A stretch of 64,000 nt of DNA from contig JBBDOX010000011.1 of the NCBI GenBank assembly GCA_040876835.1, positions 1,452 through 65,451 on the forward strand, in the 5' to 3' direction. The translations under genes were made by a program, and so were the position numbers. The notes beneath the pieces were generated by a model. It did no database searches and had not been told where the DNA came from. It worked only from the letters and a program-made list of their open reading frames with translations. The stretch comes from Candidatus Anderseniibacteriota bacterium (GTDB lineage Bacteria; Patescibacteriota; Andersenbacteria; UBA10190). Below, piece by piece: positions 1 to 64,000 of the stretch. The stretch's first letter is position 1; each line of letters begins with the position of its first letter.

Positions 1-1
1 A

Positions 2-181
2 TGGGGGATCACGTCGTTTATAGCTGATGATTACACCAGCCCGCAGCGTATGGTGGAGTTAGGTTTGAAAGAATTAGCAGGAGCTTTTGATATTAGCTCC
101 GGTAGCAAGATTGTCGTGATCTCCGGTTTGCGTCGGGATAACGGCGGCTACAACAGCGGGATTCAGGTTATTGAGGTATAA
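2..181 (+). CDS. 3' end of an upstream gene, truncated by the window edge; product unknown
   Basis: Open frame from the window edge to TAA at 179-181 (…ADDYTSPQRMVELGLKELAGAF…GIQVIEV*). Coding-like composition. No family recognised. Confidence 0.3.
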   Translation, partial: WGITSFIADDYTSPQRMVELGLKELAGAFDISSGSKIVVISGLRRDNGGYNSGIQVIEV

Positions 182-221
182 AAAAGCCGCGGACGGAGGG
201 GTTCGTGCGCGGTGTGGAGGT

Positions 222-1112
222 TCACCAGGAGAAACTTTTCCCGGTGAGCCTCACGTAGGCTTCAACGTATCGCTGACGAGTACGGTTGATGACCGTCTTC
301 GGCAGGGTTGGAGGGTCGCTGTTTTTGTCCCACTTCGCAGTCTTTGTCAGCCAGTCGCGAACGAACTGCTTGTCCAGGGAGACTTGCTCACGGCCAGGGG
401 TATACTTCTGGGTGTCCCAGAAGCGTGAGCTATCCGGCGTGAGCACTTCATCGATCAGATAGACGATCTCGCCGATCTGGCCGAATTCGAACTTGGTGTC
501 AGCGATGATAATGCCCTGAGCGAGAGCATACTCAGCGCCCTTCCTGTAAGCGTCCACGCTCAGATCTCGCAGGAGGTAGGCCAGGCTGTCTCCGACAAGC
601 TGGCGCATACGCTCGAACGAGATGTTTTCGTCGTGGCCATCGTCCACTTTCGTGGCGGGGGTGAAGATTGGCTCGTCGAGCTGGTCGCTTTCCTTCAGTC
701 CCGGAGGAAGCTTCAGCCCGCACACCGTGCCGGACTGCTGGTACTCTTTCCAGCCTGAGCCGGAGAGGTAGCCACGAACGACACATTCGATGGGGATGAC
801 CTGGGTCTTCCTGACCACCATGCTGCGTCCGTGCAGCACATCGAAGTCGGTGCCGCTGGGAAGCGGGAGATCCTTCGGATTCGTGCTGATCAGGTGGTTG
901 GGGATCGGGAGACGCTTGAACCACATCTCGCTCAACCCCGTGAGCACACGCCCCTTGTCGGGGATGCCGTCAGGAAGCACCCAATCATAGGCGCTGATCC
1001 GGTCGCTGGCAACGAACAGCAGCTTGTCGCCGAAGTCGTAAATGTCGCGAACCTTGCCGCGACGGACAGGGATTCCAGGAACATTGCTTTGCAAAAGAGC
1101 TTGCTGCTTCAT
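222..1112 (-). CDS. purC: Phosphoribosylaminoimidazole-succinocarboxamide synthase (SAICAR synthetase)
   Basis: 296 aa. N-terminal GKVRDIY motif plus extended PurC-like length and conservation (…ISAYDWVLPDGIPDKGRVLT…). Visibly G+C-richer than neighbouring genes. Confidence 0.85.
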   Translation of the reverse strand: MKQQALLQSNVPGIPVRRGKVRDIYDFGDKLLFVASDRISAYDWVLPDGIPDKGRVLTGLSEMWFKRLPIPNHLISTNPKDLPLPSGTDFDVLHGRSMVVRKTQVIPIECVVRGYLSGSGWKEYQQSGTVCGLKLPPGLKESDQLDEPIFTPATKVDDGHDENISFERMRQLVGDSLAYLLRDLSVDAYRKGAEYALAQGIIIADTKFEFGQIGEIVYLIDEVLTPDSSRFWDTQKYTPGREQVSLDKQFVRDWLTKTAKWDKNSDPPTLPKTVINRTRQRYVEAYVRLTGKSFSW

Positions 1113-1215
1113 CGGGTTTCCTTTCGAAAAAAGAGGGGGGATCCGGAGGGGTTTACCCTAGCAATATATAGAAGAATTTGCCAGAGAGGGCAGATTTTTG
1201 CATAGTAAGGCGCAA

Positions 1216-1304
1216 GGACAGGTGTCGGAGTGGTCTAACGAGATGGTCTTGAAAACCATTGTGGGTGAAAGCCCACCGGGGGTTCGAATCCCTCCCTGTC
1301 CGCA
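1216..1304 (+). tRNA. tRNA-Ser(UGA) with a long variable arm
   Basis: Acceptor GGACAGG pairs with CCTGTCC. Anticodon stem ATGGT/ACCAT with loop CUUGAAA gives anticodon UGA. Variable-arm hairpin GTGGG…CCCAC. T-loop GGTTCGAATCC. Discriminator G. Confidence 0.8.
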
Positions 1305-1397
1305 CTTAGCTACGATCACCCGATTAATAATACGAAGGATCAGCAAACGTCCCATCCAGTGCAGTTTGATAGACTGTTCGCTGTAAAACTATCGGGC

Positions 1398-2429
1398 CTA
1401 ATAACCTCTGGCTAACTCTGTAAACACCTGTTCGTAGCTGGTAACCATTTGGTCAAGAGAAAAACGTTGCTCCACAGATTCCCGACACTTTTTTCGATCC
1501 AGCGTCGCAACTTTGTTTACGGCATCAATCATCTCTTTGGTTGTTGTCACCAGGAATCCCGTCTTACCTTCTTCAATAATTTCCGGCATCGAGCCTCGTC
1601 GAAAAGCAATAACTGGCGTTCCTGTTACCAAAGCCTCTATTACCACCAGGCCAAATGGTTCATCCCACTGAATGGGCATAAGCATGGCGTAGGCGTTAGC
1701 CAATAGTTCTTTCTTTTCTTCTCCAACCTGCCCGATAAATTCCACCTCTGGCGTTTCTTCAAATAATTTAAGCATCTCTTTAGCGTAAGCAGACAGAGGC
1801 TCATCTACTTTAGCGGCAACTATAAGCTTACGGCCGGTTTGCTTGGCTGTTTCGACGGCTACCTCTACACCTTTTTCTGGGGTGATTCGTCCTAGAAACA
1901 CGAGATATTCACCCCGCTCTTCCCGAAAAGGGAATTCATCTATGGGAATGCCATGGTAGATAGTACGGAGATAAGGAAGGCGCGGAAGGGATTTTCGTTG
2001 GGCATCACTGATGGAAATAAAGCAGGTCTTTTGAGCTTCGGGTGTTTGGAGAATCGCCTGTTCCGCCGGACGCGACAGGTCTGTGTGGAGTGTCGTTACG
2101 AATGATTTATTGAGATACGGCACTAAGGCAAAGGTTTCAAGGATGTGATTATGGATAATATCAAACTTCTCACTCTGACGGGCAAAGTTATTCAGATGAC
2201 GTATGAGTAGCAGCGTTGCGACAGTTTCGTTTACATCATCAAAGCCAAGCGCCTGGTCGCAGACGCTTTCCAGCTGTGCACCTGTTTTGGAGTCCCCGGT
2301 TGCGAAAAGGGTTACCGCATGATCTTTTTTTACCAGACCTTCAGTGACGGCGGAGATAACATATTCTGTTCCGCCGTATTTACGAGGTGGAACAGCTTCT
2401 CGGATGTTTGAAATTTCAGCAATGCGCAT
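1398..2429 (-). CDS. Glycosyltransferase family 4 (GT-B, group 1)
   Basis: 343 aa. N-terminal …GGTEYVISAVTEGLVKKDHAVTLFATGDSKT… and C-terminal …EPFGLVVIEALVTGTPVIAF… (EX7E-like) are typical of GT4. Confidence 0.8.
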   Translation of the reverse strand: MRIAEISNIREAVPPRKYGGTEYVISAVTEGLVKKDHAVTLFATGDSKTGAQLESVCDQALGFDDVNETVATLLLIRHLNNFARQSEKFDIIHNHILETFALVPYLNKSFVTTLHTDLSRPAEQAILQTPEAQKTCFISISDAQRKSLPRLPYLRTIYHGIPIDEFPFREERGEYLVFLGRITPEKGVEVAVETAKQTGRKLIVAAKVDEPLSAYAKEMLKLFEETPEVEFIGQVGEEKKELLANAYAMLMPIQWDEPFGLVVIEALVTGTPVIAFRRGSMPEIIEEGKTGFLVTTTKEMIDAVNKVATLDRKKCRESVEQRFSLDQMVTSYEQVFTELARGY

Positions 2430-2524
2430 ATGGTAGTTTTTGTTAATTAAATCTTAACATGGTCGTAGGCATCTGTGGGTGGATTTTGGATATTGTGCCT
2501 TTTCATTGATAGAATAACTTTATT

Positions 2525-3559
2525 ATGCGTATTGGTGTTTTGGGTCCTATTTGGCTTCCTATTCCTCCCTCGGGATATGGTGGCAGTGAAATTGTTGTCT
2601 ACAACCTGGTTGAAGGATTAGTAGACCGGGGGCATAGCGTAACATTATTTGCCTCTGGGGGGTCGAAGACCCGCGCTGAGCTTCGATCGGTCTTAGATCG
2701 ACCACTACTGGAGATTAAAGGAAAGTTTGATTTCTCGGACAACTCCTACGACCTTCTCAATGCATCTAATGCCTTCGCGGCTTCGGAAGAGTTTGATGTT
2801 CTTCATAACATGCTGGGTTACCAGGTGCTGCCGTTTCTGCCGTTTGCCAAGTGCCCGGTAGTGCATACCTCACACAGCAGTATTAAAGAATATGATGGAT
2901 TAGTTATGCAGTTTAAAGACGCCAATTATATTTCTATTAGCAATGCCCAACGTCAGCTTCACCCCCAGCTCAATTATATAGATACGGTGTATCACGGGAT
3001 TGATACAAAAAAATATGTACCAGCTGCTGATGCTACGCGAGATTACTTTGTTTTCCTGAGCCGCATTATGCCGGAGAAGGGTGTGCATTTGGCCATTGAG
3101 GCGGCCAAGCAGAGTCATCAGAAGCTAGTGATTGCTGGTATTGTCGATGAACGTGACAAGGAATATTTTGCTACTCAAATCGAACCGCGTATTGATGATG
3201 ACCAGATACGCTTTGTTGGCTCCGCAGATGAGGCCAGGAAAATTGAACTCTTTCAACAGGCTAAGGCCATGATTTTCCCCACACAATGGCACGAGGCTTT
3301 TGGGCTGGTACTCATTGAGGCGATGGCCTGCGGGACACCGGTTATAGCCTGGAATAAGGGAGCGGTTCCGGAGGTTATCACGTCAGGGGAAACCGGTTTT
3401 GTTGTTGAATCAACGGAGGAAATGGCAGAGGCTATGAAGAATATTGATGCTATTTCTCAGGAACGGTGCCGCCAGGAGGCTGAGAAGCGATTTAGCCGCG
3501 AGGCGATGGCGCAAGGATACGAGCGTGTATATCAATCACTTCAGGCTGCCGGCAGGTAG
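2525..3559 (+). CDS. Glycosyltransferase family 4, paralog of the divergent neighbour
   Basis: 344 aa. N-terminus …GYGGSEIVVYNLVEGLVDRGHSVTLFASGGSKT… is clearly paralogous to the 1398-2429 product. C-terminal …EAFGLVLIEAMACGTPVIAW… motif. Confidence 0.8.
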   Translation: MRIGVLGPIWLPIPPSGYGGSEIVVYNLVEGLVDRGHSVTLFASGGSKTRAELRSVLDRPLLEIKGKFDFSDNSYDLLNASNAFAASEEFDVLHNMLGYQVLPFLPFAKCPVVHTSHSSIKEYDGLVMQFKDANYISISNAQRQLHPQLNYIDTVYHGIDTKKYVPAADATRDYFVFLSRIMPEKGVHLAIEAAKQSHQKLVIAGIVDERDKEYFATQIEPRIDDDQIRFVGSADEARKIELFQQAKAMIFPTQWHEAFGLVLIEAMACGTPVIAWNKGAVPEVITSGETGFVVESTEEMAEAMKNIDAISQERCRQEAEKRFSREAMAQGYERVYQSLQAAGR

Positions 3560-4909
3560 CGTGAGAGAATATACAACCTGTTTTGTTGATCGAGTTTCCC
3601 ATATAAGAAACCACATTGCTAGGACAAAGAATATGGCTACAGCCGCGCTTCCCAGAGCAATCATCTGTATTGCTCCGCTTGTGAGCAGGCAGGCAGCGAT
3701 ACTTCCTAGCACAAAGAACGTGGCCAGCATGCCATCAACCGGCAGATAAGGGGCCACCTTCTCGGTCGGATCTTTGGTTGTTCTGTGAAACGGAAGCTGA
3801 GGAGAAGTTAGCGTCCACAGCCATACTAGTGACATCGTACCCGTCAGACCAAAATGAGATAGTGTGGTTTTTAATACTGAAATAATTGAAGCAATACCCC
3901 GACGGCGCTGCCCTAGGGAAAAATACAGTACCTTGGCAACAATGAAGCCAGTGATTGTTAACAGACTTAATCCTGCAATGAGAGTAATAAACGGTGTGAT
4001 TGTGCCATAGCTGGCCAGGATCAAAGAGAGGGTAAGAAATATTGTCGGGAAAAGGGTGGGGTGAAACCAGGCAGTGAGCTGAGTGATAAAGCTTAGCTTT
4101 TGTTTCCAGGTCAGGTGCTCGTTTTTAATAGTTGGCCACAGGTCTTTCCGTATAATCTGGGCGTTGCCGTGAACCCAGCGTTCACGCTGTCTCTGAAGAG
4201 AATAATAATTAAAAGGCATGAGTCCCCGGCCGATAAGCTGGTTGATGAACACTCCTTTGTATCCCTTGCTGTATAGATGGATGCTAATCTCTGCGTCCTC
4301 CGTGATACACCATTCATTCCACTTTAGTGATTCGTCTGTCAGGAAGAGACTTGCCCGTAGAAGGCTGAGGGTGCCGGTGGCCGTGACGGCGTTCCAACTA
4401 TTGGCCTGCTCAAGGATGTTATCAAAAAAACTACGGTATTCCTGCTCTAATCCAGCTGTTTTCGGTGAGGAGTTATAGTACGCTTGGGGGTACTGCACAA
4501 TGGCTACGTGTGGATCGCTAAAATGAGGAATAGACTGCTGCAGCATTTTTTCGTCTACTACATAGTCTGAATCCACGATACTTATAATCTCGGTCCGCGG
4601 ATTCATGTGCGGCAAGGCGGCATTTAGGGCGCCAGCCTTGTATCCTTTCAGGTTTTCAAAATGCAAGAATCTAAAAGGAGGGCCTAACTTTTTACAATAC
4701 TGCTCAATCGGTTTCCAGATGGCAGGATCGTATGTGTTGTTATCAATTACTAAAACCTCGTAGTTCGTGTATTTAAGCTGAGACAAGCTTGTCAGCGTCT
4801 TTTCAACGACGCTTAGAGGCTCGTTATGACAGGGGACGTGAATGGAGACAAAAGGACGGGCGGATTTCGCCGGTGGCGAAATGGGCTTAGGTTTAATGAG
4901 AACGCTCAC
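3536..4909 (-). CDS. Processive family-2 glycosyltransferase (cellulose/chitin-synthase-like) with C-terminal transmembrane domain
   Basis: 457 aa read from a GTG start. DxD-type motifs (VIDNNT, IVDSDY) and the QxxRW motif (QRQRERW) are followed by multiple hydrophobic helices. Confidence 0.78.
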   Translation of the reverse strand: MSVLIKPKPISPPAKSARPFVSIHVPCHNEPLSVVEKTLTSLSQLKYTNYEVLVIDNNTYDPAIWKPIEQYCKKLGPPFRFLHFENLKGYKAGALNAALPHMNPRTEIISIVDSDYVVDEKMLQQSIPHFSDPHVAIVQYPQAYYNSSPKTAGLEQEYRSFFDNILEQANSWNAVTATGTLSLLRASLFLTDESLKWNEWCITEDAEISIHLYSKGYKGVFINQLIGRGLMPFNYYSLQRQRERWVHGNAQIIRKDLWPTIKNEHLTWKQKLSFITQLTAWFHPTLFPTIFLTLSLILASYGTITPFITLIAGLSLLTITGFIVAKVLYFSLGQRRRGIASIISVLKTTLSHFGLTGTMSLVWLWTLTSPQLPFHRTTKDPTEKVAPYLPVDGMLATFFVLGSIAACLLTSGAIQMIALGSAAVAIFFVLAMWFLIWETRSTKQVVYSLTLPAGSLK

Positions 4910-5158
4910 TAACTGAATAGCGGCCAGGAAAATAGCGAAGAGGGCGTTTACTAGAAGTATATAAAGAACCAGGCTGGGTAAAAGAGTAATTAAAGCAGCT
5001 GATACGAGAAGAGATATTCCAATAAACCAAGGTTTTTTCAGACTGATTACCTCCCTTCATAAACTAAGATGATAAAGTAGCTATTTTGATAGTATGCCCT
5101 ATATGAAGCATTAAGTCAAAAAGGACTGTGTAGGTGGTTTATGTGATAATATATTTTT

Positions 5159-5650
5159 ATGAGTAAACAAGGGCCAGAAATGCCACCTCCTAATACGCCT
5201 GAAAATGCTGGTAACAGCGACCGAATAGAGGCGGCTAAGAAGCATATAGTGAACAGCCTGCGGGATATAGATAATTTGCCGCTCGCGGATAAAGAAAACA
5301 TATTGCATCTGGGATACAACCTAAACGACAGCGGAGTAAAATTTGATAAGGAGACCCAGCAGCAGCTTGAGCAACTAGCAGCAAAGCTTCATGACAGAGA
5401 CGAGGCAATACGTGCCCAGCTTGCTCAACTTAAACCTGGAGATGTTATTGTATCTCCTTCAAAGAGCTATAAAGTCGTTAAAGTGGACTATAAAGAAAAG
5501 GCAGAAGATTCTTGGATTACTCTGGAGACTCTTCAGATAAAGCCCCAAGAGCAGGATTCAGCTAGTAAGCCATATCAGATAAATTTGTTTGCCCTGAACC
5601 TGCGGACGGACGAGATTGAACAAATTATACCCAAACCGCTCCAGACCTAA
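5159..5650 (+). CDS. Hypothetical protein
   Basis: 163-aa ORF with an ATG start, intergenic placement and coding-like composition. No recognisable domain. Confidence 0.45.
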   Translation: MSKQGPEMPPPNTPENAGNSDRIEAAKKHIVNSLRDIDNLPLADKENILHLGYNLNDSGVKFDKETQQQLEQLAAKLHDRDEAIRAQLAQLKPGDVIVSPSKSYKVVKVDYKEKAEDSWITLETLQIKPQEQDSASKPYQINLFALNLRTDEIEQIIPKPLQT

Positions 5651-5694
5651 GTGGTAGCGTTTTAGATTAGCCTTCGGTAGAGTAAGGGGTTGCT

Positions 5695-6561
5695 ATGCCG
5701 GAATTACCTGAAGTAGAAACCGTACGTCTGGGACTGATGCGCCGTATTATCGGCAAGGAAATTACTCGTGTCCAAGTTAAAAAAGCCAAGCTCATTCGCG
5801 GCGTTTCCGCACCAGTCTTTGTACGCACATTGAAAGGCAGCCGATTTGGTCACATTGATCGTATTGGTAAGCTGCTCATTCTTTCGCTTATGGGTAAGGA
5901 TCGGTACGTGCTGGTTCACCTGAAGATGACCGGTCAGTTAATTTATCAAAAGAATAGTACCGTTATCGCCGGCGGACATCAGTGGCCGCCGATCAGTGGC
6001 GGACTGCCCAATGCGTACTCCCACATCATCATCGACTTTGCAGATGGCGGCAGATTATTTTTTAATGACCTACGGCAGTTCGGATACATGGAGTTGGCTT
6101 CTGCCAAGCGGCGCCAGGAAGTTCTAGACACCTATGGCGTTGATCCTCTGCTAGGAAAGTTTACCTATACTGCTTTCCGCGACGCTCTGGCTAAACGCTC
6201 GCGTACCTTAAAGGCCGTGTTGCTGGATCAATCAGTTATTGCGGGGATCGGTAATATTTATGCAGACGAAATCTGCTTTCACGCCCGCATCAGACCAAAC
6301 CGTTCCGTTAAATCGTTATCCGAAAAAGAACTCAAAGCGCTCTTTGTGGCTACGAAGCACATAATGAAGCGGGCGCTGGAACACGGCGGGACAACATTCA
6401 AGGACTATCGCGACTCTGATGGCGCCAAAGGAAACTTTACGGCGCTGCTGAAGGTATATGGCCGTGGTGGAGCGCCGTGCAAGCGTTGCAGGCAGCAACT
6501 CATCAAAAAAATCCAGCACGCTGGACGAGGCACCCATTTTTGTTTGCGTTGCCAAGTGTAG
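5695..6561 (+). CDS. mutM: Formamidopyrimidine-DNA glycosylase
   Basis: 288 aa. N-terminal MPELPEVE catalytic Pro/Glu signature, H2TH region, and C-terminal zinc finger CKRC…CLRC. Confidence 0.9.
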   Translation: MPELPEVETVRLGLMRRIIGKEITRVQVKKAKLIRGVSAPVFVRTLKGSRFGHIDRIGKLLILSLMGKDRYVLVHLKMTGQLIYQKNSTVIAGGHQWPPISGGLPNAYSHIIIDFADGGRLFFNDLRQFGYMELASAKRRQEVLDTYGVDPLLGKFTYTAFRDALAKRSRTLKAVLLDQSVIAGIGNIYADEICFHARIRPNRSVKSLSEKELKALFVATKHIMKRALEHGGTTFKDYRDSDGAKGNFTALLKVYGRGGAPCKRCRQQLIKKIQHAGRGTHFCLRCQV

Positions 6562-6688
6562 TGATTGCCCCGTACACTTTTACCTACATGGCTAATGAAT
6601 TTCAAAAAGATATCTGGAAAATCGGCATACTAGCTGGAACAGCTGTGATACTGATGATGCTCTTGCTTGTTGCTACATTTATATTTCG

Positions 6689-7225
6689 ATGAGTCAAAAA
6701 CCATACCCTACTCCAGCGAAGCTATCTATACCGATTGATGCCTACAAAGTATCAGGGTATAGATTTGGTGATCGCGTGCGCAGTCGAATCATATTATGGG
6801 CCCGTCACTTAGGAGAAGATGTTCTGGCTGATCCCGGGACATCCATCAAAGCTATTGGTGAAGGTGAAGTCATATGGTCTGAAATCCGACCGGGTTCAAA
6901 ACAGAGACGCAATTGGGGCGGTATTGTAATTATCGGGCACACTCACGTGTCAACTTCCGAACAGTTTTACTCACTGTACGGGCACATTACTGACTTGCAG
7001 GTGAAGGTCGGGGATGTAGTACAGGCGGGTGATTTGGTGGGTAAAGTTGCAGCTGGTCATACGCCCGAGAACGGCTGGTGGGCGCGCCCACACCTGCACT
7101 TTGGGATATATACCGGTCCCTGGATGGGGCAAGTACTGCCGGGCTGGGCGAAGGTCTTTGAACAGCGGACAAAAATGCACTGGTGGCAGGCTCCGCAGCA
7201 GTTCTTGCGTCGATATCCAAAATAA
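6689..7225 (+). CDS. M23 family (LytM-domain) peptidase
   Basis: 178 aa. …YGHITDLQVKVGDVVQAGDLVGKV… and HLHFGIY motifs are typical of the M23/LytM metallopeptidase fold. Confidence 0.72.
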   Translation: MSQKPYPTPAKLSIPIDAYKVSGYRFGDRVRSRIILWARHLGEDVLADPGTSIKAIGEGEVIWSEIRPGSKQRRNWGGIVIIGHTHVSTSEQFYSLYGHITDLQVKVGDVVQAGDLVGKVAAGHTPENGWWARPHLHFGIYTGPWMGQVLPGWAKVFEQRTKMHWWQAPQQFLRRYPK

Positions 7226-7253
7226 AAATCTTGATGGGCTATACTTTAAGATA

Positions 7254-7802
7254 ATGACTCAGCGAATTATTCCTCTTCTGATCTTTATAACAGTAGCCGC
7301 TTGGCTGCCCCATGCGGTATTGGCTCACCGTTCAGGCTGCCATACCTTACATACGTGCCCTTCGGATAGTAATACGTATGTATGCGGAGACCTGGGGTAT
7401 CCGTGCGATGGATCAACAAGCATTAATGATGTATCTCTATCAGCGATTCATGTTCCGTTGTTAGTTGAAAAAGCCTTTACAGATACCTTTGGCAGAAAGC
7501 CGTCAGAGAGTGAAAGCGCATACTGGAAAAAGCGGTTTCGAGCGGAGAAAGACAGTGTGCACAAGATACGGCGGACCATGGCCTGGCACCGAATGAACGG
7601 ATCATTCGGGCCGCCAAAAGCAGAAAGTGCAAAAGCTGATCTCGTGGCTAATATGAATGCGATGTTTCGATCAGTGTACGACGGACGTGACCCACTCCTA
7701 TCCGAACATCAATACTGGATATCCCGTATTCAGGACAAACCCAGTGAGCCCGCCCTCATTGGAGCGATGACGTATCACAAACACCACGGCATTCAGCATT
7801 AA
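7254..7802 (+). CDS. Secreted hypothetical protein (signal peptide)
   Basis: Internal ATG at 7254 of the 7029 ORF begins with signal-peptide-like MTQRIIPLLIFITVAAWLPHAVLA. The upstream in-frame part overlaps the M23 gene and is rejected. Confidence 0.5.
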   Translation: MTQRIIPLLIFITVAAWLPHAVLAHRSGCHTLHTCPSDSNTYVCGDLGYPCDGSTSINDVSLSAIHVPLLVEKAFTDTFGRKPSESESAYWKKRFRAEKDSVHKIRRTMAWHRMNGSFGPPKAESAKADLVANMNAMFRSVYDGRDPLLSEHQYWISRIQDKPSEPALIGAMTYHKHHGIQH

Positions 7803-7851
7803 GAAAAAAGCAGCCGAGAGGGCCGCTGTTAAGGAGGGGGCAACGCTGAGG

Positions 7852-8538
7852 TCACTTCCCTTGCTGGGCGAGGATCTCGACCAGAGGGCCGAGATCGATG
7901 TTCACCTCCGTGCTTTCGCAGTTTGCCGTCTTCGCTTCCTGCAGCAGGAAGCTAATGATAGCCAGACGACTTTTTGGATCGTTCCAGTTATCAACGAGGA
8001 GCGACAGGAGCATCGCCGCCGACTCCGCAAAATCCTTCGCCAGGAAAGCACGCCGGACGAAGCCGGCAAGGTGCCGCTTGTTCAGCAGGATTCGGTGGAG
8101 CTCTTCCCGGGGAATCCGCTTGCCTTCGAATGCGGGAAGCGGTGCGTAGGGGATGAGTGGCGACTTGAGCAAGAGGGTGAAAGTAGCCGTCCTCTCCTCG
8201 CCGGTGTAGTGGGATATCTTGGCCCACAGATCAAGGGCGGTGCTGATGAGAGAGTGGTTGCGACACAGGGCCCTGTCCACCCATCCACCCACGCGTTTGC
8301 CGTGGCGTTGGGCGTACTGTTGCCACGTCTTCTCGCTCGGAGCGTCCTTGTCATAGCAGATGTGCTTGAGGGTATCCGACGGGAGGATGCCGTTGCTGCA
8401 CAGAATGCGAGCGACCAGCTCGCCTTGCGTACCTTGATCTACCGTGTCGAGAACTCGCAGGTAGCGCACGGCCCGGTCGCGTTCGCGGTGAACGTGTGCT
8501 GCGGCGATGGCGTCGATCTGCTCAGCTGGAGTCGTCAT
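7852..8538 (-). CDS. Hypothetical protein (G+C-rich single-gene patch)
   Basis: 228-aa ORF with no recognisable motif. Composition is clearly G+C-richer than the flanks, which also produces many spurious overlapping ORFs in other frames. Confidence 0.5.
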   Translation of the reverse strand: MTTPAEQIDAIAAAHVHRERDRAVRYLRVLDTVDQGTQGELVARILCSNGILPSDTLKHICYDKDAPSEKTWQQYAQRHGKRVGGWVDRALCRNHSLISTALDLWAKISHYTGEERTATFTLLLKSPLIPYAPLPAFEGKRIPREELHRILLNKRHLAGFVRRAFLAKDFAESAAMLLSLLVDNWNDPKSRLAIISFLLQEAKTANCESTEVNIDLGPLVEILAQQGK

Positions 8539-8703
8539 CGTGAAATCCTCGCTGTTTGGGGAAAAGAAGATTGCCGAAAGAGCCGCAATATTGTTACAAT
8601 AAATTGATACTTAGTCAAGAGATGCCGGTTCTCCCGGGGCGTACATGCTCTAAATTCGAACTAAAAGCTGCATCAGGCCTCCGAGGCTGGTATACTGGCT
8701 TTT

Positions 8704-10473
8704 ATGAGTAGTGAAACTGAGCAGATTAAAGACCGACTGGAGATTGCCCAGATCGTGGGCGAATATGTGGTGTTAAAGCCGGCCGGCCGCAGCTTAAAAG
8801 GCCTGTGTCCGTTTCACAACGAGAAGACGCCGTCTTTTACCGTGAGTCCTGACCGAGGCACCTGGCACTGCTTTGGTGCCTGTGGCGAGGGGGGAGATAT
8901 TTTTACCTTTATCCAAAAAGCCGAAGGGCTGGATTTTCCGGCAACATTGAAGCTGCTGGCTGAACGGGCGGGAGTACAACTCAAAGCTGGCTCGCCTCAA
9001 AGCACTAATCACCGTCAGCGGTTATTCGATGTCCTCTCCGCCAGCGCCCGATTTTATCACCAGATTTTAATGACTCAGCAGGCCGGCCGTAAAGCTCGGG
9101 AGTATTTACTGGAGCGCGGTGTGACGAGGGAGACGATGGAGCTGTTCCAGATCGGGTACGCACCTGATTCGTGGGACGTGCTTCAGCAGTGGCTACGCAA
9201 GCACGGGTTTTCCGATCAGGAAATGATTCAGTCAGGGGCGGTAGGTAAAAGCCAGCGGGGCAAACAATATGACCGGTTCCGCGGCCGGATCATTTTTCCG
9301 GTCCAGGATACTCAAGGACGGGTGGTAGCATTCGGCGGCCGTATTGTTCCGTGGCTGGCAACGGGCGAGGAAGGTAAATATATTAACTCTCCTGAAGGGC
9401 CACTGTATGAAAAGCGGCGTGTTGTCTACAACTTGAACCGGGCCAAGCAGGCGCTGCGTCAGAATGCTCCCTGTATTGTGGTGGAGGGGTATATGGATAC
9501 GGCCCTGTTAGTTCAGGCAGGGGTGCAGAACGTCGTGGCTACATCAGGGACAGCTTTTACCGAAGAGCATATTACGCAACTGGCGCGCTTTACTAAAACC
9601 CTCCACTTTGCCTTTGACGGGGATGCGGCCGGCTGGAAGGCAACTGTTTCTGCAACCCAGGCGGCGTTAGCAGCCGGTATGACGGTTGCGACTATCCAAC
9701 TGCCGGCAGGACAGGATCCGGCAGATGTAGTGGTGAAGATGCCGGACAAAGTTCAGGAAACGATGACCCATACAGAATCCCTGATGGCAGTGTTGCTGAC
9801 TCAGCTGAAAGGTAGTTCCAATACAACTGACCGTCAGCAGCAGCTGGAGGCCGTATTGCCACTAGTGCGCATGGTAAAAAATCCCATTCAGCAAGGGCGG
9901 ATGATTCAGGAGATTGCGGACAGTCTTCACGTGCCTGAAACCCGCGTTATTGACCTGATTGAATCCACCCCGGCCTCTCATATCGCGGCTATCCAGTCTT
10001 CTCAAGAGGTAATGACGATGAGTGAAGGAGGGTCCAGCAGCCTGGTGGAGCGGCAAGTGTTGGGACTGCTTCTAGTAGACACTACAGTAAGGGCGGACTT
10101 TTTCCCGTATATGGAGGCAGAATTTTTCCTTGACTCACCCGCCGTTGCGTTATATAACTCAATGCAACGAATCGCTGAAGAAAATGCAAAATTTGACTCC
10201 CTGTCTGCGAATGAGCTGGTGGGCCTGTTGCCCCCGGAATTACTCTCGTATGCGGAAGGAGTGCGGTCATCTGGGGAGGAGCTGTTAAGCACAACTAGCT
10301 TAACTGCTTCCCAAGAAGGACGTCAGCTTTTGCGTTCACTTCAGCATCGTTCACTGCGAAGTCGCTTGCAGCAGCTGCAGACCCGTTTGCAGCAAAGCGG
10401 AGAGAATGAACGAGCAGATGCGCTTCAGGAATTCCGCGGTTTAACGGAAGAGCTGGCGCAGATCGACTCCTAA
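8704..10473 (+). CDS. dnaG: DNA primase
   Basis: 589 aa. CHC2 zinc finger [11 protein letters not shown]…HCFGCGEGGD. Toprim region (…VVEGYMD…FDGDAAG…). Confidence 0.92.
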
Positions 10474-10489
10474 CGTTACTATTACCCCT

Positions 10490-11830
10490 GTGCCACGTAA
10501 GAATTCTTCAGCGAAAAAGAATAGCAAACGTACGAGCAAGGCCGAAAAGTCGACTCGAAAAACTGCACCCCAAAAAAGCGCAAAGAAAACTTCTGCGCGC
10601 TCTTCAGCTGCCAAGAAAAGCTCCGGGCGAACTATCTCTAAACGGGTGTCCAAAAAGCCGGCCCGCAAGCCTCAAAAATCTGCCGGAAAGACAGTTGTTC
10701 GCAAGCGAGTTCCCAAGCAGACTACTGAAGAAATCTTAACGTCTGCTCCGATTATGGGACTGTTGCAGAAAGGTATTCAGACCAGCTTTGTAACTGAAGG
10801 GGAGATTTTACACGCCATCCCGGAAGTCGAGGAACACATTGAAGCCCTAGAAGAACTGTATGATGAGCTGGAAAAGAAAGGCATTCGCATTGAAGAGCCC
10901 CAGGATAGTTTAATTGACTATGACTTGCCTGACGCGCTGCCGAACAAGATCAAGCGTAAAGAGCGGGAAGCCAGCTTGGATAACATTATCGATGTCAGTA
11001 ATATTTCTGATGATTCCGTCCAGATGTATTTGCGCGAAATCGGCAAGGTGCCGCTGCTCAAGGCTGAAGAAGAAGTTGAACTGGCTAAGCGGATTGAACA
11101 GGGTGACAACGAAGCGCGCAAGCGTCTGGCGGAAGCTAACCTGCGTCTGGTTGTCTCAATTGCCAAGAAGTACACTGGCCGTAAAAACCTGTCTCTACTG
11201 GATCTGATCCAGGAGGGAAATATGGGTCTGTTCCGGGCTGTCGAAAAATTTGATTACCGCAAAGGATACAAGTTCTCCACCTACGGCACATGGTGGATTC
11301 GTCAGGCGATCACGCGCGCGCTGGCTGATCAGTCCCGCACCATCCGTATTCCGGTGCACATGGTGGAGACGATTAATAAATTTACGCAAGTGCAGCGTCG
11401 TCTGCTGCAGGACTTAGGACGTGATCCTCTGCCGGAGGAAATAGCGGCCGAGATGGAGCTGCCGGTGGAAAAAGTCCGGCACATTATGAAGATCTCACAG
11501 GAAACAGTCTCCATTGACGCCTCAGTTGGAGATGATGAGGAAGACTCCACCCTCAAGGACTTTATTGAAGACGAGGTAACTATCACTCCTCAACAGGCGG
11601 CGGGCCGGGAGCTTTTGCAGGAACATGTTCAGGAGATTTTAGGAGACTTAACGCCGCGTGAGCAGAAGATTCTGGAGATGCGTTTCGGACTGCTGGACGG
11701 GGTGACGCATACTCTGGAGGAAGTAGGACGGGAATTCGATGTTACCCGCGAGCGCATTCGTCAGATCGAAGCTAAGGCCTTAGAGAAGATCCGTGACCAT
11801 CACAAGGTTAGAAAATTACGTGATTATTAA
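10490..11830 (+). CDS. rpoD: RNA polymerase sigma-70 factor RpoD with a lysine-rich N-terminal tail
   Basis: Region 2-4 motifs (…[57 protein letters not shown]…). A GTG start follows the dnaG stop. The N-terminal ~90 aa is K/S/A-rich. Confidence 0.88.
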
Positions 11831-11833
11831 TCT

Positions 11834-12523
11834 ATGAATACCAATGTTGCAATCGGCACGATTGCCGTTATCGTTATTATTGGCGGACTATTCTATATCA
11901 GCCGCCTGACCAAGTCGGGGACGCAGTACGTCCCGTACTCCACGGACACGTTCGAGTCTTCAGACACTTCAACCCTTAATGAGCAACCCTCTACAACTCC
12001 TATGACATCAAATGCCAACATTGAACCGGTAAACAGTCAGATACGAGCAACGTTGAAGACGAATAAAGGAGATATTGCTGTAATGCTTGACGGCACGAAG
12101 GCACCCGTAACTGTCGGTAACTTCGTCCAGTTAGCGCGGGCGGATTTCTACGACGGTACGACATTTCACCGGATCATTCCTGATTTTATGATCCAGGGTG
12201 GCGATCCATATTCGAAAGACCCAGCTAAGCAGGCTGTAGTGGGCAGTGGAGATCCCGGCTATAAATTTGAAGACGAAATAAACAGTCGCAAGCTGGTGCG
12301 GGGCTCCCTGGCTATGGCCAACAGCGGTCCTAACACTAACGGCAGCCAGTTCTTTATCGTAACCACGGAAGCCACCCCCTGGCTGGATGGACTGCATACG
12401 AATTTTGGAGAGGTTGTTTCCGGGATGGAAGTCGTTGACGCTATCTCCGCCGTTCAAACGGGAGTCGGGGACAGACCTGTTGAGCCTGTTGTAATAGATG
12501 ATGTTATACTAGAGAGCATATGA
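11834..12523 (+). CDS. Cyclophilin-type peptidyl-prolyl cis-trans isomerase with N-terminal membrane anchor
   Basis: 229 aa. …FHRIIPDFMIQGGDP…GSLAMANSGPNTNGSQFFIVT… cyclophilin signature. N-terminal hydrophobic helix. Confidence 0.85.
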   Translation: MNTNVAIGTIAVIVIIGGLFYISRLTKSGTQYVPYSTDTFESSDTSTLNEQPSTTPMTSNANIEPVNSQIRATLKTNKGDIAVMLDGTKAPVTVGNFVQLARADFYDGTTFHRIIPDFMIQGGDPYSKDPAKQAVVGSGDPGYKFEDEINSRKLVRGSLAMANSGPNTNGSQFFIVTTEATPWLDGLHTNFGEVVSGMEVVDAISAVQTGVGDRPVEPVVIDDVILESI

Positions 12524-12639
12524 ACTTCGGTACACAAATTATCGTAAGCGCGGTTGTAATCGTTGTATTAGTGATTGCCATCGCAACATTCGGGCACTTC
12601 TTCGGAGAGCAGCTTAAGGCAGCGATCCCGTTTTTCTAG
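12520..12639 (+). CDS. Possible 39-aa single-helix membrane peptide
   Basis: ATG overlaps the cyclophilin stop (ATATGA). MNFGTQIIVSAVVIVVLVIAIATFGHFFGEQLKAAIPFF. Below the ORF-track size cutoff. Unverified. Confidence 0.25.
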   Translation: MNFGTQIIVSAVVIVVLVIAIATFGHFFGEQLKAAIPFF

Positions 12640-12648
12640 GGGCTACTC

Positions 12649-12680
12649 TGTCAGGTGCGCTGACAATATCTGATTGTCAG
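12649..12680. promoter_or_regulatory. Cluster of TGTCAG/CTGACA inverted repeats including a perfect 8-bp-arm palindrome CTGACAAT-ATC-TGATTGTCAG
   Basis: Read directly from the sequence at the end of the dnaG-rpoD-PPIase operon. No U-run follows. Could be an operator or an RNA hairpin. Confidence 0.3.
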
Positions 12681-13030
12681 TTGTGCTGAATATCATACAG
12701 TGGTGATACTGCAGACGTCACAGGTAGCAAAAGTGTCCACGCGGTGGGCTCTTAGCTTTACTCGTAGTTCTTTATCTGGGAGGAATCTGGTTGAGGTTTT
12801 TGGAAAACTAGGTAGGCAGCCGCTTACTTCCTGGATCGAATATGTTGTATATGAAATACCGCTGTGGTTATATTCGGCGGTATTTCATGTATATGGCTTG
12901 CAAAACAAGGCCTGGTCCTGCAAAATCACTTCGTACCTCTTATACATACGGAGGGTGTTCCTTACTTTGAAACAAGGCCCAGTAATGGGCCTTTATTCCC
13001 GGGTAGCTCAATGGCAGAGCAACTGGCTGT

Positions 13031-13578
13031 GACATGTTCGTATTTAGTCTGCTAAAATATAAAGTATGATTGAAAAGCGAACATATGCCGACCGTCGCGA
13101 GCAAAACATCAAGGCTGTAGCTAAGCGTCGAAGAAAGCTAAAAGCAATGGTGATTGAGTATAAAGGCGGTAAGTGTATGATTTGTGGCTATACTCGTAGT
13201 GCGGCAGCATTAGAGCTTCATCATGTTAATCCCAAGGAAAAATCATTTAGTCTCTCCAAAAGAGGGCTGACGAGATCTTGGGAAAAGACAAAAGCTGAAG
13301 CTGATAAGTGTGTGCTAATCTGCTCGAATTGTCACAAAGAAGTACATGCAGGTGTAACGCAGCTTCCGCAAGTAATTGCGGTCGAATAACTGGGTGAATT
13401 CGGGGAAGCCTTAACTGGTAATCCCGAGCCAAGCCGAAGAGGGTATATAAGTTCTTCGGAAGGTGTAGAGACTAGGAAGTGAGTCCCAACAATATTCTTC
13501 CAGATAGCGCCCAGTACCCTTATATGTTGTAAGGGTGATGATATAGTCCATGCCGGCACGAAAGTGTTGGGTTACATG
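13031..13578 (+). mobile_element. Group I intron (548 nt) in the tRNA-Asn anticodon loop, carrying an HNH homing endonuclease ORF
   Basis: The 5' exon ends in U and the intron ends in G (omega-G). An R-like element GAGACUA (13468-13474) and an S-like element GAUAUAGUCC (13540-13549) can pair as P7 (GACUA/UAGUC). ORF 13066-13389 sits in a peripheral loop. Confidence 0.7.
13066..13389 (+). CDS. HNH homing endonuclease (intron-encoded)
   Basis: 107 aa. CMICG…LELHHVNPKEK…CSNCHKEVH is an HNH/zinc-finger nuclease motif. Basic N-terminus. Confidence 0.75.
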   Translation: MIEKRTYADRREQNIKAVAKRRRKLKAMVIEYKGGKCMICGYTRSAAALELHHVNPKEKSFSLSKRGLTRSWEKTKAEADKCVLICSNCHKEVHAGVTQLPQVIAVE

Positions 13579-13674
13579 TAACCAGTAGGTTGTCGGTTCG
13601 AGTCCGACCCCGGGAGCAAGTTTGTACGTTCGGTTATTATGGTGTTTACGTATTGATTGCTATAAATTGATTGC

Positions 13675-14175
13675 ATGGCTAACAATATCGCTTTTATTGA
13701 TGGACAGAATTTGCATATGGGAACGACTATGTCAGATAGACCATGGCGCGTGGATTTATCAAGATTTAAAATATACTTGCAGCAGAAGTACAATGTGAAA
13801 GAAGCGTACTACTTTCTAGGATTTACTCAGGACAGCCACCAAGACCTATATGATTCCATTCAAAAAGCTGGGTTTATTTTACAGTTTCGAGAACACAGTT
13901 CAGCTATGTTAGGAAAGAAGAAAGGCAACGTCGATACCGACATCGTGTTTTCAATAATGAAGAAGCTGTATCAGCAAGAAGACTTTGAAAAGGTTGTCTT
14001 AGTATCTGGTGATGGAGATTATAGAATGATGGTTGATTTTTTGATTGATGAGAACCGTTTGAGGAAGATATTATTTCCAGAACAAAGGCGAGCTTCGTCT
14101 CTGTATAAAAAGATTGATCTGAAATATAGGGCTGACTTGAGCGCTCAGGACGTGCGAAGAAAAATTGGACGATAA
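13675..14175 (+). CDS. NYN-domain (LabA-like, PIN-related) protein
   Basis: 166 aa. FIDGQNL…NVDTDIV…VLVSGDGDY matches the NYN/COG1432 acidic-residue pattern. Confidence 0.68.
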   Translation: MANNIAFIDGQNLHMGTTMSDRPWRVDLSRFKIYLQQKYNVKEAYYFLGFTQDSHQDLYDSIQKAGFILQFREHSSAMLGKKKGNVDTDIVFSIMKKLYQQEDFEKVVLVSGDGDYRMMVDFLIDENRLRKILFPEQRRASSLYKKIDLKYRADLSAQDVRRKIGR

Positions 14176-14291
14176 ATAAAGAAAAGGGCTCCTTAGGTAA
14201 TTAGCCGTTCGGATCCCTTTTCGTCGTGATAGCTACAGCATACACAAGTGTCATACATTGTCAATAACAAAAAAGAGTAATAAAGATACAA

Positions 14292-14414
14292 TCAATAAAC
14301 TAAATCTGCCGTTGTTTACCCTGAGCACAGTCGAAGGGTGCAGCTAGGTCTGGGACATAAATATAGTCTTTTTGCCTCTGGAAAATAGTTCTAACGTCGT
14401 CTACGATTCGGAGC
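14292..14414 (+). repeat. REP-like intergenic repeat, family R1 copy a; tandem degenerate second unit at 14481-14530
   Basis: About 100 nt similar to 21522-21620. Includes an identical 37-mer CTGGAAAATAGTTCTAACGTCGTCTACGATTCGGAGC at 14378-14414. A degenerate unit with palindromic core CTGGTTCGAAACCCGG follows at 14481. Confidence 0.7.
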
Positions 14415-14693
14415 CAAGTCGATTTTATTGCCGCAACTGTGGCCTGATTGCCTTCTACAAGGCAAAAATCGCCAAAATTCGCTGGTTCGAAACCCGGTAA
14501 AATGGCCTTAACATCATCTACGGGTGGGCCTTACACTACCACTAGAAATTTTGTTGACCGGCGTTCTTACGTTCGCCATAGTGTTTGCCTGATTGATCTT
14601 AATTAGGGGAGGGGAAGCTTGACCATGAATCTGGTGTGGGTATACTTAATGTATTGCTTAATATATTAAGTAAGTGATACCCTGATATTACCT

Positions 14694-15008
14694 ATGCTAA
14701 CCAAGAAGGATATACAAGCCGTGCGTGAGGCGATCATTGTTGATGATGAACAGTGGCCGCTAATGTTTAATGCCCTCGCTGACGTGGGCCGGTTTCGCAT
14801 CTTTAAACTATTACTAAAGCAACCGGAAGTGTGTGTGACTGATGTGGCCAATGTGTTGCAAATCTCTCTGCCAGCGGCTTCCCAGCAACTGCGGATTATG
14901 GAGCATGCGGGCTTAGTGAAAAAAGAGCGAATGGGTCAGATGATGTGCTACAGACTCTGTAATGACGATCTGCTTGTGAAATCAATTATTAAGATTACTA
15001 AAAAGTAG
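14694..15008 (+). CDS. ArsR/SmtB-family metalloregulatory HTH repressor
   Basis: 104 aa. …RFRIFKLLLKQPEVCVTDVANVLQISLPAASQQLRIMEHAGLV… is a winged-HTH ArsR signature. First gene of a co-directional nine-gene cluster. Confidence 0.75.
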   Translation: MLTKKDIQAVREAIIVDDEQWPLMFNALADVGRFRIFKLLLKQPEVCVTDVANVLQISLPAASQQLRIMEHAGLVKKERMGQMMCYRLCNDDLLVKSIIKITKK

Positions 15009-15015
15009 CAGATAT

Positions 15016-16029
15016 ATGAAGCAGCCGGCTACCATCATTCTTATCATCGTTTTAGCAGTAGTCGTTGCCGGGGGAGCCCGGTGGTGGCAGAGCAGATCAT
15101 TCAATCTGCCGTGGGGAGGAGAAGGCGTAACCGAAACAATTATGGTAGATAACCAAGAAAAAGAAATTATGGTAACAGACGGAGTTAAGCACAGTGTCCC
15201 TCTTGAGGAGATACGGACTGGGTGTCCGGGGCGAGATTGTATTCCGTCCATTGATAATCCGCAGTTTGAATCTGTTGAGCAGGCAGCCACGTGGCTTAAC
15301 GGTGATGATATTGGTCTGGCACTGGACTTGCGTGGCGTCAAACGGTTCTATCCCTTTCGTATTCTTGTCTCGCACGAGATTGTCAATGACACTATAGGCA
15401 GTCAGCGCGTCCTTGTGTCGTATTGTCCGCTATGTTTTACGGCTATTGTATTTGATCCCCTCGTCGAAGGTGAGCGGGTAGAGTTTGGCGTGTCCGGCAA
15501 ACTGTGGAATTCCAATCTGCTTATGTATGACCGCAAAACGGAGGATACCTTGTGGTCGCAGGTGCAGGGCGAAGCGGTAGTGGGGCCGTTAACCGGCACA
15601 ACATTACCCATTCTGCCTTCTGATGTGTCTAAGTTCGGTGCCTGGAGCGGCACTAATCCTGATGGCGAGGTGCTGTCCCGGGATACCGGCCGCTCGTTTG
15701 TTTCGTATGACAGCGTTCCCTATGGTGGCGATCTCACTAACATTGAGCCGTTCTTTCCCTACTCAAACAAAGACAGCCGTCTTGAGGCGACGGATATCGT
15801 GGCCGGGATCATTATTGGAGATGTACCGAAAGCATATTTGATGACAGCTGTGCAAGAGGCGGGATCATTTACCGAGACGGTAGGCGGAGTGTCTCTGCGA
15901 GTTGAATATGTTAAAGGAGAAGATGCAATCAGGGTGTTCAATGCCGATACCAATGAACGCATTCCTACGATTCCAGCTTTCTGGTTCTCGTGGGTGTCAA
16001 CTCATCCTGAGACAGAATTGTACGAATGA
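15016..16029 (+). CDS. DUF3179-family protein with N-terminal membrane anchor
   Basis: 337 aa. Cys-containing motifs CPGRDCIPSIDNP and YCPLCFTAIVFD. Resembles the uncharacterised DUF3179 family. Confidence 0.55.
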   Translation: MKQPATIILIIVLAVVVAGGARWWQSRSFNLPWGGEGVTETIMVDNQEKEIMVTDGVKHSVPLEEIRTGCPGRDCIPSIDNPQFESVEQAATWLNGDDIGLALDLRGVKRFYPFRILVSHEIVNDTIGSQRVLVSYCPLCFTAIVFDPLVEGERVEFGVSGKLWNSNLLMYDRKTEDTLWSQVQGEAVVGPLTGTTLPILPSDVSKFGAWSGTNPDGEVLSRDTGRSFVSYDSVPYGGDLTNIEPFFPYSNKDSRLEATDIVAGIIIGDVPKAYLMTAVQEAGSFTETVGGVSLRVEYVKGEDAIRVFNADTNERIPTIPAFWFSWVSTHPETELYE

Positions 16030-16667
16030 TTATGAATACAAAAATCATTACCGCAGGCCTTGGTGCAGCGGCGCTCATTGGAGCAGTTATATTTTTTACT
16101 CGTTCTCCACAAGCCGCTCAAGAGACAAACGTAGTCCTGTCTGCTGAACAGACGGGCGGTGTGGAATCAGGAGGCTGTCCGATTAGCAGCACGGGGCAGT
16201 GTGAGGCAGATGGCGGACACCAGACACCTACTGCCTCAACCGGTTCAACCGCGATGGTCTCTGAAAGTGTCGGCGATCACGATTTCACACTGGAAAAACT
16301 TGGCGGCGGGACGATTACGTTGGCAGAGTATCGCAGTCAAAAACCGGTCATTGTCGACTTCTGGGCATCTTGGTGTCCGAACTGCCGGCGGGACATGCCA
16401 AAAGTAAACGAGTGGTACCAACAGTACCGTGATCAGGTGGAAGTTATTGGTGTTAACCTCCAGGAGAGCTCGAAGACGGTTCAGCAGTTTGTTGACAGTA
16501 ATGACATAGTTTTTCCGATTGCGCTTGACCCAGCCGGGGTTGCATCGGCTCAATTCGGAATCCAGTTTACAAATACCCATCTTCTATTCAACAAATCTGG
16601 TGAGCTCGTCCGCGTGATTCCCGGCGATATTAAAGAGGAGGATATTGTATCCTTAATAGAATCGTAA
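16026..16667 (+). CDS. TlpA/ResA-like thiol:disulfide oxidoreductase (thioredoxin fold), membrane-anchored
   Basis: 213 aa. WASWCPNCRRDMP CxxC active site. N-terminal hydrophobic helix. ATG overlaps the upstream stop. Confidence 0.75.
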   Translation: MIMNTKIITAGLGAAALIGAVIFFTRSPQAAQETNVVLSAEQTGGVESGGCPISSTGQCEADGGHQTPTASTGSTAMVSESVGDHDFTLEKLGGGTITLAEYRSQKPVIVDFWASWCPNCRRDMPKVNEWYQQYRDQVEVIGVNLQESSKTVQQFVDSNDIVFPIALDPAGVASAQFGIQFTNTHLLFNKSGELVRVIPGDIKEEDIVSLIES

Positions 16668-16670
16668 ACC

Positions 16671-17201
16671 ATGCAGTCGAAGACCACACTATCGATCGCC
16701 GCCGCCGTTGTCACTATTGTGGCGGGAGCAGTGTGGCTTAGTGCGCAAAATATGAGTCAGGAAGAAGTCAACGAACCCTCGAGTGCGCAACTACCTAGTG
16801 TTTCTTTGACAGATTATGAGGGTAATGAAGTGAACGTAGCTGACTTTTTTGGTAAACCAATCGTTGTTAACTCGTGGGCCGTTTGGTGCCCGTTTTGTGT
16901 GAAAGAATTGCCGGATTTTGTGACGGTCCAGAAAGAATTTGAAAATCAGGTTACCTTTATTGCCATTGACCGCGCCGAACCGCGTGACGTGGCTAAAGAG
17001 TTTACTGATGGCTTAGGCATTACTGATGACTTAGTATTCTTGCTCGATCCAAGAGACTCTTTTTACCAAGCCATTGGAGGTTTTTCTATGCCGGAGACGT
17101 TGTTCGTGAACACTGACGGGGAAGTGGTATTTCACAAGCGCGGCCCGATGCCGCTTGAAGAAATCCGGCAACGGACGCAAGCGTTACTTCAGCAGCAATA
17201 A
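16671..17201 (+). CDS. Second TlpA-like redoxin
   Basis: 176 aa. WAVWCPFCVKELPD CxxC site. N-terminal anchor. Confidence 0.75.
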   Translation: MQSKTTLSIAAAVVTIVAGAVWLSAQNMSQEEVNEPSSAQLPSVSLTDYEGNEVNVADFFGKPIVVNSWAVWCPFCVKELPDFVTVQKEFENQVTFIAIDRAEPRDVAKEFTDGLGITDDLVFLLDPRDSFYQAIGGFSMPETLFVNTDGEVVFHKRGPMPLEEIRQRTQALLQQQ

Positions 17202-17205
17202 ATCT

Positions 17206-17967
17206 ATGATAGATGTTTCTTTGATTATCCCCTCGTTTATAGCCGGCGTACTCACATTCTTGGCGCCCTGCACGCTGCCGTTGGTGCCTGGCTATTTAGG
17301 ATTTATCAGCGGCGTGTCGCTTGATGATTTGCGTGATCCGGTGAAAGCTCCGGGCATTCGTCGTCGAATTCTCTTAAACGGTCTGTTGTATGTTATCGGT
17401 TTTAGCGTTGTCTTTATTATTCTCGGATCATTAGTCGGTTTTGCCGGAGCTTTACTGGGGCAGTATCGTTTGTGGCTGACTCGTATTGGCGGGGTGCTGG
17501 TGATCTTCTTCGGGCTTTACATGATGCGGATTATCAAGCTACCGGCCTCAATGAGCGCGGAAAAACACTTCATTCCCGTGCGCTGGCTTAAACCCGGACA
17601 TCCAACGAGTTCTTTTCTGTTTGGCGTGGCCTTTGCCGCCGGGTGGACTCCGTGCGTAGGCCCCATACTCGCCTCTATCCTGGCGTTAGCGGCGGCGACA
17701 ACCACTCTGTGGCAAGGCGCGTTTTTACTGACTATTTTCTCACTCGGCCTGGCAGTGCCGTTTTTGGTCATCGCTGCCGGTATCGGGTCGGTCGCCCCGC
17801 GGCTCACTAAGCTGGAGAAGTATCTCAATTGGGTATCAATTGTCGGCGGGATATTCCTGGTCTTTGTCGGTATCTTGCTTCTAACCAATCGCTTGGCGGT
17901 CTGGATTGGCTACTCGTACCAGTGGCTGGAATTTCTTAACTATGACCGGTTACTCGAATACCTATGA
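17206..17967 (+). CDS. ccdA: Cytochrome c-type biogenesis / thiol-disulfide transporter CcdA (DsbD membrane core)
   Basis: ATG at 17206, 4 nt after the redoxin stop. …LAPCTLPLVPGY… and …WTPCVGPILASIL… are the two conserved Cys-containing TM motifs. The upstream in-frame extension of the ORF track is rejected. Confidence 0.78.
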   Translation: MIDVSLIIPSFIAGVLTFLAPCTLPLVPGYLGFISGVSLDDLRDPVKAPGIRRRILLNGLLYVIGFSVVFIILGSLVGFAGALLGQYRLWLTRIGGVLVIFFGLYMMRIIKLPASMSAEKHFIPVRWLKPGHPTSSFLFGVAFAAGWTPCVGPILASILALAAATTTLWQGAFLLTIFSLGLAVPFLVIAAGIGSVAPRLTKLEKYLNWVSIVGGIFLVFVGILLLTNRLAVWIGYSYQWLEFLNYDRLLEYL

Positions 17968-18347
17968 AGTATCAACTTGCCAGGAAAGAACTTTTTAAGA
18001 TAACCTGGTTCCCGGTGCTGATAGCATCGTTATGCTGTTTTGCTCCCGTTATTCTGGTGCTGTTTGGTTTGAGCACCGTTGCGTTTGCGGCGTCACTTTC
18101 CGATTTTCTCTACGGTCAATACAAATGGTGGTTTCGCTTGGTTGGTCTATTGCTGCTGGCTGCTTCACTCGTGGTCTACCTGCGTCGCTCAAAAGGTATT
18201 TGCACCATTAATCAAGCCAAACAAAGGCGCAATGAAATCATTAACTTAGCCTTCATAGTCTTAAGCGTCAGTGTGGTTGGGTATATCCTATGGTTATATG
18301 TCATTGTTGAACTTATTGGCCATCTCCTGGGTATTTGGGGAGTATAG
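17964..18347 (+). CDS. Small polytopic membrane protein with CC motif in TM1 (MerT-like)
   Basis: 127 aa. …ASLCCFAPVILVLFGL…YLRRSKGIC… resembles the MerT-superfamily architecture (vicinal Cys pair in the first helix). Assignment is tentative. Confidence 0.4.
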   Translation: MKYQLARKELFKITWFPVLIASLCCFAPVILVLFGLSTVAFAASLSDFLYGQYKWWFRLVGLLLLAASLVVYLRRSKGICTINQAKQRRNEIINLAFIVLSVSVVGYILWLYVIVELIGHLLGIWGV

Positions 18348-18350
18348 TCT

Positions 18351-18812
18351 ATGAACGCTCATCCTGATCACAAGCCACTCGATTACGATTACATTACTGA
18401 TGGTATCTACATTGGCACAAATGTCTGTTGCCAAGTTCATTTTGATGAACGCCTCGCCAAGGAAGGCATAGAGGCAGACATATCTTTGGAAGCAGACCGC
18501 GTGGATGCACCATTTGGTGTGGAGTTTTATTTGTGGCTGCCAGTGGTTGATCATACGGCACCAACACCGGAACAGGTAGAAACTGGTATTCAGATGCTAG
18601 AAACGCTGATGAAATTAGGCAAGAAAGTATACGTCCATTGCAAGAATGGGCATGGCCGGGCACCGACACTAATAGCTGCGTATCTGGTTAAACAAGGTAA
18701 GTCGGTGGATGAGGCAATTGCTTTTTTGCAGACGAAGCGGTCAGCCGTTCACCTTCGCGATATTCAGGAAAAAGCTTTAAGAGCATGTCGACAATCACTA
18801 ACAGTCTCTTAA
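18351..18812 (+). CDS. Dual-specificity / tyrosine-phosphatase-fold protein (CX5R)
   Basis: 153 aa. VHCKNGHGRAPT is the HCxxGxxR(S/T) P-loop of the PTP/DSP fold. Confidence 0.7.
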   Translation: MNAHPDHKPLDYDYITDGIYIGTNVCCQVHFDERLAKEGIEADISLEADRVDAPFGVEFYLWLPVVDHTAPTPEQVETGIQMLETLMKLGKKVYVHCKNGHGRAPTLIAAYLVKQGKSVDEAIAFLQTKRSAVHLRDIQEKALRACRQSLTVS

Positions 18813-18815
18813 GTT

Positions 18816-18998
18816 ATGGCAAGGAGTGTACAACAAGACGATTCAAGTCAGTTTCAATGTGAGGAGTGTGGTTTTATATACCGCGAAAGGCAGTGGGCGG
18901 AGAAATGCGAGGCGTGGTGCAAAGAGCACCAAAGCTGCAATCTCGAAATAATCCAGCATGGGGTTCCTGGCAAAGAAGGAGGTGATAGTCATGGATAA
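18816..18998 (+). CDS. Small CxxC…C…C zinc-ribbon-like protein
   Basis: 60 aa. QCEECGFIY…CEAWCKEHQSC. Directly follows the phosphatase. Confidence 0.4.
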   Translation: MARSVQQDDSSQFQCEECGFIYRERQWAEKCEAWCKEHQSCNLEIIQHGVPGKEGGDSHG

Positions 18999-19152
18999 GT
19001 GTTTAAAGTGTAGTATGGATTCGGAGGGATACAAGTGCGACGCGTGCGGGGCAGAGTCGAAGGAGCACGATGATAACCATGCGTGCGGGAGCGATCACTG
19101 CATGCCCAAATGCAAGGGATGTGGTCAAGCCCAAGTAAAATGTCCTTGCTAA
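18991..19152 (+). CDS. Cysteine-rich (12 Cys in 53 aa) metallothionein-like metal-binding peptide
   Basis: An AGGAGG RBS sits 8 nt before ATG 18991. MDKCLKCSMDSEGYKCDACG…HACGSDHCMPKCKGCGQAQVKCPC. The ORF-track entry starts earlier at 18958. Confidence 0.5.
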   Translation: MDKCLKCSMDSEGYKCDACGAESKEHDDNHACGSDHCMPKCKGCGQAQVKCPC

Positions 19153-19242
19153 TAACCTTTCGCAGCTGTAACAAAAACCGCTCGGTGGCCGATATTTCTT
19201 CCTTTTTATGCTTTTTATGTATTTTTAGTTTATTATGTAGGT

Positions 19243-20496
19243 ATGAATAAAAATATAATTGTTTCTGCTCTTTTTCTTCTCATCGGCGGTCTTGTAGGCG
19301 TAGGCGCATATGCCACTTCGACCGGTACCCGAGTGCCGAGTGATCGCATCCCCGGCCAGTATGTTGTTGTTCTCAAAGACACAACAACAAACCCAAATGA
19401 AGTTGCGAACAAGGTTGCTAAAGAATACGGCTTGGGCTTGCAGCAGGTATATGAGCACGCCCTGAAAGGATTTGCGGCGACTATTCCCGATGCCAGACTG
19501 GATAATGTAAAAAATGACAGTCGGGTGTTGTTTGTGAGTGAGGATAAAGTCGTGACGACATTTGCCAAACCTTCAGCTCCCAGTTCTTCAGCTAGCCAGA
19601 CCCTGCCAACTGGTGTTGACCGGATTAATGCGGAGAATAAAGCGAACAAAGGCACAGGCGTGAACGTAGCGGTGATTGATACTGGCATTGATCTAAAACA
19701 CCCTGACCTTAAAGCGAATATTGTGGGTGGTAAGAATTGCTCAACCGGCCGAAGCTATACTGACGGCAACGGGCACGGCACGCATGTGGCCGGAACGATT
19801 GCGGCGCTGAATAACAGCACGGGTGTAGTCGGCGTGGCGCCAGAAGCTAAGTTATGGGCGGTGCGGGTTTTGGATAATAGTGGCAGTGGATCATGGTCTT
19901 CAGTCATCTGCGGTATTGATTTTGTGACGAGCAAGGCGGGAACTATCAAAGTAGCCAATATGAGTCTCGGTGGCAGTGGGGGTAGTGATAACAATTGTGG
20001 GTTCACAAATAAGGATGCGTTACATAAAGCGATCTGCAATTCCCGGAATGCGGGTGTAACGTATGTGGTGGCGGCCGGTAACAGTGCGGCGGATGCCAGC
20101 AAATTTGTTCCGGCAGCGTATGACGATGCGGTCATTACTGTTTCCGCTTTGGCTGATTCTAATGGTCAACCGGGTGGCGGCGGAGCCGCAACCAGTTATG
20201 GTGTCGATGACACCTTTGCCAGTTTCAGCAATTACGGCAACGTGGTTGATCTGGGTGCACCTGGTGTGAATATTCTCTCCACATGGAAAGGTGGCGGCTA
20301 CAATACGATTAGTGGCACTAGTATGGCCACACCGCATGTGACCGGATCAGCGGCATTGTATATTGCTGCGCATCCCGGTTCGACTTGGGCACAAGTACAC
20401 GATGGCCTGAAAGCAATTGGTGAACTGACTGGCTTTGGGCACACAGATCCGTCCGGCAACCACCCCGAAGCGGTTGTTCGGGCTGATGCACTCTAA
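19243..20496 (+). CDS. Secreted subtilisin-like serine protease (S8) with I9 propeptide
   Basis: 417 aa. Signal peptide. Catalytic-triad motifs VAVIDTGID, HGTHVAGTIAA and GTSMATPHVTG. Confidence 0.88.
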   Translation: MNKNIIVSALFLLIGGLVGVGAYATSTGTRVPSDRIPGQYVVVLKDTTTNPNEVANKVAKEYGLGLQQVYEHALKGFAATIPDARLDNVKNDSRVLFVSEDKVVTTFAKPSAPSSSASQTLPTGVDRINAENKANKGTGVNVAVIDTGIDLKHPDLKANIVGGKNCSTGRSYTDGNGHGTHVAGTIAALNNSTGVVGVAPEAKLWAVRVLDNSGSGSWSSVICGIDFVTSKAGTIKVANMSLGGSGGSDNNCGFTNKDALHKAICNSRNAGVTYVVAAGNSAADASKFVPAAYDDAVITVSALADSNGQPGGGGAATSYGVDDTFASFSNYGNVVDLGAPGVNILSTWKGGGYNTISGTSMATPHVTGSAALYIAAHPGSTWAQVHDGLKAIGELTGFGHTDPSGNHPEAVVRADAL

Positions 20497-20504
20497 CTCT
20501 ACAC

Positions 20505-20804
20505 ATGGAAACACCTCTACCGCCTCGTAAATCAAAGAAGGGTAAGTTAGTCGGCGTACTTATCATTATAGTATTGGTCGTTGGTGTTGCTGCCTATTTC
20601 TACGTGCGACATGTTTTCACCCGCCTCAACCAAGCCGAACAAGTTATTGCCGACGCCCAAGCCTACCAGATCACGAGCGATGCTCTGCAAACCGAGCACG
20701 CTCGGTGTCAGGATTTTATTGTCCAGCGCCGCGGCGATTTTGGAGACTTTGAGTACTGCAAAGCATTTATTAATTGGGTGGCAAGCAATCAATTGCTGCC
20801 CTAG
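20505..20804 (+). CDS. Hypothetical membrane-anchored protein
   Basis: 99 aa with an N-terminal TM helix. No recognisable domain. Confidence 0.4.
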   Translation: METPLPPRKSKKGKLVGVLIIIVLVVGVAAYFYVRHVFTRLNQAEQVIADAQAYQITSDALQTEHARCQDFIVQRRGDFGDFEYCKAFINWVASNQLLP

Positions 20805-20852
20805 TACGCAATTATTAATGGGGTCAGCCACCATTAATTCTTCAGCTCCCTT

Positions 20853-20885
20853 ATTCTGGTTCGGAAGACGTCCTGGTCTGCGAGC
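20853..20885 (+). repeat. REP-like repeat family R2 copy a
   Basis: ATTCTGGTTCGGAAGACGTCCTGGTCTGCGAGC is identical to 23080-23112. Confidence 0.7.
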
Positions 20886-20966
20886 TCGTAAAAATATAGC
20901 TTAATTAAGCAGTTGAACATTAGACAAGAGCAGGACGCTAGAACCACTAACATTTATTATTACTAA

Positions 20967-21533
20967 ATGGAGAGTGAGCCCAAATTGATAATCATTACAG
21001 GTCGTCCAGGTTCAGGAAAAACAACCCTAGCTAAGAAGCTTGGAGAGTCTCTATTTATGCCTGTGGTTGTTCGGGATGAAATAAAAGAGGGTTACATTAA
21101 CACATTCAATACGAGTCACAATAATCTTCCGGATGAGACAAATGGCAAAGTAACAAGGATATTTTTTGAAAATGTTGATTTTCTTTTATCTCGCAATGTC
21201 TCATTGGTTGCAGAAGCTGCCTTCCAGCATCATGTTTGGGAGCCACAGATTGCCAAATGGAAGGAAACTGCAAATATATTCTTCATTATTTGTGAAATTG
21301 ATGCCGACGTGGCTGCTGAGCGTCATATAAAGAGGGGCGTAGAAGAACCTAAGCGAGAGCTATATCACGGAGACAACAAGGTGGTTCACTTCAAAAAGAC
21401 GGGGGAAGTATTGCCGGCGGGTGAATATACGCCACCTTCCCTTGATGTGCCGACTTTGAAAGTCTCAACCCTAGATGGCTACGCCCCGTCATTAGAAGAA
21501 ATTGAAAAACAAATTACTGAGTCAATAAACTAA
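20967..21533 (+). CDS. P-loop NTPase / putative small-molecule or nucleotide kinase (AAA_33/zeta-like)
   Basis: 188 aa. Walker A GRPGSGKTTLAKKL near the N-terminus. No other diagnostic motif. Confidence 0.5.
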   Translation: MESEPKLIIITGRPGSGKTTLAKKLGESLFMPVVVRDEIKEGYINTFNTSHNNLPDETNGKVTRIFFENVDFLLSRNVSLVAEAAFQHHVWEPQIAKWKETANIFFIICEIDADVAAERHIKRGVEEPKRELYHGDNKVVHFKKTGEVLPAGEYTPPSLDVPTLKVSTLDGYAPSLEEIEKQITESIN

Positions 21534-21620
21534 ATTTGCCCTCGTGGGCGCAGGTCTGGAATATAAACATATTCTTTCTGCATCTGGAAAATAGTTCTAA
21601 CGTCGTCTACGATTCGGAGC
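21522..21620 (+). repeat. REP-like repeat family R1 copy b
   Basis: Begins inside the last codons of the preceding CDS (TCAATAAACTAA). Includes the identical 37-mer at 21584-21620. Confidence 0.7.
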
Positions 21621-21674
21621 AATACATACGAGCCATATCCTTGCACCTTGTGTATATAGAAATATAATCAGGAT

Positions 21675-22496
21675 ATGGATGCAAAAGACATGCAGTTCGC
21701 AGACTCGATACCGAAGAATTATGATCGGTACCTTGGACCTCTCTTATTTACGTTCACAAGTGCTGACACCGCGCGGCGGGTCGCAGCGATCGGTCTTAAA
21801 ACCGGAAAGGTGCTTGAGATCGCTGCCGGGACGGGCATTACAACCGAACATATGCGAAATGCCTTACCAGAGTCGGTACATATTGTCGCGACGGACATTT
21901 CAGAGGCAATGCTCGTGTTTGCAAGACAGAAGCGAGGCCATTTACAGAATGTTGCCTGGGAGGCCGCTGACGCGATGGATCTTCTGTATGAAGACAATAG
22001 TTTTGATGCCGTGGTTTGTCAGTTCGGGATCATGTTTTTTCCTGATAAAGAAAAAGGCCTTGTTGAGATGCTACGCGTCCTGAAACCAGGAGGGACGCTC
22101 ATTATTAATGTTTGGGATTCACAAGATAAGAATCGTGTTGTAAGGCTCTGCGGTGAGATAATAGCGTCATTTTTTGAAACAGAGCCGCCGACATTTCTTA
22201 AGATCCCGTTTGGGTTCTATGATGTCGATGCGATCACCACAATGATAGAGGACGCCGGATTTGACGAAGTTACATCTGAATATGTTTCAGAAACATTCAC
22301 CACTATTCCGGCATCCGACATCGCACGCGGCATGGTCATGGGAAATCCAACCATTGGAGAGTTACAAAAACGAGGAACTACTGGTATCGATACTGTGGTC
22401 AATGCGATCACTGAGGCTATTGAAGACGAATTTGGGAAAAACACACCGACATTCTCAATACAAGAAATAGTTTTTACCGCAAAGAAACCTTTTTAG
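21675..22496 (+). CDS. Class I SAM-dependent methyltransferase
   Basis: 273 aa. VLEIAAGTGITTE (motif I) and …LKPGGTLII… (post-II). Confidence 0.75.
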   Translation: MDAKDMQFADSIPKNYDRYLGPLLFTFTSADTARRVAAIGLKTGKVLEIAAGTGITTEHMRNALPESVHIVATDISEAMLVFARQKRGHLQNVAWEAADAMDLLYEDNSFDAVVCQFGIMFFPDKEKGLVEMLRVLKPGGTLIINVWDSQDKNRVVRLCGEIIASFFETEPPTFLKIPFGFYDVDAITTMIEDAGFDEVTSEYVSETFTTIPASDIARGMVMGNPTIGELQKRGTTGIDTVVNAITEAIEDEFGKNTPTFSIQEIVFTAKKPF

Positions 22497-22631
22497 AATA
22501 AAGGTGTCAGGTACTTTTATTCCTTTACAGAGCATCTTGGCTGGTGTTCAGCAGAGTCCAGTGATTGAAAAAAGAATCAAGAAGCTGTTGCTTAGAAATA
22601 GTGAGTAGCGGAGTGGGGTATACTAAACCAT

Positions 22632-23033
22632 ATGCAAAAAGTTATCTTCATATGTGCTGAAAACGCGGGGCGCTCTCAAATGGCAGAAGCGTTTTTTAAT
22701 ACCTTATCGGGCAATTCTGGTTTTACCGCTGAAAGTGCTGGTACTACGCCTGCTTCCACAATTAACCCCGTGGCTATTGAAGTAATGGGAGAAAAAGGCA
22801 TGGATATTTCTTCTCAATTTCCCAAGCAGTTTGACCCTGATACTGCTGGTGAGTATGAACGCCTTATCTCTTTCGGGTGTCTGGTAAAATCTGCATTTTC
22901 GCCAGCCGTGCAGGAAAGGATTGAGGATTGGATTGTAGAAGACCCCAAGGATAAGGAGCTAGAAGAGGTTCGTACTATCCGTGATGATATTGAGCGACGG
23001 GTGAAAGCACTGTTAGCTGACCTGGGAGAATAA
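22632..23033 (+). CDS. Low-molecular-weight phosphotyrosine phosphatase / ArsC-like (LMW-PTP fold)
   Basis: 133 aa. N-terminal P-loop ICAENAGRSQMAE (CX5R-S). Lacks the downstream Cys pair of thioredoxin-coupled ArsC, so LMW-PTP is favoured. Confidence 0.68.
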   Translation: MQKVIFICAENAGRSQMAEAFFNTLSGNSGFTAESAGTTPASTINPVAIEVMGEKGMDISSQFPKQFDPDTAGEYERLISFGCLVKSAFSPAVQERIEDWIVEDPKDKELEEVRTIRDDIERRVKALLADLGE

Positions 23034-23079
23034 CTTTCCTTGTCCCTGCTTTGACCAGATATGCTTTTGATACTGCCGG

Positions 23080-23112
23080 ATTCTGGTTCGGAAGACGTCC
23101 TGGTCTGCGAGC
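23080..23112 (+). repeat. REP-like repeat family R2 copy b, plus an inverted related element at 23152-23182
   Basis: Identical 33-mer to 20853-20885. The reverse complement of 23152-23182 reads GCCTACCTCTGGTTCGAAACTCCGACTTGG, related to R1 and unit 2. Confidence 0.65.
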
Positions 23113-23239
23113 AGTAATTTTAACCGCTCAATACAGCGATATAATTTTCGACCCAAGTCGGAGTTTCGAACCAGAGGTAGGCAATTAATAACTTCGCTTG
23201 ATTATCTCTTTATCTCTTTATATATTCGTAGTAGCGAAT

Positions 23240-23752
23240 ATGTATCAAGAGGTGTTCCAACTTCACGCTGATCTCCTTAAAGCCTTGGCCCAACCACGCC
23301 GTCTTGAGATTATCAACTTGCTTCAAAATCAAGAGCTGTCAGTGACTGAGATGCAGGAGATGTTGGCTTTACCCCAGGCTAACCTAAGCCAGCACTTGCA
23401 GGTGTTACGCAAGCAAGGAGTGGTTATTGATCGACGAGATGGCAAACAGATATTTTATCGGTTAGCACACAAGAACTTTCTCAAAGCCAATCATCTTTTG
23501 CGCGATGTGTTGATTAAACGGCACGAGAAAACACCATTAGCAAAAGTTATGAATAAAGAGGTGGCTCAACTACTACCCGTCGTTATCGACCCCGTCTGTG
23601 GTATGCGGGTGAGTAAAAAAACTGCAGCCGCTTCTCACCCACACAAAGGAAGTCGCTTTTATTTCTGCGCTAGGGGGTGTTTGAATAAATTTAAGAAGTC
23701 CCCTCAAGTATATTCCTTAACAACAAAAACTCATGAACACACCGCACCGTAA
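23240..23752 (+). CDS. ArsR-family HTH regulator fused to a C-terminal YHS/TRASH-type metal-binding domain (putative copper sensor)
   Basis: ATG at 23240; the ORF-track start is TTG 23198. HTH …LSVTEMQEMLALPQANLSQHLQVLRKQGVV…. C-terminal DPVCGMRV…FYFCARGC is a YHS-like motif. Confidence 0.68.
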   Translation: MYQEVFQLHADLLKALAQPRRLEIINLLQNQELSVTEMQEMLALPQANLSQHLQVLRKQGVVIDRRDGKQIFYRLAHKNFLKANHLLRDVLIKRHEKTPLAKVMNKEVAQLLPVVIDPVCGMRVSKKTAAASHPHKGSRFYFCARGCLNKFKKSPQVYSLTTKTHEHTAP

Positions 23753-25427
23753 CAAGTATCTTGGCATCATCGTTGTTATCGCCCTACTTATTGGCGCCGG
23801 TTGGTTAGCGGGCAGATATCAGAATGGTGGCGATCAACGCACTAGATCACAGCAAGTTTTGAAATTCTTTTCATCTGAAACAACGGGATTAACCGATGCT
23901 GTGCCTATGCCAATCGTTGAGCTGAAAGACGGTGATACCTACGACCTCACAGCGCAGCAAGTTAAGAAAAGTATCAACGGGCAGGATGTGAAAATGCTCG
24001 CCTACAACGGCTCTGTTCCCGGGCCGCTGATTAAAGTGCCGCAAGGAGCGGAGATCACTGTTAACTTCACCAACAACACGGATGTGGAAACCACCCTACA
24101 TTCTCACGGCGTACGGGTTGATAACGCATTCGATGGTATCCCAGGCATAACCCAAGACCCCATTCCCGTCGGCGGGTCTTTTACCTATCGCCTCAAATTC
24201 CCCGATGCTGGTATGTACTGGTATCACCCGCATATCCGAGAAGACTATGCCCAAGAGCTGGGACTGTACGGTAATTTCTTAGTTGAACCGAAAGATACTG
24301 CGTTGTGGTCGCCGGTTAATCGTGAAGTACCCCTGGTGCTCGATGACATTTTAATTGAGAATGGCCGGATCGCAGCTTTTGCGGAAAATGATGCCAGTCA
24401 TACCCTTATGGGTCGCTTTGGTAATACGATGCTGATAAATGGCGAAACCAGTGCAAGCCTTATTGCCAATCCAGGAGAAGTTGTCCGTTTCTTTATCACT
24501 AACACCGCCAACACCCGCACTTTCAATTTTAGTATTCCGGGGGCACAAATGAAGCTCGTTGGTAGCGATGGCGGAATGTATGAGAAAGAAACATTTGTTG
24601 ATAGCGTTACCATTAGCCCATCGGAGAGAGCGACAGTAGACGTGCGATTCGCGAACGTCGGAACATACTCACTGCAACACGCCACACCTCAAAAAACGTA
24701 TCCGCTTGGCACTGTCATTGTAAGTGGTGAGGCAGTCTCTCCCTCATATGCATCCCAGTTTGCAACGACGCGAACCAATGCAATTGTGCAATCGGAAATG
24801 GATGAGTTGCGTCCTCTGCTAGCAAGGGTTGTTGATAAAAGTCTCAATATTGGCATCGACATGGAAATGATGAACATGATACAGGGTGGTGGCGGACACA
24901 TGATGTTCAACGGACTGCTTGGCAACGAAGCCTTAGCGCAAATGAGTAATCCCACAGCTGGTCACGGGCAGCACATGATGCCGGACGGTAGCATAATGAG
25001 TAACAATATGATGATGGGTGGCAATGATCCGATTGAGTGGGAAGATGATATGGTACCGATGAATATAAACTCCAACAAAGAGTCAGTTCAATGGAAGCTG
25101 ATCGATGAAGTGACTGGTAAAGCGAACATGGATATTGACTGGAAGTTTAAGGTCGGAGACAAAGTCAAAATTAGAATTACCAATGACGCTAATTCCATGC
25201 ATCCGATGCAACATCCCATTCATCTACACGGTCAGCGTTTTCTTGTCACCAGCACCAATGGTATAGCAAGTGGTAACCTAGTCTGGAAAGACACCGCGCT
25301 TATCAAAACTGGCGATACGGTTGAACTGCTGGTTGATATGACTAATCCAGGAGAGTGGATGCTGCACTGTCACATTGCTGAGCACTTGGAGGACGGCATG
25401 ATGCTGCCGTTTACCGTTAGCCCTTAG
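23733..25427 (+). CDS. Multicopper oxidase (CueO/laccase-like) with Met/His-rich insert
   Basis: 564 aa. Copper-ligand motifs HSHGVRV, WYHPH, HPIHLHGQRF and HCHIAEHLEDGMM. Met-rich segment MEMMNMIQGGGGHMMFN…HMMPDGSIMSNNMMMGG. Signal/TM helix at the N-terminus. Confidence 0.85.
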   Translation: MNTPHRNKYLGIIVVIALLIGAGWLAGRYQNGGDQRTRSQQVLKFFSSETTGLTDAVPMPIVELKDGDTYDLTAQQVKKSINGQDVKMLAYNGSVPGPLIKVPQGAEITVNFTNNTDVETTLHSHGVRVDNAFDGIPGITQDPIPVGGSFTYRLKFPDAGMYWYHPHIREDYAQELGLYGNFLVEPKDTALWSPVNREVPLVLDDILIENGRIAAFAENDASHTLMGRFGNTMLINGETSASLIANPGEVVRFFITNTANTRTFNFSIPGAQMKLVGSDGGMYEKETFVDSVTISPSERATVDVRFANVGTYSLQHATPQKTYPLGTVIVSGEAVSPSYASQFATTRTNAIVQSEMDELRPLLARVVDKSLNIGIDMEMMNMIQGGGGHMMFNGLLGNEALAQMSNPTAGHGQHMMPDGSIMSNNMMMGGNDPIEWEDDMVPMNINSNKESVQWKLIDEVTGKANMDIDWKFKVGDKVKIRITNDANSMHPMQHPIHLHGQRFLVTSTNGIASGNLVWKDTALIKTGDTVELLVDMTNPGEWMLHCHIAEHLEDGMMLPFTVSP

Positions 25428-25445
25428 TTTATTAATTGTTCTTTT

Positions 25446-27590
25446 ATGAACCACAATAATCAAACATCGAAAACATACACTTGTCCGATGCATCCTAATG
25501 TTCGGCAGGGTACTCCCGGTATGTGTGCTGAATGCGGAATGGCACTTGTAGAGACAAAGGACGAAGCTATTCACCACGGACACGCTGAAGACCATAGTCA
25601 GCACGACAAGCACGAAGGCCACAGCACGAATATCTTCGCCAAGAAATTCTGGATTAGCTTGGTTTTAACAATCCCGATTGTTCTTTATTCACCTTTGCCG
25701 CAAACATTTCTCGGCTGGTCACCGCCGACTTTTTCTGGCTCTTGGCTTATCCCACTGCTACTTGGATCAATTGTCTTTTTCTACGGCGGCTGGGTTTTCC
25801 TAACCAGCGCTTGGCGGGAACTGAAGGGCAAAGCGCCCGGAATGATGACGCTCATTTCGTTGGCGATAGTGACGGCGTATGTGTATAGCGTCATCCAAGT
25901 TTTACGAGGATTAGAAGAAACACTGTTTTGGGAACTCACGACTTTGATTGTTGTGATGCTCTTAGGGCACTGGATGGAGATGCGGGCAGTCAAAGGAGCG
26001 CAAGGAGCTTTAAAGGAGTTGTCCAAGTTGTTACCTGATACGGCAGAAGTTGAATCCCCCTCCGCTAAAGTTTCGGGGGATAAACTCACTCGTGTTATTC
26101 CTCTCTCTGAACTGCAAGCAGGCGATATTATCATTGTTCGCCCCGGTGGCAAGGTGGCGGCTGATGGTGATGTTATTGAAGGAGAATCAGATATCGACGA
26201 AGCTTTGGCCACCGGTGAATCAAAGCCAGTCCAGAAAAAAGTTGGGGATGCGGTGATTGCCGGTACTATAAACGGCGATGGTTCGCTGCGTGTAAAGATC
26301 ACCAAGATTGGCGACGACACGTTCTTAGCTGGCGTGATGCGTTTGGTGCAAGAAGCGCAAGCCAGCAAGTCAAAGCTACAACTTTTATCTGATAAAGCAG
26401 CTTTTTATCTGACAGTCATCGCGGTTGCAGTTGGGTTGCTCACCTTGGTTGTCTGGTTGCCGTTGCGCGGCGCTGACTTTGGCTTTACCCGCATGGTGGC
26501 CGTTCTGGTGATTGCCTGTCCGCATGCGCTTGGACTTGCTATCCCCCTTGTCGCTTCTATCTCAACTACGATGGCTGCTCGTAACGGTTTTCTGGTCAGG
26601 CAGCGATTAGCACTTGAAGCAGCTCGCAATATTGATGTAGTTCTGTTCGATAAAACCGGAACACTGACCAAAGGAGAGTATGGCGTGTCTCGTATTTTTC
26701 CCGTACATGCGGCCGATGATAAGGAAGTATTATATTTGGCAGCTTCGGTTGACGTAAAATCTGAACACTCAGCTTCCCGAGCAATCGTCAGGAAGGCGCA
26801 AGAAGAGAATATTAGCTTGACGGCCATTACTGGTTTCAAGCGACTGCCGGGCAGAGGTGTCAGCGGTGTGATTAATGGTCAAACAACTAAAGTTGGTGGT
26901 CGCGCTCTCTGGAATGAGTCAGGCCTATCGTTGGCAGTTGCCGATCGTCAAAAGATTGAAGCGGAGAGCAAGGCCGGTAAAACCATTATTTATGTACTGA
27001 AAGAAAAGGAGCTCGCAGGCATTATTACACTCGGTGACATCATCCGCGAAGAGTCACGAGAGGCCATCCGGCAACTCAAGGCTCAAAATGTTCAGGTAGC
27101 TTTGGTTTCTGGAGATTCAGAAGCCGTAGCAAAGTGGGTATCACAGGAGCTTGATATCGATGAATACTTTGCGGAAGTGTTGCCGGAGCACAAAGCGGAC
27201 AAGGTTAAACAATTACAGCAGCAAGGTAAGAAGGTCGCCATGGTCGGCGACGGCATCAACGACGCCCCGGCCTTAACGCAGGCTGATGTCGGCATTGCCA
27301 TCGGAGTCGGTACGAACGTCGCCATCGAATCAGCCGGCATCGTGCTGGTAAAAAACGATCCGCGAGACATTCCCAAGATTATCCGGCTTTCCCGTCTGAC
27401 CTACACCAAAATGATCCAGAACCTCTTCTGGGCAACGGGGTACAATATTGTAGCACTGCCATTAGCAGCAGGGGTGGCAGTCGCTTGGGGTATTGTGCTT
27501 AACCCGGCCGTGTCAGCTGTTTTTATGTCGCTTTCCACTGTAATTGTGGCTGTGAATGCGGTGATGTTGCGACGACAGTCGTTACAGTAG
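25446..27590 (+). CDS. copB: Copper-translocating P1B-type ATPase, CopB-like (P1B-3: CPH motif, His-rich N-terminus)
   Basis: 714 aa. N-terminal CPMHP…CAECGM and HHGHAEDHSQHDKHEGH. TM CPH (ACPHALG). DKTGTLT, GDGINDAP and TGES motifs. Confidence 0.9.
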   Translation: MNHNNQTSKTYTCPMHPNVRQGTPGMCAECGMALVETKDEAIHHGHAEDHSQHDKHEGHSTNIFAKKFWISLVLTIPIVLYSPLPQTFLGWSPPTFSGSWLIPLLLGSIVFFYGGWVFLTSAWRELKGKAPGMMTLISLAIVTAYVYSVIQVLRGLEETLFWELTTLIVVMLLGHWMEMRAVKGAQGALKELSKLLPDTAEVESPSAKVSGDKLTRVIPLSELQAGDIIIVRPGGKVAADGDVIEGESDIDEALATGESKPVQKKVGDAVIAGTINGDGSLRVKITKIGDDTFLAGVMRLVQEAQASKSKLQLLSDKAAFYLTVIAVAVGLLTLVVWLPLRGADFGFTRMVAVLVIACPHALGLAIPLVASISTTMAARNGFLVRQRLALEAARNIDVVLFDKTGTLTKGEYGVSRIFPVHAADDKEVLYLAASVDVKSEHSASRAIVRKAQEENISLTAITGFKRLPGRGVSGVINGQTTKVGGRALWNESGLSLAVADRQKIEAESKAGKTIIYVLKEKELAGIITLGDIIREESREAIRQLKAQNVQVALVSGDSEAVAKWVSQELDIDEYFAEVLPEHKADKVKQLQQQGKKVAMVGDGINDAPALTQADVGIAIGVGTNVAIESAGIVLVKNDPRDIPKIIRLSRLTYTKMIQNLFWATGYNIVALPLAAGVAVAWGIVLNPAVSAVFMSLSTVIVAVNAVMLRRQSLQ

Positions 27591-27634
27591 AAGTTAGTTA
27601 GGATTTACAAATAGGCTTCTTATGCAGCGCCAAT

Positions 27635-27664
27635 TTGGTTCGAACTTTCTCCGTCCCTTGGAGC
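27635..27664 (+). repeat. Degenerate REP-like element (TTTGGTTCGAACTTTCTCCGTCCCTTGGAGC)
   Basis: Shares the TGGTTCGRA…TCC…GAGC pattern with R2. Lies directly 3' of copB. Confidence 0.4.
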
Positions 27665-27674
27665 ACTTTTTAGC

Positions 27675-27959
27675 CTATTTTTCACCCAGAGGTATTTTTT
27701 TGTATGGTCCCCAGGACTGTGTCCAACTTTTGGACTTCCACCGAAGAAAGAAATGAAGACTTATTCCTAATAGACTTAACGGTAAGAAGAACAAGCCAAC
27801 AGCAACCCATCCTTTCCAAAGAAGTAAAAAGAGCGCGACACTTAAAATAACAATCCATTTCACTAACCTAAACCAGGAGGGCTGGCCATTCAGAATCACA
27901 TACTTTTCTCTTCTAAGAAATTCTTTGAATTTCATTTTTAAAGTGTATACCAAATTCAA
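27675..27959 (-). CDS. Small two-helix membrane protein, hypothetical
   Basis: 94-aa hydrophobic ORF. Confidence 0.35.
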   Translation of the reverse strand: MNLVYTLKMKFKEFLRREKYVILNGQPSWFRLVKWIVILSVALFLLLWKGWVAVGLFFLPLSLLGISLHFFLRWKSKSWTQSWGPYKKIPLGEK

Positions 27960-28036
27960 ATCAGCTAGCTCTAATTTCCCCTTTTCCCAGTTCAGAGTTC
28001 TGAATTTGTTCAGTAAGAGGAGCTACAACTTAAAGC

Positions 28037-28423
28037 CTACCTTTTCGTGACGAAGTGGAGTGCAAACAGATGTTCTTCAAAACTGACCGGAACCATAATA
28101 ACCGTCGTATCCACTGTTCCCGCATCTTTTCTCACCCAAGTGACAGGAATAGTTGAGCCTACTTTCTGTTGAATAGTTTCTTGGAAGGCCTCAACGAGGG
28201 TGGGCTGGCTCACTTCGTCCACAAAGGCTTGTGGAAATGGTTCGGTGACTTTTGCCCACTCGTCTGGGGACGTATACCCAAGAAGGTCGGCAAATTTCTG
28301 GTTGCATACCTTGTGGGTATCATCTAAGTACACGTAGATAGCCTGAGCGGAGCCTTCAAGGATTTCTTTGAATTGATCCGACAAGTCGCGGAGCAACTCG
28401 TGATGGTGTTCGTGATTCGTCAT
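28037..28423 (-). CDS. Hypothetical protein
   Basis: 128 aa. His-rich N-terminus MTNHEHHHELL. No family recognised. Confidence 0.45.
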   Translation of the reverse strand: MTNHEHHHELLRDLSDQFKEILEGSAQAIYVYLDDTHKVCNQKFADLLGYTSPDEWAKVTEPFPQAFVDEVSQPTLVEAFQETIQQKVGSTIPVTWVRKDAGTVDTTVIMVPVSFEEHLFALHFVTKR

Positions 28424-28563
28424 TAGTACTTACTATAACACTATGGGATTGGATGTACATTGACACTTTGTGCGGCAATCTGGGCTCCAATACAGTAAGC
28501 CCCTTGTAGGGCGATGCCACGAGTAGCGACGACCTTCTAAAAGAGGTATGTTAGTAATTGAAT

Positions 28564-29007
28564 ATGAACATGTTTAAGCCAACTAAAGCCAAGACGGTTA
28601 AGGAATATTTTGCTGCCTTGCCGAACGAGCGGCGCGAGCCCATGGAATTTTTGCATACATTCATACAAAAATATGCACCTAAACTTAAGCCAAACTTTAT
28701 TTACAACATGCCTGGCTACGGCAGTTTTCAATACACCAACCACAAAAAGGAAGTTCTTGATTGGCCAGTTATTGCTTTGGCCAGCCAGAAAAACTACATT
28801 AGCCTTTATGTCTGCGCTGTCGAGGATGGTGAATATATTGCTGAAAAGTACAAGGATGGGCTTGGTAAGGTGAGTGTTGGCAAGAGTTGTATAAGGTTCA
28901 AGAAGCTCGAGGACTTAAATCTTCCGGAGCTCAAGAAAGTGTTACGCAAAGCAGCAAAACTGCCTGGGCTTGTCGGCTTGGGTGAACACAAAAAACAGAA
29001 GAAATGA
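28564..29007 (+). CDS. DUF1801 (YdhG-like) family protein
   Basis: ATG 28564; the ORF-track start is TTG 28558. …VKEYFAALPNERREPMEFLHTFIQ… is a typical DUF1801 N-terminus. Confidence 0.6.
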   Translation: MNMFKPTKAKTVKEYFAALPNERREPMEFLHTFIQKYAPKLKPNFIYNMPGYGSFQYTNHKKEVLDWPVIALASQKNYISLYVCAVEDGEYIAEKYKDGLGKVSVGKSCIRFKKLEDLNLPELKKVLRKAAKLPGLVGLGEHKKQKK

Positions 29008-29019
29008 ACTTTAAAGACT

Positions 29020-29268
29020 ATGCAAAAAGCAATCGCCGCCGGTGTGGTTCATAAGGTGCCAGCGGATTTACGAAAGACCCTTGAGGTCACTTCGGCGGCG
29101 CGAGTAGCATGGGAGGATATTACGCCACTGGCGCGCAATGAGTGGATCTGCTGGATTGAGTCCGCCAAGAAACCAGAAACAAGGAATCGTAGAATCAAAA
29201 GAACGTGCACGGAGCTTATGGAAGGGAAGCGCCGACCTTGCTGCTGGGCCGGCTGTATTCATAGGTGA
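29020..29268 (+). CDS. YdeI/OmpD-associated (OmdA) family small protein
   Basis: 82 aa. …ARNEWICWIESAKKPETRNRRI… matches the conserved C-terminal motif of that family. Confidence 0.5.
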   Translation: MQKAIAAGVVHKVPADLRKTLEVTSAARVAWEDITPLARNEWICWIESAKKPETRNRRIKRTCTELMEGKRRPCCWAGCIHR

Positions 29269-29319
29269 AATAAGCGCAGCAGAGGGACGTTTGTCCCAAG
29301 TTTTTATTAAACTATAATA

Positions 29320-30780
29320 CTACTCTACTTCTTGAATTATCTTCAAAGCTCGGGTGCGAGAAAGATTTGCTGATTGCCAATTGTCGCTACTTTTTTGTAG
29401 ATGATCTTTGTCTTTCTGAAGGAATTCTCGCAGAACTTCTTTATCTTCACCTTCTAATTTCTGATACAGTTCAATTTTCCAAGGTTCCGCATCGGCTGAA
29501 AGCTCTCCTACATGAAGAACATCAATCTTTCCTGTCCGATTGTATTGCTCCATATTTGATTTGGCGATAAATGCGTCAGGGTTCACAATGTTTACCGCCA
29601 CCAAGAAAGTTATCACTAACAACAAGGTCCCAAAGGTAAAGAATTGTTCCTGTTTTGCCTTCATAAATTTAACTGTGAGTAAAATGAACAACGCCAAGAG
29701 CAACATAATGAACCCAGCTGCATAAAAGCGAAGCGCGGTCAGGCTATATGCATCGATATACAAAGACAACCGTTTAAATGCAGAAGCGATAACAATTATC
29801 ACCTCCGCTATCAGTACCAGGGCAGGTATCAGAAATTGCTTATTTCTTTTGGATTCAACGCCGGCATACTTCTCCGAAACAAAGAGCACCACAAGTGACA
29901 ACATGGCTACGGCGAGCAATTCCCAGAAACCACGACGCGCATATTCAGCATAGGTAAACCCAGCTTTCGCAATATTCGTCTCCCCGCCAAACAAATACGT
30001 AATCTGGAATGCGATAAACACTAAAAACAGAGTCGAAATAAGTCCTAAGAAGACCAGCACCTCTGTATTCCTGCCTCCTGGCGTTACAGCTTTCGATTTT
30101 TCATCAGTTTTCGTCTGAGGAATCTTCTTAGGGAAAAATATGTAGGAAAGCCAGCTCAAGGCTGCCACGAAAGCAAAAAGCAGCAACACAAGATATTGTA
30201 TTGAATGCTCAGAGATAGTGATGGTAACGAAGCTATTGATAAACCGCGAAAAGGCTAAGTCGGCTTGTGAAAACAAAACACCAAAAATGATTAGTAGTGG
30301 TATCGCCATAAGTACACCTTTAATGACACGTATCCACACGTCGCGGTGCTTTACCTCGCTATGGATCTGGCCAATGAGAGAGACTGAGTATAACGCTCTG
30401 CTCAACATTCTAAGTGGCACCAGAACTGCGAGACTAAGATAATCGAGTAGTTTCATTAAAAAAGTTGGGGTGCCAGTGAGTTCATGCGCCAGTAGCATCA
30501 GCAAACCGAGTGTCGCGCAGAGATTCAGAAAGCTTAGAAATTCATTTGATCGAATACTAGGCATGAGAGCAAAGAAGAGGATCGGTAAACCTAGCCACCA
30601 TATTTTCTGGAAATGTAACTGCTGGCGCAATCCAAACAAGAATACAGCTCCCAAAAGAACTACGGTAAAAATCAATACCGAAATTCCAATTAGCTTGTCA
30701 AAGAACAAGAAATTAAACGTTACGGCCAGACCCAAACTTATTAAAATAATGTATAGCGCTTTTAGTAATGAGTGGTTCAT
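29320..30780 (-). CDS. Large polytopic membrane protein, hypothetical
   Basis: 486 aa with more than 10 predicted hydrophobic helices. Downstream of the XRE/DUF2975 pair on the same strand. Confidence 0.6.
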   Translation of the reverse strand: MNHSLLKALYIILISLGLAVTFNFLFFDKLIGISVLIFTVVLLGAVFLFGLRQQLHFQKIWWLGLPILFFALMPSIRSNEFLSFLNLCATLGLLMLLAHELTGTPTFLMKLLDYLSLAVLVPLRMLSRALYSVSLIGQIHSEVKHRDVWIRVIKGVLMAIPLLIIFGVLFSQADLAFSRFINSFVTITISEHSIQYLVLLLFAFVAALSWLSYIFFPKKIPQTKTDEKSKAVTPGGRNTEVLVFLGLISTLFLVFIAFQITYLFGGETNIAKAGFTYAEYARRGFWELLAVAMLSLVVLFVSEKYAGVESKRNKQFLIPALVLIAEVIIVIASAFKRLSLYIDAYSLTALRFYAAGFIMLLLALFILLTVKFMKAKQEQFFTFGTLLLVITFLVAVNIVNPDAFIAKSNMEQYNRTGKIDVLHVGELSADAEPWKIELYQKLEGEDKEVLREFLQKDKDHLQKSSDNWQSANLSRTRALKIIQEVE

Positions 30781-30794
30781 ATTAAACGTTTAAG

Positions 30795-30998
30795 TTACTT
30801 TTTATATTCTAGAATATCTCCAGGCTGACACTCTAAAGCTTTGCAAATTGACTCCAAAGTTGAAAAACGTATAGCCCGCGCCTTCCCATTTTTTAATATG
30901 GAAAGGTTAGCCATGGTTATGCCAACTTTCTCTGTAAGTTCAGTGACGCTCATCTTTCTTTTTGCCAGCATCACATCAATGTTGATTATAATTGCCAT
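30795..30998 (-). CDS. XRE-family (Cro/C1-type) HTH transcriptional regulator
   Basis: 67 aa. …MSVTELTEKVGITMANLSILKNGKARAIRFSTLESICKAL… is a classic HTH_XRE. Confidence 0.8.
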   Translation of the reverse strand: MAIIINIDVMLAKRKMSVTELTEKVGITMANLSILKNGKARAIRFSTLESICKALECQPGDILEYKK

Positions 30999-31009
30999 AG
31001 TGTGCTCAT

Positions 31010-31474
31010 TTAGACGGTTAAATCATTTTCTGATTTTATGTCTAGAACGTTTTGTAACAACTTTTGGAGAACTGCAGCAAAGACGGCAATCACAAATGAA
31101 GCAAAAATAATGACAAGTCCGATTGCCACGGCACCTGGGGCATCGTCTTTATCTGCTACGTAAATGATGTATGGCATGCCTGCCGCATATAGCGCACTGA
31201 TTGCGATTGCGCAGTATTTTATATTCTTTAAAGCCGTTACAGATAAAGGTGAAAACGCTTTGTTCTTGTCGATATAATCCAAGAGCTTCAGGGTTTGATA
31301 GAGTGCAACGAAAAACGGTATTGCTGGCACATACATACCTAATAAAAGGGGACGATAATATCCCGCCTCTTCCGAACTGATCACCGGGGGCAATATGAAA
31401 ATGCACAACGCAGCCACTCCTATTCCAATAAGGTAAATTACGGCTCTTAAGAATAGTGTTGATCCTCGTTTCAT
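31010..31474 (-). CDS. DUF2975-like four-helix membrane protein (partner of the XRE regulator)
   Basis: 154 aa. The conserved gene pair with a small XRE regulator and the topology fit DUF2975. Confidence 0.55.
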   Translation of the reverse strand: MKRGSTLFLRAVIYLIGIGVAALCIFILPPVISSEEAGYYRPLLLGMYVPAIPFFVALYQTLKLLDYIDKNKAFSPLSVTALKNIKYCAIAISALYAAGMPYIIYVADKDDAPGAVAIGLVIIFASFVIAVFAAVLQKLLQNVLDIKSENDLTV

Positions 31475-31862
31475 AAATAGAATCCTGGTTATGAGATATA
31501 TACGTACATGCTACTCTAGTATTATCGTTTGTCAATATATATTTATCGTTATTTATTATGGCCTACATATAGTGTAGCGCTTGCCTCCTGAAGAATTCAT
31601 CAGACTTTATTGGGTCCAACCCTACCCGTTTTCTCTCGTATGCTGTTGAGATTAGATCGCGGGACGGGTACCTTTTTAAAAATCATTGTTCTCTCTTTCA
31701 TCACACTGGATGGCATCATGCAGGCGCCTGCAAGGGACTGCAGGACGCCTACGAAGGCAAATAGCTAATTACTACAAAAACCATATGGCAAAAGTGAGTA
31801 CACAGTTGACCAGCCGGTAGAAAACTCAGAGATTTATAGAAAAGAGTGGTAGGATACCAGCT

Positions 31863-32024
31863 ATGAAGAACGATCGAATTAAAATCGAAAACCATACCTT
31901 CAGCGGAGCTATCTGGTTCGTCGGCTGGCTGTTTACTATTGGCTTTCTGCATCTTTCCTTTGGGAAAGGCATAATCGCCATCATTATCTGGCCGTACCTG
32001 CTGGGCGTACACTTTGCGGGCTAA
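31863..32024 (+). CDS. Possible 53-aa hydrophobic peptide
   Basis: MKNDRIKIENHTFSGAIWFVGWLFTIGFLHLSFGKGIIAIIIWPYLLGVHFAG in a 660-nt stretch that is otherwise unannotated. Unverified. Confidence 0.3.
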   Translation: MKNDRIKIENHTFSGAIWFVGWLFTIGFLHLSFGKGIIAIIIWPYLLGVHFAG

Positions 32025-32138
32025 GTGCCTGGTGGAGTGGTTGTCGCTAATCTGGTCCGGAACCGGTCGTAGTTTTGGAGCTCAGCGACTTACGGTGCCT
32101 GTTTGTCGTGACTTTTAAAATAGTACATAGTTAAGGAT

Positions 32139-32564
32139 ATGACTACTACACGAAAGATCACCATCTCAACTGTGGTAATTGCGATACTGGCTTTTCCCCT
32201 CACTCGTGTTATCTGGCCGGATGCACCTGATGCTGTGGGGCCCCCTTCTAGTCTGCTCCCGTGGTTCATTGTATTGGGTGCTATTGAGGCCGTTTCCTTC
32301 GGCCTGGGAGTCTCGATGCTTGTCTTCTGCTGGAAAGAGGGGCAGCGTCACTTATGGCCTTTTCTAGCCGTGGTGTGGCTACTGATGTCGTGGTGGCCGC
32401 ACGATAATCTTCACCGGGTGGCTCATGAGAACAACTTTTTGAATCTCCTGATTATTGAATACGTATTTCACGTCACTCTCATGATTGCCGGGTTTATTCT
32501 GGCCCGCTTCCTCGTCAAGAATGTTTTGAGTGAACGCACGGCTAGAAATTCTGAACAAGTTTAG
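32139..32564 (+). CDS. Membrane protein, hypothetical
   Basis: 141 aa with four hydrophobic segments. Confidence 0.5.
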   Translation: MTTTRKITISTVVIAILAFPLTRVIWPDAPDAVGPPSSLLPWFIVLGAIEAVSFGLGVSMLVFCWKEGQRHLWPFLAVVWLLMSWWPHDNLHRVAHENNFLNLLIIEYVFHVTLMIAGFILARFLVKNVLSERTARNSEQV

Positions 32565-32599
32565 CAGCGGGAAATTAAAAATCGTAAAGAGATGAAAGT

Positions 32600-33004
32600 A
32601 TGCTAAGAGAATTCAAGCAATTCGTACTTCGGGGGAACGTTGTCGATCTGGCAGTTGGCGTTGTCGTAGGTGCGGCATTCGGTACGGTTGTAACTGCGCT
32701 GGTGTCGGATGTGCTCACTCCCTTTATTGCGGCTATTGCAAAGGTACCTGACTTCTCAGCCCTCACGTTTACGGTCAATGGTAGTAAGTTTATGATCGGA
32801 CATTTTATTAACGCTCTTATTTCTTTCATACTTGTGGCCGGCACCGTATTCTTTTTTGTTGTTAAGCCTATGAATATGCTTGTAGCGCGCTCACGAAAAG
32901 GATCCTCGATTGACCCAACCACGAAAAAATGTAAGGAGTGCCTGAGTGAAATTCCGGTACAAGCTAAACGTTGCGCGTATTGCGCTCAAGTGGTAAAAGG
33001 GTAG
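32600..33004 (+). CDS. mscL: Large-conductance mechanosensitive channel MscL with C-terminal 4-Cys zinc-ribbon tail
   Basis: 134 aa. …FVLRGNVVDLAVGVVVGAAFGTVVTALVSDVLTPFIAAI… TM1 signature. C-terminal CKEC…CAYC. Confidence 0.85.
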   Translation: MLREFKQFVLRGNVVDLAVGVVVGAAFGTVVTALVSDVLTPFIAAIAKVPDFSALTFTVNGSKFMIGHFINALISFILVAGTVFFFVVKPMNMLVARSRKGSSIDPTTKKCKECLSEIPVQAKRCAYCAQVVKG

Positions 33005-33011
33005 GCGATAG

Positions 33012-33641
33012 ATGACATATTTACCAGAGTTACTAACAGTTGCGTCGATTCATCTCCTTGCAGTTATGAGTCCCGGTCCAGACTTTTTCCTTATTAGCAG
33101 GAATAGTCTAGTGTACTCTCGAAAAGCAGGCATATATTCTGCTTTGGGACTAGCGTTGGGAATAAGTGTACATATAGCATATTCTTTGTTAGGTATTGGT
33201 CTTATTATCTCAAAATCAGTAGTCCTGTTTTCGTTAATCAAGTTTTTAGGAGCTGGGTACCTTATCTATATCGGATACAAGTCTCTTTATGCGCAATCGC
33301 CGGCCGTTCATGCTGCTGATGAAGAAAAGAAAGAAGATTTACCGATCAGCCAGGCGATTCGTGTAGGGTTTCTGACTAATATACTTAACCCCAAAGTAAC
33401 GCTGTTTTTTCTAGCACTCTTCACCCAGGTTATTAACCCCCAGACTCCATTGCCCGTGCAGCTGCTGTATGGATTAGAAATGGCATTCATGACTTTTGCG
33501 TGGTTTGCGGGAGTGGCCACCCTGCTTTCTCATAGCATTGTAAGGAGTCGTTTTGCCTTTATTCAGCAGTATGCTGAGAAGTTCTTTGGTGCAATTCTGA
33601 TTGTTCTGGGTATCAAGGTGGCAATTTCTAGTAGCAAGTAA
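33012..33641 (+). CDS. LysE/RhtB-family amino-acid exporter
   Basis: 209 aa. N-terminal …SPGPDFFLISRNSL… motif. Six TM helices. Confidence 0.78.
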   Translation: MTYLPELLTVASIHLLAVMSPGPDFFLISRNSLVYSRKAGIYSALGLALGISVHIAYSLLGIGLIISKSVVLFSLIKFLGAGYLIYIGYKSLYAQSPAVHAADEEKKEDLPISQAIRVGFLTNILNPKVTLFFLALFTQVINPQTPLPVQLLYGLEMAFMTFAWFAGVATLLSHSIVRSRFAFIQQYAEKFFGAILIVLGIKVAISSSK

Positions 33642-33658
33642 ACCGAGGAACGCAATAA

Positions 33659-34279
33659 ATGAATACTCCTGACAGTAAATTTGAGAAAGCAACAAAAGAA
33701 CTGGAACAACTCGCCTTATCCTACTCAGTACCTAAAGATACTAAGGGATATGAAGAAGTATGGGTGCCAGGGGAGAGTATAAAAATGTGGTCTGTGCCAA
33801 GAAGAACTGCTGAGCTACTTAGGAAATATGTACTAGAATACAAACCAAAAGTAATTCTTGAACTAGGAACATCTTCAGGATACTCAACAATATGGTTGGC
33901 GTCCGGCGCAAAGGAGTATGGCGGTAAAATATACACAGTTGAAATGGCTAGACCAAAAATTGAAATTGCCAGAAAATATATTAAAGAAACGGAGATGGAG
34001 GATGTTGTTGAAATAACTGAAGGTAAAATTGCGGACGTTTTAAAGAATTGGGAAAAGCCAATCGATTTCGTTTTTCTTGATGCAGATAAGATGAACTATA
34101 AACCATACATTGACCAAATAGAGCCCCATCTAAACAAAGGAGCAATTGTTATTGCTGATAACGCTATAGATTTTGCTCATCTGATGAAAGATTACTTAAC
34201 GTATGTTCAGGAAAGCGGGAAATATAAGAGCGAGCTCCTTAACATTGATAACGGATTGATGGTATCAGTTAAGCTATAG
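33659..34279 (+). CDS. Class I SAM-dependent O-methyltransferase (family 3, caffeoyl-CoA OMT-like)
   Basis: 206 aa. …VILELGTSSGYSTIWLA… and …VFLDADKMNYKPY…. Confidence 0.78.
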   Translation: MNTPDSKFEKATKELEQLALSYSVPKDTKGYEEVWVPGESIKMWSVPRRTAELLRKYVLEYKPKVILELGTSSGYSTIWLASGAKEYGGKIYTVEMARPKIEIARKYIKETEMEDVVEITEGKIADVLKNWEKPIDFVFLDADKMNYKPYIDQIEPHLNKGAIVIADNAIDFAHLMKDYLTYVQESGKYKSELLNIDNGLMVSVKL

Positions 34280-34407
34280 CGTGGCGCGAAGCTTGTCGTA
34301 CGCCTGCTCACTCTGGGGCGTGCCAGTGAAGAAAGATGGATAGGCGATGAGCGCAAGAAAAAAGCCCCGTACCTCGTGAAAGGTTCGGGGCCAGGGGATC
34401 TGTTCAC

Positions 34408-35619
34408 TTAGCTTCTGAGAACAGTTTCCAAGTTGTCGAGACCACGCTCGATGTGTTCCAAGTCCTGAGTGAATGTGATCCGCAACACGTTGTCGGTTGG
34501 GTTGTAGCCGTAACCTGACGCTGGCATCATCAGCGTCTTTCGCTCCATCAACTTGCCGGCGAGTGTCAGGTCGTCACCGTCGAAATCGACCTTGAAGGCA
34601 ACGTTGACGCAGCCGCCACGCGGGTAGACCTCTACTACCTCGGGGATGACTGACAGTCTCTCCCGAACGTAGTACTCCTTCTCCCGGAGCGAGGCTTCAA
34701 CCTCAAGGAGAAAGTCCGGCTTCGGCCCATCGAGATCGAGGAGCGCTTGAAGTATCACATCCAGGCTCTTCGGGGCGTTGGCGATGAAACTGCTCATGCG
34801 ACCGATGATGCCGCTACGCCGGGTTCCGAGCAGCTCCGGGGAGGTGATAACCCATCCCACCCTGTGCTGAGCCAGTCCGAATCGTTTGGCAGGACTGTCC
34901 AGTCGAACGACGTGAGGCTGCTCGATCCATTGTTCGTAACCCAGACAGGCCCCCTCGGACGTGAAGCAGTTCTGCATCTCGTCGATGATGATGACGATAT
35001 CCTCCTGAGCCGCTCGCTCGATAACCTCTCTGAGCAAGTTGGCAGGGAAGAAAACGCCGTCCGGGTTGTTGGGGTTTGAGATGATGATGGTGCGAGGCTT
35101 GTCGCTGAACACCTCCTCCATTTCGTTCATGGTCTGCGGCACGTGATGGTGTCCGCTCAGGACGTAATCATACGCGATCACTCGCATTCCGTAATCGCGA
35201 ATGGGGCGCTGGAACATCTGATAGAGAGTGGGGCCGATCACGGCAATGTGTTCGCGACGATACTGCCCAGACTCAAGTCCCATCGCTTCCTCGATGGAGA
35301 GGACGAGACCAGCCCAGGCCCCCGGCACAATGGCGACATTCGCAACGGTGTAGGCAGTATTGTGTTTGCGATTTTCCACTTCCGCGATCTTCTCGCGCAG
35401 TCGAAAGGCTCCAGCCTCGTGGCCGTAAGCCCGTGCCGTCGGCAGCAAATGTTTTTCCATGAATTCCTTCGGGAAGATATCCCAGGGTCCCCGGAAGAAA
35501 ACGCCGGTATCCAGCAGATCTTGGGGCTCCTTGCCCTCGAACATGTCGTGGTAGCTGCAGAACCTGTCGATTGCCTGAATGATATCCGCAGAGTTCCTAC
35601 GAAAATACGTTCGCTGCAT
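34408..35619 (-). CDS. PLP-dependent aminotransferase, class I/II fold
   Basis: 403 aa. NPNNPDG and SPAKRFGLAQHRVGW (Schiff-base Lys). G+C-rich. Confidence 0.72.
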   Translation of the reverse strand: MQRTYFRRNSADIIQAIDRFCSYHDMFEGKEPQDLLDTGVFFRGPWDIFPKEFMEKHLLPTARAYGHEAGAFRLREKIAEVENRKHNTAYTVANVAIVPGAWAGLVLSIEEAMGLESGQYRREHIAVIGPTLYQMFQRPIRDYGMRVIAYDYVLSGHHHVPQTMNEMEEVFSDKPRTIIISNPNNPDGVFFPANLLREVIERAAQEDIVIIIDEMQNCFTSEGACLGYEQWIEQPHVVRLDSPAKRFGLAQHRVGWVITSPELLGTRRSGIIGRMSSFIANAPKSLDVILQALLDLDGPKPDFLLEVEASLREKEYYVRERLSVIPEVVEVYPRGGCVNVAFKVDFDGDDLTLAGKLMERKTLMMPASGYGYNPTDNVLRITFTQDLEHIERGLDNLETVLRS

Positions 35620-35886
35620 GGATTAATCTCCTTGCGTGTGCCCGCCGGCAGGTTGTGGGTTGGAATGTGCAACGCTATTAAGCGCTCCCTGAGGAGCAGC
35701 TGGTCAAAAATGTTTGCTCAACTGCTCTTCAGTGAACTTGTTCGATCATGCAACGTACAATAACAACTCAAACGTGTCAACATAAAAAACTTGACAAAGT
35801 GTTAAATTTTAGCAATAGTGTTTTGCCTATCACAACGGAGTGATAGTGAGCGGAAACAACAGCCCTTATCTTAGGGGGAAGACGTC

Positions 35887-36495
35887 GTGGTCGAATCCAA
35901 AGAGGAGAGTTACAAGGAAGTGATTGCAGAAATCAGGAACCTGCACTGGGAAAATCTTGGACGGAGCGAGTTGCAACAATTGATGTGTCTGTCATACGTT
36001 GCCGCTCTGGAGTTTGCGGAAGCCTTGCGCATCGCTGAGCGGTTGTATACGACTAGCCGCAATGTGCAAGAACTTGTGGCAGGAGAACTGCAGACCAGCA
36101 ACCTCGTCTTCGATGACTACACAGGCCCAGGAGATCACGCCGCATTTCTCAAGCACTTTTTGGAGAAAGGGAATATCCAGCCCCGTGAGGGAGTGCGGAA
36201 GGCAGGAGCTGGATATCTGGAGGTTTGCCACTCTTTATCGGACGAAGTGCGCGCAATGTCTGTGTTCAGCCGTGAAGAGGAGCTGGCCGGAATCTTTGCT
36301 CGTATCCTCGAGGCAGCTGAATGGTTCGGTGCGGACCTCGCGGCGTATCGATACTTCTTGGAGTCGCACATTCGTCTCGACTCCCAAGAAGGAGGGCACC
36401 ACGACCTGACAAAAGAATTCCCAATCGACAGCCGGGTCGGGGACTTCTACAGGGCGAGACTCGACATGTACAGATCCCTGCCAGGCCTCTTCTAG
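35887..36495 (+). CDS. Hypothetical protein (G+C-rich, GTG start)
   Basis: 202-aa ORF with composition like the neighbouring aminotransferase. Helical. Family not assigned. Confidence 0.45.
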   Translation: MVESKEESYKEVIAEIRNLHWENLGRSELQQLMCLSYVAALEFAEALRIAERLYTTSRNVQELVAGELQTSNLVFDDYTGPGDHAAFLKHFLEKGNIQPREGVRKAGAGYLEVCHSLSDEVRAMSVFSREEELAGIFARILEAAEWFGADLAAYRYFLESHIRLDSQEGGHHDLTKEFPIDSRVGDFYRARLDMYRSLPGLF

Positions 36496-36614
36496 CAGTG
36501 AAAAGTACGATACACGCCGCCAACGCTTTCGAGCCGGGGCGGTTTTTCTTTACGCAAGCTCAAAAAAACGTTGGAGTAGCTGGGACATCTAGAGGATGGA
36601 CAGTCGATGGGTAG

Positions 36615-37154
36615 ATGGATCAGTATAAACACATGGTTTCATTGAAAGACACTATTGGAGATTATCAGGTTTTTCTGAACGAAGTTTTAGACCAGGTTAC
36701 AGAAGAAGGATTTGATCTAGCTGACTTTGTACAGCTCGATCATATCTGTTATCGCACAGTTTCTTTAGAGAATTATTATGTTAAGAAAAACGAACTTACA
36801 ACGTTTGCAGAACTGCTTGGTGAAACCATTGTAAGCGAGCGACCAATATCAGCATTCCGCTTACATGATCCTATTATCCATGATAGATGGCGCATAGATA
36901 CAATTGAGCTACCTGCACCAAAAGTTGGCAGTGAATACCCTGAAGGACTCGAGCATGTCGAGTTTGTTCTCTATGACAATATCAAAACTTTCCTTAGCAG
37001 GTACTCACATAAACAGTTCGATTTAAAGGCTGCTGATCGAGGCATTAATCCAGAAGTTGGTTTGAGTCTAGAAAAGCATTCAGTGAAATTTCATTTACTG
37101 AATCTGCCTACGGTTATCTATCTTGAGCACAAGCTTGGTATTACGGAGGTATAG
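36615..37154 (+). CDS. YecM-family protein (VOC-like fold)
   Basis: 179 aa. Alignable by eye to E. coli YecM: DHICYRT, ERPISAFRLHDPI, IELPAPKVGSEYPEGLEHVEFVL, SVKFHLLNL. Confidence 0.62.
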   Translation: MDQYKHMVSLKDTIGDYQVFLNEVLDQVTEEGFDLADFVQLDHICYRTVSLENYYVKKNELTTFAELLGETIVSERPISAFRLHDPIIHDRWRIDTIELPAPKVGSEYPEGLEHVEFVLYDNIKTFLSRYSHKQFDLKAADRGINPEVGLSLEKHSVKFHLLNLPTVIYLEHKLGITEV

Positions 37155-37340
37155 CTGCAGAATAGAGAAGATGTTTATCCAGGCTTAGAGGTTGATATTA
37201 TTTTAAAAAAAGATCAGCGGTCGGGAAAGCTTACGCGAGGGAAGGTGCAGGACATTTTAACGAGTGCGCCATTCCCTAGCTGGGGTATCAAAATGCGTCT
37301 AACCAGTGGCGATGTTGAGCGTGTAGCCCACATTATTTAA
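37155..37340 (+). CDS. YwbE/DUF2196-like small protein lacking a canonical start codon
   Basis: In frame immediately after the YecM TAG. (L)QNREDVYPGLEVDIILKKDQRSGKLTRGKVQDILTSAPFPSWGIKMRLTSGDVERVAHII matches the conserved YwbE core. The only nearby candidate starts are CTG at 37155 or a much later GTG at 37245. Confidence 0.4.
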   Translation: MQNREDVYPGLEVDIILKKDQRSGKLTRGKVQDILTSAPFPSWGIKMRLTSGDVERVAHII

Positions 37341-37440
37341 ACCTCGTAGGCAATTGCTGCTGCAAAAGGCTGGTGAGGGTAAAAATGAAACAGCGTTTGC
37401 TTGACTTAAGAAGCTGTTTCGTGTTTTGGTATATGTTTGT

Positions 37441-38913
37441 ATGAGTAAAGATTCAGTCATTTTACGATTTTCAGAAGTCAGCTTCGAATACGACCACATT
37501 CGACTCCTGCTGGACGAGGTCAGCTTTTCCGTACGCACTGGCAGCCGCATTACATTAATGGGACAGAACGGGGCGGGTAAAAGCTCTCTCTTTAAACTGA
37601 TTACTGGCGAGCTTACTCCGACCGCGGGCCGGATTTCCCGTACCCCCGCTGATGCTACGATCGCTATTTCCCGGCAGGTGATGCCGCAGGAGGCACTGGA
37701 TCTGACGCTGCGCGAATATTTTGCCACTGCTTTTCCGGAAACAGAATATGCGCTCGATAGGTTAATTGCCGAAGTGCTCGATATTGTGCATCTGGACCTG
37801 CCGATCGATATGAAAGTTAGGGAGTGTTCCGGTGGTCAGCAGGCTCGCCTGCTGCTGGCGTACGCTCTGATTCAAAAGCCTGATATTTTATTACTGGATG
37901 AGCCGACGAATAATCTGGATCAGTACGGCATTGATCATCTCACAGCGTTTCTGGTGATGTATGAAAAAACCTGTCTGGTTATTTCCCACGATGCTGACTT
38001 CCTGAACGCCTTCTCTGATGGAGTGTTGTATCTCGACGCCGCAACACGGAAAATCGAGCAGTATACCGGCAACTATACTGATGTAGTGGAGGAGATTAAG
38101 CAGCGACGGGAGCGAGAGAATAAATTAAACGCTCGTATGCAGGCGCAGATTAAAGAAAAGCGATCTCAGGCCGAAGTGTTCGCTCACAAGGGCGGTAAGT
38201 TGCGCGGAGTAGCTAAGCGTATGCGAGAGGCGGCTGAAGAAGCGGAAGAAAATATTGTCAGTGTGCGCACCGAAGATAAATCGATCCGCCCCTTTACGAT
38301 ACCGGCCCAGGAGTTCGATTCATTGTTTGACGGCGCCATTATTAGGTTTAGCCATGTCTCCGCTTGGCATAACAAAAAAGTGATAGAGCGGCCGCTCGAT
38401 CTGACAGTGCGCAAAGGTATACATATGTTGATTGCTGGCCCTAACGGGATCGGGAAGAGTACTCTTCTGGAAAAGCTGGCCTTACGTTCATCGGACGGGG
38501 CTGTGATTCCGGCAGATATAGTAGTCGGCTATTACAAGCAGGATTTTAGCAATCTGGATCCTGATCGCACCGCCCTAGATACTCTTCTAGAAGTTATGAA
38601 AGTAAAAGACGAACGAGTACTGCGGTCGACGGCCGCTGGATTTCTTTTTGATAGCAAACTTCTGGCTAGTCCCATCCGTGCTCTGTCCGAAGGACAGAAG
38701 GGGCTGCTGTCGTTCTGTCGATTAGTCCTTCTGAAACCCGGTCTGCTTATACTGGACGAACCCACCAATCATATTAACTTTCGACACCTTCCAATTATTG
38801 CTAAAGCACTAGATGAATATACGGGAGCAATGGTGATGGTATCTCACATCCCTTCTTTCGTAGAGCAGATCCGGATTAATGAAGTTGTTGATTTGGAGGC
38901 AGGTAGGGTCTAA
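37441..38913 (+). CDS. ABC-F family ATPase (tandem ABC domains, EttA/Uup-like)
   Basis: ATG 37441; the ORF-track start is TTG 37426. Two Walker A sites (GQNGAGKSSL, GPNGIGKSTL) and two LSGGQ-like signatures. No TM domain. Confidence 0.85.
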   Translation: MSKDSVILRFSEVSFEYDHIRLLLDEVSFSVRTGSRITLMGQNGAGKSSLFKLITGELTPTAGRISRTPADATIAISRQVMPQEALDLTLREYFATAFPETEYALDRLIAEVLDIVHLDLPIDMKVRECSGGQQARLLLAYALIQKPDILLLDEPTNNLDQYGIDHLTAFLVMYEKTCLVISHDADFLNAFSDGVLYLDAATRKIEQYTGNYTDVVEEIKQRRERENKLNARMQAQIKEKRSQAEVFAHKGGKLRGVAKRMREAAEEAEENIVSVRTEDKSIRPFTIPAQEFDSLFDGAIIRFSHVSAWHNKKVIERPLDLTVRKGIHMLIAGPNGIGKSTLLEKLALRSSDGAVIPADIVVGYYKQDFSNLDPDRTALDTLLEVMKVKDERVLRSTAAGFLFDSKLLASPIRALSEGQKGLLSFCRLVLLKPGLLILDEPTNHINFRHLPIIAKALDEYTGAMVMVSHIPSFVEQIRINEVVDLEAGRV

Positions 38914-38965
38914 GAGACTAAATTCAAGAGCAGACGGATAAGGAAGGCTGTGCTTTAATGTAAAT

Positions 38966-39331
38966 ATGAGTAGCAGAAAGAAGTTCAAAACAGTTCCTGA
39001 ATACATTGACGCTTTTCCGAAGGATGTGCAGAAGCTTTTACGGGATATGAGAAGAACAATCAGAAAGGCAGCTCCGGATGCGCAGGAGGCGATTGGTTAT
39101 GGGATACCAGCATATAAACTAAGGAGGCCGGTAATATATTTTGCTGCATTCAAGAATCACATCGGGCTTTATCCGATGACTTCGACTGTTAAAAAAGAGT
39201 TTAAAAAAGAATTATCTGTATACAAGCAGGGGAAGGGAACGGTTCAGTTTCCTCTGGATAAACCTATTCCGCTTAGTCTGGTCGCAAGGATTGTGAAGTT
39301 CCGGGTGAAAGAAAATTTAGCAAAGCAGTAA
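38966..39331 (+). CDS. DUF1801 (YdhG-like) family protein, second copy
   Basis: 121 aa. …VPEYIDAFPKDVQKLLRDMRRTI…. Confidence 0.62.
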   Translation: MSSRKKFKTVPEYIDAFPKDVQKLLRDMRRTIRKAAPDAQEAIGYGIPAYKLRRPVIYFAAFKNHIGLYPMTSTVKKEFKKELSVYKQGKGTVQFPLDKPIPLSLVARIVKFRVKENLAKQ

Positions 39332-39346
39332 GACAAATTGCTGTTA

Positions 39347-40144
39347 TTACAGATCGCTGCCCGCGCCTGTTTTCAGATACGTTATAATCCCATCTGCAAT
39401 TCCTTGAATAGACAGCTCCGGCTGACTGACAATAATTTTTCTGTCCTGGGGGCTGGTCAAAAATCCGGTTTCAATAATGACAGCCGGAGTCATGGGATGG
39501 ATAGCGTGCTCGTAGCGACGCCAGTTGAAAGCGTAGTACCCGCTCATGCGTCGGCTGATGCTCGGGTCCCGGTTTAAACCTGTGGCCTGCTCATAGGTTT
39601 TGTATAAAGATTCTTCAAGATAGATTGACCGGCCGGAGTAATCCCGGCGGGGACTGGCAATTTTGAAGCCGGATACCGAGGAGTCTATATTGCCATCGGC
39701 GTGGATGGACACAAATGCATCCGCTATATACCCGGGCGGGACGGTAGCTGGCAGCAGATCCGCTTCAATACCTGCCTCCTTAAGTAATGCTGCTACCTGC
39801 TCTGCGATCTTTAAGACCACGTCTCGCTCATTTGTTCCGCCACCGACGGCTCCACCTCCATTTTTTCGCAGGCCCCCCAGCTCTTCCGGCACTTCATCAT
39901 TACGCCAGTGGCCGGCCTGGATACCAACTCGCAGGGGTCCGGGCGGCCGCTGCCATTTTTCAAGTTCGGAGAGGGTATAACGATCATTGGCTCCTAAAGT
40001 CTCGTCAGGTGAAACTTCTTCAAAGCCAACTTCTTCGGTTGTATATGAGAAAGTAGAGGATACGTCCCGACCGGGCTGTACCAGGTACCAGATAGTGGAA
40101 CCCGCGACTATCAAAAGAGCCAAAAGAAGCAAAAAATACTTCAT
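39347..40144 (-). CDS. N-acetylmuramoyl-L-alanine amidase (Amidase_3) with N-terminal anchor
   Basis: ATG at 40144 gives MKYFLLLLALLIVAGS…. …ISIHADGN… and downstream Zn-ligand context. The ORF-track N-terminal extension is rejected. Confidence 0.7.
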   Translation of the reverse strand: MKYFLLLLALLIVAGSTIWYLVQPGRDVSSTFSYTTEEVGFEEVSPDETLGANDRYTLSELEKWQRPPGPLRVGIQAGHWRNDEVPEELGGLRKNGGGAVGGGTNERDVVLKIAEQVAALLKEAGIEADLLPATVPPGYIADAFVSIHADGNIDSSVSGFKIASPRRDYSGRSIYLEESLYKTYEQATGLNRDPSISRRMSGYYAFNWRRYEHAIHPMTPAVIIETGFLTSPQDRKIIVSQPELSIQGIADGIITYLKTGAGSDL

Positions 40145-40240
40145 ATCACTGAGCGTTGAGAGCTTACGGATATATGTTATGGTTAGAATGCAGATGCCGC
40201 AATCCTTATACAAAAAACCGCCGAGTCTTATTCCCGCTAG

Positions 40241-41791
40241 ATGTTCACCGCTCAGGAGTGCGTTCGGTATCGCAACCTTGCACGTTATATGAACCCGATC
40301 ACATCCTGGCTGCAAAACATCACCATGTACCGGTTGATGTTGTACTTTATGCTGGTCCTGCTTTTGGCTGCGATCCTGCTGAGTGTTGTGGGAGTTTTGC
40401 CTTACAGTCCGTGGAGCATCGCGCTGCAGACAATACTGTTTCCTGGGCTCTGCTGGGGAGTTAACAAAGTAATTTCTCGTAGCTTAAAGCTGCAGTCGAA
40501 CATCGAGTCTTCGCTTATTACCGGTCTGATCCTGTCAGCGATTGTGGGCCCTTTGGTGTTGTCGCGCGACTGGCTGATTTTTCTGGTCATAACCGCTACT
40601 GCAATCGGGTCAAAGTACCTGCTCGCGATCAGACGCAGCCACATCTTTAATCCGGCTGCTTTCGGAGTGGTGGTATCCGCGTTGGTGCTTGGATATCCGG
40701 CTAGCTGGTGGATTGGGAGTGAGGCGTTGTTGCCGGTTATTCTCATCGGAGGCGTGCTGATGATAATAAAGATCAGACGCTGGCATCTCATTGTCAGTTT
40801 TCTGGGGGTCTACCTGGGATTAAGGGCACTTGATGCTTTATTTATTGACGGCCGAAGCCTCACACAGGCGGGCGTCTTGCTGCAAACTCTGGCCACATCT
40901 CCATCAATTCTTTTCTTCTGCTTTGTCATGCTGATCGAACCGCTTACCGCTCCCCAGGTGCGGTCACGCCGTGTGGCGTTTGGTTCGTTTGTAGGAGTAA
41001 CGCTATTTGCGTTTCAGCAATTCCTGGCCTCTGTGCCTTACTCGCTGGAGTTAACGCTCCTGATCGGAAATATCTTTACCCGGATTGTTAATCCTGATTT
41101 CCGGCAGGCATTTGTCTTAAGGCAAAAGGAGCTATTTTCTTCCGCGATCGGCAGTTTCTGGTTCGAACCTACCCGACGATTTACTTTTAAGCCGGGGCAG
41201 TTTCTGGAATATACATTTGCGCACCCTCACCCTGACACTCGCGGCGTTCGAAGGTACTTCAGTATTGCGTCTTCACCGACCGAAGAGAAAGTGCTCTTAA
41301 CTGCCCGGTTTTCTGAGCCCGGCAGCACCTTCAAACAGGCACTGCGGAAGATGGGAGAGGGGGACGAGATTGTCGCCTCGAAAGTGGCGGGTGACTTCGT
41401 GCTGCCGTCAGATACGGCGCAGAAGCTCGTCTTTATTGCCGGCGGCATCGGTATTACCCCGTTTCGCAGCATCGTAAAATATTTGCTTGATACTAATCAA
41501 TCCCGCGATCTTGTATTGCTGTACGGCTCGCGCGAGGAAGGGGATCTGATATTTCGCGATGTTTTTGAGGAGGCCCGCAAAATATTCAACATGAATACTG
41601 TGTATGTAGTGTCCCGGGTGATTGATGAGCAGGTTATACGGAAAGAGATACCGGATTTTACTGAGCGCCTGTTTTATATCTCCGGACCGGAAGGCATGGT
41701 GCAGGGCTTGAGCAAGATGTTAGTTGGTATGGGGGTTTCGCGCCGGCAGATCAGGCGGGATTACTTTCCCGGGTACGCAGAGCAGGGATAG
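40241..41791 (+). CDS. Fusion protein: N-terminal polytopic membrane domain + C-terminal ferredoxin-NADP-reductase-like FAD/NAD(P)-binding module
   Basis: 516 aa. C-terminal RRYFSIASSP (RxYS FAD motif) and GGIGITPF (NAD motif). The membrane domain family is unassigned, with weak RnfD/NqrB-like flavour. Alternative in-frame ATG starts at 40289 and 40325. Confidence 0.6.
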   Translation: MFTAQECVRYRNLARYMNPITSWLQNITMYRLMLYFMLVLLLAAILLSVVGVLPYSPWSIALQTILFPGLCWGVNKVISRSLKLQSNIESSLITGLILSAIVGPLVLSRDWLIFLVITATAIGSKYLLAIRRSHIFNPAAFGVVVSALVLGYPASWWIGSEALLPVILIGGVLMIIKIRRWHLIVSFLGVYLGLRALDALFIDGRSLTQAGVLLQTLATSPSILFFCFVMLIEPLTAPQVRSRRVAFGSFVGVTLFAFQQFLASVPYSLELTLLIGNIFTRIVNPDFRQAFVLRQKELFSSAIGSFWFEPTRRFTFKPGQFLEYTFAHPHPDTRGVRRYFSIASSPTEEKVLLTARFSEPGSTFKQALRKMGEGDEIVASKVAGDFVLPSDTAQKLVFIAGGIGITPFRSIVKYLLDTNQSRDLVLLYGSREEGDLIFRDVFEEARKIFNMNTVYVVSRVIDEQVIRKEIPDFTERLFYISGPEGMVQGLSKMLVGMGVSRRQIRRDYFPGYAEQG

Positions 41792-41852
41792 ACACATACT
41801 ACCTACCTTTTCTGTCCCAGACAGGAATAGTTGTTTACACTAAGGGTATTCT

Positions 41853-42830
41853 ATGGGAGGGATATATCTTGCCGGGCTGGTATTAATACTTTCCTTTGTT
41901 TTAGGGAAGGTATCTGACTTTACTGCTGCCAGCGTTCGCCGTCTCAGCCTCCGTTTTAAAATCAACGAATTCATAACCGCCTTCTTCTTTCTTGGTATTG
42001 CCACCTCTATTCCGGAGATAGCGGTGGCTGTTTTTTCTGCAATTAGAGGAGTGCCTGAACTGTCGTTCGGAAACCTCATCGGTGCTAACATTGTCATTCT
42101 AACATTCATGATTGGTCTGGCCGCTGTCTTTTCGGGCAAGCTCAGTGTTCACAAGGCAATCCACAGAGATGACTTCTTTTTAACGCTGATGCTGGTCGGA
42201 TTGCCCATCCCCTTTATTCTCAACGGCTATATCTCCAGAGTTGAAGGATTAGTCATGATGGTTGCCTATGGATATTTTCTCCTTCACTTTTTCTGGCGTC
42301 GGCGGGCATATCGCAAGCAATCAAAGGCAACCCATCTTCGCGGTACAGTCCAGCGGGATATTGCCATATTTCTGGTTTCTTCAATAGTTTTGCTCATTGT
42401 CTCTTATGTTTTGGTACAGGTATCGCTAACGGCTGCGGCTGCCTTGGGTATACCAATCCTGGTTGTGGGATTGCTCATGATATCTCTCGGCACGAATGTG
42501 CCGGAGGTTTCATTTGTCTTGAATCAGGCTTCGCGTCGGTATACGAAAGATAAAGATATTGTTACAGGCGTTCTGTTGGGTAACGTTGTACTCAACACCC
42601 CTACGCTAGGTCTCTTGGCACTTATCCGCCCCTTCTCGATTGGGAACCTGCAGATGGTATGGGTATCGGCTGCGTTCCTTGCAGTTGTATTGTATGCCAC
42701 TTGGGTCTTCTTTCTTTCGGAAAGAAAGTTAACCAGGCGCGAGGGCATACTGCTTCTTCTGTTGTACGCATTGTTTGTTGGATACCAGCTTGGACTATTC
42801 AGCAGACTTTTTCCTGGTTCTTTTTCTTAA
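41853..42830 (+). CDS. Sodium/calcium exchanger (CaCA, YrbG-like) membrane protein
   Basis: 325 aa. Two alpha-repeats: …SIPEIAVAVFSA…GNLIGANIV… and …GTNVPEVSFVLNQA…GNVVLN…. Confidence 0.75.
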   Translation: MGGIYLAGLVLILSFVLGKVSDFTAASVRRLSLRFKINEFITAFFFLGIATSIPEIAVAVFSAIRGVPELSFGNLIGANIVILTFMIGLAAVFSGKLSVHKAIHRDDFFLTLMLVGLPIPFILNGYISRVEGLVMMVAYGYFLLHFFWRRRAYRKQSKATHLRGTVQRDIAIFLVSSIVLLIVSYVLVQVSLTAAAALGIPILVVGLLMISLGTNVPEVSFVLNQASRRYTKDKDIVTGVLLGNVVLNTPTLGLLALIRPFSIGNLQMVWVSAAFLAVVLYATWVFFLSERKLTRREGILLLLLYALFVGYQLGLFSRLFPGSFS

Positions 42831-42850
42831 TTATCCTATACTTTTAAGTC

Positions 42851-43069
42851 ATGCGTCGTCGTCATCATCCTCTGTCATATTTCACCTCAAGTTTTGCAAT
42901 TGTACTGGGGTTGGTTCTGATTTGGCGTGGCATTTGGTACGTGCTGGATGAGATTGATAAGGTATTCTTTGGTGGTAGTCACATTTTCACTGCAGTAGGC
43001 GGAGTGATAGTAGGACTGTTAGTTCTGTATCTGCCGGATAAAAACTTAAGTGAACTGCGCAAACTCTAA
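42851..43069 (+). CDS. Small two-helix membrane protein
   Basis: 72-aa hydrophobic ORF immediately after the exchanger. Confidence 0.4.
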   Translation: MRRRHHPLSYFTSSFAIVLGLVLIWRGIWYVLDEIDKVFFGGSHIFTAVGGVIVGLLVLYLPDKNLSELRKL

Positions 43070-43106
43070 TACCCGGCTTGTTGATCTGAGGGTAGTCTAC
43101 CCAGCT

Positions 43107-43601
43107 TTATTCATTTATTGCACCAAGTACGCCCCTGCGGTCGAGCCAGCTGAGGAATGCTAGGTAGACTGGCCCTGCAAAGATATAAAACATTTTCATT
43201 ATAACCGGAGCGTGAATGACTCCGAGGTTAAGCAGACTGGTATAACGGGAGTTCAGACGAATATTCAGAAAGTGATAGCCGATGGCTTCCGCTGCGATCA
43301 GCAGGATCAGGTAAAGGATAATAACAAGGGCAAGGCGATACCGTTTGGGGAATTCGTAACTTGTCAGTTGTAATCCCGTCAATCCAACCGTCCACAGTAT
43401 AAGAGGATATACATTAATCCTGTCCATCAGAAACAGATTGCTTCCGTTGTATTCATAGCGAAAGTAGAAAGACCAGACGGTGGCTACGAGCAGCGCCAAA
43501 GCAAAAGGAACAAATGCTTTCCGGCGGTACCGCGCAAAAAGGAAGAGTAAGATCACTACCGCCAGCGCAATAATGAGTGTTTTGGTATCAAGGTAAATCA
43601 T
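43107..43601 (-). CDS. Membrane protein, hypothetical
   Basis: 164 aa with 4-5 hydrophobic helices. Confidence 0.5.
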   Translation of the reverse strand: MIYLDTKTLIIALAVVILLFLFARYRRKAFVPFALALLVATVWSFYFRYEYNGSNLFLMDRINVYPLILWTVGLTGLQLTSYEFPKRYRLALVIILYLILLIAAEAIGYHFLNIRLNSRYTSLLNLGVIHAPVIMKMFYIFAGPVYLAFLSWLDRRGVLGAINE

Positions 43602-43772
43602 ATCGGAGGGAGTGCTTGCCAGCTTAACACATCTTGCAGCTACGGAGCTTTAAGCCCTTGATCGCACGTTCATTTTGCTTAAGTTGCCCTATCCCGGTTT
43701 TAGTCTGTAGACCAAGGTAGGCGTGCTTGAAGGTGGTTTGAAAAGGAACGATGGCGCTAGAGGGAGAACTTT

Positions 43773-44042
43773 ATGCTGACGAGGAGACCTACTTGTTTGA
43801 TAAGGGATCAGATCATAAAACCCTGTGGGGGGATTAATATCTATCCTGACCTCGAAATGCCCGACGCGCTTGAGTTTGACTCAATGATTAACATTCGGCC
43901 GAGCCAGAGCAACACGTCGCGCGATATTGAGGATGAAAGTATTCACACCCGGCTTAAGGAAATTGTGAGCAGGCCTGTTTCTGATCTGGTATGGGTGAGA
44001 TCAAAACATCTTCACAACATGGCTAAAGCTGCTCGGCGGTAA
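43773..44042 (+). CDS. Hypothetical ORF in a 490-nt intergenic region
   Basis: 89 aa with no motif. Could be noncoding. Confidence 0.2.
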   Translation: MLTRRPTCLIRDQIIKPCGGINIYPDLEMPDALEFDSMINIRPSQSNTSRDIEDESIHTRLKEIVSRPVSDLVWVRSKHLHNMAKAARR

Positions 44043-44092
44043 CGTAAAAGAGACGCCCAGAAGGCCCAGCATGTTATGAAGGGGGATAAAGG

Positions 44093-44740
44093 GTGGTGGA
44101 TCTTGTGCCTCAGGAAGGAATGTTCAATACTACCAGCATGATGCAGCAGGTTTTCGCAATTCACGGAGGAACTTCGTTTGATAGCTATGGGGAATACATA
44201 TCTTTCATCAAAACTCGTGAGCTTACGCTGGAAAAACTAAAGCAGACGGAAGACTGGAAAGCCTCACTGCCCCGGGAGCTGGGAGATATGTTTGAAGTGT
44301 TACTGCCTAAAATGCCCAACGGCACGAATGTACGGTATGCGGAATGGTGCATCTGGTTTGAACGATGCATTCCCTTTTTGCAGGAGGGCGTTATTTTGAT
44401 CGGACACTCTCTGGGTGGAATCTTTCTGGCTAAATATCTGGCAGAACATTCTTTCCCGAAAAAGATTAAAGCAACGCTGTTGGTAGCAGCGCCCTTTAAT
44501 GACACATCAACTGTTGAATCACTAAAAGACTTTGTGTTGCCTTCGTCTTTGGAAAAACTTGAGAGCCAGGCAGGGGCAATCTATATCATCCACAGCAAGG
44601 ACGATCCCGTTGTTCCTTTTGAGCAGGTGAAAAAATATCAGGATATGCTGCCAGAAGCGCAGCTAGTAGTCTTTGATGATAGAGGACACTTCAATCAGCA
44701 GACATTTTCTGAGTTAGTCACTCTGATTAAGTCCTTGTAG
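44093..44740 (+). CDS. Alpha/beta serine hydrolase, YdeN/RBBP9-like
   Basis: GHSLGG nucleophile elbow. ~200 aa with …IHSKDDPVVPF… and a distal H. The start is ambiguous: GTG 44093 or ATG 44120. Confidence 0.68.
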   Translation: MVDLVPQEGMFNTTSMMQQVFAIHGGTSFDSYGEYISFIKTRELTLEKLKQTEDWKASLPRELGDMFEVLLPKMPNGTNVRYAEWCIWFERCIPFLQEGVILIGHSLGGIFLAKYLAEHSFPKKIKATLLVAAPFNDTSTVESLKDFVLPSSLEKLESQAGAIYIIHSKDDPVVPFEQVKKYQDMLPEAQLVVFDDRGHFNQQTFSELVTLIKSL

Positions 44741-44880
44741 GTTTCAAGCCGATAACGGGAGGCATTCTTTGGCTTTCAGAACAGTGTTCCCCTGGAGTGC
44801 TACACTTAAGAACGTGCCATTGCCCGACACGATATAAGGGGTACGCAAAGGAGAATCGGGAAATATTAAACCCTCAACCT

Positions 44881-45501
44881 ATGAGCCGTAATGTCAATCA
44901 TCTGAAAGAGAAAGCCCGGTGGTTATCCTACTTCACCGTCGGGTACAACATTGCTGAAGGTGCTGTCTCGGTTATTGCTGGCTCTCTTGTTGGTAGCGTA
45001 GCTCTGATAGGTTTTGGCTTTGACAGTTTTCTGGAGAGTCTGTCGGGCGGAGTTATGATCTGGCGCTTTAAGGCTCGACACGTGCTTTCCCACAAACAGG
45101 AGGAGCGAATTGAGTACCGGGCCATCAAGCTGATTGGCTATAGTTTCTTTGTCTTTGGCACCTATGTTTTATATGAGTCGCTGCGAAAACTGTATCTGCA
45201 GGAGGTGCCTGATGCTAGTCTGGCGGGGATCTTTATTGCCGTATTCTCTCTCATTATTATGCCTGTTTTATTTTATCAAAAACGCAAGACTGCCAGGGCC
45301 ATGCACAGTCACAGTTTGTTAGCTGATTCCAAGCAGACTCTCGCCTGTATGTGGATGAGTGTCGCGTTGCTGGCCGGAGTAGGCCTTCATTATCTCTATG
45401 GCTGGTGGTGGGCAGATCCGGTGGCCGGACTCTTTATCGTGTTGTTTTTGTTTAGAGAGGGCTACCACGCTCTTAAGGAAGCGGAGCTGTGTGCTTGTTA
45501 A
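44881..45501 (+). CDS. Cation-efflux (CDF-like) family membrane protein, short form
   Basis: ATG 44881 gives MSRNVNHLKEKARWLSYFTVGYNIAEGAVSVIAGS…, with six hydrophobic segments. Family assignment is tentative. Confidence 0.45.
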   Translation: MSRNVNHLKEKARWLSYFTVGYNIAEGAVSVIAGSLVGSVALIGFGFDSFLESLSGGVMIWRFKARHVLSHKQEERIEYRAIKLIGYSFFVFGTYVLYESLRKLYLQEVPDASLAGIFIAVFSLIIMPVLFYQKRKTARAMHSHSLLADSKQTLACMWMSVALLAGVGLHYLYGWWWADPVAGLFIVLFLFREGYHALKEAELCAC

Positions 45502-45612
45502 TAGGGAAGAATCGCGCTGTTTATTGATGAGCATACACAAAGCTATTCCGTTGCTGATCCGGCTTGAAGACTATCCTGGACAAGGACCCTAAAGAGACAT
45601 AGCCTCAAATTT

Positions 45613-45713
45613 ATGAGCAAGAAAAAAATACTGGTTACCGGGGGAGTAAGAAGGCGAGCTATGTTACCGGTGCTGCCTATACCGTAGACGGTGGTGAGTC
45701 TATCTCTCGTTAA
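45613..45713 (+). pseudogene. Remnant of a short-chain dehydrogenase (SDR) gene: N-terminus fused to C-terminus after a large internal deletion plus frameshift
   Basis: MSKKKILVTGG (SDR NAD-binding start) sits in one frame. …KASYVTGAAYTVDGGESISR* (SDR C-terminal motif) sits in the +2 frame. The two are joined at a run of five G near a shared GTTACCGG. Confidence 0.5.
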
Positions 45714-45802
45714 CTAGATCCTACTGTTTAGAAAATATCAGTGAGGGCTGTTAGCTTCGCCGGTGGTAAATTTTCTTAACTTATGTAGACTGGATTACTA
45801 CT

Positions 45803-46762
45803 ATGAGTGAACAGACAAATGCAATTGAGCTGCGAGGACTGCGTAAGTCTTTTAAAAACACTGAAGTTTTAAAAGATATTAATTTGGACGTTGCGCGCGG
45901 CAGTGTCCTGGCGCTGCTGGGGCCTAACGGTGCAGGAAAAACCACAACGGTTCGAATTCTCAGCACCCTCTTGTCGTTCGATGGCGGGGAAGCTGTCGTG
46001 AACGGGTATAGCGTGAAGAAGGACCCTAAGCATGTTAGGGCGAGCATCGGCTTAACGGGTCAGTATGCGGCCGTTGACGAATATCTGACGGGCAGACAAA
46101 ATCTGGAAATGATGGGGCGCCTGTATCATTTAAGCCGCTCCGACACCCGACGTCGAACTGAGGAGTTGCTGACACAATTTGATCTGCAGGATGCGGCAGG
46201 GAGAATTGTAAAAACATATTCTGGTGGCATGCGCCGTCGTCTTGACCTGGCCGCTAGTCTCATCGCCACCCCGCCGGTTCTTTTTCTGGATGAACCAACA
46301 ACCGGGCTTGATCCCAGAAGTCGCCTCGCTATGTGGGAGATTATTCAAAACCTAGTGAAGGCCGACGTTACTATTCTGCTCACTACCCAGCACCTAGAAG
46401 AAGCTGATCGACTGGCCGACCGCATTGCCGTCCTTGATCATGGCCGGATTATCGCTGAAGGCACTTCCAACGAACTCAAAGACCGTGTGGGTAAAGAACG
46501 TCTGGATCTGGTGGTGGAGAATGCAGCATCGTTTGAAGCAGCTATACGTATTTTTGGCAAAGAGATTATGCAGTCTGACGGGGATCGGCGACTTGTGAGC
46601 GTTGTTATTGAGGACGCGGTGCGCGATATCCGGCGGATGCTGGATGTGGCTAGTGAGAATAAGATTGGAATTGAATCGCTATCAATGCACAAACCAACGC
46701 TTGATGATGTGTTCCTGCAGTTTACCGGGCACGAAGCGGAAGCAGCTAATAACAACGAATAG
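45803..46762 (+). CDS. ABC transporter ATP-binding protein (DrrA-like, ABC-2 exporter)
   Basis: 319 aa. Walker A GPNGAGKTT, signature YSGGMRRRL, Walker B LFLDEPTTGLD. Confidence 0.85.
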   Translation: MSEQTNAIELRGLRKSFKNTEVLKDINLDVARGSVLALLGPNGAGKTTTVRILSTLLSFDGGEAVVNGYSVKKDPKHVRASIGLTGQYAAVDEYLTGRQNLEMMGRLYHLSRSDTRRRTEELLTQFDLQDAAGRIVKTYSGGMRRRLDLAASLIATPPVLFLDEPTTGLDPRSRLAMWEIIQNLVKADVTILLTTQHLEEADRLADRIAVLDHGRIIAEGTSNELKDRVGKERLDLVVENAASFEAAIRIFGKEIMQSDGDRRLVSVVIEDAVRDIRRMLDVASENKIGIESLSMHKPTLDDVFLQFTGHEAEAANNNE

Positions 46763-46763
46763 T

Positions 46764-47585
46764 ATGAAGCATCTTTTTGATTACAAGACATATCAGGTGA
46801 AGGCGGAGCAGCGGGCTCAACTTTACTGGATTTTTAGTGACCTGTCAGTCTTTATTCAGCGCAGTCTGCGGCACATTTTTACGAACATGGATCAGCTGCT
46901 GGGGCTTACTATCCAGCCGGTTATGTTTATGCTGCTTTTCCGCTATGTGTTTGGTGGAGCGATTGATACCGGCGGACAGAATTACGCTAACTTTCTGGTA
47001 GCCGGGATTCTGATACAGTCAGCTGCATTTGGCGCTATGACGACGTCGTTAAGCGTAGCCACTGATTTGCAGAGGGGGATTATTGAGCGTTTTAAGTCGC
47101 TGCCAACAATCGGCTGGGGCGTTCTGATGGGACACGTCACAGCTGACGTAGTCCGAAATTTTATCCAGGCGCTGGTTATGATTGGGGTTGGGTTGCTCGT
47201 CGGCTTTCGTCCTACGGCCTCTGTCATAGAATGGCTCATGATTGCCGGCCTGCTGTTTGTGTTTACGTTTGCCTTCTCCTGGGTGGCAGCGGTGATGGGC
47301 TTGCTGGCAAAATCAGTGGAATCTGTTCAATGGATGGGCTTTTTTGTTGTGTTTCCTTTGACGTTTGCCAGCGCCGCCTTTGTGCCAACGAACACCATGC
47401 CGAGGGCTTTGCGTCTGTTTGCGGAAAATCAGCCTATAACCCACATCATTGAAGCAGTGAGAGCATTAATGATCGGCACCCCCGTAGGCAATCACGCATT
47501 TTTGTCCGTTGTATGGTTTGTGGTGATTGCCCTGATATCAATTCCTGTTGCCTCTGTTTTGTTTCGTCGATACAGTGGTCGTTAG
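46764..47585 (+). CDS. ABC-2 type transporter permease
   Basis: ATG 46764 overlaps the ATPase stop. MKHLFDYKTY… with six TM helices. The N-terminal extension of the ORF track is rejected. Confidence 0.8.
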   Translation: MKHLFDYKTYQVKAEQRAQLYWIFSDLSVFIQRSLRHIFTNMDQLLGLTIQPVMFMLLFRYVFGGAIDTGGQNYANFLVAGILIQSAAFGAMTTSLSVATDLQRGIIERFKSLPTIGWGVLMGHVTADVVRNFIQALVMIGVGLLVGFRPTASVIEWLMIAGLLFVFTFAFSWVAAVMGLLAKSVESVQWMGFFVVFPLTFASAAFVPTNTMPRALRLFAENQPITHIIEAVRALMIGTPVGNHAFLSVVWFVVIALISIPVASVLFRRYSGR

Positions 47586-47624
47586 AGTCGTGTAAGGAGT
47601 AGTAATTCATAACAATATACTATT

Positions 47625-48023
47625 ATGAACCGAGTAATACACTTCGAAATACAGGCAGATGATCCGGAACGCGCCGCTACCTTTTATCGCGAAGTTTTCG
47701 GTTGGAATATTGAGAAGTGGGCAGATTCGGAACAAGAATACTGGGTAGTTAGGACAGCGGACCAGAATAGTACTGAGCCGGGAATTAACGGGGGGTTATT
47801 AAAACGTCCGGCTAAAACGCCACCCCAGGAGTGTGGTACTAACGCGTACGTCTGTACGGTGGGGGTTGAGAGCTTTGATGAGATAGCAGGAAAGATAGAA
47901 GTTGCTGGCGGTCTTGTTGCCATGCCGAAATTTGCCCTGACTGGAATGGCCTGGCAGGGATATTTTCTCGACACGGAAGGTAATACCTTTGGTATTCACC
48001 AGTCTGACGAGAATGCGAAATAG
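47625..48023 (+). CDS. VOC-family (glyoxalase/bleomycin-resistance fold) protein
   Basis: 132 aa. …VIHFEIQADDPERAATFYREVFGW…. Confidence 0.68.
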   Translation: MNRVIHFEIQADDPERAATFYREVFGWNIEKWADSEQEYWVVRTADQNSTEPGINGGLLKRPAKTPPQECGTNAYVCTVGVESFDEIAGKIEVAGGLVAMPKFALTGMAWQGYFLDTEGNTFGIHQSDENAK

Positions 48024-48149
48024 TCTTTTTGCTGTTTGAGTGGATAGTACTGGTGCGGTTTGCTTTAACATAAAACATCGCTATGATTATCGGCCAGGAA
48101 CGGTTTCTGGCGGTAACTCTTTCAAACAGAATACGAGAGGAGAGGTCCA

Positions 48150-49187
48150 ATGCTTTCTGCTTACGCTGACAGTGGCGTCGACATCGACGCTGGTGAGCTG
48201 TTCGTGGCCATGCTGAAGGAGCGGATTGCTGCCGCATGGCCGGAAGTCGGCAAGGAGATTGGGGGGTTTGCCGGGAGCGTGCAGTTCCCGGCGCTCACGA
48301 ACAAGGTCCGCTGTGGTGCGGACGGATCGGGCACGATGGCAATCGTGGCAGCCCTGTGTGACCAGTACGAGGTCATTGGTACTGCCGCTGCCGCCATGTC
48401 GCTGGTGGACACGTACGTGGGCGGAGCACTCCCAGTGGGACTGCTCGACGTCATCGACGTGGGCAAGCTCGTTCCGGAAAAGCACATCCGCATCATTGAC
48501 GGCCTCATTCAGGGATGCAAGCTGGCTGGTTCTGCCAGGCTGATTGGCGGGGAAACTGCTGAGTTGCCCGACATGTTCCGGCACAGCTGGATGGTCAACG
48601 TCAACACAGCAGCGATCGGCTTTCCCGATCCCTGCCTTCTGACCGGAAACATTCGCCCGGGCATGACGGTGTGGGGTTGGCGGTCTGAGGGCCCGGCTTC
48701 CAATGGCTTCTCGCTGATCCGTCGAGCGTTGCAGCTCAAGGGTCGACCTTCGCTGGCCAGAAAGCGGCTGACGCGGTACTCACCGGACCTGCGCGGCTCG
48801 CTGCAGGAGGCGCTGCTGGTTCCGGTGCCCATCTGGATCAACCAGATTGAGATCCAGCGCAGTGTCGGTACGCGATTTGCCGGACACGCCCACATTACGG
48901 GTGGCGGACTGGTCGATAACATCCCGCGCATCCTGCCGGAGAGTTGCAAGGTCGTTCTGGATCGCTCAACGTGGGAGCGGTCGGCGATCTTTCCCATCAT
49001 TCAGCGCGAGGGAAATGTTTCCGCGGAAGAGATGGATCGCGTCTTCAACCAGGGGCTCATGGTCGTCTCCGTCCTGGATTCGTCCGGCAAAGAGCCGACC
49101 ACGCCCAACATTCTTCCCATCGGCACTGTCGAAAAGAGAGGAGAGGGAGAGCGGCAAGTGCAGTTCACGGGAGTCTTCAACAACTGA
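48150..49187 (+). CDS. purM: Phosphoribosylformylglycinamidine cyclo-ligase (AIR synthase)
   Basis: 345 aa. N-terminal YADSGVDIDAG plus a PurM-like domain organisation. Strong RBS GAGAGGAGAGG. Markedly G+C-rich. Confidence 0.82.
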   Translation: MLSAYADSGVDIDAGELFVAMLKERIAAAWPEVGKEIGGFAGSVQFPALTNKVRCGADGSGTMAIVAALCDQYEVIGTAAAAMSLVDTYVGGALPVGLLDVIDVGKLVPEKHIRIIDGLIQGCKLAGSARLIGGETAELPDMFRHSWMVNVNTAAIGFPDPCLLTGNIRPGMTVWGWRSEGPASNGFSLIRRALQLKGRPSLARKRLTRYSPDLRGSLQEALLVPVPIWINQIEIQRSVGTRFAGHAHITGGGLVDNIPRILPESCKVVLDRSTWERSAIFPIIQREGNVSAEEMDRVFNQGLMVVSVLDSSGKEPTTPNILPIGTVEKRGEGERQVQFTGVFNN

Positions 49188-49247
49188 AAATCATCCGGCA
49201 GCTATACCACGTGGCTGCTTTTTCTTTTACGGTACGGCTCTGGGTGT

Positions 49248-49751
49248 GTGCCGGATGGTGCTACACTGATACCCATGCATATACCGAATATTGGCAAGCT
49301 GATTATTGCGATTGTCGTCTCACAACTCGCCGGTGCAATAGGTTCCGTTTTTACGGTTCCGTCGATCCCGACGTGGTATGCCTCTCTTGTAAAGCCGGAG
49401 CTTGCGCCACCCAACTGGGTATTCGGTCCGGTATGGATTTCTCTTTTTGTACTTATGGGGATATCGGCATTCCTGGTATGGAAGCGGGGGTTGGATCGTA
49501 AAGATGTGAAAATATCATTAGGTGTTTTTCTGGTTCAGCTGGTGTTAAACACGTTGTGGTCAATTCTCTTTTTTGGTTTCCAGAATCCGGGAGCGGCTTT
49601 CTTGGAAATACTCATATTGTGGTTAGCTATATCGTGTACCATTTTCCTGTTTTACCGGATTTCGAAAGCGGCAGCGTGGCTGCTCGTGCCATACCTTGTG
49701 TGGGTTAGTTTTGCTGGCTACCTCAACTATGCCTTGTGGGTGTTGAATTAA
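49248..49751 (+). CDS. tspO: TspO/MBR tryptophan-rich sensory protein
   Basis: …WYASLVKPELAPPNWVFGPVWISLFVLMGISAFLVW… with five TM helices. The start could instead be ATG 49275. Confidence 0.8.
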   Translation: MPDGATLIPMHIPNIGKLIIAIVVSQLAGAIGSVFTVPSIPTWYASLVKPELAPPNWVFGPVWISLFVLMGISAFLVWKRGLDRKDVKISLGVFLVQLVLNTLWSILFFGFQNPGAAFLEILILWLAISCTIFLFYRISKAAAWLLVPYLVWVSFAGYLNYALWVLN

Positions 49752-49761
49752 TATTGATGGT

Positions 49762-50193
49762 ATGGAGAAAAAGGAACTTGTACGAAAAGTGATAAGCCAT
49801 GAATTACTGGGAGTGATTGCGACCGTATCGTCTGACGGGATGAAGCCGGAGGCGGCTCTGGTGGCAGTAACGGAAACGGATGATCTGGAAATAGTATTTG
49901 GCACGCGCAATACGACACAGAAGTACAAAAACATTCAGAAGAATCCGAATGTCTCGTTTGTTATAGGAACAAGTTCTGAGCAGAAAATAACGGTGCAGTA
50001 TGCTGGTTTGGCCAGGGAATTAGCAGACAAGGAACTGGATACGTATCAGCGGCTGCATATCAAAAAGCATCCGGGATCAAAGAAGTTTGTGTTTTCTCCC
50101 GAAGAACGGATGTTTATCGCATCCCCTGTCTGGATCCGCTATTCGGATTACAAGAGCGAGCCGCCGGTTATCTTTGAATTAGAAGCTTTCTAG
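49762..50193 (+). CDS. Pyridoxamine 5'-phosphate oxidase-like FMN-binding protein
   Basis: 143 aa. Split-barrel PNPOx-like pattern (…LLGVIATVSSDGMKPEAALVAV…). Confidence 0.65.
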   Translation: MEKKELVRKVISHELLGVIATVSSDGMKPEAALVAVTETDDLEIVFGTRNTTQKYKNIQKNPNVSFVIGTSSEQKITVQYAGLARELADKELDTYQRLHIKKHPGSKKFVFSPEERMFIASPVWIRYSDYKSEPPVIFELEAF

Positions 50194-50366
50194 GATATGC
50201 ATTTGCCGATTTCCGGCAATACGGCAAACTAGTCGTGGCACGTATTGTTCCCTGGTAGTATAGAGACTCGGGCGGAAGTGACAGCGAACATTCCTAAGGG
50301 CAAACCCAGGCCGAGGCTTCTCGAAGAGAAGGAGAGGGAAAAGAAGTCAACATAGATAGGAGGTAA

Positions 50367-50394
50367 GACCGGGCAACTCGCTCGGTCTTTTTTT
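50367..50394 (+). terminator. Rho-independent terminator
   Basis: GACCGGG-CAACTCG-CTCGGTC hairpin (7-bp stem with one G·U) followed by TTTTTTT. Confidence 0.55.
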
Positions 50395-50457
50395 AAGCTG
50401 CAAGTATGCAAGTCTGAATAAAAGCATTTTTTTTAGATCGCATGGTAGCATATTCTT

Positions 50458-51111
50458 ATGAATGATCTACTCAACGTCCCGTCTTCTGTAGAGCAGCCGA
50501 ATATAATAGCCAAGAAGCCCCGCATGGTGCGTCTTTCAACCACTCTTGCAATCGCTGTTATCGTAGGCCTTATCATGACTGGTGTGAATTTTTTGGCATA
50601 TTCCATGATACTGAGTTCTTTTACGCCAGGAGTCACTGATCCGGCCATTCTGCGAGGCGTAGACAACGCTCGTGAAAAAGTGGAAACGGCTTTGAAGGAA
50701 GGTGAAGCAGAACTTCTGCTAGAAATCGATGTGGAGGATGAAGTGTGTATGGGTGATCCGATTGCAATTAGCTGGCAAGGCGATGAGCGAATTGAATATG
50801 TTTCGCTATACTTGAATGATACTAATAGTATAAGGCCGATAGGAGACTATCCGCTTGACTTCGTAGATGGGGAGCGGGTAGGGGGTAACGCAGGCAAATA
50901 TACGTGGCCTGCAGGAGAGCGCAGTGACTCGGGCTATGTTGATGAGGGGTATCTGTACCGTATAGGAATCACAGGGCGATATACTACAGCAGATGGGACT
51001 CCAACCTCCGTGCATAAGAATACAGAGCGTTTTGCTCTACTTGATTGTCCAATTAGAAGTTTTGAAGAGGGAGATGGACTCAATGCACCAGCAGCGCCGC
51101 TAGGATATTAG
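50458..51111 (+). CDS. Hypothetical membrane-anchored protein
   Basis: 217 aa with one N-terminal TM helix. No motif. Confidence 0.45.
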   Translation: MNDLLNVPSSVEQPNIIAKKPRMVRLSTTLAIAVIVGLIMTGVNFLAYSMILSSFTPGVTDPAILRGVDNAREKVETALKEGEAELLLEIDVEDEVCMGDPIAISWQGDERIEYVSLYLNDTNSIRPIGDYPLDFVDGERVGGNAGKYTWPAGERSDSGYVDEGYLYRIGITGRYTTADGTPTSVHKNTERFALLDCPIRSFEEGDGLNAPAAPLGY

Positions 51112-51151
51112 GGAACGTACCTGTAATAAGCGCCTGTGATATAATTTCACC

Positions 51152-51331
51152 ATGAAGTCGTGGTTTACATGGGGTGAGCTCGTAGTTTTAATAGCCGCCA
51201 TCCTTTTACTAGTGAGTTTGCCGCTACTGGCAGCCGGGCGTGCAGGTCTCTGGTTTGGCGCACAAGGATTGTATTTCATCGGAGTGGCATTAATTGTTGG
51301 ACGATACTTCTCACGCTATGTTCGAGATTAG
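51152..51331 (+). CDS. Possible 59-aa two-helix membrane peptide (leaderless-type promoter)
   Basis: MKSWFTWGELVVLIAAILLLVSLPLLAAGRAGLWFGAQGLYFIGVALIVGRYFSRYVRD. An extended -10 TGTGATATAAT ends 6 nt before the ATG. Confidence 0.3.
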   Translation: MKSWFTWGELVVLIAAILLLVSLPLLAAGRAGLWFGAQGLYFIGVALIVGRYFSRYVRD

Positions 51332-52259
51332 TTTTTTTGAAATCGTCGCATTCGTACGCCAGGTATCAGGAGCCGTTGCCGGAGCGGGAGGACTCCATGG
51401 TTGGCTGTTGTTTAACCGGCAACACGGCAAACTGTCACGACTCATTGAGCCGCTCATGATTGGAGGAGCAGTTATATATCTGGTTGCCTGGCTAATTGGC
51501 TTTGTTGGCCAATCACTGGCCCAGGCCCATGTTGGGATATCGCTTGAGCCGACGGTCATTGATGTGGCCCGATCATATGCTGTGCAGACACCGCTGGCGA
51601 TTGTGTTAGTAGCTCTGCTGGTTACCAGTAAGAGGGGTCTCTCAAAGGTGCCGCGACTCTACCACTTCCTGTTTTTCGTCGTGATGAGTCTGTTAATCAG
51701 TACCTATGCGATATCGGGTCATATAGATTTACGACAGGTATCGTATGTGTGGCATGGCTGGCATTCTATCCTGACGTTAGGGACAGTAATCGTCCTGGAT
51801 TATCTCTTTTTCGTATGCCGGCATAATCGCAAGCTTCTAGCGAGACTAACGGAGTCGTTCGATCGCTTTACGGTATTCATTCTGGCTGGACTGGCGATTG
51901 ATATTATGAGTACATACCTGATTCTTGAAGAAGCACTGAGGTTGGACGCCCGCTTCTTCTTTATGCAGACAGTCGTTGGTGTCCTGCTCATTAACGGTAT
52001 TCTTCTTTCAGGGCCCCTTACGCGCAGGGCGGCAGTGTATCTCAAGAGCGAACGGAAGATACCAGGCAGACTCCAGGCAGTGCTCGGACTATTCGGCGCA
52101 ACCTCTTTAGTTTCCTGGAATACGATTACCTTCCTTGATTTCGTTCCGAATATTTCACTGCCGTATGTGGCATTACTTGTCATTTACGTCGCGGTTATCG
52201 CCGGCGGCTTTGTCAGTCACCTCATCATCGAAGGCTGGCCGGTTAAAGTGCGGGCGTGA
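51318..52259 (+). CDS. Polytopic membrane protein, hypothetical
   Basis: ATG 51318; the ORF-track start is TTG 51294. About nine hydrophobic helices. Confidence 0.5.
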   Translation: MFEISFFEIVAFVRQVSGAVAGAGGLHGWLLFNRQHGKLSRLIEPLMIGGAVIYLVAWLIGFVGQSLAQAHVGISLEPTVIDVARSYAVQTPLAIVLVALLVTSKRGLSKVPRLYHFLFFVVMSLLISTYAISGHIDLRQVSYVWHGWHSILTLGTVIVLDYLFFVCRHNRKLLARLTESFDRFTVFILAGLAIDIMSTYLILEEALRLDARFFFMQTVVGVLLINGILLSGPLTRRAAVYLKSERKIPGRLQAVLGLFGATSLVSWNTITFLDFVPNISLPYVALLVIYVAVIAGGFVSHLIIEGWPVKVRA

Positions 52260-52984
52260 TGACAGATTTGCTTCTGCTGGCGGCCCTTACGTTTATTGCC
52301 AGCACTGTCGGTACCATCAGCGGTTTCGGCACCTCAACAATTATGATCCCGGTACTGGTACTGTTCCTGTCTCCGATTGAGGCGATATTCCTGGTGGCAA
52401 TCGTTCACTGGTTTGGAGATCTGTGGAAGGTTCTGCTATTCCGCAAGGGTGTTAATTTTCGTCTTGTCATCTTGCTGGGGGTGGTGGGGCTCGTGGCCAG
52501 CTACTTCGGGGCGTCAGTATCCCTCGGCGCGGGCGAGGCGATACTGATTCGTCTCTTAGGAGCGTTTTTAGCAGGATACGCGGTATTCTTGATAACGCAG
52601 AAGAAGTTTAGAATCCCTACTGGTACTATCACTACTCTGATCGGAGGGGTGCTGTCGGGTTTTTTCGCCGGAATCTTCGGGATCGGCGGGCCGATCCGCA
52701 GCATGGTTTTATCCGCTTTTAATCTGCGCAAGTCGGTGTATATAGCGACAGCGGGAGCAATCGGGCTCATGGTTGATGTGACGCGTATTATTACCTATGT
52801 CGCCGGCGGAGTAACGTTGCGGGAACAACTGTGGTGGAGCCTGCTGTTACTTATTCCCGTTTCCTTTGTAGGAGCACAGGTAGCTCGAAAGATTGTAAAC
52901 AAGGTGCCGCAGAGACAGTTTCGTGCAGTCGTGGCTGTGTTTTTTCTCATTATTGGTCTTAAGCTCCTGGTGTTTCCTAGCTAA
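52259..52984 (+). CDS. TauE/SafE (DUF81) sulfite/anion exporter family protein
   Basis: ATG 52259. Repeated G-rich TM motifs (…GFGTSTIMIPVLVLFL…, …GIGGPIRSMVLSAF…). Confidence 0.72.
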   Translation: MTDLLLLAALTFIASTVGTISGFGTSTIMIPVLVLFLSPIEAIFLVAIVHWFGDLWKVLLFRKGVNFRLVILLGVVGLVASYFGASVSLGAGEAILIRLLGAFLAGYAVFLITQKKFRIPTGTITTLIGGVLSGFFAGIFGIGGPIRSMVLSAFNLRKSVYIATAGAIGLMVDVTRIITYVAGGVTLREQLWWSLLLLIPVSFVGAQVARKIVNKVPQRQFRAVVAVFFLIIGLKLLVFPS

Positions 52985-53070
52985 ATTGCAGTGACTCAAG
53001 AATGGCGTCGGAATCCATTTATAGCTAGAAGAAAAAGTGTTAGCAATGGCGCTTAACGTATAATACATAC

Positions 53071-53355
53071 ATGTATTATACGTATATCCTGATGTGCAGC
53101 GACGGCTCACTTTATACGGGCTGGACGAAGGATGTGGAGAAAAGAGCTGCCCAGCATGATGCTGGTACTGGGGCGAAATATACCCGCTCGCGCCGGCCCG
53201 TGAAGCTGGTGTATTCGGAAACGCTGAGTTCTCAGTCTGAAGCCATGCGCCGGGAGCATGCGATAAAGGCTCTTCCCCGTCAGGATAAACTGGCTCTCAT
53301 TCAGCACTTTATGAAGATAAAGGAGACAAAAAGCAAACTTTCGTATATGCTATAA
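53071..53355 (+). CDS. GIY-YIG nuclease-superfamily protein (UPF0213-like)
   Basis: 94 aa. YYTYILMCSDGSLYTGWT…RRE(H) GIY-YIG core. TATAAT ends 7 nt before the ATG. Confidence 0.8.
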   Translation: MYYTYILMCSDGSLYTGWTKDVEKRAAQHDAGTGAKYTRSRRPVKLVYSETLSSQSEAMRREHAIKALPRQDKLALIQHFMKIKETKSKLSYML

Positions 53356-53425
53356 GGTGCTATTTACCGACGAGACACTTAAAAGTTTCCAGGGAAGCAT
53401 ATTTACCATTAATTCATATAACAAT

Positions 53426-53623
53426 ATGGAAGGAACAATTAAGACGCTAACAGAAAAGGGATTTGGATTTATCTCCCGCGAAGGTGAGTCAAAAGACCTC
53501 TTCTTCCACTCAAAGGAACTTCAGGGTGTAACATTTGATGAACTCCGGGTTGGAGATGCGGTTACCTTCGAAGTTATTGATACTGAAAAAGGTCCAGCAG
53601 CTACCAGCGTTTCACGCGCGTAA
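53426..53623 (+). CDS. cspA: Cold-shock protein (CspA family)
   Basis: ATG 53426. MEGTIKTLTEKGFGFISREGESKDLFFH… with RNP1/RNP2 motifs. Confidence 0.9.
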   Translation: MEGTIKTLTEKGFGFISREGESKDLFFHSKELQGVTFDELRVGDAVTFEVIDTEKGPAATSVSRA

Positions 53624-53635
53624 GAATGCATGAAG

Positions 53636-53667
53636 AAAAACCACCCTTTCAACAAAGGGTGGTTTTT
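53636..53667 (+). terminator. Rho-independent terminator of csp
   Basis: AAAAACCACCCTTT-CAACA-AAGGGTGGTTTTT perfect hairpin plus a U-run. Confidence 0.75.
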
Positions 53668-53689
53668 AATTCAGCAACCTACCCGTTAG

Positions 53690-53816
53690 CCGCCCGTGTG
53701 GCAGCGACGTGGAGATTCTGCTGAATCCCGCCTTGTCGGCTGTCCTGATGTTCCTTTCGACTGTAATTGTGGCCGTAAATACTCTGCTTCTCCGCTGGCA
53801 GATGCTAACGCTCTAG
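53690..53816 (+). pseudogene. 3'-terminal fragment of a second P1B-type ATPase gene
   Basis: Encodes …EILLNPALSAVLMFLSTVIVAVNTLLLRWQMLTL*. Clearly homologous to the CopB C-terminus …GIVLNPAVSAVFMSLSTVIVAVNAVMLRRQSLQ*. No upstream gene body. Confidence 0.6.
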
Positions 53817-53907
53817 CGGAACTGTTACCGCGTTTATATAGTAGTGACTGTAGCGGCAAAAAAGCCGCGATGGCTTGTGTATTAAAATATGAAAGAAGGT
53901 GATCTAT

Positions 53908-54108
53908 ATGCATGATATGAAAAATGCTATGAAGCATCTGCGCGAACATCAGACGTACCCCGCCACCAAGGCCGAGCTCGTTGAAGCGTGCAATAACCTG
54001 TCTGACTTTACGGAAGCCGATAAGAATGAATTTGCCAGTAAGTTGCCCGACCGCACGTACGACTCAGCTGAAGAGGTAATGGAAGCCATGGAGTGGCAGG
54101 TGGCGTAA
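53908..54108 (+). CDS. DUF2795-family small protein
   Basis: An RBS AAGGTG sits 7 nt before ATG 53908. MHDMKNAMKHLREHQTYPATKAELVEACNN…. Confidence 0.55.
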   Translation: MHDMKNAMKHLREHQTYPATKAELVEACNNLSDFTEADKNEFASKLPDRTYDSAEEVMEAMEWQVA

Positions 54109-54120
54109 ATACTAGGCACA

Positions 54121-54167
54121 AGAAAACACGCATGACGGCAGATAATCGTCATTGTGTTTTCTGTTTT
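54121..54167 (+). terminator. Rho-independent terminator
   Basis: AGAAAACACGCATGACG…CGTCATTGTGTTTTCT hairpin followed by GTTTT. Confidence 0.55.
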
Positions 54168-54236
54168 GAACTGCTGACAGGATGCTCTTGTTGGTAGTAT
54201 GCGCTGTCACCATACTGGAAGCATAAGCTCTTTGTT

Positions 54237-54608
54237 ATGCCGTTTTCTTTAACGAAAAAATACAGTTATTTGTGGGTGACACTGGCATTCTTCTGCTTTT
54301 CAGTAGCAGGGCACTGGCTGTTTGCCTGGTATGCATACGTTGACGAGCAGAATAATTTTAATCATCTCGTGCGGGCTGAGGAATACTTCGTACAGGTAAG
54401 TCGTGACACGTTCGAAAACTGGCAATCTGAGTTTCTTCAGTTGATATGGCAGGTGGGAGGGTTGGCCCTGCTGCTGTATGTCGGCTCACCTCAATCGAAA
54501 GAAGGGGATGAACGGAAAGAAGAAAAGGTTGATCGCATTCTTGAGATGGTAGACCCGAAGGCAAAACGTTTTATTGCGACGGTTGATAGGAAATATCCAC
54601 GGCAATGA
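54237..54608 (+). CDS. Small membrane protein, hypothetical
   Basis: 123 aa with two N-terminal TM helices. Overlaps the downstream oxidoreductase start (ATGA). Confidence 0.45.
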   Translation: MPFSLTKKYSYLWVTLAFFCFSVAGHWLFAWYAYVDEQNNFNHLVRAEEYFVQVSRDTFENWQSEFLQLIWQVGGLALLLYVGSPQSKEGDERKEEKVDRILEMVDPKAKRFIATVDRKYPRQ

Positions 54609-55876
54609 GCAAGGCTAATGTACGAATGAAAGAGGGATCGACGTGGGATGAGGGAGTAGACATGCCGCGATTTTCACCTCTAACTCGATCCATTAGTGCG
54701 GATGTAGCGATCATCGGTGGAGGGATAACAGGAATTACAACAGCCTACCTGCTATCAAACACCGGCCTGGATGTTGTTTTGGTAGAGAAAGACCGCCTTA
54801 CCCGCGGCGCCACCGGCGCTACTACTGCTTTTCTCACCCAATATATTGACACTGAACTTTCAGAGTTAATTTCCATGTTCGGTGTTAAGAAAGCTCAAGC
54901 GATTGTCGCCTCGCATGCTCAAGCGATTGATGATATTGAAGGGATTATTCAGACGGAGAATATAGAGTGTGAATTTATGCGTTGCTCTAACTATATATAT
55001 GCTACTTCCGCTCAAGAGAAGGAGAGGCTGGCTGTAGAGCAACAGGCAGCGCAGATGTTAGGTCTTCACACTAAAGCTGTACGCGAGGGGTCATTTCCAT
55101 TTGAATATAGCGGTTGTGTGGAGTTGCCGGGGCAGGCTAAGTTTCATCCGTTGAAATACCTTGCCGGATTAGTTGATATTCTTCAGCAGCGCGGCGTGCG
55201 GATATTTGAAGAGACGGAAGCACATATTGACCACGAAGGCAGTCCTACAGTAGTAACAGCACCCGACGGAGAGGTCGTGGCTCAACAGGTAGTAGTTGCA
55301 ACATACGCACCGCTGGGTAAGAAGCTATTTTTTAAAAAAGCTTTTTACACCTCCTACATATATGAGATGACTGTTCCGGCTGGAATAATTTCCGAAGGGA
55401 TATATGAAGACATGCACGAGCCCTATCACTATTTTCGAGTTGATCAGGGAGGAGGAAGAGACCGGGTTATTATTGGCGGAGAAGACCATCGATCAGACTT
55501 GCCGGTTAAAAGCTCGAAAAGCTTCCAGGCGCTTGCAAGATATATTGAGACTACATTTCCATCCATCCCGTATACTCTCGTAAGGCGCTGGGAGGGTTCG
55601 ATTGTGGAGTCTGTAGATGGCCTGGCTTTTATCGGATCGCTCGAGCACTTCAATATATTCTATGCCACGGGATTTTCCGGCAACGGCATGACGTACAGCA
55701 TGATTGCAGCAACATCATTCATGTATCTCATTCAAAACCAGCAGAATGAGTTGCTGTTTCTGTATGATCCAACCCGAATACCAACGATTCGATCACTGGC
55801 CTTCAAAGGACGTGATTATACTAACGAGTTAGTCGGCGGGGCGGTAAAGAATACGATGCAGGGCTCAAAGGAATAA
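54605..55876 (+). CDS. FAD-dependent oxidoreductase (DAO family)
   Basis: 423 aa. Rossmann VAIIGGGITGITTAYLL. DAO-like length. Confidence 0.78.
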   Translation: MSKANVRMKEGSTWDEGVDMPRFSPLTRSISADVAIIGGGITGITTAYLLSNTGLDVVLVEKDRLTRGATGATTAFLTQYIDTELSELISMFGVKKAQAIVASHAQAIDDIEGIIQTENIECEFMRCSNYIYATSAQEKERLAVEQQAAQMLGLHTKAVREGSFPFEYSGCVELPGQAKFHPLKYLAGLVDILQQRGVRIFEETEAHIDHEGSPTVVTAPDGEVVAQQVVVATYAPLGKKLFFKKAFYTSYIYEMTVPAGIISEGIYEDMHEPYHYFRVDQGGGRDRVIIGGEDHRSDLPVKSSKSFQALARYIETTFPSIPYTLVRRWEGSIVESVDGLAFIGSLEHFNIFYATGFSGNGMTYSMIAATSFMYLIQNQQNELLFLYDPTRIPTIRSLAFKGRDYTNELVGGAVKNTMQGSKE

Positions 55877-55925
55877 CTGTGGAAGAACTCTTACGTTTGT
55901 ATTTCTTCTTGGCATATTTAAAAAT

Positions 55926-56540
55926 ATGACACATACCAATAAAGTTGGCCGCGTCATGGAGCGATTCGAGCAATTGTACCAGCGGGGTATCACTCCTTGG
56001 ACCGAACACGGAATGGAACCGGAAATTCCGGCATTGGCTGACCTGTTACTTGAGCGCATTGCAGAGCCTGTGTTGTTAGATATTGGTTGCGGAAATGGAT
56101 GGACAAGCATCTATTTTGCGAAGCGAGGGATTGCAGTCAAGGGTATTGATAGCTCACCGACAGCCATTGTTGCAGCGCAGGAGAAAGCCAAGCGAGCTAG
56201 GTTAGAACAGGTCATACATTTTGAAGTAGGCGATGGATTGGCGCTACCGTATGTATCATCCACATTCGATGCTGTCTTCGACCGTGGGTTTTTCCATCAC
56301 GTACCGATACAGCAATATGAACAGTACATCTTCGAGGTGAGCCGAGTACTGACATCGAAAGGATTGCTCTCACTGCACGCCTTTACTCCTCGTACTGGAG
56401 TTGGAGAGTATCGGTTTGAGAGAGATGATATTGAGCGAATATTCGGCGAACACTTTGTAATATTGCAGGAAAGTTATGACCCATGGCCGACTGATGCGCC
56501 GGCCCACTTGGGACACTACTTGCTTGAGCGACGGATCTAG
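55926..56540 (+). CDS. Class I SAM-dependent methyltransferase
   Basis: 204 aa. LLDIGCGNGWTSIYFAKRG (motif I). Confidence 0.75.
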   Translation: MTHTNKVGRVMERFEQLYQRGITPWTEHGMEPEIPALADLLLERIAEPVLLDIGCGNGWTSIYFAKRGIAVKGIDSSPTAIVAAQEKAKRARLEQVIHFEVGDGLALPYVSSTFDAVFDRGFFHHVPIQQYEQYIFEVSRVLTSKGLLSLHAFTPRTGVGEYRFERDDIERIFGEHFVILQESYDPWPTDAPAHLGHYLLERRI

Positions 56541-56560
56541 GCTACACAAAAGGCAGATAT

Positions 56561-57415
56561 ATGGCTTGGACAAAAAACAACTATGCGTTACTAGGAATAG
56601 CGGCAGTGATCTTGCTGGGTGCGGTGTTGTATTTGCGCGGCGGCCAGGAGGCGCCTCAGCTCGAGGTACTGTATGATAAAGTACCGTACGATATTTCTAT
56701 TACCTCTGACACATTTACTCCTGCAGTTGGACAGACTGTAAAGATGGGGTTCGAAGTGAAACTAAACGGGCAGCCGATTGATCTGGCGGCGCAGGAGATA
56801 TATCCGCATGCTAGCGTTGTCAGTAACGACCTGGGGGATGTCTGGTTTTACCATATTGATGAACTGGAAAATCCGGCAACAGGAGTATATGAATTTGAAC
56901 ATACCTTCGCCCAGACTTCCGATTATACGGTGTGGATTGAAGTTAACAACAATCAGACACCTGATCATCACGAAGCAGACTCAGATTACATTGCACGTTT
57001 TGCCATAGACGTTCAGGGAGCACAGGCATTTCCTGCAGTCGTTACATCGTATAGCGAAACGTTTGCAGTTAACTTTGTGCCTGGTGAAAGGTACAAGCTC
57101 AAGGTTCCTCCTTATAATCTGCAGGCAGGGCAGCCGGGAACGTTTTCTGTTATGGCAGAAAAGGCAGATGGCTCAGCTGTTCCTCTGTTGCCCGACTTCG
57201 ATCATTTTTATATCTTAGCCTCACCCGAACACGATAACTTTTATACCCTTGAACATCCACAGTTCAACAAGCTGGGAGAAACCCAGGTTATAACAAAGTC
57301 CGTGATCTTCCCGGCTCCCGGCAAGTATGCCTTCTGGGTGCGGCTTTTCCCGGACGATGGGTCAGGTACTGTGACGGATGCTATCGAAGGTCCGCTGGTA
57401 CTGGAGGTTAAGTAA
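56561..57415 (+). CDS. Secreted or membrane-anchored hypothetical protein
   Basis: 284 aa with an N-terminal TM/signal helix. Beta-rich composition. Confidence 0.5.
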   Translation: MAWTKNNYALLGIAAVILLGAVLYLRGGQEAPQLEVLYDKVPYDISITSDTFTPAVGQTVKMGFEVKLNGQPIDLAAQEIYPHASVVSNDLGDVWFYHIDELENPATGVYEFEHTFAQTSDYTVWIEVNNNQTPDHHEADSDYIARFAIDVQGAQAFPAVVTSYSETFAVNFVPGERYKLKVPPYNLQAGQPGTFSVMAEKADGSAVPLLPDFDHFYILASPEHDNFYTLEHPQFNKLGETQVITKSVIFPAPGKYAFWVRLFPDDGSGTVTDAIEGPLVLEVK

Positions 57416-57420
57416 AGTTT

Positions 57421-58359
57421 CTAGGGTTGCAGAATATCTTCAGTCCGACCGTTAACGGAAATGACAACATCCCGCACGGTGGGGAACTGTTCTAATGTTT
57501 GAACGATCTGGCTGCGGATGGCTGTAACCCGGCAGGATCCGCCCACTGCCCGATCCAGCTCTTCGCTGAAATCAACCCGGGCCACACCGTCTTGAATAGT
57601 AAGTTTTTGAATAGTTATGTCGGGATTCAGCGAGGTGATGTACCCCTGCTGTTTTTCTGCCGCGGTGGGGCCAGCTAGCAGCTGTTCTAAGGCAGCGCGT
57701 CCTATTACGGATGTTCGGGGAACAGTTCGTTCAACCGGAAATACTGTCTGGCAGTCATCCTGGCCGGAAGGTACGAGTGATGAGTTATTAAAAAACACTT
57801 TAACTGTGGTGGTTTCATTAGTCGTGAGAGGAGAGACAACAATCGGAATTCGCACGGAGCTGTCATTCTCAGGTAATCCTGAAGGGTTGGCTTTCTCTAG
57901 AACCAAAGTTGCTGCACCCTTGATGCCCGGCGGAATAGCAAGCGCGGCCTGAAAAGGAACAAAATCAGTCGTCATCCAGTCTCCCTGAGGCTGAGCAATG
58001 GCAGTTCCAACTATAGCTCCAGAGGTGTCGAATAAGTGAATAGGGAAAGAGGCTTCAAAAAACCATGTCCCGCGAGCCTCCCCCGTGATACGTAGGGGGC
58101 TAGTGACAACTTGGCCCGGCTGCGGAGAGGTAACATTAATAAGGTTAGAATCCTCCCCTGGAGATGCGATATTCTGCGTAAATACTGTCCCATCGTCTGT
58201 GCGACACTGGGGCGGGTAACTTTCCATAACAGGAAACCCGGCCGATGCACATTCTTCAAAGGTTGTAATGCTAGCAGGAGCGGATGATTGCATGTACCAA
58301 ATGACTGCCCCGAGTATAAGAAGGGCGAAGACTCCATATATCAGGTATTTTGGATTCAT
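57421..58359 (-). CDS. Membrane-anchored protein with C-terminal GerMN domain
   Basis: ATG at 58359 gives MNPKYLIYGVFALLILGAVIWY…. The C-terminal ~120 aa resembles the GerMN (sporulation/germination) domain. The long ORF-track N-terminal extension is rejected. Confidence 0.55.
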   Translation of the reverse strand: MNPKYLIYGVFALLILGAVIWYMQSSAPASITTFEECASAGFPVMESYPPQCRTDDGTVFTQNIASPGEDSNLINVTSPQPGQVVTSPLRITGEARGTWFFEASFPIHLFDTSGAIVGTAIAQPQGDWMTTDFVPFQAALAIPPGIKGAATLVLEKANPSGLPENDSSVRIPIVVSPLTTNETTTVKVFFNNSSLVPSGQDDCQTVFPVERTVPRTSVIGRAALEQLLAGPTAAEKQQGYITSLNPDITIQKLTIQDGVARVDFSEELDRAVGGSCRVTAIRSQIVQTLEQFPTVRDVVISVNGRTEDILQP

Positions 58360-58522
58360 ATCCGTAAAGGTACCAGTATTTTCTATTGTGAACAGGCTTC
58401 TTTCTCCCTGACAGAACAATGTTGACAGGCATGATTTTTGTCGGCATGTATGGATGCGCACCAGGAGCAATGTGTCAGGGACTGATTGGTGGATGTTGTA
58501 CTTTGTTACAAGGAACAGATCG

Positions 58523-59107
58523 ATGCCCAAAGCAAAGACCTCTCGGACTACGGCTATTCGTAGCCTGAAAGATGCAGCGAGAGTCGTCGGGAAGATCGGG
58601 CAGCTCAAGCGTAATCTGGAGCGTGTGACGGTCCAGATGAATGAGAAGATCGAGAAGATCAAGCAGCCGTACACGGAGAAGGCTGGCGGCTACATCGCCG
58701 AGCTGGAGCCGCTGATGGAAGCCATGTTCCGTTACGCTCAGGGCAATCGTCCTCAGCTGACCGACAATGGTGAGCGACAAACCGTCAAGCTGCCGACGGG
58801 ATCCTTTTACTGGCGGAAGACGGGTAAGTCCGTTCAGTTCACGGGGAGTGACGATGAGCTTGTGGATTTGCTCAAGGCACTCGGACTTTCGGACTGGGTT
58901 CGGGTCGTGGAGGAACCGAACCGGGAACGCATGTTGCAGGAAGAGGAGAAAGCCCAGGCGGTGGCCGGCGTGACGATCGAACAGCGCGAAGTGTTTTACG
59001 TCAAGCCGGCAGCAAGCATGGCTGCCGTGACGGTCACTCCCGAGGGCGATCATCTGAAGATCGTGCCAAAGGATCCCCGGAAGCAGAAGGATAAGAAATC
59101 TGCCTAA
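58523..59107 (+). CDS. gam: Bacteriophage Mu Gam-like host-nuclease inhibitor (Ku-like DNA-end-binding) protein
   Basis: ATG 58523 after an AAGGAAC RBS. Alignable by eye with Mu Gam: …VKLPTGSFYWRKTGKSVQFTGSDDELVDLLKALGLSDWVRVVEEPNRE…AVAGVTIEQREVFYVKP…. G+C-rich. Confidence 0.7.
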   Translation: MPKAKTSRTTAIRSLKDAARVVGKIGQLKRNLERVTVQMNEKIEKIKQPYTEKAGGYIAELEPLMEAMFRYAQGNRPQLTDNGERQTVKLPTGSFYWRKTGKSVQFTGSDDELVDLLKALGLSDWVRVVEEPNRERMLQEEEKAQAVAGVTIEQREVFYVKPAASMAAVTVTPEGDHLKIVPKDPRKQKDKKSA

Positions 59108-59213
59108 AGGGCTGATCCCACCCCACATTCAAGGACGAGTGTGGTTTTTTCATGCGTAACTGTGTGATGCAGATGATATTGACTGTGTCCGGTAATATTG
59201 AGACGCTTCATGT

Positions 59214-59408
59214 ATGGAAGAACAGGCTCCTCAAAAAAGCTCAGGCTATGGCAAACGGCCAATGTGGCAATGGCTGCTGATATATCTGGTGGCTGGAGCA
59301 ATAGTATATGGACTTATCTACTACTTTGTTATCGCCAAAGAGGGCGGTTACGGTACTGGCGAGAGCGTCAACCCCACCGACCAGGATATAGAGCAGGGAT
59401 TGTATTAA
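59214..59408 (+). CDS. Small membrane protein, hypothetical
   Basis: 64 aa with one TM helix (WQWLLIYLVAGAIVYGLIYYFVIA). Confidence 0.35.
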   Translation: MEEQAPQKSSGYGKRPMWQWLLIYLVAGAIVYGLIYYFVIAKEGGYGTGESVNPTDQDIEQGLY

Positions 59409-59535
59409 CTGGGAGAAGATACTCCCGGCTAGACAAAACGACTGAAATGCCGCAGTATTGACCTAGCTTAGAGGGAATTAGCGCAGATGTATAAGCTTGG
59501 CCCCATTAGATGGGGTCGTTACCTTTTCAATAGTC

Positions 59536-61347
59536 ATGAAACAGGATATTCGAAATGTTGCCATTATCGCTCACGTGGACCACGGGAAAACTACTCTGGT
59601 GGATGCTTTACTGCGTCAGTCAGAATCTTTTCGCACCAAAGAAGATGCCGCGGCGAACCTTATTATGGATTCCAATGAACTAGAGCGGGAGCGCGGGATT
59701 ACCATCTTTTCAAAGAATGCTGCCATTCATTACAAGGGCTACAAGATTAATATTATTGACACTCCCGGACACGCTGACTTTGGCGGGGAAGTAGAGCGCA
59801 TCATGAGCATGGCCAGTGGAGTTTTGCTGCTGGTTGATGCCAAAGATGGGCCGATGCCTCAGACAAAATTCGTATTGAAAAAGGCTCTGGAAGCTGGTCA
59901 TCGCGTTATTGTTGTTATCAACAAAATTGATGTGCCACAGGCTCGCGTTGACTGGGTGCTTGATCAGACATTCGGACTCTTCATTGATCTGGGTGCAACG
60001 GATGAGCAGGCTGACTTCCCGGTACTCTACGCTTCGGCTATTCAGGGCAAGGCCGGCATGGCTCCTGACCTGGCCGTTATGGAGAACATCACGCCGGTGT
60101 TTGATGCCATCATCAAACACATCTCAGCGCCCACGGTGAATGATGCGCCCATGCAGATGCTGGCTGTGAATGTTATTTACGATGACTACAAAGGACAGAT
60201 TGCAATTGGGCCACTATTGAGCGGCACCCTGACAAAAAATCAGCCCGTCATGCGGATTCAGGCTGATGGCACACAGGTAGCTGCCCGTATCGCTTCAGTT
60301 ATGACATTCGAGGGATTAGGCCGGGTAGAAGTAGCCGAAGCCCAGGCCGGAGACATCGTGGCGGTAGCCGGTATTGAAGGCGTAAAAATTGGTGAGACGA
60401 TTGCAGATCATGCGGATCCCCGACAACTACCGCTTATCGCTATTGATGAACCAACTGTAAAGATGAAATTCTCAGTTAATACTTCACCCTTGGCTGGAAC
60501 TGAAGGAGATTTCTCAACGGCTCGACATCTGAAAAATCGTCTCCAGCGTGAGTTGCTCAGTGACGTGGCGTTGAAGATAGAGACGGATGAAGGATCAGAT
60601 TCAGCCTTCACTATTCTAGGCCGTGGCGAGTTGCACCTATCAATCCTTATTGAGAAGATGCTGCGGGAAGGTTATGAATTCCAGGTTGGCAAACCTCACG
60701 TTATTTTCAAAGACGATGAACTGGGCAAAAAGCTTGAACCGTTTGAAGATATATATATTGAATGTCCGGAGCAGCATGCCGGAATTGTGATCGAGAAGAT
60801 GGGCAAGCGCAAAGGGGAGATGAAGGATATGAAAGTAGACCAGGGTATTACGAAAATGCATTTCCTGGTATCAACCCGCGGATTAATCGGATACCGGGCG
60901 GAGTTTTTAACTGATACCCGCGGTGAAGGAATAATGAATGCTATTTTCCATGGGTACCTGCCGTATCTGGGAGATCTTGGATTGGAGTATCACGGCTCAC
61001 TGGTGGCTCACGAGCCAGGGGTTACTACACTCTACGGACTGCTGCAGGCCCAGGGGCGCGGGCAGCTTTTTGTCGGCCCCGGGATCCAGGTATATGAGGG
61101 AATGATTGTCGGACAGAACGCCCGGGTGGAAGATATTGATGTAAATGTCTGTAAGGAAAAGAAACTGACAAATATTCGCTCAGCGGGCGAAGGGGTATCC
61201 GAACATTTTCACGCTCCGAAAAAACTTACGCTGGAAGAGGCGATTGAATACCTTGGCGAAGACGAATTGCTGGAAGTAACACCCAAAAATTTGCGTCTGC
61301 GTAAAATGTATTTGAGTAAAAACGAGCGCAAGCGAGGCAAGAAATAA
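59536..61347 (+). CDS. typA: Translational GTPase TypA/BipA
   Basis: ATG 59536. [23 protein letters not shown]…[12 protein letters not shown]…NKID… with EF-G-like domains. 603 aa. Confidence 0.92.
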
Positions 61348-61358
61348 CAAAGAAAAAA

Positions 61359-61384
61359 CCAGAGAGCGACAGGATCGTCTCTGG
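61359..61384 (-). terminator. Terminator hairpin for the minus-strand HD gene (between convergent typA and the HD gene)
   Basis: CCAGAGA-N12-TCTCTGG stem. The A-run on the plus strand is a U-run on the minus strand. Confidence 0.5.
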
Positions 61385-62659
61385 CTATAGGCTTGCCATG
61401 TGAATCAGGTATTCGAAGATGTCGCGGGACAGAAAAGGATTGGATACCTTCTCCCGGTATTCTTCGAAGACACAGACACGTACGGCGGCGTAGGTTTCCA
61501 GCTCTTCCTCGAGACTGGCGTAGTGACGTGGACGGACTTCTCGGAGAGTGCCGATAATGCCCGACCCGTTGTAGATCCCCACATCCGGCAGGTGGAATCG
61601 ATGAGGGGATACGACGGGGGTGATCAGTACAGCTTCGGGAGGGATGCCGCACAGGTTGGCAACGGCCCGTTCGTAGACTGCAGCACTCTCGCGCCGATGC
61701 AAGTGATCGAACGCATTCAGCTGCTCAAGCGGAAGCCGAAAGGTTGCGATCGACTTGCCTTCGGCATTGTCAAGCGGCACGACCTCGTTCGGAATGAGCC
61801 GGACTGCCACCTTGGGCAACTTCCGCTTATCCAGCCGGGCGAACAGCTCCCGGGTGGTTTTGTCGCTGGAGCTGAGCAGGAACGAATCCAGTTCGCAGTC
61901 GGTGAACTGAAACAGCTGCTCCTCTTTCAAGTTCCGCGGATCCAGCAGCATGGCGCGAGATACGATCTGCTGCAGGAAACACTGTGCGATGGCGCAGGCT
62001 TTCCGGAAGTAAACTCGGCTGTGCATCGCGGCGTAGTCCCGTTGGACCTGGATGACCTCGGCAATGATTTTCTGGTCGATGACGAGCTGCTGATCAATGA
62101 AGTAGATGTGGTTCAGCAGGTCTCCGGCTCTAAATCCCACTGCCTCGTGGGTGTTACGACCGTCCCGTTTCAGGTAGTCCATCTTGTCGGTGCCCAGCGG
62201 GCGGTGACTGACGCAGGCTGACAGCGGGTCCTTCCGCAGAAACAGAGAGCGGATTGCTGCCGGATTACCACCACAGGCGGTAATCTCCTTCTTGAGTTTT
62301 TTCAGAAGCAGGAGGCCGTGAGCGTTGTGGTCCAGTCGGCAGGCTCCTTCGATGGCGTGCGAGTAGGGACCATGACCAATGTCATGCAGAAGTCCGTACA
62401 GAGCGATATTCCACCCTTCTTCAGGCGAAATGATGCCGTCGCTGATCCAGCGGGCGATGCGCTCCAGAGTCATGGAGAAAGTGCCCAAAGCGTGCTCGAA
62501 ACGAGTGTGCTGAGCACAGGGGAAAGTCAGAAAACTGATACCAAGCTGTTTGCGCCGGCGCAGTCTCTGAAATACGCGGGTGTCGATGATGCGCTGAATG
62601 GGCGCGATGTCCAGGTCGTGCAGTCCGGGCAGGGCAATAGTTCTGCGGGTAAGCTTCAT
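61385..62659 (-). CDS. HD-domain phosphohydrolase, dGTP triphosphohydrolase-like
   Basis: 424 aa. …FEHALGTFSMT…LLHDIGHGPYSHAIEG… is the HD motif of dNTP triphosphohydrolases. G+C-rich. Confidence 0.78.
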   Translation of the reverse strand: MKLTRRTIALPGLHDLDIAPIQRIIDTRVFQRLRRRKQLGISFLTFPCAQHTRFEHALGTFSMTLERIARWISDGIISPEEGWNIALYGLLHDIGHGPYSHAIEGACRLDHNAHGLLLLKKLKKEITACGGNPAAIRSLFLRKDPLSACVSHRPLGTDKMDYLKRDGRNTHEAVGFRAGDLLNHIYFIDQQLVIDQKIIAEVIQVQRDYAAMHSRVYFRKACAIAQCFLQQIVSRAMLLDPRNLKEEQLFQFTDCELDSFLLSSSDKTTRELFARLDKRKLPKVAVRLIPNEVVPLDNAEGKSIATFRLPLEQLNAFDHLHRRESAAVYERAVANLCGIPPEAVLITPVVSPHRFHLPDVGIYNGSGIIGTLREVRPRHYASLEEELETYAAVRVCVFEEYREKVSNPFLSRDIFEYLIHMASL

Positions 62660-62743
62660 GAGGCTTCTCCTCTTGTGAATGAACGGGGTATCCCTCCAGG
62701 CCTTAATACTAGAGGCTGGTATACTCCGCGTAAAGCAGCGGAC

Positions 62744-62977
62744 TTACAGCTGTCGGGTGCGCCGGTGAATGGCGTGATCAATGGTTGCCTCGGCGATGTT
62801 CATAAGGTAACCACGTACACGGTCCAGGCTATCTTCCAGGAGAATAGTTGTAGATGTTGCCTCCGGGGAGCGGCGTCGTTGTCGGATGAGTGCCTGTTCA
62901 AACGAAGTGTTTTTGTTAAGAATACTGTGGGCAGTCTTCTGATTAACGATTCTAACCATGCTGCGAGCAGTGTCCAT
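62744..62977 (-). CDS. Hypothetical small protein
   Basis: 77-aa ORF in a 490-nt spacer. No family assigned. Confidence 0.2.
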   Translation of the reverse strand: MDTARSMVRIVNQKTAHSILNKNTSFEQALIRQRRRSPEATSTTILLEDSLDRVRGYLMNIAEATIDHAIHRRTRQL

Positions 62978-63153
62978 AGTTGCCAGAAGCTGGTTAAGCA
63001 GTGCGCGGTACCCCTCAGCTGTGAGGAGTGGTGTTCCCGGCTATGGAGCATCGAGTGTGTGCCCAGGAACAATTTTTCAATAGTATCGGGGATGGATAAT
63101 GCGAGTATTATATTTGCCGGTAGGGGAAGGTATGCTGTAGTATAATAAATAAT

Positions 63154-63732
63154 ATGAATGGACGACTTATGCACAACCTTACCAGACAGATTCCTTTGCT
63201 GGCTCTAGCATTCTTGTTGCTGGTCCCTGCAGCCGCATCCGCGGCTTCGTCGCGCGAGAAAAAAGACACATCGTTATGGGGGTACGTTCGGTCGCAAGTG
63301 GTCGGTGTGAAAGAGAAGCAGCCAAATCCCCGCGCTGTGTTACGACAGGAACAACACGCCAAGCGGATGGTTAAGGTGCAGGGTATTACCCGCGGGATGA
63401 CAAAAAAGATGGAAAACTTGTCTCGTCGACTCGATAAACAGTTGGCAAACGCGGAGCAGCGTATTGAGCGATTGCAGGCAGCCGGACATGTACTTACTGT
63501 TGACAGCGAACTTAACGCTTTGCGCGAAACAGTCGAAGGGACTCAAAATGACATTGATGAAATTATTGTAACGCTCGAGTCAATCGTTGAGAGCGAACAG
63601 CCGGAACAATCCGTCGCTCAGATACGTGCTATGATCAGGACGCTGAATGACAAGCTCAAGGGTGTTCGCGAAGCTTTCCATACTCTGCAGCAGGCAGTCA
63701 GCAGTGACCTTTCTTTAAAAGAATCTGAATAG
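63154..63732 (+). CDS. Secreted coiled-coil protein, hypothetical
   Basis: 192 aa. Signal peptide …LLALAFLLLVPAAASAASS followed by a heptad-like charged region. TATAAT ends 6 nt before the ATG. Confidence 0.5.
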   Translation: MNGRLMHNLTRQIPLLALAFLLLVPAAASAASSREKKDTSLWGYVRSQVVGVKEKQPNPRAVLRQEQHAKRMVKVQGITRGMTKKMENLSRRLDKQLANAEQRIERLQAAGHVLTVDSELNALRETVEGTQNDIDEIIVTLESIVESEQPEQSVAQIRAMIRTLNDKLKGVREAFHTLQQAVSSDLSLKESE

Positions 63733-63734
63733 CT

Positions 63735-63986
63735 ATGGATAAAACATTTGTTATAGTAAGTGTTGTAGCGGGGTTTCTGGTGGTGATTGCCCTCTTCCTG
63801 TGGCGATTCCCAGAATTTGCCTATGCGCCCGAAAGCAACTACTTCGATACGCAGACTCAAACATTCCCTTCAGAGGAAGAGCTCGGTATTGCCGATCTGA
63901 CTGCTGAGGCTGATTCAGAAATAGTGCTGGACGAAAACTTTGACTCCGACATCCAGCAACTTGAAGTGGAGCTTGGTGGGCTATAG
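63735..63986 (+). CDS. Small membrane-anchored acidic protein
   Basis: 83 aa with an N-terminal TM helix and an acidic C-terminus. Confidence 0.35.
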   Translation: MDKTFVIVSVVAGFLVVIALFLWRFPEFAYAPESNYFDTQTQTFPSEEELGIADLTAEADSEIVLDENFDSDIQQLEVELGGL

Positions 63987-64000
63987 CAAATAAGCAGCTT

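Follow-up and report, generated by a model that had tools for sequence, protein, structure and literature searches.

Does the short cysteine-rich open reading frame (ORF) at the 3' end of a metal- and thiol-related gene run in a Candidatus Anderseniibacteriota genome encode a metallothionein, and does the second mini-ORF that overlaps it matter? Working from the letters of the window, a 64,000-nucleotide stretch of contig JBBDOX010000011.1, a sequence-only reading had proposed a metallothionein-like peptide with 12 cysteines that could be new to science. We followed the locus through coding evidence, gene neighborhood, family conservation, and predicted fold.

A short gene and its overlapping partner

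The ORF exists on the forward strand at positions 18991 to 19152, stop codon included, and its translation, MDKCLKCSMDSEGYKCDACGAESKEHDDNHACGSDHCMPKCKGCGQAQVKCPC, exactly matches the sequence as first read. The 53-amino-acid protein contains 10 cysteines rather than 12, along with 3 histidines. Instead of the CxC, CxxC, and CxC spacings first described, there is only one CxC, at the C terminus, with three CxxC spacings and one CxxxC spacing. Cysteine makes up 19% of its residues, compared with 0.95% in the long ORFs of the window (P of about 8e-11), and it ranks first for cysteine content among the window's 451 ORFs. The protein has the low mass and high cysteine content that form one part of the operational definition of the metallothionein superfamily. 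No signal peptide or hydrophobic segment was found in it.

The ribosome binding site claimed 8 nt upstream holds up: a Shine-Dalgarno AGGAGG lies within AAGGAGGTGA at positions 18977 to 18982 of the forward strand, and its 8-nt spacer favors the ATG at 18991 over an in-frame ATG at 18958. Sequences resembling GGAGGTGA are found equally distant from the start in loci L001, L003, L004, L005, L007, L012, and L020. The 64-amino-acid ORF that would begin at 18958 was rejected because homologs begin with MD(K/N)C and have a Shine-Dalgarno sequence 7 to 9 nt upstream, and because the additional in-frame part is without conservation. Compared with homologs, the gene has saturated synonymous sites (pS of 0.77 to 1.06) and a low pN (0.11 to 0.24), which mark it as a real coding gene, and dN/dS is 0.03 to 0.04 in two closer homolog pairs. 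Positions 18991 to 19152 are therefore a genuine gene under strong purifying selection. As this selection is specific to the forward-strand frame, the antisense ORFs at 18843 to 19034, 18989 to 19174, and 19003 to 19134 were discarded. An exact look-up of the peptide sequence found it not to be on record. In an identical public contig (L039), the gene caller missed both this gene and the 60-codon gene that overlaps it, a practical warning that gene calling can pass over such small genes.

That second ORF, noted earlier for a CxxC...C...C motif of its own, is present at positions 18816 to 18998 of the forward strand. Its cysteines are spaced C15xxC18...C31...C35...C41 (CxxC-x12-C-x3-C-x5-C). 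The PF23447 profile of the DUF7128 family matches the 60-amino-acid protein with an E value of 2.2e-5 and 24.7 bits, 1 bit short of the 25.7 cutoff, and 85 homologs were found with E values down to 1e-20, many of them already annotated as PF23447. All five cysteines are invariant in the DUF7128 set and present here, the full list of invariant residues being C15, C18, Y22, C31, W34, C35, C41, N42, and I45. AlphaFold2 (AF2) predicts a beta-hairpin and a helix (pLDDT of 82.7). Profile, homologs, and model together indicate that this ORF encodes a genuine DUF7128 zinc finger protein.

The stop of the DUF7128 gene and the start of the peptide gene share an 8-nt overlap, ATGGATAA, at positions 18991 to 18998 of the forward strand, for which we propose translational coupling; the nonconserved tail of the 60-amino-acid protein is encoded across the Shine-Dalgarno sequence of the peptide gene. 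In L040 to L043, the DUF7128 match extends as far as the start of the peptide gene or beyond it; among these, an overlap of 8 nt and a terminal HG* were read directly in L041 only. A DUF7128 gene directly upstream of and running into the peptide gene was found at five loci, and this conservation of the overlapping pair makes the mini-protein more than a curiosity. Most members of the peptide family are without DUF7128, and DUF7128 is also found without the peptide. Away from the peptide, DUF7128 contexts are heterogeneous and gave no functional lead.

A thiol-redox operon beside copper genes

The peptide gene lies at the same-strand 3' end of a tightly packed gene run. The run is headed by an ArsR/SmtB-family metalloregulator (positions 14694 to 15008; HTH_5, 1.1e-9; NF033788, 5.5e-20, above its cutoff) and continues, all on the forward strand, with a DUF3179 protein carrying an N-terminal membrane anchor (15016 to 16029; profile match of 1.9e-76), a TlpA/ResA-like membrane-anchored thioredoxin with a WCxxC motif (16026 to 16667) and a second TlpA/ResA-like thioredoxin (16671 to 17201), both with profile matches, and a CcdA/DsbD-type transmembrane thiol:disulfide electron transporter (17206 to 17967; DsbD_TM, 7.8e-19), the start of which was taken from the gene as called in L039. 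Next comes a small membrane protein whose first transmembrane segment has a CC motif (17964 to 18347); its weak MerT/MerF likeness (MerT, 0.0029; merT_RC607, 1.6e-5) lies below the curated cutoffs, far below for merT_RC607. The last gene before the DUF7128-peptide pair encodes a dual-specificity (CX5R) phosphatase-fold protein (18351 to 18812; profile match), and such a gene is also directly upstream of the pair in L040.

Ahead of the regulator gene, a promoter-like TTGACC-16-TATACT at positions 14619 to 14646 of the forward strand is likely the operon promoter, as judged from a consensus match only (10 of 12 positions), in a window where such sites are no more numerous than in shuffled sequence. 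Overlapping its -10 hexamer is a 13-4-13 inverted repeat, TACTTAATGTATT/AATATATTAAGTA (14643 to 14672), that resembles an operator for an ArsR/SmtB repressor; no further copy of this repeat was found within the window. The earlier view that the operon ends with the peptide gene is plausible; no intrinsic terminator was detected after position 19152, however, and a same-strand subtilase gene begins 90 nt farther on.

The metal and thiol setting that had been claimed is borne out in the window and across the family. A neighboring copper cluster on the forward strand is headed by a fusion regulator with ArsR-HTH and YHS domains (23198 to 23752), followed by a multicopper oxidase (23733 to 25427), 4.6 kb farther downstream than the peptide gene, and a copper ATPase of P1B type (25446 to 27590) whose N-terminal metal-binding domain, in the stretch encoded by 25446 to 25560, is HMBD and not HMA. 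The window's peptide gene sits in the thiol-redox operon and not directly beside the CopA or oxidase gene; the oxidase itself clusters with those adjoining peptide homologs. In an unbiased Pfam census of 146 neighbors within 3.5 kb at 20 loci, the most frequent families were E1-E2 ATPase and DsbA-like domains, recorded five times each, multicopper oxidase four times, DUF6629 three times, and CsoR, HMA, and HMBD twice each. Of 48 loci with unique peptides, each 6 kb or longer, 16 have a gene for CsoR, a multicopper oxidase, or a P1B ATPase within 4 kb, and 22 have a member of an extended copper-island set. A profile recount over 84 loci found CopA at 17, multicopper oxidase at 13, and CsoR at 6. 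Half to two-thirds of the family's loci are without a recognizable metal gene nearby (for example, L003, L009, L011, L014, L023, L026, and L028).

Within copper islands, the peptide gene is codirectional with the copper genes and 20 to 43 nt from them, at positions that vary: oxidase-peptide in L013, CsoR-c9-peptide-oxidase in L016, and CopA-DUF6629-peptide-HXXEE-oxidase in L017. Such variation argues for functional linkage rather than inherited synteny. No CsoR box (TACCC-N-GGGTA) was found upstream of 24 peptide genes; the boxes lie instead at the csoR genes of L001, L005, and L012, and a further box is present in L017. Genes for CcdA/DsbD, TlpA, DsbA-like, and VKOR proteins recur beside family members. 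A domain called Heavy_Cys_CGP adjoining one homolog was set aside as a metal-related neighbor, the name meaning cysteine-heavy and not heavy metal.

An undescribed family with conserved ligands and a predicted fold

Searches for the peptide returned about 87 clusters (50% identity, E value of 1e-3 or lower) among 1.84 billion representatives, a count that takes in one or more false positives, among them a C2H2 protein from a eukaryote. Homologs were located at 19 genome loci and 107 metagenome loci; tblastn against a plasmid collection found no match to the peptide. The hosts are mainly Patescibacteria, with scattered DPANN archaea, Gammaproteobacteria, and Acidimicrobiia. All clusters are unnamed and without a Pfam or NCBIfam model, and scans of the peptide and several homologs against both libraries gave no family match. 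On this sequence evidence the family is previously undescribed and unnamed, in keeping with the suggestion that it could be new.

Ten ligand positions are conserved (C4, C7, C16, C19, H30, C/H32, C41, C44, C51, and C53). Seven of them, C4, C7, C16, C41, C44, C51, and C53, are kept in all 64 diverse members compared, and C19 and H30 are kept in 63. Position 32 is Cys in 50 members, His in 14, and nothing else, an exchange that favors metal coordination over disulfides. H26, H36, and C37 are additionally present in about half of the family, including the window protein, which has 13 potential ligands. The cysteine pattern, the loss of which in orthologous loci was to have counted against the peptide, is conserved there, so that objection fails. 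Conservation spans the entire length of the protein and extends strongly to the nonligand residues G13, Y/F/W14, K15, G20, E22, P39, and K40. The mean net charge of -2.5 speaks against nucleic acid binding.

From a 63-sequence alignment, AF2 predicts a compact fold (pLDDT of 90.2, pTM of 0.67) of mainly beta and coil structure with a strand at residues 10 to 16. The N-terminal half carries the motifs C4xxC7G and C16xxC19G, and its profile and fold matches to zinc ribbons are subthreshold. The closest Pfam similarity is Zn_ribbon_LapB, with an E value of 0.1 that is below significance, and a PDB profile search gave only weak similarities to C2H2 fingers, Zn ribbons, and rubredoxin knuckles. One match of 6.7e-9, to a designed six-finger protein, was rejected because it adds up six weak repeats, none of which has an E value better than 0.11 by itself. 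Foldseek found no PDB match with an E value below 1 for either the 53- or the 60-amino-acid protein, and the best local likenesses of the former, all nonsignificant, are to rubredoxin-like and zinc ribbon modules. As in rubredoxin-type zinc ribbons (for example, the LapB C-terminal domain and archaeal DUF1610 proteins), the two CxxCG knuckles of the peptide would flank a beta-hairpin. However, its C-terminal His/Cys half has no counterpart in them, and the matches remain nonsignificant (Pfam E value of 0.1, Foldseek E values above 1).

Classical metallothioneins hold polynuclear metal-thiolate clusters, their fold is dictated by the metal, and few of their non-Cys residues are conserved. The conserved G13, Y14, K15, G20, E22, P39, and K40 and a pLDDT of 90 point to a defined domain, which would be atypical of that group. 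Conserved nonligand residues and a confidently modeled fold make a zinc-ribbon-type domain likelier than a floppy metal-thiolate cluster, and the protein looks more like such a domain with two or three defined sites.

A protein of matching size is MymT, a Cu(I) metallothionein in Mycobacterium tuberculosis that binds 4 to 6 Cu(I) in a solvent-shielded thiolate core; its regulon, of RicR/CsoR type, includes the multicopper oxidase MmcO. Only two sequence-defined metallothionein families are established in bacteria, SmtA/BmtA and MymT, alongside the Csp storage proteins (PMC7558416). MymT, like the window protein, is 53 amino acids long, Cys/His-rich, cytoplasmic, and at first unannotated, and it lies outside standard family libraries (PMC7558416). 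Like the MymT gene, the peptide genes of many family loci adjoin genes for CsoR-type repressors and multicopper oxidases, and for CopA. However, the window protein has CxxC knuckles and a terminal CxC where MymT has CxHxCxC-type motifs, an ordered fold is predicted for it, and no CsoR box lies upstream of the peptide genes. Remote homology to the known metallothionein families, SmtA/BmtA or MymT, was not found; MymT aligned to the family profile with an hhalign probability of 5.5% over 18 columns.

Candidate functions

We favor, with slightly better than even confidence, the reading that these proteins make up a new cytoplasmic family that binds metal through Cys and His and serves copper and thiol stress defense by buffering or chaperoning Cu(I). 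The family probably binds copper or zinc. Its N-terminal half would form a rubredoxin-type zinc ribbon, with the CxxCG knuckles C4/C7 and C16/C19 on a beta-hairpin and the four cysteines holding a structural metal, probably Zn. In the C-terminal half, H30, C/H32, C41xxC44, and the terminal C51xC53 would provide one or two more soft-metal sites, most likely for Cu(I). We infer the assignment of ligands to shared sites from their spacing in the sequence; we likewise infer the identity and number of the metals and the buffer or chaperone role. In the cytoplasm, the protein could either buffer and sequester Cu(I) or pass it to an HMBD-type CopA ATPase. In the window it would be expressed from the final cistron, by translational coupling, of an operon under ArsR/SmtB control, together with a putative envelope thiol-redox relay (the two TlpA-like proteins and CcdA), the MerT-like protein, and the DUF7128 zinc finger, next to the ArsR-YHS/multicopper oxidase/CopA cluster.

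The chaperone role invites comparison with CopZ/Atx1 (HMA fold, MxCxxC): both are small, acidic, and cytoplasmic, and both can be encoded next to a P1B copper ATPase. However, the peptide has far more ligands than a single digonal site requires, and no HMA domain match or [GSTA]MxCxxC motif was found in it. The loci examined showed no free ORF of HMA/CopZ type, and by analogy the peptide is a possible functional counterpart of CopZ where the domain on CopA is HMBD and not HMA and the neighborhood has no gene for CopZ.

A structural zinc finger or zinc ribbon adaptor is an unlikely explanation; it would bind two or three structural Zn and, rather than sequestering or moving metal, would act as a regulatory or assembly factor by binding the cotranslated DUF7128 zinc finger, some regulator, a membrane protein, or another partner. 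Strong nonligand conservation and the confidently predicted compact fold are as compatible with a specific zinc-finger-like interaction module as with a metal buffer, the weak profile matches are restricted to zinc fingers and Zn-ribbon proteins, many family loci are without metal genes, and the run of DUF7128 into the peptide gene at five loci is an arrangement typical where two proteins are produced in a fixed ratio. However, most family members occur without DUF7128, which itself occurs without the peptide, copper-island enrichment is the dominant context signal, 13 potential ligands in 53 residues exceed what a two-site structural finger needs, and an exposed C-terminal CxC is unusual in purely structural sites.

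Less probable again is a metallothionein in the SmtA sense, sequestering Zn(II) or Cd(II) when the ArsR/SmtB repressor heading the operon is relieved. SmtA and BmtA (PF02069) hold a Zn4Cys9His2 cluster around a zinc-finger-like fold, and in the SmtA structure (PDB 1JJD) an aromatic residue lies next to the zinc-finger-like element. The window gene is linked to a regulator of the same family (NF033788, above cutoff) with an operator-like repeat over the -10 hexamer, and the small size, mixed Cys/His ligands, and conserved aromatic beside a zinc-finger-like element recall SmtA (PMC7558416). However, the protein is not homologous to it, with no PF02069 match at an E value of 1 or lower and an hhalign probability of 0.2% for SmtA against the family profile. 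The ligand spacing also differs, and the family's context is copper rather than zinc, the neighbors being CopA with HMBD, multicopper oxidase, and CsoR and not ZntA-, CzcD-, or Zur-type genes.

It is very unlikely that the protein is redox active, with a rubredoxin-like Fe(Cys)4 center or dithiols feeding electrons to CcdA/TlpA, to DsbD/DsbA, or into Cu(II) reduction. The CxxCG knuckles are rubredoxin-like, and CcdA/DsbD, TlpA, DsbA-like, and VKOR genes recur next to the family, but the knuckle spacing (x8) is unlike that of rubredoxin, no homology supports the role, and the Cys/His swap at position 32 with the near-invariant H30 indicates metal ligation and not dithiol chemistry. CcdA systems, moreover, normally draw on thioredoxin as the donor. 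The reading as a chance ORF or RiPP precursor, suggested by the omission from public gene calls and by a short Cys-rich sequence like SCIFF or ranthipeptide precursors, is essentially refuted by strong purifying selection and wide conservation over the full length without a leader/core division and, for the precursor, by the lack of a conserved adjoining maturase (radical SAM, cyclodehydratase, or protease) in the neighbor censuses.

Extending the copper buffer or chaperone reading, we raise, tentatively and as less likely than not, a structurally distinct third class of copper metallothionein or chaperone in prokaryotes: a zinc-ribbon-scaffolded Cys/His protein that would buffer Cu(I), deliver it to HMBD-type CopA, and replace CopZ in Patescibacteria and DPANN archaea, in one clade as a stoichiometric pair with DUF7128. 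Our literature searches found no paper linking the candidate phyla radiation with metallothioneins, none containing the motifs of the peptide family, and nothing relevant on DUF3179, CcdA, and copper, and to our knowledge the way these organisms handle copper has hardly been studied. With adjoining CopA pumps that carry HMBD and no CopZ-type gene seen nearby, this widespread, unnamed family of 53-residue proteins in copper islands is a candidate for cytoplasmic copper buffering or routing in minimal cells.

Coding status and distribution of the peptide gene

The ORF at positions 18991 to 19152 (+ strand) translates to exactly the 53-aa peptide of the sequence-only reading, and the AGGAGG ribosome-binding site lies at positions 18977 to 18982, with a spacer of 8 nt to the ATG at 18991. 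That reading counted 12 cysteines in what it called a metallothionein-like peptide; there are 10, together with 3 histidines. CxxC spacings are present three times (residues 4/7, 16/19, and 41/44) along with one CxxxC (37/41), and the two CxC motifs that had been listed reduce to a single terminal one (51/53). Ten cysteines in 53 residues has a probability of about 8e-11 against the 0.95% cysteine background of the window's 46 long ORFs, and the peptide ranks highest in cysteine content among 451 window ORFs of at least 40 aa. Many homologs carry a GGAGGTGA-type Shine-Dalgarno (SD) sequence at an equal distance and begin with MD(K/N)C, which fixes the start at 18991 and rules out the in-frame ATG at 18958.

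This ORF is a real gene. A word-indexed search returned two 53-aa relatives with 75 to 81% identity. Exhaustive scanning of 1.84 billion cluster representatives with HMMER returned 87 matches at an E value of ≤1e-3; nearly all are 52 to 70 aa long, and at least one, a eukaryotic C2H2 zinc-finger protein of 586 aa, is a false positive. One scanned relative of 97 aa, P0046, carries an additional N-terminal Cys/His-rich module (MPHYICHGGCHGVSPTPGVCQTENCSKKSQSLDECFCTDGSH...), and Pfam and NCBIfam scans of this protein gave no match. Homologous loci were found by a back-translated pattern scan in reference genomes (19) and metagenomes (107). Against nine homologs, synonymous sites of the peptide gene are saturated (pS of 0.77 to 1.06) at a pN of 0.11 to 0.24, and dN/dS is 0.03 to 0.04 in two closer pairs. 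The exact peptide was not on record in a protein look-up because gene calling on the public contig L039 (100% identity to positions 16351 to 20812; Logan assembly of SRR27977662) skipped the DUF7128 and Cys-rich genes alike and reported a 38-aa antisense ORF there instead. Among reference-genome loci, the hosts are mostly Patescibacteria (Saccharibacteria, Andersenbacteria, Kaiserbacteria, Taylorbacteria, and Wildermuthbacteria), with a few Gammaproteobacteria and Acidimicrobiia MAGs and one Pacearchaeota archaeon. All named members are annotated as "hypothetical protein," and no member scanned matched Pfam or NCBIfam.

Predicted fold and metal ligands

The cysteine pattern is conserved across 64 diverse members. 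C4, C7, C16, C41, C44, C51, and C53 are invariant, C19 and H30 are each found in 63 of the 64, and H26, H36, and C37 occur in about half of the family, the window peptide included. Position 32 is Cys in 50 members and His in 14, a ligand-type substitution that favors metal coordination over disulfides. Conserved nonligand residues are G13, an aromatic residue at 14, K15, G20, E22, D27, G33, P39, K40, and A47, and the mean net charge of the family is -2.5. The peptide has no hydrophobic segment and is therefore probably cytoplasmic.

AlphaFold2, run with a 63-sequence alignment, predicted a beta-hairpin at residues 10 to 16 and a second strand at 37 to 41 (pLDDT of 90.2, pTM of 0.67). Foldseek found no match to this model in the PDB at an E value of <1; the best local superpositions, which were nonsignificant, were to rubredoxin-like/zinc-ribbon modules of LapB and an archaeal ribosomal Zn-ribbon protein. 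A PDB profile search showed similarity at the level of the knuckle only, to C2H2 fingers, DUF1610 Zn ribbons, and rubredoxins. Profile comparison excluded membership in the established SmtA/BmtA and MymT metallothioneins, with probabilities of 0.2% for SmtA and 5.5% for MymT. From these results, the modeled peptide looks like an ordered domain, with a rubredoxin-type zinc ribbon at the N terminus and then a half rich in His and Cys, and unlike a disordered metallothionein of the classical kind. The term "metallothionein-like" can serve as a working analogy. The allocation of ligands to metal sites is an inference.

The thiol operon and the DUF7128 mini-protein

The peptide gene had been placed at the end of a metal/thiol operon, and it does close a tight run of + strand genes separated or overlapped by only a few bases. 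The run comprises an ArsR/SmtB regulator (14694), DUF3179 (15016), two TlpA/ResA-like thioredoxins (16026 and 16671), CcdA/DsbD_TM (17206), a CC-motif membrane protein of 127 aa that is weakly MerT/MerF-like, scoring far below curated cutoffs (17964 to 18347), an adjoining CX5R dual-specificity phosphatase-fold protein (18351 to 18812), DUF7128 (18816), and the peptide gene (18991). No terminator was found downstream of 19152, so transcription may run on into the subtilase gene at 19243. A promoter-like site (14619 to 14646) precedes the ArsR gene, and a 13-4-13 inverted repeat, TACTTAATGTATT/AATATATTAAGTA (14643 to 14672; single copy in the window), lies over its -10 element, as expected for an autoregulated operator; by sequence, the repeat is a probable ArsR operator. 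Just upstream of the operon, the translation of a 107-aa ORF (13066 to 13389) shows CxxC...CxxC and HH motifs and resembles an HNH nuclease.

The overlapping ORF at 18816 to 18998 (+ strand) is also present, sharing 8 nt (ATGGATAA) with the peptide gene, and its tail, …KEGGDSHG, is the SD sequence of that gene read through. Its 60-aa product scored 24.7 bits directly against PF23447, under the cutoff of 25.7, and has 85 homologs, many already annotated PF23447; by these matches it is a genuine DUF7128 protein. C15, C18, C31, C35, C41, Y22, W34, and N42 are invariant. AlphaFold predicted a beta-hairpin and helix of zinc-finger-like topology (pLDDT of 82.7), with no significant match in the PDB.

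The DUF7128-peptide gene pair is conserved. At four loci (L040 to L043), DUF7128 lies directly upstream, its match reaching or crossing the peptide start, and the upstream neighbors differ; the 8-nt overlap and HG* ending were read directly in L041 only. The same CX5R phosphatase precedes the pair in L040, and the two genes are adjacent in L099. DUF7128 also occurs elsewhere within copper islands (L001, L005, L006, and L113) and is widespread in unrelated contexts without the peptide, and most peptide genes lack it. About 0.7 kb upstream of the pair in L041, near VKOR and DsbA genes, a 50-aa Cys-rich ORF (MVYMALKKDEVYKCPDADCGCEVTVTKGAAPGQGGDEAPRCCCGKSMVKK) follows and overlaps a MerR-family regulator gene (L041:2274-2874 for the two together). 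The ORF weakly resembles MymT (pairwise E value of 7e-4) and may be a further metallothionein-like gene that annotation has missed.

Copper gene neighborhoods and proposed function

A copper cluster (23198 to 27590) lies 4.6 kb downstream of the peptide gene. Its first gene (23198) encodes a likely copper sensor in which an ArsR-HTH is joined to a YHS metal-binding domain; genes for a multicopper oxidase (23733) and for a P1B ATPase whose N terminus carries an HMBD in place of HMA (25446) follow. Between the operon and this cluster, an LMW-PTP/ArsC-fold protein (22632 to 23033) may be an arsenate reductase or phosphatase. A TlpA and CcdA relay in a copper setting may be comparable to the Scs copper-tolerance system of Salmonella.

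Copper genes recur across the family. Neighbor clustering with Pfam at 21 loci identified copper P-type ATPases at 7, multicopper oxidases at 7 plus the window, DsbA-like proteins at 5, and CsoR at 4; DUF6629, HXXEE, and several unnamed Met/His/Cys-rich membrane or secreted proteins were also recurrent. When all 146 ORFs of ≥90 aa lying within 3.5 kb of peptide genes were counted by Pfam family without preselection, E1-E2 ATPase, DsbA-like, and multicopper oxidase ranked highest, and a profile recount over 84 loci gave CopA at 17, multicopper oxidase at 13, DsbA-like at 11, and CsoR at 6. Among the 48 loci of ≥6 kb, metagenomes included (85 unique peptides overall), an ATPase, multicopper oxidase, or CsoR lies within 4 kb in 16, and a member of the extended island set is found in 22. 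A genome of about 1 Mb carrying one or two copA genes would place a few percent of randomly chosen positions that close to copA; by this rough expectation, the enrichment would be large. Within copper islands the peptide gene is codirectional and 20 to 43 nt from its neighbors at positions that vary by island, which argues for selection on the linkage.

DsbD/CcdA, DsbA, VKOR, and MerR genes also recur nearby. Two observations weigh against the copper link: only housekeeping genes neighbor half or more of the peptide loci, and no CsoR box was found upstream of any peptide gene examined. The loci examined showed no CopZ-type ORF. Four unnamed families that recur in the same Patescibacteria copper islands gave no match in Pfam or NCBIfam scans: a His-rich secreted protein of ~140 aa (13 loci; L005:4368-4808), a protein of ~200 aa marked by the motif CCCKCWRW (9 loci; L005:5427-6020), a 72- to 87-aa membrane protein (12 loci; L016:7756-7974), and a Met/His-rich membrane protein (8 loci; L008:1980-2405).

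Drawing on this genomic association for function, we lean toward a new family of cytoplasmic Cys/His metal-binding mini-proteins serving copper and thiol stress defense. The N-terminal ribbon would hold a structural metal, and Cu(I) would be bound by the Cys and His residues of the C-terminal set, among them the exposed terminal CxC; the peptide would buffer Cu(I) or hand it to HMBD-type CopA. A purely structural zinc-finger adaptor, with DUF7128 as a possible partner, we regard as unlikely. Still less probable is a Zn/Cd metallothionein controlled by the ArsR/SmtB regulator that heads the operon, set against the copper genes. We doubt more strongly a redox-active rubredoxin-like or dithiol protein that feeds thiol relays or reduces Cu(II), for which the thioredoxin and DsbA neighbors speak and against which the Cys/His exchange stands. 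A non-gene or RiPP precursor is highly improbable beside the low pN.

Known bacterial metallothioneins comprise SmtA/BmtA and MymT, beside the Csp storage proteins (PMC7558416). The present family is absent from Pfam, NCBIfam, and the PDB, and literature searches found no paper with its motifs and none on metallothioneins in the candidate phyla radiation. As a putative small Cys-rich metal-handling protein, the peptide is a clean, testable candidate and, with DUF7128, forms a conserved two-gene module.

Follow-up and report, generated by a model that had tools for sequence, protein, structure and literature searches.

The locus analysed here raises a simple question. Directly behind the stop codon of a yecM gene, and in the same reading frame, lies a coding sequence for a small protein of the YwbE/DUF2196 family which has no canonical start codon of its own. 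Is this a gene which is translated in an unusual way, or is it something else? An earlier note on the sequence had offered three explanations: initiation at a CTG codon, programmed read-through of the yecM stop, and a sequencing or point error. Initiation at the CTG is possible, but all three miss the root cause, which is a synteny breakpoint within the first 9 nt of ywbE. On balance we consider it likely that the ywbE frame is what was left when a lineage-specific rearrangement recently cut off the 5' end of the gene, and that it is probably a pseudogene. Below, “the window” denotes the whole stretch of 64,000 nt of DNA that was analysed; the features of the locus are presented in Table 1.

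Table 1. Features of the yecM-ywbE-abcF region (window coordinates).
Feature	Position	Strand	Basis and remarks
yecM (VOC-fold YecM family), 173 aa from ATG 36633, stop TAG	36633..37154	+	Pfam PF06185
Shine-Dalgarno-like GGAGGT	37145..37150	+	Read from the sequence; within yecM codons ACG GAG GTA (T-E-V)
Junction hexamer TAG CTG: yecM stop and sole candidate, non-canonical start	37152..37157	+	Homologous to neither flank
5'-truncated ywbE/DUF2196 remnant (probable), 61 codons and TAA	37155..37340	+	Pfam PF09962; without the family ATG-AAY-GGN (M-N-G) and without its own upstream region
Codons CCT AGC TGG (P-S-W), family H-[SP]-[RH]	37275..37283	+	Alignment of 269
Codon ATG (M), family V, predicted beta-strand 3 (GIKVRL)	37293..37295	+	V 268/269, M 0
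Codon GAG (E), family G, motif V-G-R-V	37317..37319	+	G 267/269, E in 1
abcF, ABC-F ATPase gene, syntenic anchor common to the window and L003	37441..38913	+	91% aa identity

The junction and its support in the assemblies

Read directly from the window sequence, GTA TAG at 37149-37154 closes the yecM ORF, and the frame which follows, CTG CAG AAT AGA GAA GAT ..., is unbroken until a TAA at 37338-37340; its translation is LQNREDVYPGLEVDIILKKDQRSGKLTRGKVQDILTSAPFPSWGIKMRLTSGDVERVAHII. The coordinates which the earlier note had given for the yecM stop (37152-37154) and for the DUF2196/YwbE frame right after it (37155-37340) all agree with this reading. It is also correct that no ATG, GTG or TTG precedes the DUF2196 core, which leaves CTG 37155 as the only candidate; the first canonical in-frame start 3' of the yecM TAG is the GTG codon 37245, midway through the domain. 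The naming of the two domains is supported as well. The yecM product matches PF06185 over nearly the full length of the profile with 97.9 bits (cut-off 25), and the ywbE frame matches PF09962 with 79.6 bits (E=1.6e-22, cut-off 25), covering profile positions 3-61 of 61, which is much more than chance would give. A further in-frame ATG upstream of yecM, at 36615, would make its product 179 aa long.

The GGAGG at 37145-37149 ends 5 nt before the CTG at 37155-37157, and CTG 37155 has both a Shine-Dalgarno-like motif within 4-9 nt and a stop codon close by. The motif may exist only because of what yecM encodes, since the pair E/D-V/I is kept in YecM relatives; in one of them, L021, it is written GAG GTT. 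That yecM and ywbE share one frame would by chance alone occur in 1 of 3 cases. Homology to YecM proteins stops at the V codon (GTA, 37149-37151), and homology to the ywbE gene of the relative L003, described below, begins with the CAG at 37158.

An artefact is in our judgement highly improbable, whether it arose in assembly, as a chimera of two loci, or in sequencing, as a wrong base call to which the TAG or the absence of a start would be due. In its favour, the source is a metagenome-assembled genome and the composition of yecM is unlike that of its neighbours. However, the Logan assembly of run SRR27977662 (contig L063) has the same bases: it is 100% identical to the window over 10,540 bp (31615-42154), junction included, a comparison in which both assemblies may rest on the same reads. 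Assemblers make chimeras in sequence common to both sides, and the join lies outside any such sequence; the closest relatives of both sides are found in Patescibacteria. The point error proposed in the earlier note meets a further difficulty, as yecM now occupies the place of three codons of ywbE and of its upstream region, and no single-base change restores the gene. The yecM-ywbE junction is real and not an assembler-specific artefact.

Existing annotations disagree about the frame. In GenBank (NCBI PGAP) it is a 61-aa “YwbE family protein” (P0001, MEX0649806.1) which reads M and then QNRED..., starting at CTG 37155, and the gene in front of it is a 173-aa “VOC family protein” (P0121, MEX0649805.1) with its start at M7 (36633). 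The Logan gene caller, contrary to PGAP, has no gene between yecM and abcF (L063 5541-5826, equal to window 37155-37440). Exact sequence look-ups of the two GenBank proteins returned no record, and a look-up of the 179-aa yecM ORF found the Logan contig L063.

A synteny breakpoint at codon 4 of ywbE

A comparison of orthologous loci had been suggested in the earlier note as a way to find out whether the two genes are fused or separate, and it was indeed informative. The one syntenic relative is a 1,345-bp Logan contig from a different run, L003, in which ywbE is a separate gene with an ATG start. Its ywbE product shows 88% amino acid identity with the remnant, and it is followed by the ABC-F gene, for which the identity given in Table 1 refers to the first 165 residues. 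In a BLASTN comparison of the window with L003 the homology begins at codon 4 of ywbE (L003 590 = window 37158) and continues unbroken over 37158-37940, where it takes in ywbE, the intergenic stretch and abcF as far as the contig reaches. Nothing in the window corresponds to the 589 bases of L003 upstream of codon 4, in which a divergent gene of 136 aa and a spacer of 170 nt are located. Since the homology starts exactly at codon 4, a synteny breakpoint is located within 37149-37157. Relative to L003 the ywbE of the window has lost its expression signals: the ATG, three codons and the upstream region are absent. The earlier note had reasoned that an ATG-initiated ortholog would imply a local sequence error; L003 has the ATG, but a breakpoint which spans three codons and the upstream region is not such an error.

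The adjacency of yecM and ywbE is unique to the window among the loci which were compared. With a YecM alignment as the query, 32 yecM loci were obtained from GTDB representative genomes, mostly of Saccharimonadia and other Patescibacteria (a single YecM protein, used as the query of genome contigs, gave no confirmed relative), and in none of the 32 was there a DUF2196 gene within 3 kb of yecM. In the Andersenbacteria MAG GCA_040881505.1 both genes are present, yecM (L005) and ywbE (L001), on separate contigs. Seen from the other side of the locus, neither ywbE nor yecM was upstream of the abcF relatives in any of 27 metagenomic loci (29-82% identity). A degenerate pattern with fixed spacing across the junction (KFHLLNLP, 85 nt, DIILKKDQ), which was validated on the window, gave 0 matches in the JGI metagenomes.

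The incoming partner in such a rearrangement may well have been yecM. Its product resembles the other members of the YecM family (PF06185), predicted metalloenzymes with the VOC fold: it is near full-length, 62-68% identical to the YecM proteins of about 177 aa in Saccharimonadia and Andersenbacteria, and retains all the columns which are invariant across 12 aligned sequences (the window and 11 relatives). It differs from most of its close relatives at the C-terminus, where it ends in ...ITEV whereas they continue with R/K-D-G-Q and then stop; the YecM proteins of L009, L024 and P0172 likewise stop after the V. It also differs in composition. The GC3 of yecM is 0.33 and its GC content 0.39, against a mean GC3 of 0.50 (sd 0.08) in the window, which places it second lowest among 68 ORFs, and the genes on its two sides have GC3 values of 0.63 (upstream) and 0.51. 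As far as composition can tell, the low GC3 of yecM is consistent with a recent horizontal acquisition.

We propose the following course of events. In this Candidatus Andersenbacteria lineage a rearrangement would have set the 3' end of yecM against codon 4 of an older ywbE-abcF locus. Most likely a segment of foreign composition which carried yecM would have come in by insertion, or by recombination, and would have deleted the upstream region of ywbE together with its ATG and the M-N-G codons (the first 9 nt). The lost upstream region probably carried a promoter of the leaderless type. The six bases TAG CTG would have been left at the junction, where they supply the stop of yecM. The resulting 61-codon ywbE frame would be without a promoter or a canonical start of its own, young and still open, and whatever expression remains would depend on co-transcription with yecM in combination with inefficient CUG initiation or reinitiation. 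That the beheaded state of ywbE is the derived one is suggested by the conservation of the N-terminus throughout the family, rather than by a dated phylogeny.

Some observations on the sequences at the join should be mentioned. A GGN-CAR is found at both ends, in the R/K-D-G-Q-stop of YecM (L006, L008, L010, L025 and others) and in the M-N-G-Q of ywbE (L001-L003), and the join may have been guided by microhomology at this shared sequence; it should be noted that a simple crossover at GGN-CAR would not give the junction of the window, GTA TAG CTG CAG. A search for flanking direct or inverted repeats which would mark a mobile element gave only short repeats at chance level. The hexamer TAGCTG occurs four times in 700 bp around yecM and ywbE, at 36577, 36718, 37152 (the junction) and 37277, the last overlapping the codons of the H→P and R→W replacements described below. 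This local cluster is probably due to chance, since 33 copies were found in the whole window and 30 were expected.

Aberrant residues in the ywbE frame

The closest relatives of ywbE are 78-88% identical to the remnant. They are 64-66 aa long and start with M-N/D/T-G-Q-N-R-E-D from an ATG, or have short N-terminal extensions. The relatives P0002-P0012 start at an ATG with M-N-G-Q-N-R, and an ATG-started ORF of about 65 aa is what the window ywbE does not have. M1 and G3 reach a conservation of 90% or more in an alignment of 120 DUF2196 sequences. Where the closest relatives read ATG AAY GGN (M-N-G), the window reads GTA TAG CTG (V-stop-L), and the loss of the ywbE start is therefore not a point change.

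The remainder of the frame was compared with 119 close and 150 diverse DUF2196 members aligned to the window (n=269). The near-invariant residues of the core H-x-[RH]-G-I-K-V-R-L ... V-G-R-V are not kept in the window ywbE, which has P, W, M and E in four of these positions. The first position of P-S-W is H in all 269 relatives and P in none; at the third, 265 of 269 have R or H and no relative has W. The counts for M and E are found in Table 1. When the four substitutions were reverted in silico the Pfam score increased from 79.6 to 100.0 bits, a cost of 20.4 bits for the replacements, and close relatives score 103-109 bits. In an AlphaFold model of the relative P0002 (pLDDT 94.6) the protein is a four-stranded beta-barrel of the SH3/Tudor type. 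The H and the R are located in the loop before strand 3, the V in strand 3 and the G at the start of strand 4. No significant similarity to DUF2196 was detected among solved structures, and a literature search on YwbE/DUF2196 gave nothing relevant. Natural fusions of DUF2196 were seen with NUDIX (N-terminal), with a DsbA-like thioredoxin and with TipAS (C-terminal), and there are tandem copies too (P0331, P0255, P0372, P0245, P0267). A second copy of ywbE was not present in the window.

As four invariant residues have been replaced, the ywbE remnant may be out of the constraint which acts on the family. Alternatively, the function of the protein may have changed with these substitutions. As a member of the YwbE/DUF2196 family (PF09962, TIGR03833) the window copy thus has both sides: it matches nearly the whole profile and is close to the L003 ortholog, and it is unlike the family in being without the ATG, the M-N-G and the upstream region, in the replacements H→P, R/H→W, V→M and G→E, and in a score about 20-30 bits under that of close relatives.

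The comparison with L003 was also used to count changes on each branch. When amino acid changes were polarised with outgroups, ywbE had 5 changes unique to the window against 1 unique to L003 in 60 residues, a difference which is not significant alone; in abcF the numbers were 5 and 4 in 166 residues. The pairwise dN/dS between the window and L003 was 0.04 for ywbE and abcF alike. It should be noted that dS is saturated (about 1.4-1.7), so this low ratio mostly reflects the shared history before the event and is uninformative for dating. In spite of the four replacements the ywbE frame has neither a frameshift nor an internal stop. After about 7 random substitutions some 72% of such sequences would still be free of stops, and the open frame is therefore no evidence of function.

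The locus shares with 5'-truncated pseudogenes a breakpoint inside the coding sequence, the loss of start and (probably) promoter, and, as far as the small counts can tell, faster change at constrained sites on the window branch only. It differs from them in having no frameshift or internal stop, and in having a fortuitous Shine-Dalgarno sequence and a near-cognate codon which could permit some expression. The frame would still be open because of the youth of the event.

Start and stop signals and the possible translation of the ywbE frame

Long ORFs cover 83% of the window, and TAG is an ordinary stop codon there, ending 26 of the 68 long ORFs. A reassignment of TAG was considered and rejected, as so many ORFs in a gene-dense window terminate on it. 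Also rejected was an RNA structure that would stimulate read-through: the fold around the stop is no better than that of shuffled sequences (z = +0.91). The only tRNA found in the window was a tRNA-Ser(UGA), and none with a CUA anticodon was detected in it.

These results bear on the second explanation of the earlier note, in which TAG 37152 would be read through, by a programmed mechanism or by a suppressor, to give a 241-aa YecM-DUF2196 fusion protein. The two ORFs share a frame, a C follows the stop, a context in which termination is weak in E. coli, and DUF2196 is fused to other enzymes elsewhere (NUDIX-DUF2196, DUF2196-DsbA, DUF2196-TipAS). However, the shared frame has a 1-in-3 chance of arising by coincidence, neither the best 120 matches to a concatenated query nor a set of 150 diverse DUF2196 representatives contained a YecM-DUF2196 fusion, and the arrangement is conserved nowhere in the 32 yecM loci and the JGI metagenomes. 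Since TAG is an ordinary stop, no suppressor tRNA was found in the window and the RNA is unstructured, read-through above background is unlikely, and a fusion protein made in this way we find hardly credible.

The start signals in the window point in another direction. A Shine-Dalgarno-like motif precedes the first start of only 11 of the 68 long ORFs. A hexamer TAnnnT ending 6-7 nt before the ATG was found in 15 of 57 ORFs which start with ATG, where about 1.6 were expected; examples of this -10-like sequence are upstream of the starts at 5159, 8704, 13066, 13675, 22632, 53071 and 63154. The hexamer counts suggest that mRNAs without a leader, or with a very short one, are widespread in this Andersenbacteria genome. 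In front of ywbE the sequence is TAGTCT in L003, at 6 nt, and TATTCT in L001, at 7 nt. As both loci have a leaderless-type TAnnnT before ywbE, we infer that the event probably removed a promoter and a 5'-terminal AUG from the ywbE of the window.

Two other observations in the window are noted for completeness. A group I catalytic intron (RF00028; 73.2 bits with a gathering score of 50, full model) is found at 13335-13570 on the + strand, where it overlaps the 3' end of the ORF 13066-13389 and lies upstream of the ORF 13675-14175; no rRNA or tRNA gene was detected at its site. Four stretches of 0.7-1.1 kb are without any ORF of at least 90 aa (45502-46601, 53356-54236, 58675-59496 and 31475-32138), and at the Rfam gathering threshold these four gave no match.

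The remaining explanation of the earlier note is initiation at CTG 37155. In its strong form ywbE would be a functional gene whose truncation is tolerated, with yecM providing transcription and ribosomes, and translation would start at the CTG either directed by the Shine-Dalgarno-like sequence or by termination and reinitiation at the adjacent yecM TAG. The spacing of 5 nt from GGAGG is near-ideal, TAG and CTG are contiguous in the classic geometry of translational coupling, and the frame is intact over 61 codons with 79.6 bits against PF09962, only two profile positions being lost. PGAP has annotated the start in this way, and CUG ranks in the top four of the near-cognate starts of E. coli (bioRxiv 10.1101/063800). 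The same study gives an activity of CUG initiation of about 1-2% of that of AUG in E. coli. Further points against a functional gene are that starts led by a Shine-Dalgarno sequence are a minority in the window, that the GGAGG arises from conserved yecM codons, and that the independent Logan gene caller called nothing. No ortholog has the same start or arrangement; the orthologs use an ATG three codons upstream. The replacement of four family-invariant residues speaks against it as well. The locus is also unlike known cases of translational coupling in that its start would be CUG and not AUG, GUG or UUG, in that the arrangement is absent from orthologs, and in that it was born of a breakpoint and did not evolve as an overlap. 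A functional ywbE made from the CTG is for these reasons possible but rather unlikely.

A weaker form says only that the truncated ywbE is still made, by reinitiation at the CUG aided by GGAGG or by partial read-through into a YecM-DUF2196 fusion. This we regard as doubtful. If true, it would mean a freshly captured small protein whose core is altered (P/W/M/E) and whose initiation is non-canonical, and this in a Patescibacteria genome which otherwise seems to favour leaderless AUG starts.

The reading which we prefer, a beheaded remnant, implies that the locus is probably an ordinary gene remnant rather than a new translation trick, and a new biological question would arise only if expression from the CUG were demonstrated. 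It also calls for caution with the annotation. GenBank lists MEX0649806.1 as a “YwbE family protein” which is intact and starts at a CTG. Since the comparative evidence describes it as 5'-truncated with damaged invariant residues, a pseudogene flag, or at the least a mark of doubt, is probably warranted. For the biology of the organism the locus would be a clean and datable case of how the insertion of a gene in a streamlined genome of the candidate phyla radiation (CPR) beheads a small neighbour.

What the first reader, a model, noticed from the sequence alone, without database searches (positions are those of the whole stretch)
58523..59107. Orphan phage Mu Gam-like (Ku-like DNA-end-binding, RecBCD-inhibitor family) gene with no other phage genes nearby
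The protein aligns by eye with Mu Gam across its core (…KLPTGSFYWRKT…AVAGVTIEQREVFYVKP…). It has a good RBS and a downstream terminator. It is G+C-rich relative to the flanks. No integrase, capsid or other prophage gene occurs within at least 5 kb on either side. Domesticated Gam/Ku-like proteins can act in host double-strand-break protection or as counter-defence remnants.
Basis: partly seen in the sequence, partly recalled or inferred. Interest (0 to 1): 0.58.

Follow-up and report, generated by a model that had tools for sequence, protein, structure and literature searches.

The report
Stand-alone Gam DNA-end binder in CPR bacterium
A small bacterium of the Candidate Phyla Radiation carries, among ordinary housekeeping genes, an intact lone copy of the phage Mu Gam protein that caps broken DNA ends. 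It belongs to a group of similar lone copies in related bacteria that carry an extra lysine-rich tail and look recruited for the cell's own use.

Summary
Window 58523-59107 (+) encodes a 194-aa, full-length Gam protein (Pfam PF07352, 101 bits, E 7e-29). It has an AAGGA ribosome-binding site, its own terminator, and higher G+C than its surroundings (GC3 0.71 against 0.50). No phage gene was found among the 53 ORFs scanned across the 64-kb window.

The contig is a Candidatus Andersenbacteria (CPR) genome assembled from a metagenome. The protein has no relative above 41% identity among 1.84 billion cluster representatives.

Its nearest relatives are nearly all from CPR genomes and are also lone genes among housekeeping genes. 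In four loci they sit directly upstream of recG. Gam relatives in Proteobacteria, Opitutaceae and 80 viral contigs all lie in Mu-like transposition modules.

The lone copies carry a 16-37-residue lysine-rich C-terminal tail that Mu-context Gams mostly lack. One subclade of them is under purifying selection (dN/dS 0.07-0.22). Atypical G+C in many loci points to horizontal spread.

Best reading: a host-resident, Ku-like protein that binds double-stranded DNA ends and protects or repairs them. This is inferred from homology and context, not shown.

It is a variant of a known family and moderately interesting.

The parts
58523..59107 (+). Gam-family coding sequence, 194 aa plus stop (MPKAKTSRTT...KDKKSA)
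   Evidence: Searches give the ORF. PF07352 scores 101 bits, E 7.3e-29, over the full profile. PHROG 491 scores 1.8e-33. 2p2u scores 1.9e-8 as a sequence and 4e-20 as a profile. All 11 columns invariant across 24 family members, including E. coli Mu-type Gam, are retained.
59009..59104 (+). C-terminal extension, residues 163-194 (AASMAAVTVTPEGDHLKIVPKDPRKQKDKKSA). It has 7 Lys/Arg and is predicted disordered. It is the mark of the stand-alone subfamily.
   Evidence: Tail after the conserved Pro162: 16-37 aa with a median of 5 K/R in 23 stand-alone, mostly CPR Gams, against 5-12 aa with a median of 0 K/R in 20 Gams of the Mu/proteobacterial comparison set. In 80 viral-contig Gams the tail is 4-22 aa, mostly with 0-1 K/R. 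pLDDT falls below 62 from about residue 165.
58510..58514 (+). Shine-Dalgarno-like AAGGA, 8 nt upstream of the ATG
   Evidence: Read directly from the sequence.
58408..58435 (+). Weak sigma-70-like promoter match (CTGACA-16-CATGAT) in the 169-bp divergent intergenic region between the GerM-like gene and Gam
   Evidence: It matches 9 of 12 positions, and the count of such sites is no higher than in shuffled sequence, so this is only a candidate.
59123..59150 (+). Intrinsic-terminator-like hairpin (8-bp stem, 6-nt loop) plus a T6 run, 16 nt after the stop. It implies a monocistronic unit.
   Evidence: The fold is -14.1 kcal/mol with z -1.6 against shuffles.
58472..58522 (+). Upstream in-frame extension used in the public annotation (GTG start, 211 aa). 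Probably not translated.
   Evidence: P0001 is 211 aa. The N-termini of homologues align with the M at 58523.

Best explanation
This is an intact, expressed-looking, single-gene unit that encodes a Gam-family (Ku-like) protein. It sits in the chromosome of a Candidatus Andersenbacteria (CPR/Patescibacteria) bacterium.

By homology, the protein should form a dimer that binds the ends of linear double-stranded DNA. Bound ends are shielded from exonucleases of the RecBCD/AddAB kind. As reported for Mu Gam, it may also hold ends for joining by the cell's NAD-dependent ligase. The lysine-rich, disordered C-terminal tail probably adds non-specific DNA contacts or recruits a partner, as the basic tail of bacterial Ku does.

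The gene is not part of a prophage. It belongs to a subfamily of stand-alone, tail-bearing Gam genes. These are spread through CPR genomes, kept under purifying selection, exchanged horizontally, and linked to recG in some lineages. I therefore read it as a phage-derived gene recruited for the cell's own handling of DNA ends, that is, double-strand-break or collapsed-fork protection and repair.

Shown here: family membership, orphan context, subfamily features, selection in a related subclade, and gene neighbourhoods. Inferred: dimerisation, DNA-end binding, nuclease protection, role of the tail, and benefit to the host.
For: The organism is named, where NCBI labels both Gam and TypA as Candidatus Andersenbacteria.

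Orphan status: only cellular Pfam families appear across the window, only Gam matches Mu-like phages, and there is no PADLOC hit.

Relatives are stand-alone as well:
- P0015 lies in another Andersenbacteria genome on a 410-kb contig, near NusG, L11, L1 and GatB.
- P0271 lies between LepA/DivIC and PheS/PheT/GyrB.
- P0027 lies next to pilin and ABC transporter genes.
- P0274 lies next to rpS13 and rpS11.
- P0003 lies next to rpL7/L12, L10 and L1.
- The best-matching loci of the genome scan are Saccharibacteria, Portnoy-, Magasanik-, Pacei-, Uhr-, Andersenbacteria and unclassified Patescibacteria, plus three MAGs with non-CPR or unspecific labels.

Positive control: in the same scan, ten loci from Proteobacteria and Opitutaceae show 7-24 hits to Mu-like genes such as MuA, MuB and portal, and four short ones show 3-5. 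The stand-alone loci show Gam only. All 80 best viral-contig relatives sit in Mu-like contexts.

The basic C-terminal tail separates the two groups. It is present in 102 of the 143 nearest cluster representatives that could be measured.

Purifying selection: dN/dS is 0.07-0.22 among members of one CPR subclade.

Link to repair: recG lies directly downstream of Gam in L018, L023, L037 and L125. Between L125 and L018, Gam is 44% identical and RecG 41%, so the two have diverged together. RadA is nearby in L018 and L023.

Vertical inheritance in one lineage: in the MurJ-LepA-DivIC-Gam block shared by L008 and L041, Gam is 40% identical and LepA 56%.

Mechanistic background: Mu Gam as a Ku homologue that protects ends from RecBCD and can mediate end joining is summarised in PMC8987985. 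Its use as a probe for double-stranded DNA ends is in PMC3809393.
Against: No experiment or expression data exist for this gene.

The gene is compositionally foreign: its GC3 lies 2.5 sd above the window mean. It has no relative above 41% identity. So it may be a recent arrival that has not proved useful to this host.

It is absent within 7 kb of TypA in the three closest genomes available. Gene order there is not conserved either, so this is not a clean empty-site comparison.

Within one CPR subclade, Gam is 84-88% identical between genomes whose adjacent RecG is only 40-46% identical. Its G+C also stays at 0.51-0.53 whatever the host G+C. That pattern fits a mobile gene as well as it fits a host gene.

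The split between stand-alone and Mu-context Gams in the neighbour-joining tree has only 38% exact bootstrap support.

The structure model gave no significant match to solved structures, not even to 2p2u.

The rest of the genome was not available. The presence of RecBCD/AddAB, LigA, Ku or LigD, and of prophages on other contigs, is therefore unknown.
Confidence: 0.55

Rival explanations
1. Conflict gene rather than repair gene. On this reading the lone Gam is a horizontally mobile accessory gene that acts in phage-host or element-host conflict. It could cap the ends of invading linear phage DNA as a defence. Alternatively, it could be an anti-nuclease cargo gene left by, or moving with, an unrecognised CPR mobile element.
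For: G+C is atypical here and in 8 of 15 stand-alone loci, with z up to 5.5. Gam is 77-95% identical between CPR lineages whose neighbouring genes are far more diverged. Its position in genomes is patchy and non-syntenic. In L006 a truncated PglX/MmeI-like methyltransferase lies directly downstream. In L124 T4SS coupling-protein-like genes lie upstream. Phage end-binding proteins are known players in RecBCD/Gabija conflicts (PMC12407980).
Against: No mobile-element gene (integrase, transposase, relaxase) lies next to it in the window. There are no flanking repeats. There is no PADLOC match. None of the 80 best viral contigs carries the stand-alone, tailed type. Recurrent recG adjacency and co-divergence with recG point to repair.
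Confidence: 0.25
2. Inert remnant. On this reading the gene is the last surviving ORF of a Mu-like or other prophage that decayed in place. It has no function for the cell and is awaiting loss.
For: Gam is normally a gene of transposable phages. Its G+C is foreign. The gene is unique to this genome among known sequences.
Against: The ORF is intact, with all family-invariant residues, a ribosome-binding site and a terminator. Not one other phage-like fragment was found in the window, even by tblastx. Small CPR genomes would not be expected to keep junk for long (general knowledge, not tested here). More than 20 relatives are likewise alone, one subclade is under purifying selection, and they share a derived tail. 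That would not be expected from independent decay events.
Confidence: 0.13
3. Artefact. On this reading the gene is a chance ORF, or a phage or foreign fragment joined to a CPR contig by mis-assembly.
For: The genome is assembled from a metagenome, and the gene's G+C differs from its flanks.
Against: E-values of 1e-29 to 1e-33 exclude a chance ORF. The G+C-rich segment is exactly one gene with proper signals, set inside a 66.8-kb contig of typical CPR genes. The same stand-alone arrangement recurs in many independent assemblies.
Confidence: 0.02

Closest known systems
Bacteriophage Mu Gam and Gam of Mu-like transposable phages (SuMu, RR1-B, D3112/B3-like Pseudomonas phages); Pfam PF07352, PHROG 491
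   Same: It is the same protein family over the full length, 30-35% identical, with all invariant residues kept. It has the same size of core: a long N-terminal helix followed by a small alpha/beta domain. The presumed activity is the same: binding double-stranded DNA ends and blocking exonucleases.
   Different: It is not in a transposable-phage early region: there is no MuA or MuB, no repressor and no structural genes. It carries a 32-residue lysine-rich C-terminal extension that most Mu-context Gams lack. It sits in a CPR bacterial chromosome as a monocistronic unit.
Putative Gam with a solved structure, PDB 2p2u
   Same: It is the only solved homologue. It aligns over residues 12-161 (E 1.9e-8 for the sequence, 4e-20 for the profile).
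   Different: Identity is low. 2p2u is 171 aa and has no basic tail. The predicted monomer model did not retrieve it with Foldseek, so fold identity rests on sequence homology only.
Bacterial Ku (PF02735), the end-binding partner of LigD in non-homologous end joining
   Same: Gam is regarded as a Ku homologue (PMC8987985). Both are chromosomal, stand-alone end-binding proteins. A lysine-rich C-terminal tail is a known feature of many bacterial Ku proteins; this last point is from my own knowledge and was not tested here.
   Different: There is no sequence match to the Ku Pfam model. No LigD or other ATP-dependent ligase gene was found among the window ORFs scanned. The protein is much shorter than Ku.
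Stand-alone Gam genes of other CPR genomes (for example P0015 in Andersenbacteria GCA_964507875; loci in Saccharibacteria, Uhrbacteria, Magasanikbacteria and Paceibacteria)
   Same: They have the same architecture (core plus basic tail), the same lone position among housekeeping genes, and often raised G+C.
   Different: They are only 29-42% identical to the window protein. There is no shared synteny except an HD/HD_assoc_2 gene near Gam in both Andersenbacteria genomes. The recG adjacency seen in four loci is absent here.

Membership tests
Phage_Mu_Gam family (PF07352) | Full-length match to the family profile above the curated threshold | tested here: met
   101.1 bits against a 28.3-bit cut-off, E 7.3e-29, profile positions 2-149 of 149. 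PHROG 491 at 1.8e-33.
Phage_Mu_Gam family (PF07352) | Conserved core residues of the family retained | tested here: met
   All 11 invariant columns are present (G26, G93, W97, R98, R127, E135, L138, G149, E156, F158, P162) in a 24-sequence alignment that includes E. coli, Shigella and Yersinia Mu-type Gams.
Phage_Mu_Gam family (PF07352) | Homology to a solved Gam structure and the same fold | tested here: inconclusive
Phage_Mu_Gam family (PF07352) | Binds linear double-stranded DNA ends as a dimer and inhibits RecBCD-type exonucleases | not testable with these tools
   This is a biochemical property, inferred from homology only.
Gam as a gene of a transposable (Mu-like) phage or prophage | Lies in an early region with MuA/MuB transposition genes and near phage structural genes | tested here: not met
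   Only Gam matches the SuMu and RR1-B proteomes in the window. Control loci from Proteobacteria and viral contigs give 2-24 such hits. Pfam scans show cellular genes only.
Bacterial Ku / NHEJ module | Match to the Ku core domain model (PF02735) | tested here: not met
   No Ku hit at E <= 1.
Bacterial Ku / NHEJ module | Genomic association with LigD or another ATP-dependent ligase | tested here: not met
   No ligase domain was found among the 53 window ORFs scanned. The rest of the genome was not available.
Stand-alone tailed Gam subfamily of CPR bacteria (proposed here) | C-terminal extension of at least 16 residues after the conserved Pro, enriched in Lys/Arg | tested here: met
   The window tail is 32 aa with 7 K/R. 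The subfamily range is 16-37 aa, against 5-12 aa in Mu-context Gams.
Stand-alone tailed Gam subfamily of CPR bacteria (proposed here) | Groups with stand-alone CPR sequences rather than with phage sequences in a phylogeny | tested here: inconclusive
   The neighbour-joining tree places it with P0002 and P0274 (58% bootstrap) inside the stand-alone set. The split from the Mu set has only 38% exact bootstrap support.
Stand-alone tailed Gam subfamily of CPR bacteria (proposed here) | Adjacent to recG | tested here: not met
   RecG follows Gam in L018, L023, L037 and L125. tblastn with RecG of L018 finds nothing in the window. This is a feature of some members, not a defining one.

The most novel reading that the evidence does not exclude
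CPR/Patescibacteria have domesticated phage Gam as their own minimal Ku. On this reading, a stand-alone dimeric end-binding protein with an added lysine-rich tail protects broken chromosome ends. It would work with RecG/RadA, or with the NAD-dependent ligase, to repair double-strand breaks or collapsed forks in these very small genomes, and it would spread between CPR lineages as a single useful gene. The window gene would be a divergent member of that system.
Probability: 0.3. Interest if true: 0.7.

Novelty: new variant of a known kind. Interest (0 to 1): 0.45.

Why it matters
Gam is mainly studied as a phage weapon against RecBCD and used as a laboratory probe for DNA breaks. That bacteria have recruited it is proposed mostly from copies inside defective prophages.

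Here the copies are truly free of phage context. They are widespread in one large, poorly understood bacterial radiation, marked by a shared added tail, under selection in one subclade, and sometimes paired with recG. If they act for the cell, they would be a clear case of phage-to-host recruitment of an end-binding protein. They would also give a handle on how ultra-small, uncultured bacteria deal with double-strand breaks. Finally, they would be a source of compact Ku-like proteins for break labelling or genome-editing tools.

If they are only passengers, the finding is a routine orphan phage gene.

Tried and rejected
**Locus and homologue searches**
- A locus search with the 30-sequence alignment A1 failed because it had no conserved stretch. 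The tighter alignment A2 worked.
- The word-indexed protein search with the single protein found only itself. The exhaustive search was needed.
- Look-up of the annotated 211-aa product found no record, so the 2.8 kb of contig outside the window could not be read.

**Synteny**
- Synteny anchored on TypA gave no clean empty site, because gene order around TypA differs in the closest genomes.
- I tested for a conserved HD-x-Gam block in Andersenbacteria. The HD genes are orthologous (44% identity). The intervening 202-aa gene of L006 has no counterpart in the window, and the orientation differs. I kept this only as a side note.

**Insertion scars**
- The search for flanking direct or inverted repeats gave only short imperfect matches of the kind expected by chance.

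**Structure**

**Phylogeny**
- The first bootstrap analysis used rooted clades and understated support. I redid it with bipartitions, and support was still only 38%.

**Defence and naming libraries**
- PADLOC and NCBIfam gave no hit for Gam.

**Literature**
- No paper on Gam in CPR/Patescibacteria was found.
- The primary papers on Gam as a Ku orthologue and on Gam-promoted end joining are not held. They are cited through the review PMC8987985.

**Rejected reading**
- The antisense ORF 58475-59128 (217 aa) is not a gene. It mirrors the Gam frame and shows 'conservation' only because the Gam DNA is conserved.

Full report
**1. What is at the coordinates**

- It matches Pfam PF07352 (Phage_Mu_Gam) over the whole profile: 101.1 bits against a 28.3-bit cut-off, E 7.3e-29.
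- It matches PHROG 491 'Mu Gam-like end protection' at 1.8e-33.
- It matches the solved putative Gam 2p2u at 1.9e-8, and at 4e-20 with a family profile.
- tblastn against 50,697 phage records finds 139 records, all below 60% identity. The best are Gam genes of SuMu, RR1-B and Pseudomonas Mu-like phages at about 35%.
- All 11 columns invariant in a 24-member alignment that includes E. coli Mu-type Gam are retained.

AAGGA lies 8 nt before the ATG. A hairpin plus T6 follows the stop. A weak promoter-like match lies in the 169-bp divergent intergenic region.

The public annotation starts 17 codons earlier (211 aa). Homologue N-termini support the ATG at 58523.

**2. Composition**

Gam has G+C 0.571 and GC3 0.708. 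The 68 candidate genes of the window average 0.478 +/- 0.048 and 0.502 +/- 0.084.

Four other genes share this composition: PurC, an aminotransferase, an AIRS-like gene and the HD gene at 61385-62659. No repeats flank the gene.

**3. Context**

The contig is from a Candidatus Andersenbacteria MAG and is 66,792 bp long. Pfam scans of 53 ORFs between 225 and 63729 give cellular families only:
- Replication, transcription and repair: primase, RpoD and Fpg.
- Biosynthesis and redox: PurC, glycosyltransferases and thioredoxins.
- Metal handling: a copper ATPase.
- Others: TspO, TauE, a DAO oxidoreductase and a methyltransferase.
- The immediate neighbours of Gam: a GerM/Gmad2 protein directly upstream on the other strand, then TypA and an HD/HD_assoc_2 protein downstream.

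tblastx of the window against two complete Mu-like phages hits only Gam. There is no PADLOC hit. The orphan claim therefore holds for the whole window. The rest of the genome could not be examined.

**4. Relatives**

The exhaustive search of 1.84 billion cluster representatives finds 1,069 relatives at E <= 1e-3. Apart from the protein itself, none is more than 41% identical.

The contexts of the nearest relatives changed the picture. All of these lie in cellular surroundings:
- P0015 is in another Andersenbacteria genome on a 410-kb contig with NusG, L11, L1 and GatB.
- P0271 lies between LepA/DivIC and PheS/PheT/GyrB.
- P0027 lies beside pilin and ABC genes.
- P0274 lies beside rpS13 and rpS11.
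- P0003 lies beside rpL7/L12, L10 and L1.
- P0005 lies 81 bp upstream of recG.

A scan of one genome per GTDB species returned 31 loci. The best matches are Saccharibacteria, Portnoy-, Magasanik-, Pacei-, Uhr- and Andersenbacteria and unclassified Patescibacteria, plus three MAGs with non-CPR or unspecific labels.

I compared every ORF of every locus with the proteomes of SuMu and RR1-B.
- Ten loci from Proteobacteria and Opitutaceae gave 7-24 hits to Mu-like genes (MuA, MuB, GemA, Mor, portal, terminase).
- Four short loci gave 3-5 hits.
- Three short loci from Alphaproteobacteria and Bacteroidetes, in which Gam lies at the contig edge, showed Gam only.
- All CPR loci and the window showed Gam only.

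All 80 best relatives among 2.9 million viral contigs lie in Mu-like contexts with 2-24 hits. None of them is of the stand-alone type.

**5. A shared derived feature**

I measured the tail after the conserved Pro162.
- The 23 stand-alone Gams continue for 16-37 residues with a median of 5 Lys/Arg. The window has 32 residues and 7 K/R.
- The 20 Gams of the Mu/proteobacterial comparison set stop after 5-12 acidic residues with a median of 0 K/R.
- Viral-contig Gams have 4-22 residues, mostly with 0-1 K/R. A small group has short basic tails of 15-22 residues.
- Of the 143 nearest cluster representatives that could be measured, 102 have tails of at least 16 residues.

The model predicts this tail to be disordered.

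A neighbour-joining tree separates the stand-alone set from the Mu set, but exact bootstrap support is only 38%. The window groups with P0002 and P0274 at 58%.

**6. Selection, descent and transfer**

Within one CPR subclade dN/dS is 0.07-0.22, so those genes are functional.

Two patterns coexist.

Vertical descent:
- The MurJ-LepA-DivIC-Gam block is shared by L008 and L041, with Gam at 40% and LepA at 56% identity.
- The Gam-recG pair is shared by L125 and L018, with Gam at 44% and RecG at 41% identity.

Horizontal spread:
- Gam is 84-88% identical among L018, L023 and L037, while the adjacent RecG is 40-46% and RadA 52% identical.
- Gam G+C stays at 0.51-0.53 in hosts of 0.37-0.47 G+C.
- GC3 z-scores reach 5.5, and exceed 2 in 8 of 15 stand-alone loci, including the window.

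The three closest TypA loci (79-80% identity) have no Gam within 7 kb, but gene order there is not conserved.

For the window gene, the most economical history is fairly recent acquisition of a single gene from a source of higher G+C.

**7. Mechanism**

Mu Gam is a Ku homologue that binds double-stranded DNA ends, protects them from RecBCD and can mediate end joining with the host ligase. This is summarised in PMC8987985, and its use as a break probe is in PMC3809393.

By homology, the window protein should be a dimeric end-capping protein. This is an inference.

The basic tail resembles the lysine-rich C-terminal extension of bacterial Ku, which contributes DNA binding and ligase recruitment. 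That comparison is from my own knowledge and is only a lead.

Recurrent recG adjacency, with radA nearby, links the subfamily to recombinational repair. That link is absent in the window itself.

**8. Structure**

**9. Verdict**

The gene itself is already annotated as a Gam family protein, so at gene level it is a member of a known family. I found no description in the searched literature of the pattern it belongs to: stand-alone, tail-bearing, selected Gam genes in CPR chromosomes, sometimes paired with recG.

I rate it a new variant of a known kind, with interest 0.45. Confidence is 0.55 that it serves the cell's own handling of DNA ends. The rivals are 0.25 for a conflict or mobile-cargo role, 0.13 for an inert remnant and 0.02 for an artefact.

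Noticed in passing
window 12998-13615 (+): A group I intron (Rfam RF00028, 73 bits, E 1e-16, at 13335-13570) seems to interrupt a tRNA gene. A tRNA-like 5' half (TCCCGGGTAGCTCAATGGCAGAGCAACTGG) sits at about 12998-13027. A 3' half (CCAGTAGGTTGTCGGTTCGAGTCCGACCCCGGGAGCA) sits just after the intron. The ORF 13066-13389 between them has HNH-like motifs and may be a homing endonuclease. ARAGORN found no tRNA with introns up to 400 nt allowed.
   Followed up: partly
window 222-1112, 34408-35619, 48150-49187, 61385-62659, 58523-59107: Five genes have GC3 of 0.70-0.75 against a window mean of 0.50: PurC, an aminotransferase, an AIRS-like protein, the HD/HD_assoc_2 protein and Gam. This looks like a set of compositionally foreign, possibly horizontally acquired genes.
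   Followed up: partly
window 61388-62659 (-); L006 7833-9089 (-): An HD/HD_assoc_2 protein with weak dGTPase-like N-terminal similarity lies 2.3 kb from Gam in the window. Its 44%-identical orthologue lies 0.9 kb from Gam in the other Andersenbacteria genome, in a different orientation. A third homologue is 8.4 kb from Gam in a Saccharibacteria locus (L015). This could be residual linkage or chance.
   Followed up: partly
L018 4510-6651, L023 5959-8046, L037 426-2366, L125 8690-10801: recG lies directly downstream of the stand-alone Gam in four loci, and radA lies 3.6-5 kb away in two of them. In three of these loci Gam is about twice as conserved as RecG (84-88% against 40-46% identity), which I cannot fully explain.
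   Followed up: yes
L006 10715-12253: Directly downstream of Gam in the other Andersenbacteria genome is a 512-aa protein that matches only the N-terminal part of PglX/MmeI-type BREX methyltransferases. It is probably a truncated restriction-modification or BREX gene.
   Followed up: partly
L005 6294-6884: In a relative with 79% TypA identity, the gene just upstream of TypA is a very small (196-aa) ATP-dependent DNA-ligase-like protein (DNA_ligase_A_M).
   Followed up: no
L008 12236-17401: The GyrB gene next to a stand-alone Gam locus is 1,721 aa long and carries two intein insertions, with Intein_splicing and LAGLIDADG domains.
   Followed up: no
window 59497-59535 and 59498-59518: The longest TypA ORF starts at TTG 59497 (616 aa), but the public protein is 603 aa. 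A terminator-like hairpin lies inside the extra 13 codons, so TypA probably starts at the ATG at 59536.
   Followed up: no
window 58475-59128 (-): A 217-aa antisense ORF mirrors the Gam gene. Similar antisense ORFs appear 'conserved' in other loci only because the Gam DNA is conserved. It is not a gene.
   Followed up: yes
window 39350-40315 (-): An N-acetylmuramoyl-L-alanine amidase (Amidase_3) is the only window gene of a type that phages also often carry. It stands among cellular genes 18 kb from Gam and has no phage neighbours.
   Followed up: partly
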